NCBI RefSeq assembly: GCF_036365525.1
Contig: NC_090403.1
Location: forward strand, 51,399,095 to 51,463,094
DNA from: Heterodontus francisci
Taxonomy: Eukaryota
Direction of reading: 5' to 3'
DNA length: 64,000 nucleotides
Under the pieces are notes generated by a model. That model searched no databases and was not told the DNA's origin. It saw only the letters and a program-made list of their open reading frames with translations. How positions within the stretch are numbered: the stretch's first letter is position 1; every line of letters begins with the position of its first letter. Positions 1 to 64,000 of this stretch are shown one piece after another. A program made the position numbers and the translations under genes.

Positions 1-428
1 TTGTTTTACTGGAGTTTAGAAGAGTGAGGGGAGACTGGATTGAATTATATAAGATCCCGAATGGTCTTGACAAGGTGGATGTGGAAAGGATGTTTCCTCT
101 TGTGGGGAAGTCTAGAACTAGGGGGCACTGTTTTAAAATAAGGGGTCACCCTTTTAGGACAGAGATGATGAAATTTTTTTTTTATCTCAGAAGGTTGTGT
201 GACTTTGGAACTCTCTGCCTCAGAATGTGGTGGAGGCGGGGTCATTGAATAGTTTTAAGGCTGGGGTAAATAGATTCTTGTTAGGCAAGGGAACCAAAGG
301 TTATCAGGGGTTGATGGGAGTGTGAAATTCAAAACACAAACAGATCAGCCATGATCTTATTGAATGGCGGAGCAGGCTAGAGGGACCAAATGGCCTACTT
401 CTGCTTCTAATTCGTATGTTTGTATGTT
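1..428 (+). mobile_element. CR1 3' fragment
   Basis: ORF2 C-terminus (SRTRGHCFKIRG), then gatcagccatgatcttattgaatggcggagcagg tail and tatgtt repeats. Confidence 0.9.
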
Positions 429-752
429 CCTGATTAACTTTTAATAAAAGAAGGACTTAGGAAGAAAGATTTATATAGCATCTTTCATGATCTCAGGACC
501 TCTCAAAGCCCCTAACAGCCAACATAATACTTTTGAAGTGTTGTAATATAGGAAACACAGAACCAATTTGCACATAGTAAGCTCCCATTAATGATCAGAT
601 ACTCTGTTTTAGTGATGTTAAAGGATAAATATTGGCCAGGGCACAAGGAAGAACTCCTCTGCTCTTCTTTGAATCATGCCATGGGTGATATGTGTTCCTG
701 TGATGTGTGCAGCAGAATCAAATAGCTCCATTGCTTTTGGGGTCTTTAAGAG

Positions 753-1215
753 CATCAGTCGTGGCTCAATTGGCAGCACACTTGCCGCCGAGTTAGAAAG
801 TTGTTGTTTCAATTTCCAATCCAGAAACTTGAGCATAAAAGGTCTCGGCTGACACTTCAGTGCAATACTGAGGGAGCACTGCACTGTCAGAGATGCCATC
901 TTTCAGATGAGACATTAAACTGAGGCCCCATCTGCCCTCTCAGGTGGACTAAAAGAGTCAATGGCACTACTTCAAAGAAGAGCAGGGGTGTTATACCTGG
1001 TGTCCTGGCCAATATTTAGCCTCCAATCAACATCACTAAAACAAATTTTAAAGACAGATTATCCAGTCATTATCACATTCCTGTTTGTGAGAGCTGGCTG
1101 TGTGCAAATTTGCTGCCACATTTTTTACTTTGCAACACTCTGAAACTACTTCTTTGGAATATAGTGCAATGGGACATCCTGAGGTCTTAAAAGGTGGCCT
1201 ATAAATGCAAGTCCT
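753..1215 (+). mobile_element. Deu-domain tRNA SINE (SacSINE1-like)
   Basis: tRNA-like head, Deu-type core atggcacta..gaagagcaggg..ggtgtcctggccaa, tail ctataaatgcaagtc. A partial opposite-strand copy lies at about 460-700. Confidence 0.8.
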
Positions 1216-1761
1216 ATTTTTAATGAACTCAAGACGACTAACTGTTTTTCTCACTGAAAGTGTTAAAATTTGGAAAATTTGCTGAGCCAAGTTGTATGTC
1301 CCAGTCATGGTTGAAAATGTGTTGCTGCAGCGTGTCAATTTTTGTTTGCAGAGGAAATAACAAACATCTTACAGATAATGCATATTGTTTCAAATCTTTT
1401 TATGCTCATCAAGGTAAGTGATGTTAGGTATTTAGGAATTGCAGGACAGAAAAAGATTAAGGTCCATGTAGTTTCCCTTGGACCATCCTGGTTGTCACAT
1501 GATGCAATAATAATAGATTTGTTGACTAATCATAGCAATCAATCTCTAACCATTAGTCTACTACAGACCCCGAGAAGCCAGAGAATAAACTCTTGTCTCT
1601 TTAGGCATGAATTAGGTGTAGCACAGCCTGATGTAGAATAATGCTCCTTCTACACAACCTCAACATCGGAGATGCATCCCTGCTGTGATATCTTTGTCAT
1701 TTACTAAACCAGTCTCTCTGAGTAAGACTGGCAGCTAGGGCTGAATTTGGGACAGTTGGTG

Positions 1762-2642
1762 TATCTTCTGGGCAACCTGCCTTCCCACAGCCAATTGGAA
1801 AGCGAATAGACTCTTTGCTACTCGATTGGATTAATCTTGACTGTCAGTCAAATGACTCTTTCTCCTCAATCCAATACTTTTATAATTAATAAATGACAAT
1901 CCCAGATTGAGATTGCCCAATATCATTTCATATTGTACCCTCACAACCAGCAAATAAGACTTATCACCCATTCAGTCGAAGGTTGAATTTAAACCAATTA
2001 GCCACCTAACCAATTACACCATCAGCTTTCCTGATAGTTGTTTTAGCAATTATAAATGGGAGGGGGTAGATTTTAATTTTCGGGTGGGAGGTGATATGTG
2101 GAGCAGACACCTGCTGTACACTCTGAGCGACTTTCCTTTTTATTGACTTTGGTGCAAACGTTAAAATTACCGCAAGGAGTCCAGAGCTTCTAATAACGAA
2201 AGCAGTCCAGAAATAACCTAAAGACACTTATCTTTATATATCTGTGTCTGTAAATAAAACACTGATTGACTTCCCAATTCCTCGCAACTCTTGATGTCTA
2301 TTTTGGATATCATTATTTGCACCAAGTATTCTGTGCAGTCAAAAGCTAGCAAAGTTCAGGATGTACTGTACATTTTGGGTTGTCAAACTTCCAGGATTGC
2401 TCTGGATTCTCCTGGAATTGAAGATCAATCTCTTGGATACTGCTTTAAGCAAATCCCCAGGAGAAGAATCATACGGGCATGAAAAATAAATGTATTTTTG
2501 AGCGCTGTCAGTTATTAATTATAAAAGTATTGGATTGAGGAGAAAGAGTCATTTGACTGACAGTCAAGATTAATCCAATCGAGTAGCAAAGAGTCTATTC
2601 GCTTTCCAATTGGCTGTGGGAAGGCAGGTTGCCCGGAGGATA
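1762..2642. repeat. 131-bp inverted repeat (1762-1892 / 2512-2642)
   Basis: Manual alignment gives 129/131 identity. Confidence 0.95.
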
Positions 2643-2733
2643 GACCAATGGCAGGTGTGTGGGGGTGGGGTAGTTTATGGTGGGAGACCATGTGATGAAA
2701 ACTCCAGGAATACACCCAACTAGAGTTGCAAAC
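2377..2733. mobile_element. MITE with GGGTTGCCAAC-type TIRs (hAT-like)
   Basis: Ends gggttgtcaaac and agagttgcaaact; homologous in reverse to 54487-54871. Confidence 0.6.
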
Positions 2734-4743
2734 TTTGCCCGCAGGTGTGGTTTAGGGGGGGATCACCCTCCACCTTTCCCAGATATCCTGGAAATGTGAG
2801 ACTGAAGCTAAAGTCCTGTTATGAAGGCCTTCACTCATTTTCCTACTTCATTCGACCCCACAAGCAGGTCACAACTAACGCAAAGAAAAGCCTCTATAAT
2901 TCCAATTTGACTTCAGAAGACAGTGGTGTGAGAACACTTGGGAGAATTGTTTGCATCACTTGATAGGTGCAGTGGTAAGTTAGGCTTTAAAAATTGCTTA
3001 GGTTGTTCATTAGCCCTTTTGGGCGCATTTTAAATTTGCTGCTGTACTTGCTCAAGTGAGGTGCTGGTAAATCGTGGCGTTGTCTACAGTCAGTTGATGC
3101 AGATAAGCTTTATTTTATTTTAATATATACAAGATAATGACAGACTTTAGAGATTCATTTAAGGCCATCTAGTGGTCAGAGCCTGCTACTAATTTGAGGT
3201 AGCAAAATTGATTGGGAACTGTTGACATAGCAATTTACAATAGCAAATATTAACTCTAAAATGTGACCAATAATTGTGAAAACAGGAAGTAAGGTTTGTA
3301 CATGTGGTATGAACGATAGTATGTAGATTTGAAATTTACTGGTTGTGAGCAGAGCTTTGAACCTGTCTGCAAACATTTCTCCCGAATTGGAGATTGCAAT
3401 TTGTAACCAAGCAAATCATACTCCGCGCCTATCAGTCACTGATTTGTAGCACAATGTAACTGCAGCTTGAGCTTTACCACTGAATCTTACAGCACAGAAT
3501 GAGGCCATTCAGCCCATTGTACTTGCGAAAGCTCTTTGAAAGAGCAATCTGATTAGTCCCACTCGCCCTGTTGTTTGCCCACAGCCATGCAAACATTTTC
3601 CTTTTCAAGTATTTATCCAATTCCCTTTAGAAAGTTACCAGATTTCACCACCCTTGCCAGCAGTGCATCAGTGCGTCAAAAAACATTCTGCTCGTCTCCT
3701 GTCTCATTCTTTTGTCAATCTTGTGCAGTGTACGATTATGCAATACTCTCCAGTGTCTGTTACCCACGTGGTAAACTAGCATTTGGTAGCACTGTTGCTT
3801 CTGAATTAGAGTCATAGAGTTATAAAGCACAGAAACAAGCCCTTTGGCCCATCGTGTCCATGCTGGCGATCAAGCACCTATCTATTCTAATCCCATTTTC
3901 CAGCACTTGGCCCGTAGCCTTGTATGCTATGGCATTTCAAGTGCTCATCTAAATACTTCTTAAATGTTGTGAGGGTTCATCAGTTCAATCTTCACCCAGG
4001 ACTTGAGCACATAATCTTGGCTGATACTTCCAGTGTACTACTGAGGGAGCACTGTATTGTTGGCGGTGCCATCTTTCAGATGAGATGCTAAAGAAGGCCT
4101 CAGCTGCATGTACAATAGCAAAATATTGCGGATGCTGGAAATCTGTAATAAAAATGGAAATACTGGAAATATTTAGTAGGTCAGGCAGCATCTGTGGAGA
4201 GAGAAACAGAGTGAATGTTTCAGGTCTGTGACTTCTTGTCACCAACAAGAAATGGATTATCTGGTAATTAGTTGTGGGGCATTGCTCTACACAAATTGTC
4301 TGCTACTTATGTCCACATAAAAACATTGACTACACATCAGAAGTGGTTCTTTGATTAAGAAGCATTTGAAACATCCTAAGGATGTGGAAGTGCCTTTTTA
4401 TAAATGCTAATTCTTTCTTTCTTTATTTCAATGTGCTGTTATTCTGACTGTAATTTATTGCAGCCCCTTTTGTCTTGTACATGAAACTCTTTAACCAGTG
4501 TGTTTCTACTGTGAAACCTATTGCAGTCTGTGTATTGTCCTGTATGTGACATTTTCTATCCTATGTGATATCCTGAATGCAACCTAATCCTGTGGATGAT
4601 GCGTCCCAATCTGTTATCTTGCATGCAACATTCGGGAGCTTCTGCATTGTTCTGTGTGGAATACATGTGCCATTGATTTTGAATAATAAAGTCTCTTAAA
4701 AGCAGTTTTTCTTTGACTGAAACATGTACTATTTTCTTTTCTA

Positions 4744-5190
4744 TCAGCTGTAGCTCAGTGCCTGTGAGTCAGAAGGTTGTGGGTTCAAGTCCCACTCCAG
4801 GCACTTGAGCATAAAATCTAGGCTGAAACTCCAGGCTGTGACTGAGTGACTGCTAGAATTGTCACAGGTACCGTCTGTCAGATGAGTTGTGAAACTGAGA
4901 CTTTGTTTGCTCTCCCACCTGGGCAAAGACATCTCATGGGACTATTTTGAGAAAGAGCAGGCGAGTTTTTCCCAGTGTCCTGATCAATATCTATCGCAGA
5001 ACCAGCATCACAAAAACGGATTGTCTGGTCAGTTATTTCATTACTGTTTGTGGGAGCTTGCTGCATGCAAATTGACTGCCTACATTACCACAGCGACTAC
5101 ACTGCAAAATTAATTAATTGGCTGTAAATCAATTTGGGATATCCTGAGGTAATGAAAAGTGCTTTATAAATGCAAAGTCTGTCTTATTTT
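4744..5190 (+). mobile_element. Deu-domain SINE
   Basis: Head tcagctgtagctcag...ggttcaagtccc (B box), Deu core, tail tataaatgcaaagtc. Confidence 0.85.
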
Positions 5191-6132
5191 CTATGTACTT
5201 CTGTGCATTACGATCCCCAAACTGTTATCTTGCACATGACAGTCTCCAGCTAGTATATTATTCTGTGTGGACTACATGGACCGTTGATTTGAATAATAGT
5301 CTCTTAAAGAAGATTTTCTTTGATCAAAACATGTATTTCTATTTTGCTTTCTAACATTGATATATAAAGCATAGTTGAGCAAAAAGAAAATGCTTACTGT
5401 TATTTTTACAATGAGCAAAAATATAACTACAAATTCTTTTTACTGTGATCTGTTCTTTCATCGTATGATAAATTTCAACACAATTTAATCCTGACAAGTC
5501 TGTAACTGCTCTCCTTTGCCTCGATGCTTTATGCTTTGGGGATTACTGCTGGATTGAGACTTCTGTACAAGAGGCGTGAGCAGCAGCAATACATTTGAAT
5601 TATGTGTCAGGATCTAGTCTGGATTTATCTGTACTTGATTGTGTTTGTCGAGTGATTTATTGGAGGTGTTAGGATGTCAAAACACTGATTATGAGAGCTC
5701 AGATGGAGACAGTGTCTGAGATGTGTCTCAAATGGGGTTTATAGCAACATTAACCCACCAGAGCTGAAACCGTACACTGAGGTTTGAACACGTAAATTGA
5801 AAACAGCATGGAATTATTGTAATAAACTAAAGATTGGCTTGCATCTAAGGCAGCACAAATGCAGCATATTTGATTTTGTGCCAATGATCCTTTACATTAT
5901 GAGCTCCTGATTCACCTATGTCATTGGTGTGTGTCTTTGTGTTTCTATTTCTCTAAATGAGGGTCACCAGAATTGGACAGGTCATTCTGCACATGTGTAT
6001 GTATGTGAAATTGTGCTGAAATTGGAAGAACAATGGGATTGGTAAACCCGTTAGCAAGCACACCTTCTTTTTCACACTCCTTTCAGTGCTTTCCAGAGGG
6101 ATCACTCAAAATGAGAAAATGATGGGAACACA

Positions 6133-6566
6133 TTGACTGGAGATAGATTGGAGAAGCTGGGACTGTTTTCCTTGGAGAAGAGAAGGCTGAGTGGAGATTT
6201 GAGAGAGGTACTGAGTGGCCTGGACAGAGTAGATAGGGAGAAACTGTTGCCATCCGTGAAAAGATTGAGAACGAGAGGGCACAGATTTAAAGTAATTGGT
6301 AAAAGAAGCAAAAGTGATATGAGGAAAAACTTTTTCATGCAGTGAGTGGTTAGGGTCTGGAATTCTCTGCCTGAGAGTGTGGTGGAGGCAGGTTCAGCTG
6401 AAGCATACAAAGGGAATTAGACAGTTATATGCAAGGAAGAATGTGCAGGGTTATGGGGAGAAGGCCAGGGAATGGCACTAAGTGAATTGCTTATTTGGAG
6501 AGCCAGTGTAGACACAATGGGCCCAATGGCGGCCTCCTGCACTGTAACAGTTCTGTGGTTCTGTGA
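6133..6566 (+). mobile_element. CR1 3' fragment
   Basis: RLEKLGLFSLEKRRLSGDL...TRGHRFK C-terminus and CR1-type tail. Confidence 0.85.
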
Positions 6567-8369
6567 CATAGCAGATCAGTCAGCTTCTGAAAAACATCTA
6601 CTGACAGAATTTTGATGAAAAGTCCCACCCTTACTGTTAACTTGTCTCTTCTATTTGTTTCAGAATGTTTAGGACCATTATTTGTTTTAAGTAATAACAG
6701 AAAGAGAGGAAAAAAGCATTCAGATCTAACGTCAAAGAAAAACCTTGGTGGAACTCTGACAGTATTTGGATGATTAGCAGTGACTGGTAAAAAGCATCAG
6801 CTTAGTTCCTGTTACTGTTTTGTCAAACACGCTGTGAAAGCTGAAACACTGACAGCTTTTATTTGTGGTTCCCATAGATGGTACTGGCGAACGAAGGGGA
6901 GAACATATGAAGCTGACTGCATAGCTAATTGTACACCAAGCCCAGAGTGTTCTGAAATGAAACGAGTAACATGAGATACTCAAAACTTAAACTGGACTTT
7001 GAATTCTTTCTGTCCACTTCTCGCTCAGCTGCTGCTGCCCAAACCTAGAACCACAATATCAAAAAAGATATAATCGCTGTGTATTGTAAATATAGCTAAC
7101 CTTGTTAGAATTAATACAAGAACATAGGAACAGGAGGAGGACGTTCAACCCTCCAGCCTCTTCCGCTATTCAATGAGGTCTGAAAGGGGACTGGAGAATG
7201 CGACCAACGATCCTGCTATCCCTCACATAATTGTGATAACTTATCAAACTTGGGTAATTATATTTAAATTAATATAATCGTGGTAACTTAGAAACAGGAT
7301 GCATGTGATTGGCAAGAAAGTGAGGAAAACGACTCCTTATATGGAAGGCAGTGGAGAAAATGGGTCTAAAAATATGGACTAAAGGCCACATGGTGTAGCA
7401 TGAGAAAAAAAGAACAGGAGCCAAGTTCTCCACTGGATCGGATGCTATCGCTTTCTCGTTTTTTCTTAGCTGTTGCTTAAATATGTTGTATTTTGTGATT
7501 CAATAAACTATATTTGTTATCCACAAACCAGTTAGTCTCTTCCCTCCGCCCTCCCTCTCCAACCCAGATTTTCTTACGACATCCAATACAATGCCTTCTT
7601 TCTTAAGCAGTGCAGAAAAAAATTCTTTCTGTTTAATAATTCTTTAAGTCAGAGGAACAGGAGGAGGCCATTCAGCTCATCAGGCATGTTCTGCCATTCG
7701 ATTAGGTCATGGCTTATCTGTAGCGTAACCCAATCCACCCACCTTTGTTCCATAGCCCTTAATATCCTTGCCTAACAAGCATCTAGCAATCTTAGTTTTG
7801 AAATTTTCAGTTGTATCCCAGCCTCAACAGCTGTTTGGGGTGAGAGAGTTGCAGATTTTCACTACCCTCTGTGTGAAGAAGTGCTTCCTGGTTTTACCTC
7901 TGAATAGCTTGGCTTTGACCTTTAAGATTATGCTTCCTTGTTCTGGATTCTCCCATCAGTGGAAACTGTTTCTTTGCATCCTCTTTATCAAAATCCCTTT
8001 ATCATTTTAAACATCTCAATAGCATCATCCCTCAATCTTCTAAACTCAAAGGAATACAAGTCAAGCTTATGCAACAAATAAAGTTAAAAGCCGCAGTGCC
8101 CACATTATATTTTTTGAGTGTGTTGGATGGTGTGACAGCAGGATGTAACAGAAACAATTGCAACAACAGTTTAGATTTTTTTTTCTTGTTTTCCTGTAGA
8201 GATAGTGGATGTTTGAAACTGAATGCCAACAATAACAGTAAATTTGATCCCTCCTTATGTATTTTTGTTCAAGTTTAATCACCAGTCATTGCAAGGAAGT
8301 GAAAACACTGTATTCTTAATAACCTTGATGTTGCACCATGTGGTGGACTAGCAGGTTTTTTTAAATTCA

Positions 8370-11300
8370 TGAAATGTGATAATTCCACATTGCCTTTGAG
8401 AAGGTGGTAGGAACTACTTTCTTGAATCGCTGCAGTCCATGTGGTAAAGGTACACTCACAAGTGCCGTTGTCGTCTCTGGTGCCTGGGTTGATGCTGGGA
8501 GGTCCGTCTGGTTTTATTCTTATTGGACTTTTTCCTGTAGTGGTTTGGATACAACTGATGGCTTGCTAGGTCACTTCAGAGAGCAATTAAGAGTCAACCA
8601 CATTGCTGTGGATCTAGAAACATAAAAACATAGAAAATAGGAGCAGGAGTAGGCCATTTGGACCTTCGAGCCTGCCCCGCCATTCATTATGATCATGGCT
8701 GATCATCCAACTCAGTAGCCTGTTCCGGCTTTCGCCCCATACCCTTTGATCCCTTTAGACCCAAGAGCTATATCTAACTCCTTTTTGAAAACCTACAATG
8801 TTTTGGCCTCAACTGCATTCTGTGGTAGCAAATTCCACAGGTTCACCACTCTCTCAGTGAAGAAATTTCTCCTCATCTCAGTCCTGAAAGGTTTAACCCA
8901 TATCCTTAGACTATGACCCCTGGTTCTGGACACCCCCACCATCAGGAACATCCTTCCTGCATCTATGCTGTCAAGTCCTGTTAGATTTTTATAGGTTCCT
9001 ATGAGATCCCCCCTCACTCTTCTGAACTCCAGCAAATATAATCCTAACCGACTCAATCTCTCCTCATATGTCAGTCCCGCCATCCCAAGAATCAGTCTGG
9101 TAAACCTTTGCTGCACTCCCTCTATAGCAAGAACATCCTTCCTCAGATAAGGGGACCAAAACTGCACACAATATTCCAGGTGTGGCCTCACCAACGCCCT
9201 GTATAATTGCAGCAAGATATCCCTGCTCCTGTACTCGAATCCTCTCGCTATGAAAGCCAACATACCATTTGCCTTTTTTACTGCCTGTTGAACCTGCATG
9301 CTTACCTTCAGCGACTGGTGTACGAGAACACCCAGGTCTTGTTGCATATTCCCCTCTCTCAGTTTATAGCCGTTCAGATAATAATCTGCCTTCCTGTTTT
9401 TGCTATTAAAGTGGATAACCTCACATTTATCCACATTATACTGCATCTGCTATGCATTAGCCCACTCATGCAACTTGTCCAAATCACCCTGAAGCCTCTC
9501 TGCATCCTCCTCACAACTCACCCTCCCACCCAGTTTTGTGTCATCTGCAAATTTGGCGATATTACATTTAGTTCCCTCATCTAAATCATTAATGTATATT
9601 GTGGATAGCTGGAGTCCTAGCACCGATCCCTGCGGTACCCCACTAGTCACTGCCTGCCATTCAGAAAAAGACCCATTTATCCCTACTCTTTGTTTCCTGT
9701 CTGCCAACCAATTTTCTATCCATCGCAATACACTACCCCAATCCTATGCGCTTTAATTTTATACGCTAATCTCTTATGTGGGACTTTGTCGAAAGCTTTC
9801 TGAAAGTCCAAATAAACCACATCCACTGGCTCCCCCTCGTCAACTCTACTAGTTACATCCTCGAAGAATTCTAGTAGATTTGTTAAGCATGATTTCCCTT
9901 TCATAAATCCATGCTGACTGCCCGATTCTACCACTGTTCGCTAAGTGCTCTGCTATAAAATCTTTGATAATGGACTTTAGAATTTTACCCACTACCGATG
10001 TCAGGCTTAATGGTCTATAATTTCCTGCTTTCTCTCTACCTCCCTTTTTAAATAGTGTGGTTACATTAGCTACCCTCCAATCTGTAGGAACTGTTCCAGA
10101 GTCTACAGAATCTTGGAAGATGACCACCAATGCATCTGCTATTTCTAGGGCCGCTTCTTTAAGTACTCTGGGATGCAGACCATCAGGCCCTGGGGATTTA
10201 TCAACCTTCAATCCCATCAATTTCCCCAACACCATTTCTCTACTAATACTGATTTCCTTCAGTTCCTCTCTCTCACTAAGCCATGTGTTCCCTAACATTT
10301 CTGGTATGGTATTTGTGTCCTCCTTTGTGAAGACAGAACCAAAGTATGCATTTAGTTGGTCAGCCATTTCTTTGTTCCCCATAATAAATTCCCCTGTTTC
10401 TGACTGTAAGGGACCTCCATTTGTCTTCACCAATCTTTTTCTCTTCACATACCTATAGAAACTTTTACAGTCAGTTTTTATGTTCCCTGCAAGCTTGCTC
10501 TCGTACTCTATTTTCCCCTTCTTAATCAATCCCTTGGTCCTCCTTTGCTGAATTCTAAACTGCTCCCAATCCTCAGGTTTGTTGTTTTTCCTGGCAAACT
10601 TTTATGCCTCTTTCTTGGATCTAATGCTATCTCTAATTTCCCTTGTAAGCCATGGTTTGGCTACCTTTCCCGTTTTACTTTTGCGCCAAACAGGGATAAA
10701 CAATTGTTGCAGCTCATCCATGCGTTCTTTAAATATTTGCCATTGCCTATCCCTTTAAATAACGTTTCCCAATCCGTCATGGCCAACTCGCGCCTCATAC
10801 CTTCATATTTTCCTTTACTAAGATTCAGGACCCTTGTCTCAGAATCAACTACGTCACTCTCCATCTTGATGAAGAATTCTATCATATTATGGTTGCTCGT
10901 CCCCAAGGGATCTCGCACCACTAGATTGTCAATTATTCCTCTCTCATTACACAATACCCAGTCTAGGATGGCTTGTTCTCTAGTTGGTTCCTCAACGTAT
11001 TGGTCCAGAAAACCATCTCGTATACACTCCAAGAATTTCTCCTCTACGGTATTGTGACTAATTTGATTTGCCTAATCTATATGCAGATTAAAGTCACCCA
11101 TAATTACAGATGTTCCTTTATCGCATGCATCTCTAATTTCCTGTCTAATGCCATTCCCAACATCACCACTAGAGTTTGGGGGTCTATATATAACCCCCGC
11201 TAATGTTTTTTGCCCCTTAGTGTTTCTCAGCTCTACCCATACGGATTCCGCATCGTCAGAGCTAATATCTTTCCTCACTATTACGTTAATTTCCTCTTTA

Positions 11301-12900
11301 ACCAGCAATGCAACTCCACCGCCTTTTGCTTTTTGTCTATCCTTCCTAAATACTGAATATCCCTGGATGTTCATTTCCCTTCCCTGGTCACCTTGCAGCC
11401 ATGTCTCCGTAATCCCGACTAAATCATACCCGTTTACATCTATTTGCGCGATTAATTCATCCACTTTATTGCGAATGCTCCGCGCGTTAAGGCACAAAGC
11501 CATAACATTACTTGTCCCCTTCTCACTATTTTTCACTGTGGCCCTGTTTGATTCTGGCCCTTGATTTCTCTGCCTATCACTTTTCTTATTCCTCTTATTG
11601 TCTTTTGTTCTTGTCTTTGATCCCCCCTCCTCTGACACCTTGCAAAGGTTCCCAACCCCCTGCCATTTTAGTTTAAACCCTCCACAACCACTCTAGCAAA
11701 TACTCCCCCATTACATCAGTCCCAGTCCTGCCCATGTGTAACCCGTCCAGTTTGTACTGGTCCCACCTCCCCCAGAACCAGGCCCAATGCCCCAGGAATC
11801 TAAAACCCTCCCCCTCAACATCTCTTCAGCCACGTATTCATCCGATATATTCTGCTATTTCTCCTCTGACTAGCATGTGGCACTGGTAGTAATCCTGAGA
11901 TCACTACCTTTTGAGGTCCTACTTTTCAACTTACTTCATAGCTCCCTATATTCTACTTTTAGGACCTCATCCTTTTTTTTTAACCTATGTCGTTTGTGCC
12001 AATGTGTACCACAACCACTGGCTGTTCACCCTCCCCCTGAAGAATGTCCTGTAACTGCTCTGAGACATCCTTGACCCTAGCACCAGGGAAGCAACATACC
12101 ATCCTGGAGTCTCATTTGCAGCCACAGAAACGCCTATCTATTCCCCTTACAATTGAATCCCCTGTAACTATTGCATTCCCAAACTTTTTACTCCTTCCCT
12201 GTGCAGCAGAGCCAACCGTGGTGCAATGAATTGGGCTCTTGCTGCTTTCCCCTTGAGAGGCCATTCCCCCCAACAGTATCCAAAGCAGTATACCTGTATT
12301 GCTGGGGATTAGCCACAGGATACTCCTGAACTGCCTGTCTAGTCCTCTTGCTCTGCCTGGTGGTCACCCATTCCCCTCCTGCCTGTGGGGTCTGAACCTG
12401 CGGTGTGACCACCTCTCTATACGTGCTATCCACGATACTATTTGCCTTGTGGATGCTCCACAGTGTCCCCAGCTGCTGGTCCAGCTCCGAAACCCAGGCT
12501 TCCAGGAGCTGCAGCTGGAGACACTTCCTGCACACATGCTGGTCCCGGGCACTGGAAATGTTCCCGGCTTCCGACGTGGAGCACGAGGAGCACACCACAG
12601 CTTTGAGCTCTCCTGCCATGACTTAACCAATTAAATTAAACCTTCTGGAAGTCACATGTAGGCCAGACCAGGTAAGGACAGCAGATTTCCTTCCCTAAAG
12701 GGAAGAGATGGGTTTATAAAACAATCCAGTAGTTTTCTGGTCACCATTACTGTTGCCAGCTTTTTAATTCCAGATTCATTTAATTACTTGAATTTAATTT
12801 CCCTGGTTGCCGTGGTGAGGTTTGAACTCTTATCTCTGGATCATTAGGTCAAGGCCTCTGGATTACTCATACAGTAATATAACCATGATGCTACCGTACC
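8370..12900 (-). mobile_element. tRNA-derived SINE (8370-8619 plus 12644-12900) split by the CR1
   Basis: The two flanks join into the reverse complement of the SINE at 34395-34795 (ccacattgctgtgg..tctggaa gtcacatgtaggccagaccagg). Confidence 0.75.
8620..12643 (-). mobile_element. Near-full-length decayed CR1 LINE (second family)
   Basis: ORF1 remnant from 12619 (CSSC...CRKC); ORF2 split over 11638-8793 with NARS, ITETW, GDFN, DFQKAFD, FADD. TSD-like tctagaa (8613-8619) / tctggaa (12644-12650). Interrupts a SINE. Confidence 0.94.
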
Positions 12901-13869
12901 TTGTGAACACAGTGTTTTTCTAATCAGTTCTTAAGTTTGCTATTTTAACAGTTTAACCAATTTAACACGAGGGCAATTTTTTTTAATATCGTACCTCAGC
13001 AGAACAAAATTCAATTCAGTATAATGCATTTTGAAATTTTATACTAAGCCCAACCAAAGAGTTTGGATTGGGATTGGACCCTTTAGGGATGGGTTTTAGC
13101 TAAGGTCCAATAATAAATATTCTAATGCTGGAGCTGGGAATGCGATTGGAATGTTGTCTCTGGAATGCACCAAGTTGTGGAGTGGAGAGGTGGCAAAAGA
13201 TAAATATTCCTAAATTTTGCTTAATTATCTTTGAACATCAAAGAGATCCAATTCAGAACTTTCAATCAGGAGATGAAATAAACAGGGTAGAGTATATTGT
13301 ATCTCTGGAATGAGTGGACTACAAAACAACTCATTAGTGCTTTCCAAATGTATAAACATTGTTAGTCAATTTGTTAATGTCTTTCTAAAAGGGCATACTG
13401 TGCAACAGTAACAGTGGGGCATAAGCTTGCCTTTAGAGTTTATGATCGGTGCTATACTGGTATGTGGAAGATGCCATGTGGAGGCCAGGAATCTCCTCTT
13501 CCCTCCTCTCTCCCACCACAGGCATGGAGGTGGAAAGACAGTCAGCAGTATCAGCCACAACAGTGGTCTGTCAAATAGTGGCAGAGATGAAGACTGAGGC
13601 TACAAAGCTGCCCTCTCAAACCCATGGTTTGGTGAGATCAGGAAAGGAAGGAGAGATATTTCTGAGTGGGCAGGCACCATTCTAGAAATAAAATTCCTTC
13701 ATAACATTTTGTAACTTAATCCACTTTAGTATATTCAACAGCTACAACTTGAATTTATATAGTGCCTTTAATAGAGTAAAATGTCCCAAGGCACTTCATG
13801 GGAGTGTTACCCAACAAAATTTGACACCGAACCACTTGAAATATTAGGACTGGTGACCAAAAGCCTGGG

Positions 13870-14260
13870 CATCCTGTTCAGTGATGGAGTCTACCACCTT
13901 CATTAGCTTTATGTCATCTGTAAATTTAGCCCTCGTGTTTGTGAGTCCTAGCTCCAGTTCATTTGTGGCGATATTGAACAAAAAAGGAGGTCCCAAAAAC
14001 AGCCCCCTGTGGGACCCCACCGCTAATATTTTCCCAAGCTGGTGGTGATCCCTGCACCACCACCCTCTGGGTTCTGTTGGTCAATTAATTAAGTATCCAT
14101 TGTAAAATATTTCCACTGATTCCTGCTTTATTTTAAGTACCAACGTTTCCTGAAAGGCCTTGCTGAAATCCAAGTACACCAGATCCACTGCTGTAACCCT
14201 ATCAAGCTTCTTTGTCAAACCTTCACAGAAAAACAGTAAATTATTTTGACAAGACCTTCC
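13870..14260 (-). mobile_element. Old CR1 RT fragment
   Basis: Minus strand encodes VYLDFSKAF and a degenerate KFxDDIKL. Confidence 0.6.
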
Positions 14261-15194
14261 CTTCAGGAACCCACATTGACTTCATCCATGATCTTATTTC
14301 TATCCAGTTGCTCAATTATCTTCTGTTTGACAAGGGTTTCCATAAACTTGACCTGCAATGGACCTTGAGGAGCAAGGTTATTCCTAATATAAACCACCAA
14401 ACATCAAAAAAAGAACTTTCCATCAACCAACGTGTATTGTATTATATCTTTAATTATTGTCAAGTAAACACATTCATTACATTAACAAAGTTACCTTGAG
14501 ATTTATGGAACTTGGCTCAAGTGGGCCAAACTCATTTCACATCAAATGTTTTTCATACTATAAAACATCTTACAGAAAAATAAATTAAATTGCATGAAAG
14601 ACAAACAGAATACTCTGTCGTATCAGTAGTGTCCAGTTTCAGAGCTTCTAGGAAATGTAAGTGGCAGTGAAAGCCAGTACCCAAGTGACTGAGCAAGTTT
14701 ATCCATTGAGTAATATGGGCAATGGTCTGATATTTTTTATCCTGTCTCTTCTGGCTTCCCCTCTGCCCTTCCCTTTACTCCTTTACTCTTCCCTCCATTT
14801 TCATATATTTTACTGCTGGATTATTATTCTTGTACAGACTGTAAAATGTATTATTTTGTACAACTTTATTGAAAATAACTTCTAGAAGATCTTTGTGCCT
14901 TGATTATGGCTGTACCTGTAAAATGAGCTAAGATGTACAGCTTTGTCAGCCCTATCTGCAGCACTAGCTCAAGGTAGGGAATTTATCTGTAGTTTCACCT
15001 CTAGTTGTGATGAGTTGATGATTTCAGCCTCGATTATGGGGTGGCTACCTAATGGCCTCACAGCCCCAGTATTCAGAGGGAAAAATCAGCCACAATTCTT
15101 GCTCATGATCCCTCCTGCTGAAATTGTATATTTAGATGTTCCTACAGCAAAACATCCCTCTTTGAGAAGGGACCATACAAATAACAAGGAATAA

Positions 15195-15625
15195 AAATTG
15201 TATTTATATTGCGCTGTTCATGAAGCCACAATGCCCCTATGCTTTTTATGACTAAGTCACTGTTACAGTGCAGGAAGTGCAGAAGCCAATTTGCACACAG
15301 CAAGGTCCCAGAAACAGCAATGTATTAATGACCAATCTGTTTTTGGTGATGTTGGTTGAGGGATTAAATATTGGCCGGGACACCAGGGAGAATTCCCCTG
15401 CTTTTCTTCAAAATAGTCCCATCGGATCTTTTAAGTTCACCTGAGAAGGCTGAAGAGGCCTCAGTTTAACGTCTCCGCTGAAAGACAGTCCCTCTGACCG
15501 TGCAGCACTCCTTCAGTACTGCACTGGGAGTCTCAGCCTGGATTTTGTGCTCAAGTCTTTAGATTGGGGTTTGAATTCACAACCTTCTGACTTGAGGTGC
15601 TACCCACTCAACAGCAACTGACACG
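15195..15625 (-). mobile_element. Deu-domain SINE
   Basis: Reverse complement of the same head, core and tail as 4744-5190. Confidence 0.82.
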
Positions 15626-17199
15626 CCACAACATAACCTACAAAGGCAGATTTTTAAAAATATATTATTTTTAAAGCCAGCCTGTTACAAGAAAGGCTGG
15701 ACAAGAAAGACTATTCAGCCCATCTTAACTCATTGAGCCAGAAAGAACCCACAATCATCCCCTTCATTGCAACCAGCTGCTTCTTAAACATGCCCTTTCG
15801 TTTCACTGCCAAAAGATGAGGTTCATTGCGTGCATTATGTGAGTGAGCTGAACTTCACGCAAGCATTAAAGAACATGAACAGACAGCTCCACTTTACTAG
15901 GGAATATAGTACCATGAGTTTGGCACACAGTATAAAGCAGCAAGAGTGCCAATTTCCTGCAGCATGAATGTGCTGTATATTACAATGTCTTACAACCTCA
16001 GCTGTTCAATCCCAATTTGACCATTGATCATGATGCCGCAAAAAGCATAATTGCAATTTAAAACTGTTTTATGGTATTTTACAGTGTAGTGAATCATCTC
16101 CACACTAAAGACAAGAGAATAGCTAATCAAACTGGCAAATATTTGTGTTTGCTACTACACTTCAAAAGGTACTTCATTGACTATAAAGCAAAATGTGTTA
16201 ATGCCATTGAAGTGCTTCTGAAGTGTAGTCTCTGTTGCAGTGTTTTCCTACGTTGCAACAGTAACTACACTTCAAAAGTACTTCATTGGCTGTAAAGTGC
16301 TTTGGGATTTCCTAAGGTTGTGAAAGGCACTATATAAATGCAAGTTCCTTCTTCCTAGTATCAACTATTTAGGGGACAATGACTAGAAAATCAGTGTGTT
16401 AGGGATTTTCTTATTCTGAGTACACATTTAAGAGGATCATTAATCTGAAGTAACGTTAATAAACGTGTTGGATCACTCAGGCAGGAATTTAACATGAACA
16501 TCTTAACCGCAGCACTAAAAATAGCGTGAAGCGTTAATTAATGCCCCCACTGCTCTTTATGACACACGAGAAGCACCAGCAATTTTGTAAATATTTTTGT
16601 TTGAAAAAAAATCTGTTTTAAGTAGGATTTAAAAATGGGTTGGGTGCAGGCAGAGGTTACTGAAATATTAAAGATGGTTCTTTCAAGGATTAAGCTGTCA
16701 ACAGTGGTAACTTTGGCCACCCACTATCTGCATCGGTTACTGCATAGTTGGAACAGTGCACCCCTTGCTGAGGGAAATCCTCTGGAAAAATATATAATGA
16801 TTTATTGTATCACTTACATTTTTTAAATAGCTGTCTTAAACAAAGGCACTGTATCATCTTGCAGGGAGATAATCCTGACAGGCGGATGTTACATGTTACC
16901 AGTTTAAGGGTATCCAGTGTAATGATGGCTAAGGGGTTTATGCGTCTCCAAACGGATTGTAAAATTGTGCAAAAAGCTTGCCTGATCACGATCCTGCCTG
17001 GCAAGTCAGGTTAAAATTGGGGCTTTAGACTTTGTAATTCTTCCAGTATGTACTAGTAGCTGTAGATTTTTTTTCTACCGACTCACGTACACAAAGCAAT
17101 TACTTGGAGATGGGTTCAAGTGGAGTTAGAGGCATTGGAGGACGGGGCTGAGCAAAGTTGCTCCAGAAAATGTATCATTTGCACCCTCTCCCACATGTA

Positions 17200-17374
17200 G
17201 GCCCTGAAATTAAACAGGATTGGAACGTTTTCCCAGTCTCCTGTCATAACGACTGCTGGAGACCAGCGGAATCCCTGGAGAAATGGTCACAGAAAAATGA
17301 CGCAAACTTCTGAAAGTGAATGTTATCTGGGGTTCCGCCAACACCCAGTGGGGTGCTGGGAAAATTTCAGTGCC
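17200..17374. mobile_element. Small MITE-like element
   Basis: TIRs GGCCCTGAAATT / AATTTCAGTGCC (11/12 match). Confidence 0.45.
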
Positions 17375-17691
17375 ACAGTCTTGTTAAAACTCCTTTGGGT
17401 TGGGATTATCTTTCCCAGGGACCTCTGATCAGCACCCTTAGACTTCACTCAAATTTTCCCCAAAAAATCCCACATAAGTTGCAACCTTTCTGAAAGAATC
17501 GAAGCCGCTTTCAATTGACTCCATTACACATTTGTGCAATTCAATACTGCTGGATGGAATTCCAATGCAACTTAACACAAGACAGAGCTTCCATGTTCTT
17601 TTCATATATTTACAAGTTTGTAACTAAACTAGAAATGAGCATTAACACATAGCAATGAAAATCTTATGGAGGGGTTGGCTTCATGGTAATT

Positions 17692-17860
17692 TTTATTGAA
17701 AATCATTTCAATCTTTTTCTGGATTTTTTTCACCTTCACCAGGAATCCCCAAACTACTGTTCAGTTTAACTCAATTTTAATAATCTCACACAAGCCAGAA
17801 ATTCCTGACTCCACGCTGCTTTAAAAAAAAAACTTGCATCAGGTGAACAAAGAATTTATT
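17692..17860 (-). terminator. Candidate CISD3 polyadenylation signals
   Basis: Minus-strand AATAAA at 17860-17855 and 17697-17692, downstream of the stop at 17908. Confidence 0.45.
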
Positions 17861-17907
17861 TTTTGTAGTGTGCTTAACTTGCTTGCACGGCACCTTCTAA
17901 TGGGGCA

Positions 17908-18096
17908 CTATTCCAAAGGAGGGCTTGTATGGAGAGCTGCCTGTTGGACCCAGCCCTCTTTGTGAGTGCCATCGCAGTACGGAGGGTGCTTGGTTTGTTT
18001 GCAGCCACACAGCCAGACCGTCTTTGCTTCTTCCAGTTTGAACCTCAGTGGAGTGGGAGCCGAAGGGACAGACTTGTGGCTTCCATCACAGAATGG
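17908..18096 (-). CDS. CISD3: CISD3 last coding exon (PFCDGSHK...WLCGCKQTKHPPYCDGTH...PPLE*)
   Basis: Completes CDGSH motif 1 (PFCDGSH) and holds all of motif 2 (CGCKQTKHPPYCDGTH). Preceded on the minus strand by a pyrimidine tract and acceptor ctttcctctcatcag. 189 nt including the TAG stop, phase 0. Confidence 0.96.
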   Translation of the reverse strand, partial: PFCDGSHKSVPSAPTPLRFKLEEAKTVWLCGCKQTKHPPYCDGTHKEGWVQQAALHTSPPLE

Positions 18097-19574
18097 CTGA
18101 TGAGAGGAAAGAGAAAGGCACATCGTTAGAGAAAAAAAAAGACATAGTATCACAATACACGCTGGCCTGGAGTCCTAATCTGAACCTAACATAAGAAATA
18201 AGAGCAGGATGACATGCAAATTCTTGAAGCATTCCTTATTATTTTAGGATGTATGATAGCTTAGTAGCTATCTTACTGGACTAGTAATCAAGTGGTCTGG
18301 AGTTGTGATCTGGAGACATGAGCTCAAATCCCACCATGGTAGCTGGGACATTTTAAATTTAATGAATTACATAAATCTGGAATTAAATAAAAAAAGCTAG
18401 TATCAGTAATGGTGACCATGAAACTTCCAGATTGTCCTAAAAACATAACTGGTTCACTAATACCCTCTAGGGAAGGAAATCTGCCACATGGCCCTTCGAG
18501 CCTGCTCCACCATTCAGTAAGATCATGGCCGATCTTCTACCTCAACTCCCCTATCCTACCCTATGCCCACATGCCTGGGGATGAAAACAAAATCAGACTC
18601 CGCTGTAATGCTTTTCACACTTGAATAGCCTGCTGAAACTATGGTCACGAGTGCACTGTAAGGCACAGGCACGCAGCACACCTGTAGAACTATACTGCAG
18701 GAAAGGGTCAATGGCTCCAGGGGAATGGGGGGGGGGGGGGAGAAAACGTGTGGGGGGATAAAAGGAAGATAGAGAGAAAAAAAAACAAGTATACAACTTT
18801 GCAAAGATGCTTGGAGCAGTCTCAGTATGTCACTTGTCGTAGATTAAAGCTAATACTCGTCTGATTTAGGTTACTATTTTACTTTGAGGACATTAATCAA
18901 GTTGCCACTGATAGTTCTCCCATCAGTATTCAATCTTCATCACAAATCGACTGAAGCAGATAAGGGCGAGGGATGGTAACTCATTTCTAAATCAGTTATT
19001 ATTCTCAACTTTGCTGCCAAAATCTGTTTGGTTATGAGACATTCACCCCTGCTTAAAAATCATAAAGAAAGCTGAACTTTCACTTTCCTTCTCTACTTAT
19101 TGCACTCATCCTTATGCAGGGTTATGTTGATCTTTGAACAGATAATGGAAAAGCTTTAGTTGGGCCCTTAAGGCTACAACATATTTTTTGCTCTAAAAAA
19201 AAATCCCTCATTTGTTCATGTCAGGCGAGGGCAATGTCATAAATTCAAAGTTAATCTGATCTGCGTCGCATTCCTACTCAGAAGTGGGACTGTCAAAAAA
19301 TAGATTAAAAAGTGTGAAAAGAAAAATGATCTCTATCACGACCGGTTGCTCATGTGCTTCTGCAGTATGACTCCCAATGGCAAGTTTCAATGACCTGGGT
19401 TGGCTGATAATGAGCACATATTCAAGTTGATTGACCTTTGCCAGGTTTTGGTTGAGATGTTGGTGGCTCATTTTTCTGATGGAGAAACGGACTTTGTCCA
19501 ACTCTCTATTTCTATAAAATCATTGTCCAAATTACTTAACACTTTCATAAATGAACCCTTCAGTTCTATACCAC

Positions 19575-20005
19575 CTGGGAAGAGGCGATTGTCCTATGAG
19601 AAAGGATTGAGTTGACTGGGCCTGTGATCTCTGGAGTTTGGAAGGGTGGAAGGGGGGATCTCATTGAAATTTAGAAATGTTTGGGAGGGCTTAGAGGAAC
19701 CAATGTGGGGGAGGGGGGATATTTCCCATGGCTGGGAGTTCTGGAGCTTGGGAGCATGATCTTGGGGTGGTGGTTCTTTATTTGATGGGGTTGGGAGGGG
19801 GTCGGTTGTAGATCTTTGCAGTTTTCTGTGGATGCCCGGTTATTGAGTGTATTCAGAGCAGAGATCGGTGGATTTTCAGGTACTGGGGGAGGGTTGTTGA
19901 GGGATATGGGGGTGGAGTTGAGGTGGAAAATCAGTCATGATCATATTTAATGGCGGAGCAGGCTCAATGGGCCGAATGACCTACTCTGCTCCTATTTCTT
20001 ATGTT
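19575..20005 (+). mobile_element. CR1 3' fragment with A-to-G hypermutation
   Basis: Aligns to other CR1 3' ends in the window; tail is normal, body is G-rich through A>G changes. Confidence 0.85.
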
Positions 20006-20384
20006 CTACATTCATCAAATCTCTAAATTGTCTTAAAAGTGTTTCATGTACAATGAATTCCCTTTGCATTGTAGTGACTGTTGCTGTGCAGGGAAATATG
20101 GCAGCCATTTTGTGGACAGTAAGAACTCTCAAACACTGATGAGATAAATGTGTAGTTCATCTGTTTTTCATGGTGCTTGTTGAGGAAGGAATTGTGCCAG
20201 GACGCTGGAAGAATTTTCTGCTGTTCTTCACACAGTGGCAATGTATTTTTAACATCCACTTGAACCAGCAGAACAAGCATATGGGGCTTAAGGTTAAGGT
20301 ATCATCTAAAGCAATAGAATATGATGTCAAATTTCCAGTCTGGGGCTTGAATTTGTAAGCCTTCAGAGTACAGGTATTATTAAC

Positions 20385-20960
20385 AACAACATGCATTTAT
20401 ATAGCCCCTTTAATGTAGTAAAATGCCTCAGGGTGCTTCACAGAAGCATTATCAAACAAAAACTTGACACTGAGCCACATAAGGAGATATTAGGACAGAT
20501 GACCAAAAGCTTGGTCAAACAGGTAGGTTTCAAGAAGCGTATTAAATGAAGAGAGAGAAAGGTGGAGAGGTTTAAGGAGGAATTCCAAAGTTTAGGGCCT
20601 AAGCAGCTCAAAGCACAGCTGCTAATGGTGGAGCGATTGAAATAGGGGATGTGTAAGAGGCATGAACTGAACAAGTGCAGAGATCTTGTAGGATTCCATT
20701 AGAGATAGGGAGGAGCAAAGCCATGAAGGGATCTGAAAACAAGATGAGAATTTTAAAATTGAGGTGTCCCTGAACTGGGAGGCAATGTGGGTTAGTCATC
20801 GTGGCGATGGATGAACGGGATTTGGTGTGAGTTAGGATATGGGCAGCAGAGTTTTGGATGAGCTCAAGTTTATGGAGGGTGGAAGATGGGAGGCTGGTCA
20901 GGAGGATGTTGGAACAGTCGAGTCATGTCAAGTCTCGAGGTAACAAAGCCATGGATGAGG
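20385..20960 (-). mobile_element. L2 LINE 3' fragment
   Basis: HCLPVQGHLNFKILIL and GPKLWNS resemble the L2 ORF2 C-terminus (HWLPV..I.FKILL; P.LWN.L); tail ctatataaatgcatgttgttgt. A related copy lies at about 35240-35610. Confidence 0.8.
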
Positions 20961-21114
20961 GTTTCAGCAACTAAGTCAAACTAGTGCAGTAATATAAATG
21001 TCAAACACTGGATTTTTCTTAAGGTAAGGACTAAAATTGGGATGGAATAAATTGGAGCTCATGTTTTACAGTCATCATTTTACATTCATTCATCCCATCA
21101 GTTGATTAGTTTAT

Positions 21115-21630
21115 TTGTTTAATGTGTTGTAGGCATCGCTGGCAAGGCCAGCATTTATTGCCCATCCCTAATTGCCCTTGAGAAGATGGTGCTGAGCTGC
21201 CTTCTTGAACCGCTGCCATCCATCTGGTGCAGGTATACCCATAGTCCTGTTAGGGAGGGAGTTCCAGGATTTTGATCCAGCGACCGTGAAGGAACGGCGA
21301 CATATTTCCAAGTCAGGATGGTGTGTAGCTTGGAGGGGAACTCGCAGATGGTGGTGTTCCTACACGTCTGCTGCCCTTGTCCTTCTAGGTGGAAGAGGTC
21401 GTGGGTTTGGAAGGTCCTGTCAAAGGAGGCGTGATGAGTTGCTCCAGTGCATCTTGTATATGGTATGCACTGCTGCCACTGTGCGTCAGCGGTGGAGGGA
21501 GTGAATGTTTAAGGTGGTGGATGGGTTGCTGATCAAGCAGGTTGCTTTGTCCTGGATGTTGTCAGGCTTCGTGATTGTTGTTGGAGCCACTCTCATCCAG
21601 GCATCCGGAGAGTATTTCATCTCACTCCTT
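21115..21630 (-). mobile_element. 3' fragment of the CR1/L2-group LINE also at 52430-54097
   Basis: DNIQDKATCLI..STTLNIHSLHR matches the 52638-53126 ORF; shared tail gggcaataaatgctggcc. Confidence 0.82.
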
Positions 21631-22602
21631 CCGAAACCAGCAAATTTCTCGCCCCCAAAATAGTGCCAATCACATGAATTCCAATGACAGCAGCATTTTA
21701 CACCGTTCCCTCTCATGGCAATATTTTGTACCAATGACCTCCCAGAGATAAATATGTACACTGAGGCACACTCACAACGAAGATGAACTTTTATATAGCG
21801 TTGCATTTATATAATGCCATTCACAACCTCTGTACATTCCAAAGCACTTTACAGCCAATGAAGTACTTTGCAATGTAGTGACTGATGTAATGTAGAAAAC
21901 ACAATTTGCATACAGCAAGCTTCCACAAACAGCAATGTAATAATGACCAGATAATCTGTTTCAGTGGTAATAAAAACAAGAAATGCTGGAAATTACAGCA
22001 GGTCTGGCAGCATCTGTGGAGAGAGAAGTTTGTGGGTTCAAGTCTCACTGCAGAGAATTGAACATGTAGTCTGGGCTGATACTTCCAATACAGTACCAAG
22101 GGAGTGCTGCACTGTTGGAGGGGCCATCTGTCCTCTCAAGTGGATTTAAAAAATCATTGGCATTATTTCAAAAGGGGATAGGGAAGTTCTCCCCAATGTC
22201 CTGATCTATCTTTTTGCCTCAACCAATATCACTGAAACAGATTAATAAAAACAAAATATTGCAGATGCTGGAAATACGAAATAAAAACAAGAAATGCTGG
22301 AAATATTCAGGTCTGGCAGCATTTCCAGCATTTCTTGTTTTTATTTTGGATTTCCATCTTTCATCTCTAGAATCAAAGCTCAAATCCAGCCACACTGATT
22401 GGATGAAACTTCTTTTTGTCTGTGAAGGCCCCTATGTGGAATGAGTTTGGTCAGTGTCAGCTGTCTTCTAAAAGGGCCCACATCACACAATTCCATAACT
22501 GAGCATTAAGTGGGCAATCTCACTCAAGCCATTGGATGCCTGTTGTAGGAAGTGGAAAAATGTCAGTGGTACAGGTGGTGAATGAAAGAAATAAGACTTG
22601 CA

Positions 22603-22821
22603 ATAAAAACAAGAAATGCTGGAATCACTCAGCAGGTCTGGCAGCATCTGTGGAAAGCGAAGCAGAGTTAACGTTTCGGGTCAGTGACCCTTCATTCGGT
22701 CACTGACCCGAAACGTTAACTCTGCTTCTCTTTCCAAAGATGCTGCCAGATCTGCTGAGTGATTCCAGCATTTCTTGTTTTTATTTCAGATTTCCAGCAT
22801 CCGCAGTACTTTGCTTTTATT
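22603..22821. mobile_element. Penelope-type inverted-terminus (hairpin) insertion
   Basis: 88-bp arms 22602-22689 / 22698-22785 with 3 mismatches; 14-bp TSD aaataagacttgca at 22589-22602 and 22822-22835. Family assignment is inferred. Confidence 0.75.
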
Positions 22822-22835
22822 AAATAAGACTTGCA

Positions 22836-23270
22836 TTTCTGTAGCACCTTTCACAACCTCAATGTCTCAAAACACTTTACAGCTAATGAAGTACTTTTGA
22901 AGTGTAGTCACTGTTGTAATGTAGGAAACGCAGCAGTTAATTTGCACACAGCAAGCTCCCAACATGATAGTGACCAGATAATCTGTTTCTGTGATGTTGA
23001 TTGAGGGATAAATATTGGCTAGGACACTGGCGAGAACTCCCCTGTTCTTCAAAACAGTGCCATGGGATCTTTTACATCCACCTGAGAGAGCAGATCAAAC
23101 CTCATTTTAATGTCTCATCTGAAAACTGGCACCTCTGACAGTGCAGCATTCCCTCAATGCCACATTGGAGTGTCAGACTAAATTTTTTTAAGTCTCTTGC
23201 GTAGGACTTGAACCCAAAACCTTCTGATTTATACTCAGACAATAGTGCTACCAACTGAGCCATGGCTGAG
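22836..23270 (-). mobile_element. Deu-domain SINE
   Basis: Head, core (gatcccatggcact..cagtgtcctagccaata) and tail on the minus strand. Confidence 0.85.
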
Positions 23271-23567
23271 AAATGCTTTTTCTGAAAAGGAGGTTGAGGC
23301 ACAATGCGAGGGAGCTTTACTCTACATCTTTGGTCAGAAAATGGTTAGAACGTGGAAATTGTAACTGCATGGAATAGTTGAGGCGAAGAGCAGAGATGCA
23401 TTTAAGGGGGAGCTAGATAAGTAAATGAGAAAGAAATAGGTTATGGTGAGATGAAGCAAGGTAAGAGGAACTTCACGTGGAGAATAAACACTGGCATAGA
23501 TCTGTTGGGCTGCACTGTAAAGACTATGTTAATCTAACTGTAATGTATCTGGGAGTACTGACACTAA

Positions 23568-24316
23568 GGGCAGGATCTTTAGCCCCTGCTGGGGACAGGA
23601 ACAGAGGCGGGCAGGCGCAGAATTTTGTGCCGCTGCTCTGTATGTCAGTTCCCCGGCTCCATCCTGCCCAGGCCATTTTCCCAGAGGCAGGATTGTGGGT
23701 GAGGGAGGGGGGTTTGGTTGGTGGGGGAGGGGGGGGGAAGCAATGGCAGGGCTACCTGCCTGGAAGTGGCAGGTAGTCAACAGAACCACTTAAAGGCCTT
23801 TTACTGCCTGTTAACAGGGCCTCCAGGTCCCCACAGGCAACAGGGACAGTTTGGCTGCCTGGAGGCAGCCTCCTGCAGCAGACCAAGGGGCCAGTTCTCC
23901 AGGCACGCTTTGAGGCACCCATTGCCTGACTGGGAGCAGCAGCAGCTGCCACAGTCCACCCTGTAGAGGGGCTCCCTGCATTCCCCACAGTGGTGGCCCA
24001 ACTGCAAAGGCCATTTTTAATTTTAAACGTGAAAGAGTGGGACAGAGGGTGCCGCCATTTTGGGGCACCCTCTCTCTCACTTACCTGTAAGACCATCCTG
24101 CTGCAGCTGCTTCCAAGCTGGAGGGCCTCCTATTGGTCCACCCGCTTCATGAGCGCACCCGCTATCCTTAATTGGATGGCGAGCCTGTCCTCTGGCCACT
24201 AATTGACCAGTTCAGGGAAAATCACAAGTGAGTGACTGTTTCCCACACAATGCAGGCTTCTAACCCCCATTTAAGCCTGATGGTGGGGTTCAGAAGCCAG
24301 CAGGAAAATCCTGCCC
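23568..24316. mobile_element. Non-autonomous PIF/Harbinger-like element
   Basis: TIRs GGGCAGGATCTT / AAAATCCTGCCC flanked by TAA / TAC; GC-rich interior. Confidence 0.65.
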
Positions 24317-25424
24317 TACGTGCCTGAACTGCAAAGTGCTCGATTCCCTATCACTAACCTTCCTGGTATCGATGAGCAGAAAATTCACAAAATCTTCAAA
24401 ACATTGGTAATAATTGTAGCAAGTGCATTTTTCTTGCACCATTTTGAATTTTTCCCAATTGGGTCTTTAGAAGTATTTCCCCCATCTCTCAAGTACAATG
24501 TGATCATGGTCAAGCAAACGACCTAGGCTCATAAAAAGTTCCGGAAATGACCCAGAGCGCAATACGCTGGATGCTGGAAGAAGAAATGGGTTTCCTCGTG
24601 TGCCTCTAGACACTGAAGTGAAGAAGAATGATGCACTTGTGCTAAACTGCACAAGGACTGGGACTACACAGCTGTCCATTTGTGCAGTAGAGGCTGTGAG
24701 TCTAAACTATCATGCTGCCCTTTTTAAAGAGTGTGGTTAATGAGTCATTACATTAAAATACCAAAATGAGTCAAAAAATCTTAATATAGTGTTTCTAGTG
24801 GCAATCCCCTGAACTGATTAATAGCTTAAGGTTTTAAAAAACTTGTTTTACAAGATTTATTTATTGGGGTCATGCTTCCACCAAAAGGAATAAAGTCTTG
24901 GAAGCGTTCTTCTGTACGGATAATGAATATTGAACATAATATTGTGTTGCATTTTGCACAGCATATGCAGGTCAACAGAACCACAAGAGTAGCAGGGATA
25001 GATTTACAGTCATTTTATAATAATATGGCTTCTGCACTTCAAAGGAGCAGTTATCCGTATATTGTGTGGTACAAAAATGTTTTCTTTTCCATTGCCTCTT
25101 CATGGTGACTTGTGTGGAGTGATCCACAGGTGTCTGGAGCCCTCTTGCTACCTTGGCCAAGTGACTATTCATTCATCATGCATTTCTATAGTTAGTGGGG
25201 TTGACCAGGCTATTTGAGTTTTGAAGGCCACTGTAACCAAACCCAATTTTCACCCAACATCCACAAGTAAGCAATTTCTTGTATTGGTCACTGTTGGGCA
25301 ATGAAGAGTGAGGTTCTCGGATTTTTTTTAATCACCCCTCTCTTTCTGGTCCAGAGACACTGAGACCAATTGTAGTGATCCTGCTCTCTTTTCCAACCCT
25401 AGTTAAGGTTACTCAACTTGCATG

Positions 25425-25808
25425 CCAGCTGTGGCTCAGTGAGTAGCACTCTCCCCCTTGAATTATAAGGTTGTGGGTTCAAGTCCCACTCCATAGACTT
25501 GAACATGTAATCCAGGCTGACGCTCCCAGCCAAGTATTGAGGGACTGCTGCACTGCCTTTTGGGTGAGACATTAAACTGAGGCCACACCTCCCCTCTCAG
25601 GTGGATATAAAGATCCTATGGCACTATTTTGAAGAGCAGAGCTGCTGTCCTGGCCATCGATCAACATTATTAACACAGATTATCTAGTCATTAGTATATT
25701 GCTGCTGATGCATTACGTTGCAGACTACACTTCAAAAGTACTTAATTGGCTGTGAATTGCTTTGGGACCACATGAAGAAAGCTATATGAATGCAAGCTCT
25801 TTCTTTCT
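25425..25808 (+). mobile_element. Deu-domain SINE
   Basis: A box tggctcagtgag, B box ggttcaagtcc, Deu core with internal deletions. Confidence 0.82.
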
Positions 25809-25846
25809 TACAGTCAAGAAAGCAAAACAAACATCATCTTGTATAT

Positions 25847-26738
25847 TGTTATGAAGGTGTTTCCATGGTTTAATATTTTTTGAGGACTTGTGTGTAAAAG
25901 TCTGTGGAAATCTGAGGAACTGCTGGACTTTGTTTTTAAAAAGGTCTCTGGAAGGACTTGAGCTTTCTGTTTAAAAATAGCCCTTACTAGATGTCACATG
26001 TCTTAAGCTAAATAAACAACAGGAGCCTTGGTGACTCGGGGGAGTTGTTTACAGAGAAGTGACATGTTAAGATTCATGGTGGTCGAGAGTTGATTTCCTT
26101 TTGGATTGTTTTGAGTCAGTTTGGGTTGCAGACTGCTGAGATAAGCACCCAGCTCATCCTTTCTCCCCCTCTGAGAAACCCTGAGAATCCAGCGTGTGAT
26201 AGCTGAAACCATGATGATGCATTTCTCCTGGAAAGCCTGCCAGACTAATCCTTGAAGTCACCTGAATAGAACTGCTCCTAAAAGATCCCAGTGACAGCCA
26301 TCAATGCTTATTTGGATGCCCGAATAAAGGGACAACTGATATCATTCCATATCTTCTCCTTTTCCTTCAAGAATTAACAAGTATTTGGCCAAAGTATATA
26401 TTTTTTTGTCTCTATTTGTAAAGAAATCACTGCAGAGAAAACATTTTTTTTCATGTGTGTTTGTGTGTGTGTGTCTGTCTGTCTTGGGTTAATTTAAGGG
26501 AACTTTCATATTTCAATCTGTGTGTTAATGCTTTGCATCTTTACTGACTGGGACTTGTTTTGTAATAAATTGATAATTTTGTTGTTTATTAAAGCTGGTT
26601 AGTGGATTTTATTCTGAAATAAAATAGAGCATATAATTGGCCATATCGGTAACAGGTAAACATTTAAATATATGTTGTGACCCATGGAGAAGTGGAAATA
26701 GAGAAAGACGGTGCACTTCTCCTGCCTTGGTAGTAACT
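25847..26738 (+). mobile_element. Solo LTR (Gypsy-like)
   Basis: TGTTA...TAAC(T) ends, 4-bp TSD ATAT on both sides, internal AATAAA, no coding region. Confidence 0.65.
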
Positions 26739-29558
26739 ATATTTGAGTCAGCACTACGCAGGCAGTGAATCTAACCCTTAAATTATAGAAACTTCAAAAA
26801 GAAGTTCCCAGAACACAGTACCTTGGAGTCTATAAGAGTTGGAATCTGTTGCATGTGACTTTGAGGTCCACAAACCTGATGGCACATCAGTCACAGCTCC
26901 CACCAACCAGAAAAGGCCCAGGTTGCATTCCTCTACTATACTGAGTGAACTGACCTCACCTGGCCTCAATGCCCCTGCTCATGGAGAAAGGGCGGTGGAT
27001 TAATCAACATCTTTGTGCTCTCTCTAGTGACCCCCTGCTAGAAGTGCATATGTATAAAGCCAGTATGATTCAGTAACTTCAAGAGGTGATTTCCCGATGG
27101 CTATGTGTAGCGCCATTGTATTCATAGCAGTAAGATTTCCTACGCTTGTTATTTATAGTAAATCATAAAAAACTCTTATTTCTATGGAGCCTTTCATGTT
27201 GTGAAATGTCCCAAGGTAGTTGCTGAAAGCTTTACATAGAGTCTACAGCACAGAAACAGGCCATTTGACTCAACTGGTCCATGCCGGTGTTTATGCTCCA
27301 CATGAGTGTCCTCCCACCCCTCTTCATCTTACTGTGTCAGCATAACTTCTATTCCTTTCTCTCTCATGTGTTTATTGAAATTCCCCTTAAATGCATCTTT
27401 TGCCTCAACTACTCCTTGTGGTAGCCAGTCTCACATTCTAACTATTCTCTGGGTAAAGACTGGTTTACTACCAATGGTGAACTGGCTGCACAGTACCTCC
27501 AAAGTTGGAAGAGCAGAGGGTAACTTTTGAGGACATTTGGAGAAGATTGCAGAGATAGGGTGGACAAAGGCCATGGATGGCCATGAAGTGTTCTTTTATG
27601 ATGTTGCTACATTTAACAACCAGAGAGATCATTCTCACTCTCTCACCTGTGATGAGCAAATTACCATCAGTGGTGGCATGGCAATTTCAGAAATGATTAT
27701 CTTGGGACAAGAAATTTATTTTCGGGAGTAGGTCTTGAGAAACTTGAAATGTTGATTTTTGGCACTTTATTGGGTGCCAGTGTTTTGAACTGAAATTTTT
27801 TTCTTTTATATACTGAAAGACTTGATGTTTATAATACTGCCAGATGTGGAAAAATACACCCTACAGTTAAAACACACAAAACATTTCCCTTCATGACTCA
27901 TGGGGTATGCAAGTCTTCCTTGTCTCTGTGTGGGCAATAAACGTGGCAGAGTGGATGACCAAACCCCTGATACAACCCACCCAATTTTCTTTGTCATTTT
28001 ATTGATTTCAATGCAATCAGGCAGGTTCTATAAAGAGCAATCGATCTGCTTTGCCAGGTCACTGCCCTTGCCGCAGAGTTGAAAATTACCCCCAGCGATT
28101 TTTATCTAATGAAGTAGCTCAACCATACAGACTATGAAGACAAGTCAACTCACCAGCCTGTCACCACCAGAAGCCAATCATCTGTAATCAGCAACCAGCC
28201 ACTGGAAACATAAGACCATAGGAATAGGAGCTGGCCCTTGAGCCTGACCAGTCATTCAGATTAGATCAGGCTCATCTGTATGTTAACTTCAACCCACCTT
28301 GCTCAATAAATATCTATCAAACTTAGTTTTGAAATTTTCAATTGACCTAGCCTGAACAGCCCAGTATTAATTTTAAGGTTAATCTGATCTGCACCTCCTC
28401 CAAGGCCAATATATCCTTCCTCAGGTGAGGTGCCCAGAACTGAACACAGCCCTCTAAATGGGGTCTAACTCCAGGTTTATGGAATCGGAACATAACTTCC
28501 ATCCCTTTGTATTCCAGCCCCAGTGAGATAAAGCCAACACTCCATTAGCGTTTGAAAATGTATTTGTATCTTTCCACTAGCTATTACTGATTTCTGTACT
28601 TGGGCTCCTAATTATCTCTGCAGCTTTACAGTACCTAGCTTTGCATCATTTAGAAAATACTCTGATTTATCTTCCTGAGAAAACTGCTCATCCATCATTA
28701 CCAGGCATCAGAAGGCAGCAGCCACTAGAGACGAGACAGCAATGTCTGCCCACTGCAATCAGCAGTCAGCCACCCACAGTCAAGAAGTGAAAATAAAATG
28801 CTGATCAATCTCTGCCGCTGATGTTCAGCATCTGGCACGTGCTCAAGGTTGAGCTCCTCGTCTCGCTGTCACAAAAGTGTGCAAAAGCACAAAAATGCGG
28901 AAGTATCACAGGTGACATTTCAAAATACCTCAGAAGTTATTTATGAATGTATTAACTGGTGATTTCTCGGCTCCTGGAAAGCAGTGAGGGATGGCAGTGC
29001 TGGAGAATGGAACGGTTTTCCCAATCCTGCAACGGTCAGGTGCAGAAGAAAGGTCTGTTGTTGTCAGCCTAGATTTTGTGCTCATGTCTCTGGAGTGGCA
29101 CTTGAATCCACACCCTTCTCACTCAGAGGTGAGAATGCTACCCGCTGAGCCACAACTGACACCTATAATATAATATAGCTGGGCAACACAGACGAGAAAG
29201 GATTGTAGCTCAGTGGCTGGCCTCTGCCGAGTTAGCTGATTTCAGCCAGACTGGCCAGTCAGAGCTTATAAATGACCTTGAGATGCTGGATTAGTAGTAA
29301 TGGAATTGACCAGAATTGTCACTCCTGATCACCATCCCTGCCTGAAGTGTATGTCTGTGGAAGTTGGAGAAGACCGATTTTGTCTGTAATGCCCTCCTGT
29401 GGATTAATAGCTGCTGATGCTGTCAGTCAGGGCTCACACATAAAAAATGACCATTTGGGAGCCAAGACAAATAGATGGTAATCTGTTCCTCCAACCATGA
29501 CACAATGGGGTAGATTTTCACTTTCACCACCTGGGTGATAAGAACATAAGAAGTAGGA

Positions 29559-30058
29559 GAGGGTGCAGAGGAGGTTCACTAGGTTGATTCCGGAGTTGAG
29601 GGGGTTGGCTTATGAGGAGAGACTGAGTAGATTGGGATTATATTCATTGGAGTTCAGAAGAATGAGGGGGGATCTTATAGAAACATATAAAATCATGAAG
29701 GGAATAGATAAGGTACAAGTAGAGAGGATGTTTCCACTGGCAGGTGAAGCTAGGACAAGAGGGCATTGCTTCAAGATTAGAGAGAGCAGATTTAGGACTG
29801 AATTGAGAAGCAACTTCTTCACCCAGAGGGTTGTTAATCTATGGAATTCCTTGCCCAGTGAAGTAGTTGACGCTTCTTCAGTAAACGTCTTTAAAGCTAA
29901 GGTAGATATCTTTTTGAACAATAAAGGAATTGAGGGATACGGTGGGAGCGCGGGTAAGTGGATCTGAGTCCACGAAAAGATCAGCCATGATCTTATTGAA
30001 TGGCGGAGCAGGCTCGAGGGGCCGGACGGCCTACTCCTGCTCCTGGTACTTATGATCT
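29559..30058 (+). mobile_element. Young 5'-truncated CR1 inserted in the tail of an opposite-strand CR1
   Basis: Open 134-aa ORF2 C-terminus; 5-bp TSD tagga at 29554-29558 and 30059-30063; the host continues to about 30465. Confidence 0.9.
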
Positions 30059-31717
30059 TAGGATCAGGAGTAGGCTGTATGGCTCTTTGAGCCTACTCTG
30101 AAATTTAATAAGGTCATGGTTAACTTCGACATCAACTCCACGCTATCTCCATATTCCATGATTCCTTTATTGTACAAAAATCTATTGATTTCAATCCTGA
30201 ATACACTTATTGACTGCGCATCCACAGTTCCAAAGATTCACAACCCTCTGAGTGAAGATATTTCTCCTCATCTCCATCCTAAATCACCAACCCCTTCTCC
30301 TGAGACGATGATCCCTAGTTCTAGACTGCCCAGCCAGGGGAAACAGCCTCTCAGCATCTATACTGTCAAACAGTCCAAGAATTTTATGTCTCAATGAGAC
30401 CACCTCCTTCTTCTAAAATCCAGAGAATATAGGTCCATTCTACTCAATCTCATAGGACAGGCCTCTCATCGAGAGAAATCAATCTGTTTATTTGTCAGAG
30501 TCTCCCTTTGCAAAACCATTTGATGTTCATTCCCTTGATCTTCACCAGGTGTGTTCTATAAAGGACAGGTGATGTGCTCTGCCAGATTACTGCCCAGACA
30601 GGAGGACTTAAATCTACCCCAATGTCCTCAGGGTAAAACACAGAAGCAAACTGAATGGGAATTTTTCTTTCAAAAAGTTTTATAAACATAGAGCTGAGTT
30701 AGAGCCATTTGCAGCATACAGTGAACGTTAAAAGATTGAGGGGATACCGTACGTGGATACAGCTGTGCAGTCGTTACGGTAACAGACCGGTTGTACCCAG
30801 AGCTCATGGGCCCAAAATGCTGCCTTGGTGAATTGTGGAAATAAAGCTGATCATTTGTGGACTGGCACCAGAGATAGAAAAAAAGCCTTACGAGTGAAAC
30901 CCAACTTGCTCACTTCCCTGTAGATCAGGGAATGGAGCTTGCTGTCTTCACTTTGTCTGGCCTACACGTGACTCCTGTCCCGTCAACAGCAACTTACATT
31001 TATGTAATGCCTTTAACATAGTAGAACATCCCAAGGCAATGTGGTTGACTCTAAATGATCACTGAAGTGGCCCAGTAAACAATTGCTGGAAGGTCCAAAG
31101 TCATCCCGAAAAGAAATGTAAGAAAGTATATTGTAGTACAATTTAAATAAAACCTGTGGTGTCATAGGCCCTGATCAAAAGGCTTTTATTTCCTGGGGTG
31201 CCAAAAAAACAAACTTTTTTTTGTCAGAAAAAAATGGTTTGTCATTTCAGTGCGCAAATGAAAATTATTCCAAACAATCACCTGAGGGCTGACTGGAGAC
31301 AGTTTGTGAATTAACACCAGGTTAATTTTGAAGGTAATTTTTATGCTTGCCATTGTGGAGGAGGTTAGTAATGGAGAAAGTTACATTTTCAACCTTTTCC
31401 TATTTAAGGGCCAATTTTGAGAGCCTGTGCTCATGCTGGGACCACACCCAACAGAGGCAAGTAACCGGACATTTTAATGGATGGAAAATTGTGGTTGGAA
31501 TACCTGGTAATTCTCGACGTGCATGGCCAACGAGCAAGGCTGCATGAACTTGGAAAATTGCCCAGTTGGCTTGGAGCACATTGGGCATAACATGGGACAT
31601 GTGTCGAGTAATATTCGATCCACTCTGTGCCCAAAAAGACCTTGTGACTACAACCAATAGTAAAGTACCTAAACAATATTAAATAATAACAGTGAATATT
31701 TATATATATATATATAC

Positions 31718-31849
31718 CTGCTTTTTGCTGTGCCCACAGGCACACCATGCATAAAGTTTCGCTGCTTGAAGCTCCGTTTCGAAGGGATGCTTGGCTGCAA
31801 TGACAGCTCTCTTAGGTGCAGCAACGGTGCAGTACCAGTGACTTCTCAT
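31718..31849 (-). CDS. CISD3: CISD3 internal coding exon (MRSHWYCTVAAPKRAVIAAKHPFETELQAAKLYAWCACGHSKKQ)
   Basis: Translated by hand; this frame is not in the ORF track. Acceptor ttttttcatttgcag, donor CAG|gtatat, 132 nt, phase 0-0. WCACGHSKKQ joins PFCDGSH to form the C-x-C-x2-S-x3-P-x-C-D-G-S-H motif. Confidence 0.95.
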
Positions 31850-32574
31850 CTGCAAATGAAAAAAAGAGGAACTGAAATCCTGGTTGGTGGTTTTGGTGCC
31901 AGAAGAATTCTAATTACCATGGTTAGACACGGTTAGCAACTGGCAGCCAATATATCGCAATGTAGAGCTTTTCCTTGCTGCATTCATTACCTGCAGAGCC
32001 AGATTTCAATGAACAGTTAGGATGCTCCCATCCCCCTGCCACCACCACCACCGTCCCATTCATCAAAGTATTTATCAGTATGTTTAAACAGTTGAAACTT
32101 ACACAAGAACTTTCCAGAGCAAAAGCTTTCAAAGAAAGCCAATATATTTATATTTTTTTAAAAACAGTTTTCTCATACAGCTAGGTCTCGGTTGTGTCAT
32201 GAACTGCTGTGTTGAGCAGAACCCCAAACTCTAACAACAGATTCTGTAAAAGCATGGGTTTTGCTCATGTCCTTTGATCTCATTTTATAGAAGCCAGATA
32301 GAAGCATCAATACTTGTCCAGTTAGTTTCTCTCCTGAACCTCTCCTGTCCTCAACATGCTGATTTTTGCAGGACTCTGGTACCACAGGAACAGGCATAGG
32401 CCATTCAGCCCCTCAAACCCGTCACACACTGTCTTGTATCTTAACTCCATTTACCTTGACCTAACCAGAATTGATCAATCTCAGTTTTGAAATTTATAAT
32501 TGACGCCCCTTGCTTCAATAGGTTTTGGAGGGGAGATTTCCACATTTGTACTGTCTGAACCTCTCTCTCTCTCA

Positions 32575-32898
32575 TAGTGATACAGCACTGAAACAGGCCC
32601 TTTGGCCCACCAAGTCTGTGCCGACCAACAACCATGCATTTATACAATCCTACATTAATCCCATATTCCCAACCACATCCCCCTATCACCTACCTACCTA
32701 CACTAGGGGCAATTTACAATGGCCAATTTACCTATCAATCTGAAAGTCTTTGGCATGTGGGAGGAAACCAGATCACCCGGTGGAAACCCACGCGGTCAGA
32801 GAGAAATTGCAAACTCCGCACAGGCAGTACCCAGAACCGAGCCCAAGTTGCTGGAGCTGTGAGGCTGTGGTGCTAACCATTGCGCCACTGTGCCGCCC
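32575..32898 (-). mobile_element. V-SINE (HE1-like)
   Basis: tRNA head gggcggcacagtggcgcaatggttagcac, V domain ggagtttgca..cgtgggtttcc..ggtttcctcccaca, CR1-type tail gggccaaagggcctgtttcagtgctgta. Sits inside a decayed minus-strand CR1 (about 32385-33280). Confidence 0.88.
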
Positions 32899-33689
32899 TA
32901 TATATACTGTCCTATAGAAATTCTTGCTGACATCACCCTGAATGGCCCAGTTTTAATTTTAAGGTTATGCCCCCTTGTCCTGGTCTCTGACATCAGAGAT
33001 TTAATAGTTTGTTTCAGTCTACTCTATCAAATACTTTAATCATTTTAAACACATCAATTAGATCACCTTTAATCTTATATACTCAAGGGAATACAAGGCT
33101 AGTCTATGCAACTTGTCCTCATAAGTATCATTTTGGTGAATGGACACTGCACCCCCTCCAAAGCCAATATATCCTTGCTGAGATGCAGTGCCCAGAAATG
33201 AACGCAGTACTTGAGATGTGGTCTAACCGGAACTTTATACAACTGTAGCATAACTTCTTTACCTATTGTATTCCAGCTGTGACATTAGCAACCCTCCTAT
33301 TGGCACTTGGATGAACTTTCTCCATGTGTCAGTCGACTGAATGTTGATAAACTATTCATACGTAGGGAATAAACTCCAAGTCCAAACTGGTCCTCATCAA
33401 ACTTGCACTTTCCAGCAGTCATCTCCCAGCAATCTGGTCAAGTTTTACTTAAGACAAAAGTACCTCTAGATATTTGGAGATGTTATGCTCATCAGAGTTT
33501 AACTGAACTCAATTTTCTTTCAAACCATATGGTCCTCATACTACTGCATTACTCTTCTGTGTACTGCTTCCAGGTTTCAATGATTTCCTTATGTCTCAGT
33601 GACCAGACATGAATGGAGTATTGAACATTTGGCCTAACCAGAGTACTATACAACTTCAGCATAACGACCTCAGGCTTGTACTCTCACCT

Positions 33690-34057
33690 GAGGTTGTGAG
33701 ATCAAATCCCACTCTTGCGATTAGAGTTCAATATCTAGAGCATTACAGAGGGAGTGCTACACGGTTGCAGGTACTGTCATTCAAATGAGATGTTACAGCT
33801 AGGTCCCACCTGCCCCCTCAGGTGGCACTATTTTGAAAAGTGCAGGGAGTTCTCCCAGTGTCCTGGCCAATATTTATCCCTCAACATCTAAAAACAGATT
33901 ACTTGGTCAATTATTTGGTCTTACTGTTGTAAGACCTTGCTGTGTGTAAATTGTTCCTACATTGCAACAGTGACTATACATCAAAAATACTTCACTGACT
34001 GAAAAGTGTTTGGGATGTCCTGAGGTCGTGAAAGGCACTATATAAATGCAAGTCTTT
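33690..34057 (+). mobile_element. Deu-domain SINE
   Basis: Deu core gggagttctcccagtgtcctggccaatatttatccctcaac and tail. Confidence 0.8.
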
Positions 34058-34394
34058 CTATTGTTATGCTTTACTGTTGTGGCAATACAGCTTAGTATTC
34101 GGTTTGCTCTGTTTAATTATTGCATTACAATAATTGGACAAGGTCAGTGTCGAGTCTACATTCACTCTGGAACTCTTAAAGCCTCTCTCCTAGCTTTGAC
34201 ACTGTTATTTCCTCTATTTCTTTCCTTTGTGTGCATTATCGTGCACTTGTCTATATTTGACTTTATTTGCCGTAGTTCTGCTTACTGACAATAGTATCTA
34301 GATGTTCCTGCAGTTTCATGGTGTTTCAGGCTTGACTGAACCCTCCAGTCTTGTTCAATATCATCCATGAAATTTCAAACATTTAACTTCAGGG

Positions 34395-34795
34395 GGAGGA
34401 CATTGGCAGATAGTGGTAATGTCACTAAATCTAGTAAGTCAGAGGCCCAGCCTAATGCTGCCCTGGGGAGATGGGTTCAAATCCCACCATGGCATATGGT
34501 AGAATTTCAATTCAAATAATTAGTAACAAAAAATCTGGAATTAAAAGCTAGTCTCAGTTATGGTGCCATGATTGTTGTTTAAAAACCCATCTGGTTCACA
34601 AATGTCCTTCAGGAAGGAAATCTGCCATTCTTACCTGGTCTGGCCTACACGTGACTCCAGACCCACAGCAATGTGGTGGACTCTTAACTGCCCTCTGAAA
34701 TGGCCTAGCAAGTCATTCAGTTGTCAAGAGCAATTAGTGATGGGCAACAAATGCTGGCTTTGCCAGCGATGCCCATATCCCATGAAATAATTTTT
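34395..34795 (+). mobile_element. tRNA-derived SINE sharing its 3' tail with the 52430-54097 LINE
   Basis: A box tggcagatagtgg, B box ggttcaaatcc, tail gggcaacaaatgctggctttgccagcgatgcccatatcccatgaa. Confidence 0.82.
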
Positions 34796-37700
34796 AAAGA
34801 AACACTTGCATTGCATTTTGCTTATAGATTGTGTGCCTTGATTACAAACAGTAAGGGCATCAGGACTAATCCTTGGGACACTCACCTCTCCAGGCTGATA
34901 TCACTTCCCTAACTAGTATCCACTACTTCTTCTGTAGAACCACAGGTTTTAGCAAGGATGACAACTGCCTTAAGTATATGTAGCAGCTTCTCATGCAGAA
35001 CTTTGTGCAGTGCTTTCTGGAAGTTTAGCTACTTGCAATGTTTACTTGCTCCAATAAGTCACATCGTTTGGGCAGGTATCAGCTCCTTCTGCAACAGTGT
35101 TCAATAAACACACTAGTGGTGTGACACTCAGCCATGCAGACCAGAATAGTCTTAGGGTTGAGTCCCAATCTACATGAAGTTACCCATCTCAGCAAGAACA
35201 GCAGCAGGGTGCTAAAATTGACCTCAGTACCTCGAGCTCAACAACTACACCTTGCATTTATATAGCTCCTTTAATGTAGTAAACTGTCCCAAGGAGCTTC
35301 ACAGGAGCATTATTAAATAAAATGTGACACTGAGCCATGCAAGGAGACATTAGGGCAAGTTCCCAAAAGCTTGGTTTTAAGGAGCAGTCTAAAGGAGGAG
35401 AGAGGGGTAGAGGGGGAATTCCAGAGCTTAGGGCCTCGGCAGCTGGAAAGCCACCAATGGTGAGCCGATTAAGATGGGGAATAGTCAAGAAAGAGAATTG
35501 GAGGAGCGCAATGATCGCTGGTGGAGATTACAGAGATAGGGCGGGGCGAGGACTTGGAGGGATATGAAAACAAGGATGAGAATTCTAAATTTGAAGTGTT
35601 GCCGGACCTGGAGCAGAAGAAAACAAAATTCAGCAAAGGTTTTCCTTCCCTAATAGTATCCAATGACCCCATCCCCAGAGGAAAATAGACATGCATAGAA
35701 ATCTGGAAAAGACTGGAACAGCCTCAGCCTCAGTAACACAGATCACCAAGGCTCACACATCATCATCACACTTAGATGAAGTGTTAAAAGCCTGCCAACA
35801 CCATGGAATCATTTCTGAGCCACAATCAGTATCTTTGGCAGGGGCATGAGGTGAGGTGTGACATTATTTTAAAAATAAAATAGTAACTTCAACATTTCTT
35901 TGTCAAACTGATTGGGAGGGGGGGAGGAGCTAATCAGAAGGAGTTAGTGTACCATAACAGGAGACCATATCAACATTTAAGCAAAAGTTATATATGTGGT
36001 TGGAGGTAAAGGGATATGAGAACATGAGATTAGGCCTCCTGATGCAGTGGAGGATAAGCACCAACATGGGCTGGTTCGGCAGAATTTCCACATTATAAAG
36101 AAAGGCTTGCATTTACATAGCGCCTTTCACAACTTCAGGATGTCCCAAAGCGCTTTACAGCCAGTGAAGTGCTTTTGAAGTGTGGTAATTGTTCTAATGT
36201 AAGAAACATTGGAATAATTTTTATGTAATTCTGTGAGAGTTCTGAATATTTGGTAAATAAAATCATTAACCCAGGAAGTTAAGATAATTTTTCATTTCAA
36301 CAGAAACTTGGAAGCAGATTCAATAGGAACTTTCGAAATCATATTGGTATATGATTGAAAAGGAAAAAAAAATGCAGGACTATGGGGAAAGAGCAGAGGA
36401 GTGGGACTAATTGGATCGCTCTTTTAGAGAGCCGTTGTGGGGAGGATGGGTCAAATGGCCTCCTCCCTGTGTTGTATGATACTATGATTGAATATTATGG
36501 AGAACAAAGGGTTATTAAAGTTCATTTTTTGTTTCAACTTATGGGCGAGACGCCGTCTTTAAACGTGTGCCAAGTCTAGCTCTGTTCACTGCCAAGTGTT
36601 TGGGAATTGCACCCAGAGCAATATCGCAGTTAGATCTATTGGACTACTAGTGAAATAAACCATTCAGTCTATAGAATAAGGTAAACAGTAGTTCTGTTTA
36701 CCTTATTCATTTTAAAGGAAATTACATTTTATCCTAGTTTACACAATGAAATATCCTTGAACCGTGGAGTGCCTGGAGATCCGTGCTCTGGTTGTCACTG
36801 TTACCGGAGTATGGGGAGGTGAGATTTACTGGCCAAGGCTAAAAATACATACATAATAAAACAGGATAAATCCTGATTATGTCAGGAAGCTGTTATTTAG
36901 CGGCTCTGAACCAATGGGTTCAGTTCGGCACTTTTCCATCACTCTTGATCGACCCAATAAGGGTTTTTTTTTTCTCTTTGCAACCGATTCTGAAACGTTT
37001 AGCGGATTATCAAAACCCCTTAACTCGTCCAAAATTAATTTACTAAATGTAACCCAGCACCTGCTGACAATGCAGCCGCTGCAATTCCATATAGTTCAGA
37101 TTGAAGGTGGCACTGAGAAAGGGTTTCCTTTCAATGGAGAACTGATTTTTTTTTTTGTTAGATTAAACTTATGCTACAGAATCTACTTTCCTGTGGAGAC
37201 CAAAGATATTGGAAGTAGGAATTGACTAGATTTCCTGATTTGAACGGGCTGTAGAAAAATTATTTACATTCCGAAAGGGGCAGCAACATATGCTTGAGAG
37301 CGTGAGACAGTCCTTTTAATGAAAGGAAAAAATCCAGTCTAAGAATATTACGCATTGGAAAGAGTTTTGAAGGAGTGTGCATTTTGTGACCTCTGCGACC
37401 TAAATCTTCATGACAACATCTGAAACCCCTTTCTCAACTTCTGTGCGTCGGTGAGGCTAAAAGAGAGAGATCCAGACAGTAATGTTTATATTTATTGTGC
37501 CAAGTAGACACGGTCTGGCTTTCATTATCTCGTCTGCATTTCAAACGCTGCAACCGAAGTTCATTCTATACACCAGCCTCCGCCGAAGGGTCTCGGGGTG
37601 AGACTGAACCCGCAAACTTAGTGTTCAGGGTCGGGTATTTTGATGGGGGGCGGGGGGAAGGTGTGGAGATGTATGAGTGCGAGAGTGTGGTGGTTTTGTG

Positions 37701-38287
37701 CTGTTTGAGGGCTGTGCAGTTGTGGAATGTTCAGTAGTAATTAACCAGATACGTTTATAATGTGGGAGTCCTGGTGTGTTACTGGTGAATTGTAGATATA
37801 TCCGGAGTATAGGTGTGTTCCTTTTGAGTCTCAATTTTGAGGAGGGTGGGGTGTGTTGCAGCTCATTTTCAAACTAAAACACCCGAGTGCAAATGTTCCA
37901 ATTCGTCTGGTATTTTACAAGCAGGAATGATAACTTGAATTCAAGAATCTGTCGCTATCAAGACTAAACAAGTACAAAAGCCGAAAAGAATGACCTGAAA
38001 CTGTATTAAAATCACCATGAAAAAAGCATCACCAAGCTCTATTAAAGTATTTCAGTAACTGGAGAAATAACAGTAGAGAATGCGGGAAAGATTCAGCAAG
38101 TTAGACAGAATCTCTGGAGTTAGAAATGTTTCAGATAGGTGATTTTTTCAGCAGACCTGGAACAGCGTTCACAACATTTGCTGTTTTTATTTCAGATTGC
38201 CACTATCTGCAGTTTGTGTTATAACGAGAGAAACGCTGGTCAAAGGCGTCTTCGGAACTGCAATCCAGATTTATATTAAAAAATCAC

Positions 38288-38323
38288 CTCAGTCTTCAAG
38301 GGAATTAAGTGGCTGAAGTATTC
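38288..38323 (-). CDS. CISD3: Probable CISD3 36-nt exon 2 (EYFSHLIPLKTE)
   Basis: Acceptor ctttccattcag, donor GAG|gtgatt, exactly 12 open codons, phase 0-0, in non-repeat sequence. Fits my recollection of a very short second coding exon in vertebrate CISD3. No motif-level homology. Confidence 0.6.
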
Positions 38324-40194
38324 CTGAATGGAAAGTTTTTTTTGTATGTGGTGAAGGAAAGAGACAAATTATTTTTGTGAAATTTCTAATTAAGGAACAG
38401 GATCAGTGCTTTATTTGGTGCAGGACACAGATTTAAGGTAAAAGGCCAGACAAGGAGAAATTATTTTAGCAGCAAGTTATGATGATCTGGCATGCACTGC
38501 CTGAAAGGGCGGTGGAAGCAGATTCAATAGTATCTTTCAAAAGGGGACTGGATAAATACTTGAATGGGAGAAAATTGCAGGGCCATGGAGACAGAACAGG
38601 GAAAAGTAGAACTAACTGGATAGCTTAATGGAACAAATTCGATAACTCTTTCAAAGAGCTGCCAGAGGCATGATGGACTGAATGGGCTCCTTCTGTGTTG
38701 CAAGATTCTGGGTGCTGCTCACAAGTTAGCATTTAATTGCACCATTTCGTATACGGCTGTTTGTATTGTATAATCTGCCTCTTTACTGGGGTATGGCTTT
38801 GAATTTTCTTTCAAAGTTGGAAAAGTCTGGTGTGATGGCATGTTTGGGCTCTAGAGACTGACACTGCACCAAACAGAACTAATCGATCAGTTATCAATAC
38901 ATATATAATCACTTTCAATTATCAACCATATAAATGTTATTTTCAAGGAGCAAGCCCCCAAAAAGTGTAATTCTTTATTTTTGAAAACAAAAAACAATTT
39001 TTCTGTGCATCAACTGGTAGTGAATGGACAGCATAGGAGAAATCCTGAGACAGAGATGTATGACTAGTGATGATGGAGTGCGAATCAAAGTTAGTACCCT
39101 ATTGTTCCTGGAGACTGCATCTTTGTGACAAGAATTGCTACTTCAGAAGTGGTGAATGTAGTGTTCACGGGAAACAAATCTTATCTACAAGATTCAGGGA
39201 GCATGGATGAAATATATCCAGGAAAACTTGTCCTGAGGTTAGCAACAACTGTGAAAACATCACCTAATCCAAGTTTACAACCAAAGCTGCTCAATCTCAA
39301 TATCCCATTTGGATTGCAGTGTTCCCCCCTTCCCCCAGTTAATCTGCACTGTTTTGCATTAAGATGGACAGTGCTGTATTTCAGTTAAGGGGTTACTGAA
39401 TTTTTTTGTCAGAAGGCAATAAAGTAAATTATATAAATAACCGCAGGGAAATGTCTGAGTTTCAAGATTTGTGATCTCTATATTAAAAAATAACATGCAA
39501 TTACAAAAGGAACGTTACAGTTAGAAATGCCCTCTGGATACAGGGGAGAGGTATTGCAGAGGTGGAAAAGCATTGCAAAAATTTCCCAAAAACACGAACG
39601 CAAGGAGCCTGAATCAGTTTTTCTCAACTTTGGATACAACTTTAATCTATGGCTGATATTTAGTACAACAGTTACTTGTCAGTTTCTTAAATTATGCGTA
39701 TGGTGAACTGTCCAACTCCTAAATACGCTAACGTTTTGGCAAAGAAGAAATGATCTAGGATATAGGATATAAAATTTACAGCACAGAAGCAGCCCACTTT
39801 GCCACATTTGGTCTATGTGGGCGTTTCTGCTTCACATAAGCCTCCTCCCACCCTACTTCATCTCCAGCATACCCTTCTGCCTCATGTGCTTATCTAGCTT
39901 CCCTTTAAATATATCGATGCTAACTACCTCAACTACTTCACGTGGTGGTGAGTTCCACATTTTACCACTCAGAATATATTATCAGTGCAAAACTATTTAA
40001 CCCAATGATTCATACAGGGCAGTTGTGTGCATCGTTGGAATGATAATTGAATGACACAGATGAATGTCAAGTGACACCCAATGAGGGGTTAGGTAATGGA
40101 GCCATACTACCACGCAAGTCACTAAGTATGGAAACATTCAACATTTGATGATGGACAAAGCAGAAATCTGATAGTCCAGAGGCTCCTTGTTGAT

Positions 40195-40775
40195 CACCTA
40201 CAGGGCATTGGTGAGACCACATCTGGAGTACTGTGTACAGTAATGGTCTCCTTATTTAAGGGAGGACGTAAATGCATTGGAGGCAGTACAGAGATGGTTT
40301 ACTAGACTAATACCTGGAATGGGTGGGCTGTCTTATGAGGAAAGGTTGGACAGGCTAGGCTTGTATCCACTGGAGTTTAGAAGAGTAAGTGGTTAACTGA
40401 TTGAAACATATAAGATCCTGAAGGGTCTTGACAGGGTGGATGTGGAAAGGATGTTTCCTCTTGTGGGAGAATCTAGAACAAGGGGTCACTGTTTTAAAAA
40501 TAAGGGTTCGCCCATTTAAGGCAGATGAGAATTTTTTTCTCTGAGGGTCATGAGTCTTTGGCATTCTCTTCCTCAAAAGGCAGTGGAAGCAGAGTCTTTG
40601 AATGTTTTTAAGGCAGAGGTAGATCGATTCTTGATAAGCAAGGGGGTGGAAGGTTATCGGGGTAGGTGGAAATGTGGAGTAATCAGTTCAGCCATTAACT
40701 TATTGAATGGCGGAGCAGGCTCGAGGGGCCGAGTGGCCTACTCCTGCTCCTAATTCGTATGTATGTTCGTATGTA
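40195..40775 (+). mobile_element. CR1 3' fragment
   Basis: RALVRPHLEYCVQ through to the tail; frameshifted. Confidence 0.9.
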
Positions 40776-41402
40776 AGAAGTGAAGACAGCAAGCTCCAAC
40801 ATTCATGAGTGTGAACTTCCTCGGCACTTTTCAGTTGCGTATTTGGAGAAAAACTTTCTTTTTTTAAAACGTGTTGTCAAACTCACAAGTAGTAAATGGT
40901 TGGGGCATTTCCATGCAATGATTATGTGATGATAGCTGTTCCTGTTTGCTATCATGTTCAAGTTGAACTATTGCATTGTTGTTAGCAACATATGTAATAC
41001 AAAGGTTCTCTCATACACACAAACACATTTATTTGTGTGTGACATATTTCACGGAGGTAACTGATTTAGAGGAGTTACTGAGAATGACTGTAGAAATTAA
41101 AAGCACCGTCAAAACATGTTCATGTTGTAACTTGCTGAAGTCACAAAAATACTCAACAAATGAATTGAACAGCACATTCCTAACCAGACATGCTATTTTG
41201 CTTTAAAAGATCCTAGGTTTTTCTGTCTGTAGATTTGTTTTTTATATTTGAGAACCGTAGTGGTGGTGGTGGACAGCACCAAGGTTTAGAAGGCAGGGTT
41301 GGTGTGAAATCGAGAAACAATGGTTAGATGATATAGTTTTCTTTAATTAAACCTTGAAGTTTAGACACTGACCATATTATCACTGCTTGCATCAGCAACT
41401 GA

Positions 41403-41945
41403 AATCCTTATTTAAGGAAGGATGTAAATGTGTTGGAGGTGGTTCAGAGGAGGTTTACTAGATTGATATCTGGAATGAGTGGGTTGTCTTATGAGAAAAG
41501 GTTGGACAGACTGGGCTTGTTTTCACTGGAGTTTAGAAGAGTGAGGGGAGACTTGATTGAAGTTTATAAGATCCTGAACGGTCTTGACAAGTGGATGTGG
41601 ACAGGATGTTTCCTCCTGTGGGTGAGTCCAGAACTAGGGGCGACTACTTTAAGATTAGGGGTTGCCTTTTTAGGACAGAGATGAGGAGAATTTTTTTCTC
41701 TGAGGGTTGTGCAACTTTGGAACTCTCTGCCGCAGAAGGTGGTGGAGGCGGGGTCATTGAATATTTTTAAGGCACAGGTAGATAGATTCTTGTTAGGCAA
41801 GGGAATCAAAGGTTATCGGGGGTAGATGGGAGTGTGGAATTTGAAACACAACACAAATAGATCAGCCATGATCTTATTGAATGGTGGAGCAGGATCGAAG
41901 GGCTGAATTACCTACTCTGCTCCTAATTCATATGTTCGTAAATGT
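41403..41945 (+). mobile_element. CR1 3' fragment
   Basis: VQRRFTRLI..LEFRRVRGDLIE plus tail. Confidence 0.9.
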
Positions 41946-44867
41946 TTGATCCCAAAAGATTTGTCTTTAGTGGCCACATAGATGTGTTTGTGGAATGTTT
42001 TCTGGGGTTAAAGATGCTATATAAACACAAGTTGTTGTTCCCATATGTAAAGTTTAAATGAATACTCCCATTAATGTGAGTACAGCTTAAGCTGCAAATT
42101 GTAACCAATGTTGGGAGTTATTTTTTCAATGAGGCATTAGCCCAAAAAACCCCTTTCCAAATCTACATGTCTGAAAAATTCAAAACAAAACAAATTAGTG
42201 AATAAGAATATAAGTTTGGATAGAGCTTAGGTGCTTGGATTTGGTGAGCTGTATTGTAAGTTTTTTTTTTAGGGGATGCTTTATATCCCACTTCAAGCTG
42301 TCTGGATACCTTTGCTTCTACAGATACACTTTTCCAAATAGCAGGCAGCACAGTACTGTTCTGAACTCATGTTGAAAATTGGATTTCCAACATTTAAAAA
42401 AATTCAGATTTTCCAGTTACAAAATGCACAGCTGCTAAAATTTACACCGGAGTTTTATAAGAGGCCTGAAGTGCCAATGGATTTGTATTTTTACATTGTG
42501 CCCAATTCTGTATCAAAGCAATGCGTTTCAGATGGTTTATAACAATACAGAAGGGGTAGAACCTAATTAAACTTTAATACTATACACTATTGCAATCTTT
42601 TTTAAAAAGAAAATTCTGAGTTCTATGTTACTTGAAACATATCAGGACTACCCATTCCAATGCTCTATTCATGCAGTCATCTGTGCCCAGATTTTTAAAA
42701 AAAAATAATTGGGACATATAGCAAATGTTATATCTCACAGATGGGGTACATTTACTGATGCATTAAGGAGAGAACAGATGGCTGGGAGCAAGTTTCACAT
42801 CTAACACACCAGAGGGCTTTGGATGACCTCCATAAACTACGAGAGTAAAGTTCAAGCAGTTTATAAACTTTAGCCAAATCGTTTGTGCTATAATCCGGAG
42901 AACACTCATAACCAAACAAAGAAGCTTCTGCACCTTCACACTTCAAGCTTATGTCTCTATTGCTACTGCCAAATCTCCATCATGACCAGTGACCACAGTC
43001 ATTATGGCTATTACATGGAGCTGTGTGGCTTCATATGGTGCTATTTTTTTCTTTCATTCAGCTGGCAGGAAAGAGTGCTCTACTTTTCAGGAAAATTTTG
43101 TTTGGTGTTAGAATAAAACTGATGTAGAGAACAGGTGTGATCACAAGATACATAATCATCCTCTGAAGCTAGAAATTATATCACTGTTTTCTAATGACTC
43201 ACTTAAATCTTGAAATTTATATCTATACACAATGACCCAGATTTCGCTATCAAAATTACAGTGAGGCTAATGGGGTGCTCGCTGTTATTTATCTGCAAAT
43301 GGTACAGCAACTTCAGGCAAGGGGCAGATGCGCAGTTTAATGCAGATATCCAAAAATAGCATCTCACTATCTGCCTTACCATTAAAAGGCATGAAGTTTC
43401 TGTATTTGCACAGTAGATATGAACTAAACTTGCCACAGAAAGTTAAGTCAAGGAATTTGAAGTCTAAGTGCCCTATTAACATTTTAATGACATCATGAGT
43501 GTTATTTACTGCTAATTAATCTTTCTTGCACTGAAAATTAACAATTACAAGTTTGGAGTCTCATTCCTTCAGATTTTAATTTAGAAATTTAAAAAATGTG
43601 ACAATTTTAAAAATAAATTTACTTTGTCCCTTTTTCTCTCTATCCAATCTTTCTTTCCTCCACTTTATTTCTCTTTCTGTTACCTGATTTGACATTGAAT
43701 TCACCCACTCTAATTCAGTTACAAAAATAAAGGGGGTAAATCAGTATACCCTTCATTACATGTTGCAAAAATGGGTCATATTCTTGGTTCCAAACAAATA
43801 CATAATGGGTATGTAATCCAATGTACCCCGCACAACACTCCTGGTGATGCAGCCTCAGTTACTATGACCCTGCACTCTGGAACTCCCTTCCTGAAGTTTG
43901 GGAGTTTGACTATTTCATTGTGGAAGGATCTTGATAATTTATATTAAAACATTGCTGTGATGGAGCCAGATTCAATTGTAGCTTTCAGAAACTAATTGGA
44001 TAATTACCTGAAGAGAAAAAAATTGCGGATCAAGCAGGGGAGTGGGACCAGGTGAGTTGCTCTTGCAGAGAGCCAGAATAGGCCTGACGGGTCAAATAGC
44101 CGCCTCCTGTGCTGTAACAATTCTATGATTCTCTGATTAAGTTAACTTGAAGTTCATAAGGAGCTGAATTCTTAGAGTAGCCAATACTGGGGGATATGCA
44201 TTAAAACCAGAGGAGCCAGTTTATGGAATGACGCTTCTCACATACCAATTCCGCTTGAGCCAAAAGGAAGTTGTTTACACCTTCCTGTGGACCATCCAAA
44301 CTCACTGGCCTCAATATTAATGGAGAAGGTGCTGGGGTGACCAAAATCAGCTGGAGCACGGACCCTAGTAAGGCCAGGGACACGGAGGCCTTGCTGATCT
44401 GAATGAAAGGGCCACATTAGCATATTTTAGGGACATCTCCCACCAGGCAGCTGCCCAAATTGGGCATCTAGAGATCAGGGGCTGAGGAAGGTAGAAGGTT
44501 GCCTTGGAGTGGCCTGAATTACAGCAGTTCTGTGAGAGACCTCCTGTTCCCCCTGGCCCAGAAGGAGTGCTAAAAAGAGCCACTTGCCTTGGGAAGCCAG
44601 CAGCTCCTGCCTCTGATCAGCTGCTGGGAATCCGACAGCTCAGGCCTCCTCCTTACTTACTGATAATTTCATCAGCGCCTCAGCTTAAATTTATCAGGCT
44701 GTGTCTTTGGTATGTTAATTAGGCACCCGCCTGCCTTTTGAGAGAGCCTCTTTCCCTTCTCGATTTCTGGATGCGGTCAGTTGTCCGGTCCGGTCCAATA
44801 CTTTAATTACCAACCCCCCCACACAGACCCTCTCCCTTGTTAAATTGAAGCCATTACATTAGAATGG

Positions 44868-45288
44868 ATTAGGCAGGATCCCCAAAGACACATTGTACAG
44901 CGAGCTCGCCACTGGTATCAGACCCACCGGCCGTCCATGTCTCCGTTATAAAGACGTCTGCAAACGCGACATGAAATCGTGTGACATTGATCACAAGTCG
45001 TGGGAGTCAGTTGCCAGCATTCGCCAGAGCTGGCGGGCAGCCATAAAGACAGGGCTAAATTGTGGCGAGTCGAAGAGACTTAGTAGTTGGCAGGAAAAAA
45101 GACAGAGGCGCAAGGGGAGAGCCAACTGTGCAACAGCCCCAACAAACAAATTTCTCTGCAGCACCTGTGGAAGAGCCTGTCACTCCAGAATTGGCCTTTA
45201 TAGCCACTCCAGGCGCTGCTTCACAAACCACTGACCACCTCCAGGCGCATATCCATTGTCTCTCGAGATAAGGAGGCCCAAAAGAAGA
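44868..45288 (+). mobile_element. 5'-truncated RTE-clade LINE
   Basis: LYSEL..G.RPTGRP.LRYKDVCKRDMK and terminal CSTCGRACHSRIGLYSH finger, typical of RTE ORFs; 12-bp TSD acattagaatgg (44856-44867, 45289-45300); aagaag tail. Confidence 0.9.
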
Positions 45289-45668
45289 ACATTAGAATGG
45301 CTCTATTCGTTTCAGGCCAGCAGAAGACAATTTCCAGAGTCTCCCTCCTGGGGAGGTGCGAGCTAGTTTTATTGACTGGCCAGACCTGAGCCATGGAAAC
45401 CTGGGAAAGGGTCAGAGGTCCAACTGCTGGTCTCCTGTCCAGCTAGAATACAAAGGAAATGTGAGCACATGGCATTTTTTGTGAAGATTCGTTGAGAGGG
45501 ACAGACAGGGAGAAAGTGCGACATCTTTCAGATAAAGATGGTCAGGATCAGGAGAAATAGAACATAGAACATAGAACATAGAAAAATACAGCACAGAACA
45601 GGCCCTTCGGCCCACGATGTTGTGCCGATCCTTTGTCCTCTGTCAAGGACAATTTAATCTATACCCCA

Positions 45669-48569
45669 TCATTCTCCTTTATCCATATACCTATCCAAAA
45701 GCCTTTTGAAAGTCCCTAAAGTTTCTGACTCAACAACTTCCCCGGGCAAGGCATTCCATGCCTCGACCACTCTCTGGGTAAAGAACCTTCCCCTGACATC
45801 CCCCTTATATCTCCCACCCTTCACCTTAAATTTATGACCCCTTGTAACGCTTTGCTCCACCCGGGGAAAAAGTTTCTGACTGTCTACCCTATCTATTCCC
45901 CTGATCATCTTATAAACCTCTATCATGTCACCCCTCATCCTTCTCCTTTCTAATGAGAAGAGGCCTAGAATGTTCAGCCTTTCCTCGTAAGACTTATTCT
46001 CCATTCCAGGCAACATCCTGGTAAATCTCCTCTGCACCCTCTCCAAGGCTTCCACATCCTTCCTAAAATGAGGCGACCAGAACTGCACACAGTACTCCAA
46101 ATGAGGCCTTACCAAGGTCCTGTACAGCTGCATCATCACCTCACGGCTCTTAAATTCAATCCCTCTGCTAATGAACGCTAACACCCCATATGCCTTCTTC
46201 ACAGCCCTATCCACTTGAGTTGCAACTTTCAATGATCTATGCACATAGACCCCAAGGTCTCTCTGCTCCTCCACATGCCCAAGAACCCTACCGTTAACCC
46301 AGTATTTTGCATTCATGTTTGTCCTTCCAAAATGGACGACCTCACACTTTTCAGGGTTAAACTCCATCTGCCACTTTTCAGCCCAGCACTGCAACCTATC
46401 CAAGTCCCTTTGCAGACGACAATAGCCCTCCTCGGTATCCACAACTCCACCAACCTTTGTATCATCTGCAAATTTACTGACCCACCCTTCGACTTCCTCA
46501 TCCAAGTCGTTAATAAAAATCACAAACAGGAGAGGACCCAGAACTGATCCCTGCGGCACGCCACTGGTAACTGGGCTCCAGGCTGAGTATTTACCATCTA
46601 AGACCACTCTCTGCCTTCTATCAGTTAGCCAATTCTTAATCCAATTGGCCACATTCCCCACTATCCCATGCCTCCTGACTTTCTCCATAAGTCTACCATG
46701 GGGGACCTTATCAAATGCCTTACTAAAATCCATGTACACCACATCCACTGGTTTACCCTCATCCACTTGCTTGGTCACCTGCTCAAAGAATTCAATCAGG
46801 CTTGTGAGGCAAGACCTACCCCTCACAAAACCGTGCTGACTGTCCCGAATCAAGCAGTGTCTTTCCAGATGCTCAGAAATCCTATCCCTCAGCACCTTTT
46901 CCATCAACTTGCCTACCACTGAAGTAAGACTAACTGGCCTGTAATTCCCAGGGTTGTTCCTATTCCCTTTCTTGAACAGGGGCACAACATTTGCCACCCT
47001 CCAATCACCTGGTACCACCCCCGTCAGCAGAGAAGATGAAAAGATCATTGCCAGCGGCTCTGCAATTTCATCCCTTGCTTCCCATAACATCCTTGGATAT
47101 ACCCCGTCAGGCCCGGGAGACTTGTCTATCTTCAAGTTATTCAAAAACCCCAACACATCTTCCCTCCTAACGAGCACTTCCTCGAGCTTACCAGTCTGCT
47201 TCCCACCGTCCTCTTCAGTAATACACCCCTTCTCATTCGTAAATACCGAAGAGAAGTACTCATTCAAAACCTCACTTATCTCTTCCGGCTCAACACACAG
47301 TCTCCCGCTATTGTCCTTGACCGGACCTACGGTCCCCCTAGTCATCCTCATATTTCTGACATACGCGTAAAAGGCCTTGGGGTTTTCTTTTATCCTACCC
47401 GCCAAGCATTTTTCATGCCCTCTCTTAGCTCTCCTAATCCCTTTCTTCAGATCCTTCCTGGCCATCTTGTATCCCTCCAGAGCTATGCCTGTGCCCTTTT
47501 TCCTCAACTTTATATACGCATCCTTCTTCTTCCTAACAAGACTCTCAACCTCTCTTGTCAACCACGGTTCCCTCACATGACCATCCCTTCCCTGTCTGAC
47601 AGGGACATGCTTATCAATGGCCCCTACTATCTGCTCCTTGAAAAAGTTCCACATTTCGACCGTGCCCTTCCCTGCCAGCATATGCTCCCAACTTATGCTC
47701 CTCAGTTCCTGCCTGACAGCATCATATCTACCCTTCCCCCAATTGTAAACCTTGCCCTGTTGCACATACCTATCCCTCTCCATTACCACAGTGAATGCTA
47801 CAGAATTGTGATCACTATCTCCAAAGTGCTCGCCCACCAACAGCTCTATCACTTGCCCTGGTTCATTACCTAGTACCAAATCCAATATTGCCTCCCCTCT
47901 GGTCGGGCAGTCTACATACTGAGTCAGAAAAGCTTCCTGGACATACTGCACAAGCACTACCCCATCCAAACTATTCGATCTAAAGAGTTGCCAATCAATA
48001 TTTGGGAAGTTGAAATCCCCCATAATTACTACCCTGTGACTTCTGCTCCTTTCCAAAATCTGTTTCCCAATCTGCTCTTCCACCTCCCTGCTGCTATTGG
48101 GGGGCCTATAGAAAACTCCCATCAAGGTGACTGCTCCTTTCCTGTTCCTGACCTCAACCCACAGTGCCTCAGTCGGCAGATCCTCCTCGAAAATTCTTTC
48201 AGCAGTTGTTACACTATTTCTAACTAACAATGCCACCCCCCCACCTCTTTTACCACCATTCCTAATCTTATGAAAACATCTATAACCAGGTACCTCCAAA
48301 AACCATTCCTCCCCCTCACCTATCCACGTTTCAGTGATGGCCACAACATCGTAGTCCCAAGTGCCCATCCACGCCTTCAATTCACTCACCTTATTCCTGA
48401 TGCTTCTTGCGTTGAAGTATACGCACTTTAACCCTTCTCCGTGCCCATCTGTCCTCTGTGACAGTGCTACCTTCCCCAATACCTCACTACACTCTTTGTC
48501 TTTCTGAGTGGACCCACTGGTCCCTGGATTACAAGTCCGGTTCCCATCCCCCTCCCAAACTAGTTTAAA
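45669..48569 (-). CDS. CR1 ORF2p: APE endonuclease + reverse transcriptase
   Basis: NARS, ITETW, GDFN, LDLVL, SDH (APE); DFSKAFD, GVPQGSVLGP, FADD (RT). The track start at 48479 is TTG; the frame stays open upstream to at least 48569, overlapping the ORF1 stop. Confidence 0.95.
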   Translation of the reverse strand, partial: FKLVWEGDGNRTCNPGTSGSTQKDKECSEVLGKVALSQRTDGHGEGLKCVYFNARSIRNKVSELKAWMGTWDYDVVAITETWIGEGEEWFLEVPGYRCFHKIRNGGKRGGGVALLVRNSVTTAERIFEEDLPTEALWVEVRNRKGAVTLMGVFYRPPNSSREVEEQIGKQILERSRSHRVVIMGDFNFPNIDWQLFRSNSLDGVVLVQYVQEAFLTQYVDCPTRGEAILDLVLGNEPGQVIELLVGEHFGDSDHNSVAFTVVMERDRYVQQGKVYNWGKGRYDAVRQELRSISWEHMLAGKGTVEMWNFFKEQIVGAIDKHVPVRQGRDGHVREPWLTREVESLVRKKKDAYIKLRKKGTGIALEGYKMARKDLKKGIRRAKRGHEKCLAGRIKENPKAFYAYVRNMRMTRGTVGPVKDNSGRLCVEPEEISEVLNEYFSSVFTNEKGCITEEDGGKQTGKLEEVLVRREDVLGFLNNLKIDKSPGPDGVYPRMLWEARDEIAEPLAMIFSSSLLTGVVPGDWRVANVVPLFKKGNRNNPGNYRPVSLTSVVGKLMEKVLRDRISEHLERHCLIRDSQHGFVRGRSCLTSLIEFFEQVTKQVDEGKPVDVVYMDFSKAFDKVPHGRLMEKVRRHGIVGNVANWIKNWLTDRRQRVVLDGKYSAWSPVTSGVPQGSVLGPLLFVIFINDLDEEVEGWVSKFADDTKVGGVVDTEEGYCRLQRDLDRLQCWAEKWQMEFNPEKCEVVHFGRTNMNAKYWVNGRVLGHVEEQRDLGVYVHRSLKVATQVDRAVKKAYGVLAFISRGIEFKSREVMMQLYRTLVRPHLEYCVQFWSPHFRKDVEALERVQRRFTRMLPGMENKSYEERLNILGLFSLERRRMRGDMIEVYKMIRGIDRVDSQKLFPRVEQSVTRGHKFKVKGGRYKGDVRGRFFTQRVVEAWNALPGEVVESETLGTFKRLLDRYMDKGE

Positions 48570-49480
48570 CCCTCCCGAACAGTACTAGCAAACCTCCCTC
48601 CCAGGATATTGGTGCCCCTCTGGTTCAGATGCAGCCCGTCCTGTTTGAACAGGTCCCATCTTCCCCAGAATGCAGTCCAATTATCCAAGAACTGGAAGCC
48701 CTCCCTCCTACACCATTCCTGCAGCCACGTGTTCAGCTGTGCTCTCTCCCTATTCCTAGCCTCACTATCACGTGGCGCCGGCAACAAACCAGAGATAACA
48801 ACTCTGTCCGTCCGAGCTTTCAGCTTCCAGCCTAACTCCCTAAACTCACTTCTAACATCTGTGCCACCCTTCCTTCCTACGTCGTTGGTGCCAATGTGCA
48901 CCACGACCTCTGGCTGCTCCCCCTCCCCTTTAAGGATCCTGAAGACGCGATCACAAACATCACGGACCCTGGCACCAGGGAGGCAACAAACCATCCGTGC
49001 GTGTCGCCTGCGCCCACAGAACCGCCTGTCCGTACTCCTCACCATCGAGTCCCCGATGACTAGTGCTCTCCCATTCTCCCTCCTTCCCTTCTGAGCCACA
49101 GTGCAGGACCCCGTGCCAGAGGCCCGGTCACTGCAGCCTGCCCCCGATAGGCCGTCCCCCCCAACAGTATCTAAAACTGTATACTTGTTGTTGAGGGGAA
49201 CGACCACAGGAGATCCCTGCACTGACCTCTTCCCACCTCTAACTGTTACCCAGCTGCCTTTGATTTGTGGAGTAACGACCTCCGTGTAGCTTCTATCTAT
49301 CAACCCCTCAGCTTCCCGAATGATCCTCAGTTCATCCAGCTCCAGCTCCAATTCCCTAACACGGTCTGATAGGAGCTGGAGACGGATGCACTTCCAGCAG
49401 GTGAAGTCGGCAGGGCCACCGGAGGTTTCCCTCACCTCGAACATTCTGCAGGAGGAGCAAGACACTACACTGGCTGCCAT
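48560..49480 (-). CDS. CR1 ORF1p: CxxC..CxxC zinc finger, coiled coil, SGNH esterase
   Basis: CSSC...CWKC, heptad Leu run LQLLSDRVRELELELDEL, SGNH blocks VIGDSMVR, LPGAR, HIGTND, DGLH; 306 aa. Confidence 0.95.
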   Translation of the reverse strand: MAASVVSCSSCRMFEVRETSGGPADFTCWKCIRLQLLSDRVRELELELDELRIIREAEGLIDRSYTEVVTPQIKGSWVTVRGGKRSVQGSPVVVPLNNKYTVLDTVGGDGLSGAGCSDRASGTGSCTVAQKGRRENGRALVIGDSMVRSTDRRFCGRRRHARMVCCLPGARVRDVCDRVFRILKGEGEQPEVVVHIGTNDVGRKGGTDVRSEFRELGWKLKARTDRVVISGLLPAPRDSEARNRERAQLNTWLQEWCRREGFQFLDNWTAFWGRWDLFKQDGLHLNQRGTNILGGRFASTVREGLN

Positions 49481-49657
49481 TTCTTTTATTCAATTACCCC
49501 TTAGTTAAGTACAACTATAGATATTAACAAAAACAGTAAATAGCTTACCTGTTCAGTCCTTTTTGGCTAGAGGAGGAGGGTAAAAAGGGTCTTATTATTA
49601 GGTTAGAGGAGGAGGATGGGTGGGAGACACTACATGTGTAGTGCCTCGGGTTTACTC

Positions 49658-50512
49658 AGCTCCGCACCTTTAAGGAAAATACCCACCCAGGAGTCCTCGC
49701 TGCCGACCAGCTTCCGGTTCCTCCGGCGCCAAAAGAAACTCAAAGACAAGGAAAACAGTAAGTAAAACAGTAAGTACTTACTTATAAAACACAGCTCCTG
49801 ATGCCTTCACTCACCCACCGAAGAGTCGCTACCTTCTCCTGCTGCTCCGCCGGGAAATGAGGCCGAGTCCACGGAGCTCCGCACCTTTAAGGAAAATACC
49901 CACCCAGGAGTCCTCGCTGCCGACCAGCTTCCGGTTCCTCCGGCGCCAAAAGAAACTCAAAGACAAGGAAAACAGTAAGTAAAACAGTAAGTACTTACTT
50001 ATAAAACACAGCTCCTGATGCCTTCACTCACCCACCGAAGAGTCGCTACCTTCTCCTGCTGCTCCGCCGGGAAATGAGGCCGAGTCCACGGAGCTCCGCA
50101 CCTTTAAGGAAAATACCCACCCAGGAGTCCTCGCTGCCGACCAGCTTCCGGTTCCTCCGGCGCCAAAAGAAACTCAAAGACAAGGAAAACAGTAAGTAAA
50201 ACAGTAAGTACTTACTTATAAAACACAGCTCCTGATGCCTTCACTCACCCACCGAAGAGTCGCTACCTTCTCCTGCTGCTCCGCCGGGAAATGAGGCCGA
50301 GTCCACGGAGCTCCGCACCTTTAAGGAAAATACCCACCCAGGAGTCCTCGCTGCCGACCAGCTTCCGGTTCCTCCGGCGCCAAAAGAAACTCAAAGACAA
50401 GGAAAACAGTAAGTAAAACAGTAAGTACTTACTTATAAAACACAGCTCCTGATGCCTTCACTCACCCACCGAAGAGTCGCTACCTTCTCCTGCTGCTCCG
50501 CCGGGAAATGAG
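49658..50512 (-). repeat. Tandem 217-bp monomer array (about 3.9 copies) forming the CR1 5' UTR
   Basis: agctccgcacctttaagg recurs at 49658, 49875, 50092 and 50309 (period 217); no differences seen between units. Confidence 0.97.
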
Positions 50513-50854
50513 CTGTGCAGGAAATTGAAATTCAGCATTTTAGGGTCAGCGCAGTTTTTCTTACTGTTTTCTGTTATGTGGGCTGATAAATGTGTTTAAG
50601 TATGACATTGTTTACTATAAATGCAACTCTGCTTGTTCACTCAACATTTGTAAGATAAACCAACTTGTTGATTTACATTTGGCCTCATCTTACTGAAGTG
50701 ATAAACAATCCTTTTGCAGGAGTGTAGAAATACACATACAGTATTCAGAAAGAAAGAACTTTGTTTATATAACTCATTTTACAATCACAGGATCTTCCAC
50801 AATGCTTCACAGCCAGTAAATACTTTTTGAAGTGTAATCAGCAAAGTAATATGG

Positions 50855-51770
50855 GTGAATTGACAGGGTAGATGCAGAGAGGATGGGCTGGATTTTGAGG
50901 AGCCCTTGACGTTGGGGTCCATGGCGGATGGGGACCTGAAGATGGCCCTGGATGAGGCCACCACGGACCTCGATGTCGGCAGGGCCCGGCCTGATCCTCC
51001 CAGCGGCAGCGTGGCACTGTGGCGGCCACCCGCTGCTGGGCGACGGGACCTGAATTAACATATGCAAATGAATAAAATTAATAAATTAACATGCACTTAT
51101 CTGGGGTCTTATGGGCCCGCTGTGATCTTCAGAGCAGCGGACAGCAGGCAGCTGATGCCATTGCCGAGGATGGACCGCCCGCCCCCTCCACAAGATCGGG
51201 GCGGTGGCCCACCCCACTATTTAAATGAGCCTCTACGTTTGAGATTGCGGCGGCTCTTTGGCGTGCGGCCTTCAGGGGCGGGCTGCCATTTTTCGGCGGC
51301 GAGTTTATAAAATCCAGCCCAATGTTTCCCTTTGGGATGGAAAATCTAAAACTAGGGGCATAGCTTCAGAATAAGGAGTCACCCATTGAAGACGGAGATG
51401 AGGAGGCATTTCCTCTCTGAGGGCCATGAATCTTTGGAATTCTTTACCCCAGAGAGCTGTGGAGGCGGAGTCTTTGACCATATATAATGGACATGTAATT
51501 CAGTCACACTACATCACACTACACTCCTGGTGACAGAGCCCTCAGTTACTATGACCCTGCCTCCTTCTGTGCTGTAACCATTCTATGATTCTATATTCAA
51601 GGCTGAGAGAAACAGATTCGTGAACTATAGGGGAGTCGAGGGTTATAGGGAACAAGCAGATAAGTGGAGTTGAGGCCAAGATCAGGTCAGCCCTGATTTT
51701 ATCGAATGGCAGAGCAGGCTCGAGGGGCTGTATGACCTATTGCTGCTCCTATTTCTTATGTTCTTACGTA
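50855..51770 (+). mobile_element. CR1 3' fragment interrupted twice
   Basis: CR1 sequence resumes after the MITE and after a roughly 110-bp insert at about 51486-51591; tail at 51680-51770. Confidence 0.8.
50885..51320. mobile_element. CpG-rich MITE (Harbinger-like) inserted in a CR1 fragment
   Basis: Perfect 12-bp TIRs GGGCTGGATTTT / AAAATCCAGCCC; the flanks rejoin as CR1 gatgcagagaggat-gtttccc. Confidence 0.8.
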
Positions 51771-52429
51771 AACAAGGCAGCTAATTTGTACATGGCAAGA
51801 TCCCACAAAAAAAGACCATTACCAGAAAGTCATGGGTATGTTTCTTAATCTATTTTGTTGGAACCAATAGAGCAGCATCAAGCTCCTCCAATGCCACAAA
51901 CCAATGACCAGTTCCCCTCTCGTGGTCCTTCTACAAGGGGGCACCACTAAAACAAGAAACTAAAAATTTATGCATGCATGCATAATTTTGTCCTGATTGT
52001 AAACAAAGACTGCATAGACTTAATGGTGGACCCAGTGTGATTCCACTCCAAGACCTCCCGTGCACCTACAAATTCTTGAGGGTCAAGCAGTCAAACCATC
52101 CCCTCCCATTCTTATTCTGGACCTATCGATGGCAACTCTCGCCGTGCTCAGGAACAGACTGAGCCCCAGGATCTCCTACAATTACTCATCACCATCCCTG
52201 CCACCATGCCAAGGGTAAGGAGTGTGGGGGTGAAAACTGCAACCTATGCAGTTATCTGGTTGAGGTCCAGGCAGTGGCTACAACTAGCCTCAGCGCCACT
52301 GGACTGGGAAGAAAAGAACAAAAAAAATTCCGGTTTCTTGCTCCTGATCAATGTACTGTGACCCTTGCTGGAAAGTGGACCTTCAATACAGGACAGGATT
52401 GCACATGGTTGGGATGTCCTCACAGGCAA

Positions 52430-54097
52430 TTTTTTTTTATTCATTCAGGGGATGTGGGTGTCACTGGCTAGGCCAGCATTTATTGCCCATCCGTAAATGC
52501 CCTTGAGAAGGTGGTGGTGAGCTGCCTTCTTGAACCACTGCAGTCCATGTGGGGTAGATATATCCACAGTGCTGTTAGGAAGGGAGTTCCAGGATTTTGA
52601 CCCAGCGACAGTGAAGGAATGGCGACATAGTTCCAAGTCAGGATGGTGTGTAGCTTGGAGGGCACCTTGCAGGTGGTGATGTTCCCAGGCATCTGCTTGT
52701 CCTTCTAGGTGGCAGAGGTTGTGGGTTTGGAAAGTGCTGTCTAAGGAGCCTTGGTGTGTTGCGGCAGTGCATCTTGTAGATGGTACACACTGCTGCCACT
52801 GTGCATCGGTGGTGAAGGGAGTGAATGTTGAAGGTGGTGGATGGGGTGCCAATCAAGTGGGCTGCTTTGTCCTGAATGGTATCAAGCTTCTCGAGTGTTG
52901 TTGGAGCTGCACCCATCCGGGCAAGTGGAGAGTATTCCATCATACTCCTGACTTGTGCCTTGTTGATGGTGGATAGGCTTTGGGGAGTCAGGAGGTGAGT
53001 TACTCGCCACAGGATTCCTAGCCTCTGACCTGCTCTTTTAGCCACAATATTTATATGGCTACTCCAGTTCAGTTTCTGCTCAATGATAACCCCCAGGATG
53101 TTGATAGTGGGGAATTTAGCGATCATAATGACATTGACAAGGGGAGATGGTTAGATTCTCTCTTGTGGGAGATGGTCATTGCCTGGCACTTGTGTGGCGC
53201 GAATGTTACTTGCCACTTATCAGCCCAAGCCTGGATATTGTCCAGGTCTTGCTGCATTTCTACACGGACTGCTTCAGTATATGAGGAGCCGCGAATGGTG
53301 CTGAACATTGGGCAATCATTAGCGAACACCCCCACTTCTGACCTTATGATTGGAGGAAGATCATTGATGGAGCAGCTGAAGATGGTTGGGCCTAGGACAC
53401 AACCATCTTCCTTTGCCCTAGGTACGACTCTACCCAGCGGAAAGTTCTCCCCCGATTCCCATTGACTTCAGTTTTGCTAGGGCTACTTGATACCATCTCA
53501 GTCAAATGCTGCCTCGATGTCAAGGGCAGTCACATTCACCCCACCTCATGAGTTCAGCTCTTTTGTCCATGTTTGAACCAAGACTGTAATGAGGTCGGGA
53601 GCAGAGTGGCCCTGACGGAGCCCAAACTGAGCATCACTGAGCAGGTTATTGCTAAGCAAGTGCTGCTTGATAGCACTGTCAATGACACCTTCCATCACTT
53701 TACTGATTGAGAGTAGACTGAAGGGTTGGTAATTGGCCAGGTTGGATTTGACCTTTTTATGTACAGGACATACTTGGGCAAATTTCCACATTGCCAAGTA
53801 GATGCCAGTGTTGTAGCTGTACTGGAAGAGCTTGGCTAGGGGTGCAGCAAATTCTGGAGCACAGGTCTTCAGTACCATTGCCGGAATATTGTCAGGGCCC
53901 ATAGCTTTTGCAGTATCCAGTGCCTTCAGTTGTTTCTTGATATCACATGGAGTGAATCGAATTGGCTGAAGGCATCTGTGATGCTGGGGACCTCGGGGAG
54001 GCTGAGATGGATCATCCATTTGATACTTTTGGCTGAAGATTGTTGCAAATGCTTCAGCCTTATCTTTTGCACTGATCTGCTGGGCTCCCCCATCAAT
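52430..54097 (-). mobile_element. Decayed CR1/L2-group LINE (RT region to 3' end)
   Basis: KAMGPDNIP..LKTCAPE, NYQPFSLLS, QFGLRQGHS, VFAND, QDLDNIQAWADKWQV; (tgaa)n plus A tail. Confidence 0.88.
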
Positions 54098-54486
54098 GTC
54101 CTGTGAATAGTCACAGTCTGGTCTCTCACACAAAGAACAACCAATTATGGGGAGTGTCAGAGGGCTGTTGGGATCCATGGAAGCAAATCCCAGAATGAAG
54201 GCAGCATCTTCAAGGGAAGGCAATAAATTGGCATTTAACTCTTGTTCGTTGAATAAATCTCAATGTTGGCTTAGACTAACTTTGCTGTACTATTCATAGA
54301 AGGAATAAAATGAAAGCTGTCATTCCAGTTATTGTCATTAATGCACTACCAGCATGAACAGGCCAGGATTGCACTGCTGCTTTTGGTGTCACTGGAGTGG
54401 GATCAATACTTGGGAGTAAAACAGTAGGACTCAGTAAACTCCTAATCCAGAGTAGTGAAATCAATTTGCCTGCTCATTTGTGGCTG

Positions 54487-54871
54487 GGGTTGCCAACTCT
54501 GGTTGAAGATATTCCTGGAGGTTTCATCACGTGACCTCCTCCCTCCAACTGCCCCGGTCCCACATTCATGCCATTGGTCATCCAACACATCCATATTTGC
54601 AATACACTGTCTTCCCAAAACCAATTGGAAAGGAAAAGACTTTCCAATATCCAGTTGCATGATTCTTGACTGCCAGTCACAGAATTTTCTCCCCATCGCC
54701 AATGTTTTTATAACTAATCAACAGAAGTGTTCAGAGAAAATGAAAAAAACATACTTTTAAAAAAAAAAATGCCCCTATAATTTTTCTCCAGAGTTTGCTC
54801 GTCAACAGTGTCCAGGAGATTAATCCTCAATTCTTGGAGACTCCAGGTCAATCCTGGAGGGTTGGCAACCA
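54487..54871. mobile_element. MITE with GGGTTGCCAAC TIRs
   Basis: gggttgccaactct ... agggttggcaacc; same family as 2377-2733. Confidence 0.7.
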
Positions 54872-55509
54872 ATGTTTCCTCTAAGTTGAACTATGCACGG
54901 CTGGGCAGCAATATGGAATGTAACACGCAGGGGACAATCAGGTTGTGCTTCCTTTAAGATGTGTGCATGCACGATATGCAGCGTAACAAATAGGCTGTGC
55001 AAAGCAAAGAGAAATTAGAGAGAACATTGTTGACAACAGTGTAGAGACCAGACGTTCAAGGAAACGGGCACAGGAATTAATGCCTCAAAAAACGAGGAGA
55101 AGTGGATGCTAGAAATATGATAATTGGGCATTAATTTATATAAACCAAAAAAAAGTTAAAACTATGTCAATGATATTGCGCATGCTCAATGCCCACGGCT
55201 TGACTCTGGTCGAGTTAAATAAAATTTTGCAACATTGTCACGCACTTGTAATTATTTTTTTTTCCTCGGATTAAAAACAATGTGTGTGTATTAAGACATT
55301 GTTAAAAACAGTGCACCCTTAACGGAGAGAAAATTCTGGAATTTCTGAGAGTGTGCAGCAGCTGCATTTTGTGACTCTGGGCAACAGCAGGAGAGAGAGG
55401 TCACATGGTGCAATGTGTCCACTTGGCTGTGTGTGGAACTGGCAGAAACCGGTTGAAACCAGTTAGTTCTGAGAGACTTTCCAACGAGGTGCAATGAAGA
55501 AAAGGAGCT

Positions 55510-58500
55510 ATTTTATTCTCTCTCAGCAAAAATCTGCACATCGACTGGGTAAACTTAATGAGCACTAATGCTGTGGAAGATGAGTTTCTGGAGTGTGTTA
55601 GGGATGGTTTTCTAGAGCAGTATGTTGAGGAACCAACTAGAGAACAGCCTATTTTAGATCTAGTATTATGTAATGAGAAACGGCTAATTAATAGTCTTGT
55701 TGTAAAAGAACCTTTAGGGATGAGTGACCATAATCTGATAGAATTTAACATTATGTTTGAAAGTGAGGTAGTTCAATCTGAAGCCAGGGTGTTAAATTTG
55801 AACAAAGGAAATTATGAAGGTACGAGGGGTAAATTAGCTGAGGTGGATTGGAAAAATACATTAAAAGGTATGACAGTACATAGGCAATGGATAGTCTTTA
55901 AAGAAATATTACATAGTTTACAGGACCTGTACATTGCTTCAAGGCACAAAAACCCCAAAAGTAAAGGCAGTCAACCGTGGATAACAAAGAAAATTAAGGA
56001 TTGTATTAGACTAAAAGGAAAGGCCTATAAAGCTGCCAGAAATAGTAGTAAACTTGAGGATTGGGAGGATTTTAGAATACAGCAAAGGAGGATGAAGAAA
56101 CTGATAAAGGGAAAATAGAATATGAATGCAAGCTAGCAAAAATATAAACGAGGACTGTAAAGGCTTCTACAGATATGTGAAAAGGAAGCGTTTGGCTAAG
56201 ACAAATGTAGGTCCATTACAGGCAGAGTCAGGAGAATTTATTATGGGGAATAGAGAAATGGCAGAGAAGCTAAATGATTACTTTGTGTCTGTCTTCACTG
56301 AGGAAGATACAAGAAATCTCCCAGAATTAGAGATCCAAGGGATTAGGGGGAATGAGGAATTGAAGGAAATTAGTATTAGTAAGAAGGTTGTACTGGAGAA
56401 ATTAATGGGGTTGAAGGTTGATAAGTCCCCAGGTCTTGATATTCGACATCCCAGAGTGTTGAAAGAGGTAGCTATGAAGCTATTGGATGCATTGGTGATC
56501 ATCTTCCAAAATTCTATATATTCTGGAGCGGTTCCTGCAGATTGGAATGTCACAAATATCACCCCATTATTTAAGAAGGGAGCGAGCGAGAAAACAGGGA
56601 ATTACAGACCTGTTAGCCTTACATCAGTCATTGGGAAAATGCTAGAATCTATTCTAAAGGATGTGATAAATGGACACTTGGATAATAATGTTCTGATTGG
56701 GCATAGTCAATATGGATTTATGAATGGGAAATCAGGTTTGACAAACCTGTTACTAACAGAATTGATAAAGGGGAGTCGGTGAATGTGGTATACTTGGATT
56801 TTCAGAAGGCTTTTGATGAAGTCCTCCACAGGAGGTTGGTTAGCAAAATTAAAGCACATGAGATAGGAGGTAATATACTGGCATGGATTAAGGATTGGTT
56901 AATGGGCAGAAAGTAGGAATAAACGGGTCATTCTTGCATTGGCAGGCTGTGACTAGTGGGGTTTGCAGGGATCAGTGCTTTGGCCCCAACTGTTCACAAG
57001 ATATATCAATTATTTGGATGTGGGGATGAAATGTAGTATTTCCAAGTTTGCAGATGACACAAAACTAGGTGGGAATGTCTGTTGTGAGGAAGATGCAAAG
57101 TGGCTTCAAGGGGATTTGGACAGACTTAGTGAGTGGGCAAGAATGTGGCAGATGGAATATAATGTGGAAAAATGTGAGGTTATCCACTCTGGTAGGATGT
57201 GCAGAGTATTTCTTAAATGTGAGAGATTAGAAAGTGTAGATGTACAAAGGGACCTGGGTGTCCTTGTCGATAAGTTACTGAAAGCTAACATGCAGGTGCA
57301 GCAAGCAATTAGGAAGGCTAATGGTATGTTGGCCTTTATTGCAAGAGGATTTGAGTACAGGAGTAGTGTAGTCTTGCTTCATTTGTATAGAACCTTGGTT
57401 AGATCGCACTTGGAGTACTGTGTGCAGTTTTGGTCTCCTTACCTTAGGGAGGATATTAATTGAACATACGGAGCAGGAGCAGGCCACCCGACCCTTCTAG
57501 CCCGCCCCGTTACCCAACAAACTCATGGCTGAACCGATTATTCTGCATTTCCACCTACCCCTGACAACCCCCCCCCCACCTCCCTGCTTACCAAGCATCT
57601 ATCTACCTCTGCCTTAAAAATATTCAAAGACTCTGCTTCCACCGCCTTTTGAGGAACAGAATTGCAAAGACTCACAACCCTCTGAGAGAAAAGATTTCTC
57701 CTCATCTCTGTCTTAAATGAGCAACCCCTTATTTTTAAACAGTGACCCCTAGTTCTAGATTCTCCCACAAAGGGAAACATCCTTTCCACATCCACTCTGT
57801 CAAGACCCCTTAGGATTTTATATGTTTCAATCAAGTCGCCTCTTACTCTTCTAAATTTCAGCAGATACAAGCCTAGCCTGTCCGATCTTTGCTCGTAAGA
57901 CAGCCCGCCCATTCCAGGTATTAGTCTACTAAACCTTCTCTGTACTGCCTTCAATGCATTCACATCCTTCCTTAAATAAGGAGATCAGTATTGTACACAG
58001 TACTCCAGATGTAGTTTCATCAATGCCCTGTATAGCTGAAGCATAACCTCCTTACTTTTGTATTCAATTCCCCTCACGATAAACGATAACATTCTATTAG
58101 CTTTCCTAATTACTTGCTGTACCTGCATACTAACCTTTTGTGATTCATGCACTAGGACACTCAGATCCCTCTGCATCTCAGAGCTCTGCAATATCTCATC
58201 ATTTAGATAATCTTTTTTTATTCTTCCTGCCAAAGTGGACAATTTCATACTTTCCCAGATTATACTCCATTTCCCAGGTCTTTGCCTATTCACTTAACCT
58301 ATCTGTTTCCTTTTGTAGCCTCATGTCCTCTTCACAAATTACTTTCCTACCTATCTTTGTGTCATTAGCAAATTTAGCAACCATACCTTCGGTCCCTTCA
58401 TCTAGGTCATTTATATAAATTGTAAAAAGTTGAAGCCCCAGCACAGATCCCTGTGGCACACCACACATTACATTTTTCCATAGAGGGAGTACAACGAAGG

Positions 58501-58957
58501 TTCACCAACCTTGTTCCCAGGATAGCAAAACTGTCCTATGAAGATTGGGGAAATTGGGCCTATATTCTCTAGAGTTTTGAAGAATGAAACCTACAAAATA
58601 CTTAAAGGGATAGACAGGGTAGATGGAGGTAAGATGTTTCCCCTGGTTGGGGAGTCTAGAACCAGGGGACACAATTTCAAAATAAGGGGGAAGCCACTTA
58701 GGACAGAGATGAGGAGAAATTTCTTTACTCAAAGGGTTGTGAATCTTTGGAATTCTCTACCCCAGAAGGGCAGTGGAAGCTCAGTCATTGAGTACGTTTA
58801 AAGTAGAGACTGACAGATTTCTAAATACAAATGACATAAAGGGATATGAGGATAGTGCGGGAAAAAGGCTTTGAAGTGGATGATCAGCCATGATCATATT
58901 GAATGGTGGGGCAGGCTCGATGGGCTCAATGGCCTACTCCTGCTCCTATATTCCTAT
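55510..58957 (+). mobile_element. Decayed CR1 ORF2 (APE C-terminal part to tail), interrupted at 57458-58469
   Basis: ORF pieces 55558-56118, 56126-56782, 56963-57463 and 58538-58801 are collinear with the intact ORF2. Confidence 0.92.
57458..58469 (-). mobile_element. CR1 3' fragment nested antiparallel in the previous CR1
   Basis: GVPQGSVLG, FANDTK, HLEYCVQY, QRRFSRLIPG on the minus strand. Confidence 0.9.
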
Positions 58958-59850
58958 AATATAGGAAATGAGGCAGCCAATTTGCACACAGCAAGCTCCT
59001 ACAAATAGCAATGTGATAGTGACCAGATGATCAATTTTTCAGTGATGTTGGTTGAGAGATGTATATTGACCAGGGCACCAGGGGTAACTCCCCTACTCTT
59101 ATAAAGTCATCGAGTCATTATAGCACAGAAGGAGGCTGTTTGGCCAATTGAGCCCCTGCCAGCTCTCTGCAGGGCAATTCAGTCAGTCCCATTCCCCTGC
59201 TCTAAACAATAGTCCTGCAAGTTTATTTCTTTCAAGTGTCCATCCAATTTCCTTTTGAAAACATTAATCATCTACCCTTCCACCACCCCCATCGGCATGA
59301 GTTCCAGGTCATTACCGCTCGCTGTGTAAAAAAAAATGTTCTTCCTCACATCCCCCCTGCATATCTTGCCCAACACCTTAAATCTGTGTTCCGTAATCCT
59401 TGTACCATCAACTAATGGCAAAGCTCTTCTTTGTCTACCTTATCTAAACGTGTCATAATCTTGTACACTTGTATGAAATCTCCCCGCAATTTCCTTTGCT
59501 CCAGGGAGAGAACAGTGCCATGGAATCATTTACGACCACCTGAGAGCCTCAGTTTAATGTTTCATCCGAAAAGAGTTCAGTGCTCCCTCAGTACTGACAC
59601 TGGGAGTGTCAGCCTGGGATTATCTGGTGGAGTCTCTGGAGTGGGATTTAAACCCACAATTTGCTGAGACAGGGGCTTGAGTCCTCCTGAGCCAACAAAC
59701 TTGATTTTTTTTTCTTTTAGAAGAATATTTAGAATAGTTATCCGGGTGGAAGAAAAAATAGCCCAGGATAAGGCTAACAACATTTTACATATTGACCAGA
59801 TAAATAAGTCAACTGCAGGGAATTTGCTGTCACCAATTTGCCCCTCTTAC

Positions 59851-59901
59851 CTGCAGTGACACTGCGCGGTGAACCAGACTCAGCGCCAGCAGCCCATTCA
59901 T
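59851..59901 (-). CDS. CISD3: Probable CISD3 first coding exon (MNGLLALSLVHRAVSLQ), presequence-like
   Basis: gcaATG with an upstream in-frame TGA, 17 codons, strong donor CAG|gtaaga, phase 0. Leu/Ser/Ala-rich with no acidic residues. Next to CpG-containing promoter-like sequence. Confidence 0.72.
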
Positions 59902-59989
59902 TGCACAGACGCTGTGTAAATTCACTCAGCCCAGTTTTGCCTTTTGAAAGGTTTGTTATTTGTGATCCTGTGTGGGCCAGGAAGGGCAA

Positions 59990-60200
59990 AAAGATTAAAC
60001 TGTAGCCGGAAGATGAAGCTGCAATGTCCGCCCCTTTTTATTGTGGTTCCCGGGTCACCAAATCGAAGTTAAAAGCAGGAGGACAAAGTGTCCCCGAGAC
60101 GTTTAAAAGTTTTTACAGAATAAAAGCAATCCAGGGACTGCACACTGGTATTTACTGAAGTTTCTTATCTCCACACCCCACCCCCCCCCCCCGCCCCCTT
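59990..60200 (-). promoter_or_regulatory. Candidate CISD3 promoter
   Basis: ETS core CCGGAAG at 60006-60012, GC boxes CCGCCCC at 60028-60034 and near 60190, locally retained CpGs, 100-300 nt upstream of the proposed ATG. Confidence 0.5.
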
Positions 60201-60515
60201 TCAGCTAAAATGGTCTTCTGATCCCCAGCACTTTCGAGGTTTACGAATGGTCCGTTAATTTGCAACATTATTTGTTGTAGCAAAAAACTTCCTTCTCCAA
60301 TTTCAAGAGTTCAGTGTTTATCTGAAATTTCTAATGGAGCATTCAGACAAATTTTCCTCCTTTTTTTTTTTTGCATCCTCACCCCTATTCTTCAGCTGCC
60401 TGCCACAGAGAGAATGCATGCACAACCATGGACCCAAGTACTCAGCACCAGAAACCATCCAGGTCTAAGACTTCCTCCTGATGGACAGCTGACCACCTCT
60501 TGGTCTGTTTTGTAG

Positions 60516-60945
60516 GTGTCAGCTGTGGCTCGGTGACTAGCACTCTTGCCTCTGAGCCTCAGAAGGTCCTGATGTATAGTCCCACTCCAGGGACTTGAGC
60601 AGAAAGTTCAGGCTGACACTCCCGGTGTGGTACTGAGAGAGTGTTGCAATGTCGGAGGTGCCCTCTTTCAGACGAGCATGTGAAACCGAGGCCTCTGTCT
60701 GCCCTCTCAAATCCCGTGGTACTATTTCGAAGAGTTCTCCCCGGTGTCATGCTGCATCAAATCGACTAAAACAGATTACCTGGCCATTATGACACTGCTG
60801 TTTGTGGGAGCTTGCTGTGTGCAAATTGGCTGCCATGTTTCCCACATTAGACCAGTGTCTAACTTCAAAAGTACTTCAGTGGCTGTAAGGGCTTTAGGAT
60901 GTCCTGAGGTTGCAACAGGTGCAATATAAATGCACGTTTGTCTTT
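60516..60945 (+). mobile_element. Deu-domain SINE
   Basis: Head gtcagctgtggctcggtg, core and tail. Confidence 0.82.
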
Positions 60946-62369
60946 TCTGTTTAACTGATTTCAGTCAGGGGGTGAGCAGGAGGTTTGGGGGGCGGGGGAG
61001 GGTTTCTACAATTACCCTCAGTATCACAAGGCAACAGAGGAAAAATATTGGCTGAGATTCATGCAGCTGACCTCTGCTGAACGGGGACACGCGTATACCT
61101 AAGATGAAGGCGCAATCAGACCTAGCTGTGATGCCCTATGTGGTTGAATAGTCCCCTAACATTCACAGTTGAGGCTTCCACATCATGAATTACCACTTGA
61201 ATGAGGTACCAGAGAACAATAGAGATGCCTGGAATCATTCCTCAGAACAAATCAGAAAAGGGGAAGGAGGATATTGGCAGAAAATGGAAGGGGTGGGGAG
61301 GTGGGGGAGAAAGTGTGCCTGCTGAATTCAATTTAATTTAGACTGAGCGCCATAAAGTCACAGATGGAGAGTGTCTGTAATGAACCTATACTAGAATAAA
61401 AATTTAGAATAGTTGAAAAGTTGTAAGTCTGAGCAAACTTTGTATGACTTGATTTTGTCATTTTAAGACCAGCTGTGTAAAGGCAACTTAAGATTTTAAA
61501 AGCAAAAAAGGGAAATTTCTTGAGCACAACCCGGTTTACATACTAAAGAAATGCTTGCAGTGACTGTATAGAATCTCTTAGTCAGCTGGGACTGTATCCC
61601 CCTGAGCACTGGCTGTTGCAGGTTAGCCTCTGTACCAGACCAAAGAAGCAAGTCCCATATAAATGAATAATGCTGCTTCAAGCATGCTGTCCCTGTAAAT
61701 TAGGGCACCACCAGGATGCCCCAGGATCTACAATGGTGCATATCCACGTCAAGAACAGTGACTTTGGTCAGGAGACAAATTCATATTTTCTACAGAATAC
61801 AGACAGTGCAAAACTTCTTTTATCATTCTTGGGGTATGGGTGCCATTGGCAAGGCCAGTATTTGTTGCCATTCCCAGTCACCTTGCGATGGTGGGGGCCG
61901 CCTTCTTGAACCGTTACAGTCCGTGTGGATGCGTGGTAGCGGTTTGATACAAATGAATGACTTACTAGGCCACTGTAGAAGACAATTAACTCCAAATGTA
62001 GTTTGTTGGTAGGAAAGTGCTTTGTGACAAGGGAGCCAGGTTCCTCTCTGAGATTCGTGCATTAAAACTTGAGCCTGAATTTAAAAGATAGCTTTATAAT
62101 ATTATAAATAACACTCGGGCACAAACAAAAGGTGAAATAAATAATGGAATTGGATGAAAACTTGGAAAGGAAACTATTGCAGGGCTAAGGGGATAGAGTG
62201 GTAGCTCTTTCAGAGAGCCGGCACAGACACAATGGGCCGAATAGCCTCCATTCTGTGCAGTATCATTCTGTGATCCAAGAATCACTTTGTTATGGCAGAG
62301 CTCAATTCGATTTGGCACAGTTACTGTTGGGTCTGGTCATTAGAGGAAAATGCTCTTTAAAAAAAAAAG

Positions 62370-63548
62370 ATTTCCAGAAGACATTTGATAAGGTGCCACA
62401 TCAAAGCTTATTGCGGAAAGTAAAGGCTCAGGGTGTAGGGGGTAACACTTTGGCATGGATAGAAGATTGGCTAGCTAACAGAGTGTAGGCATAAATGGGT
62501 CATTTCTGATTGGCAAGATGTAATGAGTGGTGTGCCACAGGGATCAGTACTGGGGCCTCAACTTTTTACAATTTATATCAATGACTCGGATAAAGGGACC
62601 GAAGGTATAGTTGCTAAAGATGCTGATGATACAAAGATAGGTAGGAAAGTATGTTGTGAAGAGGACATAAGGAGGCTACAAAGGGATACAGATAGGTTAA
62701 GTGAGTGGGCAAAGATCTGGCAAATAGAGTATAAAGTGGGAAAATGTGAAATTGTCCATTTTGGCAGGAAGAATAAAAAAGAATAGTATCTAAATGGTGA
62801 GAGATTGCAGTGCTCTGAGATGCAGAGGGATCTGGGTGTCCTAGTGTTTGAATCGCAAAAGGTTAATATGCAGGTTCAGCAAGTAATTAGGAAAGCTAAT
62901 AGAATGTTATCATTTATTGCGAGGGGAATTGAATACAAAAGTAGGGAAGTTATGCTTCAGCTACACAGGGCATTGATGAGACCACATCTGGAGTATTGTG
63001 TACAGTATTGGTCTCCTTATTTAAGGAAGGATGTAAATGTGTTGGAAGTAGTTCAGAGAAGGTTTACTAGACTAATACCTGGAACGGACAGGCTGTCTTA
63101 CGAGGGAAGTTTGGACAGGCTAGGCTTGTATCCGCTGGAGTTTAGAAGAGTAAGAAGCGACTTGATTGAAATATCTAAGATTCTGAAGGGTCTTGACAGG
63201 GTGGATGTGGAAAGGATGTTCCCTCTTGTGGGAGAATCCGGAACTAGGGGTCACTGTTTAAAAATAAGGGGTCACCCATTAAAGACAGGGATGAGGAGAA
63301 ATTTTTTCTCTGAGGGTCGTGAGTCTTTGGAACTCTCTTCCTCAAAAGGCGATGGAAGCAGAGTCTTTGAATATTTTTAAGGCAGCTGTTGATAGATCCT
63401 TGATAAGCAATGGGGTGAAAGGTTATCGGGGGTAGATGGAAATGTGGAGTTGAGGTTACAATCTGATCAGCCATGATCTTATTGAATGGCGGAGCAGGCT
63501 CGAGGGGCCGAGCAGCCTACTCCTGCTCCTAATTTGTATGTTCATATG
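62370..63548 (+). mobile_element. CR1 3' fragment (RT to tail)
   Basis: DFQKTFDKVPH, GVPQGSVLGP, ADDTK, HLEYCVQYWSP, tail. Confidence 0.92.
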
Positions 63549-63549
63549 C

Positions 63550-63930
63550 TCCTTTATATCACTTTTCATGACCTCAGGATGTGCCAAAGTGCTTTACAGT
63601 GAATGAAGTGCTTTTTGAACTGTAATCACCGTTGTAATGCAGAAAACGAGGCATCCATTTTACACACAGCAAGCTCTCACAGGGACATGATAATGACCAG
63701 ATAATCTATTTTAGTAACATTGCCTGATTGATAAATATTGTCCAGGTCACTGGGGAGAAACCCCTGCTCTTTGAAATAGTGCCACGGGATCTTTTAATTC
63801 CACCTCAGAGGAGAGATAAGGCTTTGGCTTAGCAAAAGGTTGCACCTCTGACAGTGCAGCACTCCCTCAGTACTGCATTGAAGTGTTAGCCTAGATTAGT
63901 GTCTCTGGAGTGGGACTTGGACCCCTGACC
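63550..63930 (-). mobile_element. Deu-domain SINE
   Basis: Reverse-complement core gatcccgtggcactatttcaaagagcagggg. Confidence 0.8.
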
Positions 63931-64000
63931 TTTCTTGTGTAACAGTAAAAAAAAAATAACGTTAAATTAATCCTAACTTCCCAATGGATCAGTGGGTAAA

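Follow-up and report, generated by a model that had tools for sequence, protein, structure and literature searches.

Adenosine-to-inosine editing is normally treated as non-heritable. A-to-G changes attributed to ADAR have been described in the proviral DNA of avian retroviruses, in U3 of a Rous-associated virus and in an inverted repeat of avian leukosis virus (Felder 1994; Hajjar and Linial 1995; PMC12925331); as reported there, nearly half of the As are converted to G, the changes are linked to an inverted repeat, and reverse transcription carries them into DNA. Clustered, strand-biased hypermutation by a deaminase, preserved in the germline, is also reported for LTR retroelements edited by APOBEC (Knisbacher and Levanon 2016, PMC4866542), where G>A changes arise by cytidine deamination of cDNA; that screen reportedly covered LTR elements, not LINEs, and found other clustered types to be negligible. 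Dense A>G clusters in inverted repeats, with G depleted upstream of the edited site, are reported from transcriptome hyper-editing (Porath 2014, PMC4365171; Zaranek 2010, PMC2873906), in which edited RNA is compared with unedited DNA, and in the latter paper high-quality DNA traces are reported to have no excess of A>G. For human L1 in cell culture, PMC5224506 reports that expressed RNA was free of ADAR1 editing over more than 2.5 kb and concludes that restriction by ADAR1 is mainly editing-independent. The literature that we searched, which included few subscription papers so that absence is unproven, holds no report of germline-fixed ADAR-edited LINE copies.

Here we describe a retrotransposon copy, termed the query, in a window of 64,000 nt (the whole stretch analyzed; G000:C33:51,399,095-51,463,094, in a genome of 6.0 Gb). 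As in the avian retroviral cases, nearly half of the As in its affected part are G, and the changes would be linked to an inverted repeat and carried into DNA by reverse transcription; unlike those exogenous LTR viruses, the element is a non-LTR CR1, the changes are fixed in the genome and occur in three subfamilies, and a natural parent/daughter pair exists. The APOBEC case differs in that the changes here are A>G, would have been made on RNA, lie in duplex arms and affect LINEs, and, unlike transcriptome hyper-editing, they stand in the genome itself and do not reproduce the enrichment of G downstream. We consider the query block to be likely the work of ADAR on a double-stranded source RNA, fixed in germline DNA by retrotransposition (probability roughly 0.85), and for the query we argue by analogy with a parent/daughter pair elsewhere in the genome (the C3 pair), since searches for relatives, scoring 40 of 4772 and 40 of 342 candidates, found no parent or duplex partner of the query itself. 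The best evidence lies outside the window, at the C3 daughter and parent loci. Hypermutation of retroelements by deaminases is known; A-to-I change on RNA in a non-LTR element is what would be new here.

The query is a dead fragment of about 430 nt that has kept its 3' tail and lost its 5' end. It comprises the last ~115 codons of ORF2 (in the subfamily reference, the frame closes at model column 384), a short 3' UTR and a microsatellite tail, and at non-A sites its divergence is ~12-17%. A profile search with a model of the CR1 3' end gave 22 matches within the window. We take the element to belong to the CR1 clade from its known hallmarks and from the APE and RT domains of its long relatives, rather than from a repeat library or a tree. 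Those long relatives match Exo_endo_phos (the APE endonuclease, E 5e-18) and RVT_1 (E 6e-7) in Pfam, and a GDSL lipase, the esterase-like ORF1 remnant, at E 0.034 only; microsatellite tails are present in the alignment of relatives and in the C3 pair. Together with 5' truncation these features are shared with the CR1 clade, and no structural difference from it was found. The six junction pairs examined gave no convincing target-site duplication, and none was seen in the C3 pair; CR1 insertions often have none.

A Pfam scan of 85 of the 121 non-repeat frames of the window identified two frames with CDGSH domains on the minus strand. Translation of the upstream one stops within a CDGSH motif, half of which is present and which the downstream exon completes, and from these translations the gene probably encodes a two-motif, CISD3-like protein. 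As these two exons flank the query, the query is likely antisense in an intron of that gene. An open frame of 81 codons (19277-19519, minus strand) lies in non-repeat DNA of the same intron just upstream of the query and has no Pfam match.

Table 1 Features of the query, its setting, the second block and the C3 pair (positions in the window unless a contig is given).
Feature	Position	Strand	Basis or state
Query, 5'-truncated CR1-type LINE copy	19575-20006	+ (element sense)	nhmmer match 19572-20009 and alignment to relatives
A>G block in query	19604-19899	+	36/76 reference As to G, 3/80 Ts to C
Unchanged 3' end of query, including 3' UTR and tail	19900-20006	+	1/24 As changed
CDGSH iron-sulfur protein gene, downstream exon in stop-to-stop frame	17911-18174	-	Pfam zf-CDGSH, E 2.7e-12
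Same CDGSH gene, likely upstream exon in stop-to-stop frame	31703-31909	-	Pfam zf-CDGSH, E 0.009, under curated cut-off
Younger 5'-truncated CR1 copy, ~88% identical to relatives	57460-58480	-	Alignment
Second A>G block (element sense)	57480-57591	-	13/25 As changed inside
C3 daughter	C3:172.658-172.663 Mb (L305, L321, L322)		Edited
C3 parent	C3:172.929-172.934 Mb (L324-L326)		Unedited

Changes in the query were scored against the majority sequence of its 12 nearest copies, which were selected on transversion distance, a measure that A/G differences do not influence. Against this reference, A>G affects 37 of 106 As and T>C 4 of 120 Ts (Fisher P 3.6e-10), the remaining changes being G>A at 14/122, C>T at 9/57 and 28 transversions. 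The excess is also found in strict columns with at least 90% agreement among neighbours (A>G 21/73, T>C 3/84) and with two alternative references (41/101 vs 9/110 and 39/116 vs 6/123). All but one of the 37 changes fall in the block, and a separate count gave 35/70 As changed inside and 1/29 outside. The initial annotation had described clustered A-to-G changes with few T>C, as these counts bear out, and the words that it quoted are present at 19618, 58556, 19740, 111, 19863, 41778, 19845 and 58790. One of its examples, gagtGt (19849), is weak, as many aligned relatives have G there too, although these relatives were selected by likeness to the query. Its observation of a clean tail holds, with the start near 19900 instead of ~19935; the G-richness at ~19900-19935 is the family's own sequence in the alignment to relatives. 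The G>A count is close to the background rate of 0.105, so there is no excess of the APOBEC type. The A>G fraction of the query is 0.35, compared with a median of 0.067 and a maximum of 0.202 among sampled CR1 copies (the 214 of 224 with at least 40 scorable As).

Ordinary causes that might give such a pattern are a G-rich subfamily, neutral decay with slippage in G runs, biased gene conversion, transcription-linked asymmetry and a consensus error. CR1 copies do carry a general, mild excess of A>G on the sense strand (1015/15683 vs T>C 653/13884), 13 gap events occur over 438 nt of the query, with several short indels beside new G runs in the block, and the searches for relatives scored only 40 of 4772 and 40 of 342 candidates. 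Against such causes, no relative exceeded 78% identity over at least 180 nt among 40 scored of 4772 candidates, and the edited part used as search sequence matched at best 72-85% over short pieces (40 of 342 candidates scored); no other unedited copy carries more than 12 of the query's 37 Gs. By codon position 1/2/3, the block has 19/34, 11/22 and 6/16 As changed, and non-synonymous changes make up 31 of the 36 scored. Between two subfamily references there are 70 differences, 15, 10 and 45 of them at positions 1, 2 and 3; the changes in the query thus ignore codon position whereas 45/70 subfamily differences are third-position, which argues against a subfamily origin. The excess of A>G is not matched by a rise in T>C, A>C or T>G. 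One contig in each of four read runs spans 19200-19978 with 0 differences from the query, the four runs representing one sample that is possibly the assembly's own source; the second block is covered by reads too, and we reject a sequencing or consensus error. We likewise reject a G-rich subfamily, as no close relatives share the Gs and the spread over codon positions is unlike that of subfamily differences, and also host-transcript editing in place and transcription-linked asymmetry, for which the query has the wrong strand. On the plus strand, A>G is not in excess in other repeats of the window. We regard the ordinary explanations as largely refuted, and together they are scarcely credible. 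The three tests that the initial annotation had set for its own reading of an ADAR hyper-edited, retrotransposed RNA (no excess of A>G over T>C, a G-rich subfamily, an error in the reads) have left that reading standing, and our results support it.

The mild sense-strand excess was observed as such in 178 CR1 copies from random loci (L051-L090 and L218-L297; A>G 6.5% vs T>C 4.7%), where it extends over all 5' contexts and is not clearly ADAR-like; a similar excess occurs at 55500-57455 of the window (27/600 vs 8/445).

The window holds a second block, in a younger copy inserted antisense into an older CR1 at 55531-58957. Overall this copy (hereafter the 57460 copy) has A>G at 15/124 and T>C at 2/120; outside the block, none of 94 As within the last 470 nt and 4 of 271 in the upstream part are changed. 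The block lies in the last 130 nt of the copy, ~890 nt from its 5' junction. It is covered by a contig of run X1 and, at a likeness of at least 97%, by a single Illumina read (X5) from a different study and sample, which makes the cross-sample support thin; the RAD-seq run X6 gave no coverage of it. With these two blocks, 2 of the 21 CR1 copies in the window are affected, one of the two being the copy that was selected for study.

At least seven insertions with A>G blocks were found in the genome, including the two in the window and five from targeted searches; the initial annotation had proposed a scan for more such copies, and the 57460 copy, L121, L125, L126, L298 and the C3 daughter are further cases. 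In every copy with a single affected arm, the excess is of A>G on the element's sense strand, irrespective of the chromosome strand. L121, retrieved with a motif holding four A>G changes, has A>G at 47/80 and T>C at 0/91; a search with L121 gave L125 (37/68 vs 4/72) and L126 (22/109 vs 3/108). L298 was found with a motif from a very young subfamily and, with that motif excluded, has A>G at 29/190 and T>C at 1/179; it carries 34 A>G in 417 nt, and its remaining change types are at background. The predominance of A>G is stronger in L121, L125 and L298 than in the query. Blocks have sharp edges, and their extent differs from copy to copy; in L126, 21/48 As are changed inside and 1/57 outside, and the last 200 nt are clean. 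Because extents differ and few other derived bases are held in common, the blocks look like separate events. Where L126 and L121 overlap, all 13 changes of L126 are within the 20 of L121, suggesting fixed site preferences. The unedited 3' tail of the query, noted at the outset, is not general, since three other copies are edited to ~15-30 nt from the 3' end, and an unedited 3' UTR was therefore rejected as a rule. In five of the six single-arm copies, the 5' truncation lies at most ~120 nt from the block edge. Edited copies have more indels and, L126 excepted, more non-A divergence than their neighbours, whose own divergence is underestimated, as the reference was derived from them. CA dinucleotides of the reference in blocks became CG (13), TG (2) or TA (2), or were unchanged (18), which is uninformative on CpG decay.

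L121 is inserted in an A-rich satellite that is itself unchanged by eye. Within this AT-rich setting (L121:841-979 and 1451-1793), part of the copy is duplicated locally with the same edits, and the second fragment was counted with the first as one event; G runs in L121 are expanded to 10-16 bases.

For the background, we sampled 224 CR1 copies in 10-kb loci, 120 of these loci being spread out and 20 neighbouring. No copy reached P<1e-5 for an A>G block of 80 columns, and a single copy had such a block at P<1e-4. Heavy blocks are rare, below ~1.3%, and light blocks are not bounded by this test. Three candidates, L264 (block P 5.5e-5), L294 and L042, were not counted as edited copies, as they look like subfamily variation or poor alignment. 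Pattern searches for A>G gave 1, 16 and 7 matches, representing 3 distinct hypermutated loci, and mirror searches for T>C gave 1, 18 and 16 matches, representing 1; matches are unevenly divided between the strands (0/7 and 3/13), which makes the counts lower bounds, and 3 sense versus 1 antisense loci are too few alone for a strand asymmetry. No T>C block was present among 25 copies in loci from two of the mirror searches. A generic scan of all repeats in 144 loci (581 kb callable), which is insensitive to old copies, recovered four of the five copies then known, missed the query, and gave no new A>G or T>C blocks.

Several near-identical 3-kb loci (L164-L166, L168, L169 and L310, L314-L319) occur on several contigs and are likely segmental duplications or unplaced haplotype copies; motif match counts are therefore inflated. 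Blocks of non-CpG G>A (P ~4e-6 to 9e-6) were observed at L179:185-476, L233:7433-7752 and L199:534-959, which may be subfamily mismatch or APOBEC-like editing.

A copy from the mirror search, at L305, has T>C at 13/119 on its own sense strand, with 14 T>C in 146 nt. It broke the rule that only the sense strand is affected, which we had to reject, and was then explained by its position, nested antisense inside another young CR1 and so antisense in the host transcript. From the idea that such a transcript folds back, A>G was predicted at the host's 3' end before its sequence was fetched; that end, 2.7 kb off, has A>G at 13/101, compared with 6/464 outside (P 1e-6), and the A>G changes begin where the inverted homology begins (0/47 in the 200 nt before, 10/56 after).

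With the nesting junction as search sequence, one other copy of the composite was retrieved, the parent, 270 kb from the daughter. The two share 5.3 kb, consisting of ~1 kb of upstream, 5'-transduced flank, the 5'-truncated host CR1 and the nested copy, and ending at the CR1 tail. The parent lies in non-repeat flanks and is without the changes, while one and the same satellite borders the daughter at either end; the daughter is a CR1-mediated 5.3-kb retrocopy, a new insertion interrupting a satellite. On the transcript strand, daughter and parent differ by A>G at 17/92 in the nested arm and 18/106 in the host arm, with 1 reverse change; outside the arms, A>G is 16/1100 and reverse changes are 13/1210. 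In the loop between the arms none of 232 As is changed. The arms are only 71% complementary, and the changed stretch is a part of the paired span. The CR1 part outside the arms differs by ~2%, unlike the near-identical upstream 1 kb (L305:2462-2924 and L322:1-574 against L324 and L326), which has 2 differing sites only; later gene conversion between the loci possibly accounts for this uneven divergence.

The neighbours of the changed As in the C3 pair agree with an origin in RNA editing. By 5' neighbour, changed As number 11/24 after U, 14/33 after A, 8/27 after C and 1/35 after G, i.e. 1/35 after G against 33/84 after the other bases, and depletion of 5' G is a motif reported for ADAR (PMC4365171). 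Changes on the same strand in both arms, a clean loop and sparing after G together give the signature of a double-stranded-RNA adenosine deaminase. When six heavily changed copies are pooled, the counts are 45/69 after T, 67/103 after A, 24/65 after C and 46/139 after G; A or T (W) differs from G (P 2e-8), and C is not separated from G (37% vs 33%, P 0.64). The depletion of 5' G expected from the initial annotation is thus found in the C3 pair and in the pooled copies; in the query alone it falls short (11/30 vs 23/38, P 0.087), and the 57460 copy shows no sparing (6/9). A 3' G, whose enrichment is typical of ADAR, is not clearly enriched (pooled 77/144, P 0.17; query 15/23, P 0.12; C3 pair 9/41).

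A bias of W over S with C similar to G also fits the WA motif of polymerase eta, and error-prone synthesis could be considered instead, either in second-strand synthesis by polymerase eta or iota, both of the Y family, or by a dATP-starved reverse transcriptase, placing G opposite T or U along a tract. Five of the six single-arm blocks begin no more than ~120 nt from the 5' junction, the expected starting point of second-strand synthesis; the 57460 block is at the 3' end and far from that junction. The spectrum of L298, with A>G alone above background, is purer than those of polymerase eta, and neither variant can account for two same-strand blocks, separated by 2.7 kb, that coincide with the arms of an inverted repeat and leave the loop clean. 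Nucleotide-pool imbalance is reported to bias retroviral mutation (PMC3185545), which lends the starved reverse transcriptase some credit, and yet with the C3 anatomy in view we rate error-prone synthesis as very improbable.

ADAR edits might also have entered a copy after its insertion, either through RNA-templated repair from the host transcript or through gene conversion with an edited cDNA or an edited copy as donor. That blocks are patches inside otherwise normal copies would suit such an entry, as would the share of affected copies in the window beside 0/224 elsewhere, although one of the two in the window was selected. The query speaks against it, as editing of a transcript of its likely host gene would appear as plus-strand T>C and the query shows the reverse, and so does the inverted neighbour of the 57460 copy, which has no matching T>C block (4/108). 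Since the C3 parent locus is unedited and the edits arrive with the new insertion, we give later entry only a slim chance.

Editing before retrotransposition, the reading that we prefer, would proceed as follows. In the source transcript, the 3' end of a CR1 would be base-paired with an inverted copy, an anatomy seen in the DNA of the C3 pair and presumed for the query, whose source would by now be lost or unrecognised. Deamination would then affect adenosines of the paired stretch; the changes are observed, as are their restriction to the arms and their context, and established biochemistry points to ADAR, which is present across metazoans according to PMC5625713. Target-primed reverse transcription from the CR1 3' tail would place the product at a new site, as it did for the C3 daughter and presumably for the query. 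The CR1 reverse transcriptase would copy inosine as G, as is established for reverse transcription generally (PMC5224506), and both editing and insertion would have taken place in the germline. Most products would be 5'-truncated and keep one arm, giving lone blocks such as the query, and stalling of the reverse transcriptase in the duplex is a conjecture that fits the truncations near block edges. New G runs would finally slip while the copy decays neutrally. The query is a mutational fossil, and no function is claimed for it.

Taken more broadly, we lean with moderate confidence toward a joint reading in which ADAR, by acting on retroelement RNA, is a recurrent and so far undescribed cause of hypermutation of vertebrate LINEs in the germline. 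On this reading, inverted CR1 pairs in read-through transcripts are hyper-edited and rewritten into the genome, sometimes with unique flank, leaving a datable fossil record of A-to-I editing in ancient germlines, and LINE progeny may be rendered inactive or truncated by ADAR editing. The C3 pair shows that heritable DNA can arise in vivo from edited RNA, even from a transcript that carried ~1 kb of upstream flank, and RNA editing would then be a source of heritable mutation. One may now ask how frequently retroelements are edited in the germline, whether editing disables or truncates LINE progeny, and what sequence preference ADAR had in the past, also in species without transcriptome data. 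Edited copies are missed or misdated by repeat annotation. As heavy blocks are this rare, the evolutionary weight of the effect is probably small.

Two other repeats were noticed in the window. A perfect tandem repeat with a 217-nt unit in about four copies, 100% identical, occupies 49658-50512, and an inverted repeat pair of 143 nt (1756-1898 and 2506-2648; 97% identical, ~600 nt apart) possibly represents the ends of a DNA transposon.

Follow-up and report, generated by a model that had tools for sequence, protein, structure and literature searches.

Results and Discussion

The window, a 64,000-nt stretch of the Heterodontus francisci genome (NC_090403.1, positions 51,399,095 to 51,463,094), carries on its minus strand an abundant and young LINE. 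We assign it to the CR1 type on domains and tail, the tree having been built from ORF1 only: it has an esterase ORF1, an ORF2 with APE endonuclease and reverse transcriptase, and a 3' tail of short repeats (Table 1). Judged by eye, the ORF1 protein begins with a Cys motif and a coiled-coil-like stretch, followed by the SGNH esterase (PF13472, E 2.5e-14); homologs also occur in turtles, a snake and a bird. In ORF2, the endonuclease covers aa 51-254 (PF03372, E 6e-20) and the reverse transcriptase aa 535-765 (PF00078, E 7e-37). The same layout, a coiled coil and SGNH esterase in ORF1 and APE-RT in ORF2, is described for chicken CR1 and zebrafish ZfL2-1 (PMC3905857).

Table 1. Features of the CR1 element and its ORF1-ORF2 junction (window coordinates)
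Feature	Position	Strand	Remark
Tandem monomers in the LINE 5' UTR	49658..50512	-	217 nt x 3.9, 100% identical
ORF1, 306 aa, ATG at 49480	48560..49480	-	SGNH/GDSL esterase, aa 142-289
Overlapping heptamer G_GGU_UUA, probably incidental	48566..48572	-	unconserved
Predicted -1 shift site: slippery heptamer U_UUA_AAC, in phase with ORF1	48563..48569	-	
ORF1 stop adjoining the heptamer	48560..48562	-	
Candidate linear stimulator, G-run at +11..+15	48548..48552	-	10-nt spacer after heptamer
GGACC/GGTCC hairpin, 39 nt beyond the heptamer	48510..48523	-	absent from other lineages examined
-1 frame linker, slip site to endonuclease motif I	48414..48563	-	hydrophilic, no AUG
ORF2 in -1 frame, 966 aa counted from slip site	45669..48569	-	
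3' tail of 7-nt repeats	45553..45583	-	unit x 4.6, no poly(A)
Same junction in a CR1 of another family, older and broken	11668..11680	-	

ORF1 ends in GAG GGT TTA AAC TAG. A sequence-only reading of this DNA had proposed that two overlapping slippery heptamers, U_UUA_AAC along with G_GGU_UUA, join the ORFs here by a -1 frameshift, and both are indeed present in ORF1 codon phase. The -1 frame runs without a stop from 48584 to 45669 and, as that reading had it, reaches its first Met (aa 68, at 48368) only past the NARS motif (aa 53, at 48413), inside the endonuclease and aligned with about residue 31 of the human L1 enzyme. An ATG 12 nt past the stop was considered as the ORF2 start and dismissed, as it lies in the ORF1 frame and heads a short stretch only. 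The second CR1 copy said to share the junction has the identical 10-mer followed by TAA, with the heptamer at 11677-11671 and a G-run at 11660-11656.

Conservation of the heptamer was examined in 36 DNA junctions from the element's own genome and from metagenomes; these are mutually related, and the counts are of non-independent events. The exact heptamer occurs in 30 of them, while the ten codons upstream share just 33% of third positions. Leu is written TTA in 35/35 junctions, against a background of 12%, and Asn is written AAC in 33/35, against 44%. T is the last base of the codon before Leu in 34 of 36 cases (11.5 expected), although this codon spans nine amino acids. By comparison, the final Leu of the DGLHL motif, equally conserved as a residue, is written with five codons. 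It is thus the nucleotides TTTAAAC, beyond the G-L-N residues, that are kept, and the comparison suggests that they are kept more than chance would allow. A stop follows directly in 30/36 junctions (TAG 24, TAA 4, TGA 2). The second heptamer fared differently: GGT precedes the Leu codon in only 6/36 junctions, and G_GGU_UUA was rejected as a shift site.

Within five local families, collected with queries that contained the terminal residues, 116 of 120 copies have the exact heptamer. The Leu-Asn-stop terminus, with a variable residue before it, recurs in 66 of 88 ORF1 homologs, those with names coming from sharks, rays, frogs, turtles, a snake and a hummingbird. In an ORF1 tree that kept 24 of the 36 rows, the junctions fall into three separate groups, and the preceding codon has changed repeatedly. 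Contigs from three organisms pile up over 48536-48600 and drop off on both sides; this segment is an island of nucleotide conservation. No relatives were met in viral contigs (0/31 stretches). Six junctions lack the exact heptamer, and five of these appear decayed. The sixth, L071, reads G_UUA_AAC and yet has a frame open over 494 codons, which counts against frameshifting.

The -1 frame is closed within 12 codons upstream of the heptamer in 28/36 junctions and could therefore hardly be entered further upstream. Downstream, endonuclease motif I was located in 24 junctions, and in 18 of these no stop interrupts the -1 frame between the heptamer and the motif. The linkers are 38-90 aa long with a median identity of 24%, and when shuffled they stay open with a chance of 0.007-0.39 each. 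In the window family the absence of an AUG holds throughout, no Met preceding motif I in 29/29 open copies, and two further local families are start-less there in 17/19 open copies each. The other two of the five have an in-frame linker AUG in every open copy (18/18 and 21/21), which speaks against the frameshift. A weak search among 572 candidates gave no relative with ORF1 and ORF2 fused in frame.

Downstream of the heptamer, G stands at +11 and +12 in 34/35 junctions, at +13 in 33/35 and at +14 in 32/34, and the Gly codon in this run is GGG in 30 of 31 cases, against a background of 30%. A short conserved motif some 10-14 nt past the slip site is what protein-stimulated frameshifting displays. 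What the aligned junctions conserve downstream of the heptamer is one G-run, placed at +11, not a fold. A fold scan over 34 junctions, in which pseudoknots were not modelled directly, gave no conserved fold 3' of the heptamer (z -2.3 to +1.8, 1/34 below -2, no common helix), and the canonical stimulator, a stem-loop or pseudoknot 5-9 nt downstream, is not seen in them; both points count against a frameshift.

Several candidate stimulators were set aside. The GGACC/GGTCC hairpin put forward from the sequence exists, but at +40 it is too distant, and other lineages lack it. The G-rich character noted downstream holds up as the conserved run; a four-tract G-quadruplex is not general, being predicted in 9/34 junctions, with four G3 tracts within 45 nt in 2/34 and a single run in the distant group. 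Long-range pairing fared no better: a 14-bp match to the window 5' UTR (-29.3 kcal/mol) is unrepeated in other lineages, and a cluster of matches 550-800 nt upstream showed no preference for cognate partners over 30 junctions (permutation p 0.18).

The best explanation, and in our judgement a highly probable one, is that -1 programmed frameshifting at U_UUA_AAC yields an ORF1-linker-ORF2 fusion. Its predicted length in the window element is 1270 aa, and the comparison supports the earlier suggestion of a product of over 1200 aa. The junction has the usual marks of such a site: a phased X_XXY_YYZ heptamer, conservation at synonymous positions and, in three of the local families, an open -1 frame without a start. 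Most ribosomes would terminate at the ORF1 stop, leaving ORF1 protein in excess over the fusion. A minority would pause with UUA and AAC in the P and A sites, re-pair on UUU and AAA, and continue. The adjoining stop codon and the G-run together would likely cause the pause; the G-run would work as a linear signal, through a bound protein or by contact with the mRNA entry channel, and not through a pseudoknot. The window LINE proteins showed no protease domain, so the fusion would stay whole; it could co-assemble with the ORF1 protein via the coiled coil, like Gag-Pol with Gag.

Termination followed by reinitiation offers another route, in which ribosomes restart in the -1 frame at a nearby AUG or non-AUG codon and the conserved letters are the reinitiation signal. 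Bicistronic LINE RNAs in which ORF2 depends on ORF1 translation are known from SART1 (PMC2881922) and mammalian L1 (PMC3894237). In one local family a UAAUG overlaps the stop in 19/21 open copies, in another a linker AUG lies 12-16 codons beyond it, 6 of the 36 junctions have an AUG at +6, and the window linker contains five near-cognate start codons. Against this, an AUG ahead of motif I is missing from 7 of the 18 open junctions, AUG positions are scattered in the rest, and most codons adjoining the stop are not near-cognate (CTA in 26/36). In the window family an AUG overlaps or adjoins the ORF1 stop in 0/29 copies, and coupling of the SART1 type is therefore not indicated there. Reinitiation also leaves unexplained a wobble T fixed 7 nt upstream of the stop across nine amino acids, and we regard it as unlikely.

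The island might instead be some other RNA or DNA signal, such as a splice site, a protein-binding or packaging site or an internal promoter, with ORF2 made from a spliced or subgenomic RNA. Its conservation at the nucleotide level suits such a signal, the heptamer and the TAG after it close on a YAG, and splicing is known to be enhanced by G-runs. However, 9/36 junctions, whole TAA families among them, have no AG at the stop, the upstream sequence is purine-rich without a pyrimidine tract, and no contig joint spans the junction; the four joints seen, in contigs whose RNA status is only guessed, all lie within ORF1 and have no GT-AG ends. We consider this very improbable. Protein constraint in two frames would require L-N-stop of the ORF1 protein and F-K-L of an ORF2 protein starting upstream, and both frames are protein-conserved over these codons. 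Nevertheless, since -1 stops lie upstream and just 3/36 junctions have a Met there, F-K-L is usually unreadable without a shift, and the G-run fixes wobble bases where a single frame codes. By sequence, dual coding alone appears largely refuted, and we give it next to no weight.

Relation to known systems

U_UUA_AAC is the seven-letter slippery sequence of coronaviruses. On mammalian ribosomes it is listed among the most shift-prone heptamers (PMC5009743). As in retroviral gag-pol and coronavirus ORF1a/1b, a heptamer of this class would fuse a structural ORF to an enzyme ORF that is needed less. CR1 differs from both in being a non-LTR element, one in which no protease domain turned up, and in having the stop adjoining the heptamer and a linear G-run at +11 instead of a conserved structure 5-9 nt downstream. 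Similar in geometry are the protein-stimulated shifts of arteriviruses, where nsp1beta/PCBP acts on a C-rich motif, and of cardioviruses; in these a short motif sits at a constant and longer distance of 11-14 nt (PMC5009743). The CR1 spacer is 10 nt and its motif G-rich rather than C-rich.

Among APE-type non-LTR elements, Dictyostelium TRE5-A and TRE3-A need a -1 frameshift for ORF2 according to a review (PMC5911963). Their ORF1 and host are unrelated to those of CR1. The review cites two sources for this, from 1992 and 1998, which to go by their titles describe the elements. The UAAUG coupling of SART1 and the reinitiation of L1 give a separate ORF2 protein, whereas the stop in the window element has no AUG close by. 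The passages on chicken CR1 and ZfL2-1 in PMC3905857 and PMC2734521 do not discuss how ORF2 is translated, and "frameshift" has no match in the former. Our literature search, whose reach did not include the primary CR1 papers, returned no earlier report of such frameshifting for CR1.

Implications

So far, an answer to how LINE ORF2 is translated exists only for L1 and SART1 (PMC3894237, PMC2881922), and CR1 is the most abundant repeat in birds, crocodilians and turtles as well as snakes (PMC4316615). The chicken CR1 ORF2 protein is given as ~95 kDa (PMC2734521). If the frameshift reading is true, the real CR1 enzyme would be a 140-kDa fusion, gene models starting at the first Met would miss the first endonuclease motif, and an "intact CR1" would need a new definition. 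The G-run may represent a novel class of frameshift stimulator, and a 30-nt cassette would suffice for a direct test of frameshifting in CR1. More tentatively, and with the chances rather against it, CR1 LINEs of sharks through birds, and of groups beyond these, may make ORF2 solely as the fusion, with a structure-free G-run at +11, bound by ORF1 protein or a host G-run binder, driving the shift. That would be a case of trans-activated frameshifting in a cellular genome, setting and regulating the ratio of ORF1 protein to reverse transcriptase in a dominant vertebrate transposon.

The element and its junction

The proposed shift site lies in a full-length LINE. Its ORF1, 306 aa long, contains an SGNH esterase, and its ORF2 an APE endonuclease and an RT. 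The closest named proteins to ORF1 come from sharks, and the CR1 label rests on the layout and on the kinship of ORF1 with turtle, snake and hummingbird proteins. The family is young: across the final 80 aa of ORF1, every one of the 150 matches scored in the 6.0-Gb genome (G000) shows 100% identity. The 5′ UTR monomers resemble the monomer promoters of mouse L1. Two ORF1 homologs are filed under other names: P0001, 94% identical to the ORF1 of the window, as a Pseudomonas aeruginosa hydrolase, likely through contamination, and P0017 as an isoform of 40S ribosomal protein S24.

LINE features in the window
Feature	Position	Strand	Remarks
Full-length LINE		minus	5′ monomers, ORF1, ORF2, repeat tail
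5′ monomers	49658-50512	minus	four perfect 217-nt units in the 5′ UTR
Repeat tail	45553-45583	minus	7-nt repeat
Other CR1-like copies	8793-12622, 29557-29967, 55498-57984, 62787-63380		broken, other families
Other RT-bearing LINE types	52445-54259, 44863-45234		fragments; translations judged by eye

The sequence-only reading had proposed a −1 ribosomal frameshift from ORF1 into ORF2, and all its coordinates were borne out on checking. The heptamer U_UUA_AAC (48569-48563, minus strand) consists of the last two ORF1 codons and the preceding wobble base, and is followed by TAG. From the heptamer onward the −1 frame spans 966 aa, with endonuclease motif I (NARS) placed at aa 53 and no Met until aa 68, which confirms that the first in-frame ATG of ORF2 falls past this motif. 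As the Pfam endonuclease match starts at aa 51 and aa 59 is aligned with residue 22 of the human L1 endonuclease, an ORF2 protein started at this Met would miss some 30 residues of the domain, among them the conserved Asn of motif I, which has a catalytic role. A slip at the heptamer would give a predicted product of 1270 aa.

Conservation of the heptamer

Leu-Asn is the C-terminal end of 66 of the 88 ORF1 homologs, preceded by a variable residue; the remaining 22, judged by their ends, mostly appear partial or mis-modelled. At the DNA level, 66 stretches were considered (one copy from each of five G000 families, five junctions from 400 kb picked regardless of sequence, and 56 metagenome loci), anchored by ORF1 minus its last 8 residues. 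DNA past the ORF1 end is present in 37 of them, and removal of one weak, unalignable match (L114) left 36 junctions.

The exact heptamer is found in 30 of the 36. The check proposed earlier, whether the nucleotides are conserved beyond the G-L-N residues, came out positive: the Leu codon is TTA in 35/35 (background 12%), the Asn codon AAC in 33/35 (background 44%), and the codon preceding Leu ends in T in 34/36, versus 11.5 expected, across nine amino acids. The control was the last Leu of DGLHL, for which five codons occur among 22 cases. The five G000 families carry the exact heptamer in 30/30, 25/25, 25/25, 16/20 and 20/20 of their copies; only the synonymous choice is informative here, because the family queries included the terminal residues. 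In an ORF1 tree of 24 of the 36 junction rows (12 broken rows left out) and 16 proteins, the junctions fall into three groups, one of sharks, one of turtles, snakes and birds, and one distant; as the rows are related, the counts are not independent events. The junction signal is real and deeply conserved. The overlapping G_GGU_UUA, also put forward as a slip site, requires GGT, present in just 6/36 junctions, and was rejected.

The open but distant element L071:686 has G_UUA_AAC and a shifted G-run, and the homolog P0086 ends in Q-G-N; the signal may reach its limits in these two.

Contigs from public runs of three organisms, whose RNA status is a guess, pile up at 48536-48600 with loose ends on either side (summed depth 26,834 versus 538 in run X1), and thus many divergent copies match at this stretch only. 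At the heptamer, no other letter is listed at 3% in the 88, 173 and 10 contigs, differences near contig ends being omitted.

The linker and the downstream sequence

The −1 frame has a stop at most 12 codons upstream in 28/36 junctions. Of the 24 junctions where motif I was found, 18 keep this frame open downstream as far as the motif, the other six having shifts, stops or an insertion. Among copies of five families, 106/120 are open. The linkers (38-90 aa) are hydrophilic with a median identity of 24%, and shuffled linkers are stop-free with a chance of 0.007-0.39 each. From these patterns it follows that the linker is translated and that its frame is entered at the heptamer or just past it.

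No shared structure was found after the heptamer in 34 junctions (z −2.3 to +1.8), and the hairpin of the sequence-only reading starts at +40 and is not common to other junctions. A G-quadruplex is predicted at 9/34. Long-range pairing did not pass its control; in the window, a C-rich 5′ UTR tract (49620-49607, minus strand) and the G-rich stretch after the stop (48556-48543, minus strand) can pair over 14 bp (−29.3 kcal/mol), a pairing not observed in other lineages. Four bird-like elements (L079, L082, L085, L093) have a short hairpin past the G-run, at about +25 to +50, with a non-significant z-score.

What the junctions do share is a G-run that begins after exactly 10 nt, with G at +11 and +12 in 34/35 junctions, at +13 in 33/35 and at +14 in 32/34. 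Through it, wobble positions of the −1 frame are fixed: Gly is GGG in 30/31 versus a background of 30%. According to Atkins et al. (PMC5009743), U_UUA_AAC is among the most shift-prone sites, frameshift structures have spacers of 5-9 nt, and a minority of stimulators at 11-15 nt, some of them linear, are linked with trans-acting factors. The G-run fits the geometry of this minority, and it may bind a protein.

Mechanism and alternatives

We consider it very probable that −1 frameshifting at the heptamer yields an ORF1-ORF2 fusion. That ORF2 is made by reinitiation is improbable. Counting against the frameshift reading, two families do have a linker AUG (18/18 and 21/21 open copies), one of them with UAAUG over the ORF1 stop in 19/21, and AUG occurs at +6 in 6/36 junctions; in three other families there is no AUG before motif I in 29/29, 17/19 and 17/19 open copies. 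In the UAAUG family reinitiation possibly operates alongside the shift. This family (L152-L176 in G000) keeps the heptamer together with its UAAUG, which is like that of the LINE SART1, as does L103. Splicing or another signal is very unlikely, with no joints across the junction in the contigs of the public runs (RNA status guessed). Constraint on the protein only has the lowest probability of all.

Full-text searches turned up no report of a CR1 slippery site; the original accounts of CR1 and the reports in Repbase, which lay outside these searches, may mention the overlap. For Dictyostelium TRE5-A/TRE3-A, PMC5911963 states a −1 frameshift.

Under −1 frameshifting, most ribosomes would likely terminate at the ORF1 stop, while a minority, made to pause by the stop together with the G-run, would slip −1 and make the fusion. 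Dimerisation of the ZfL2-1 ORF1p is shown in PMC3905857, and the fusion would join ORF1p multimers via the coiled coil.
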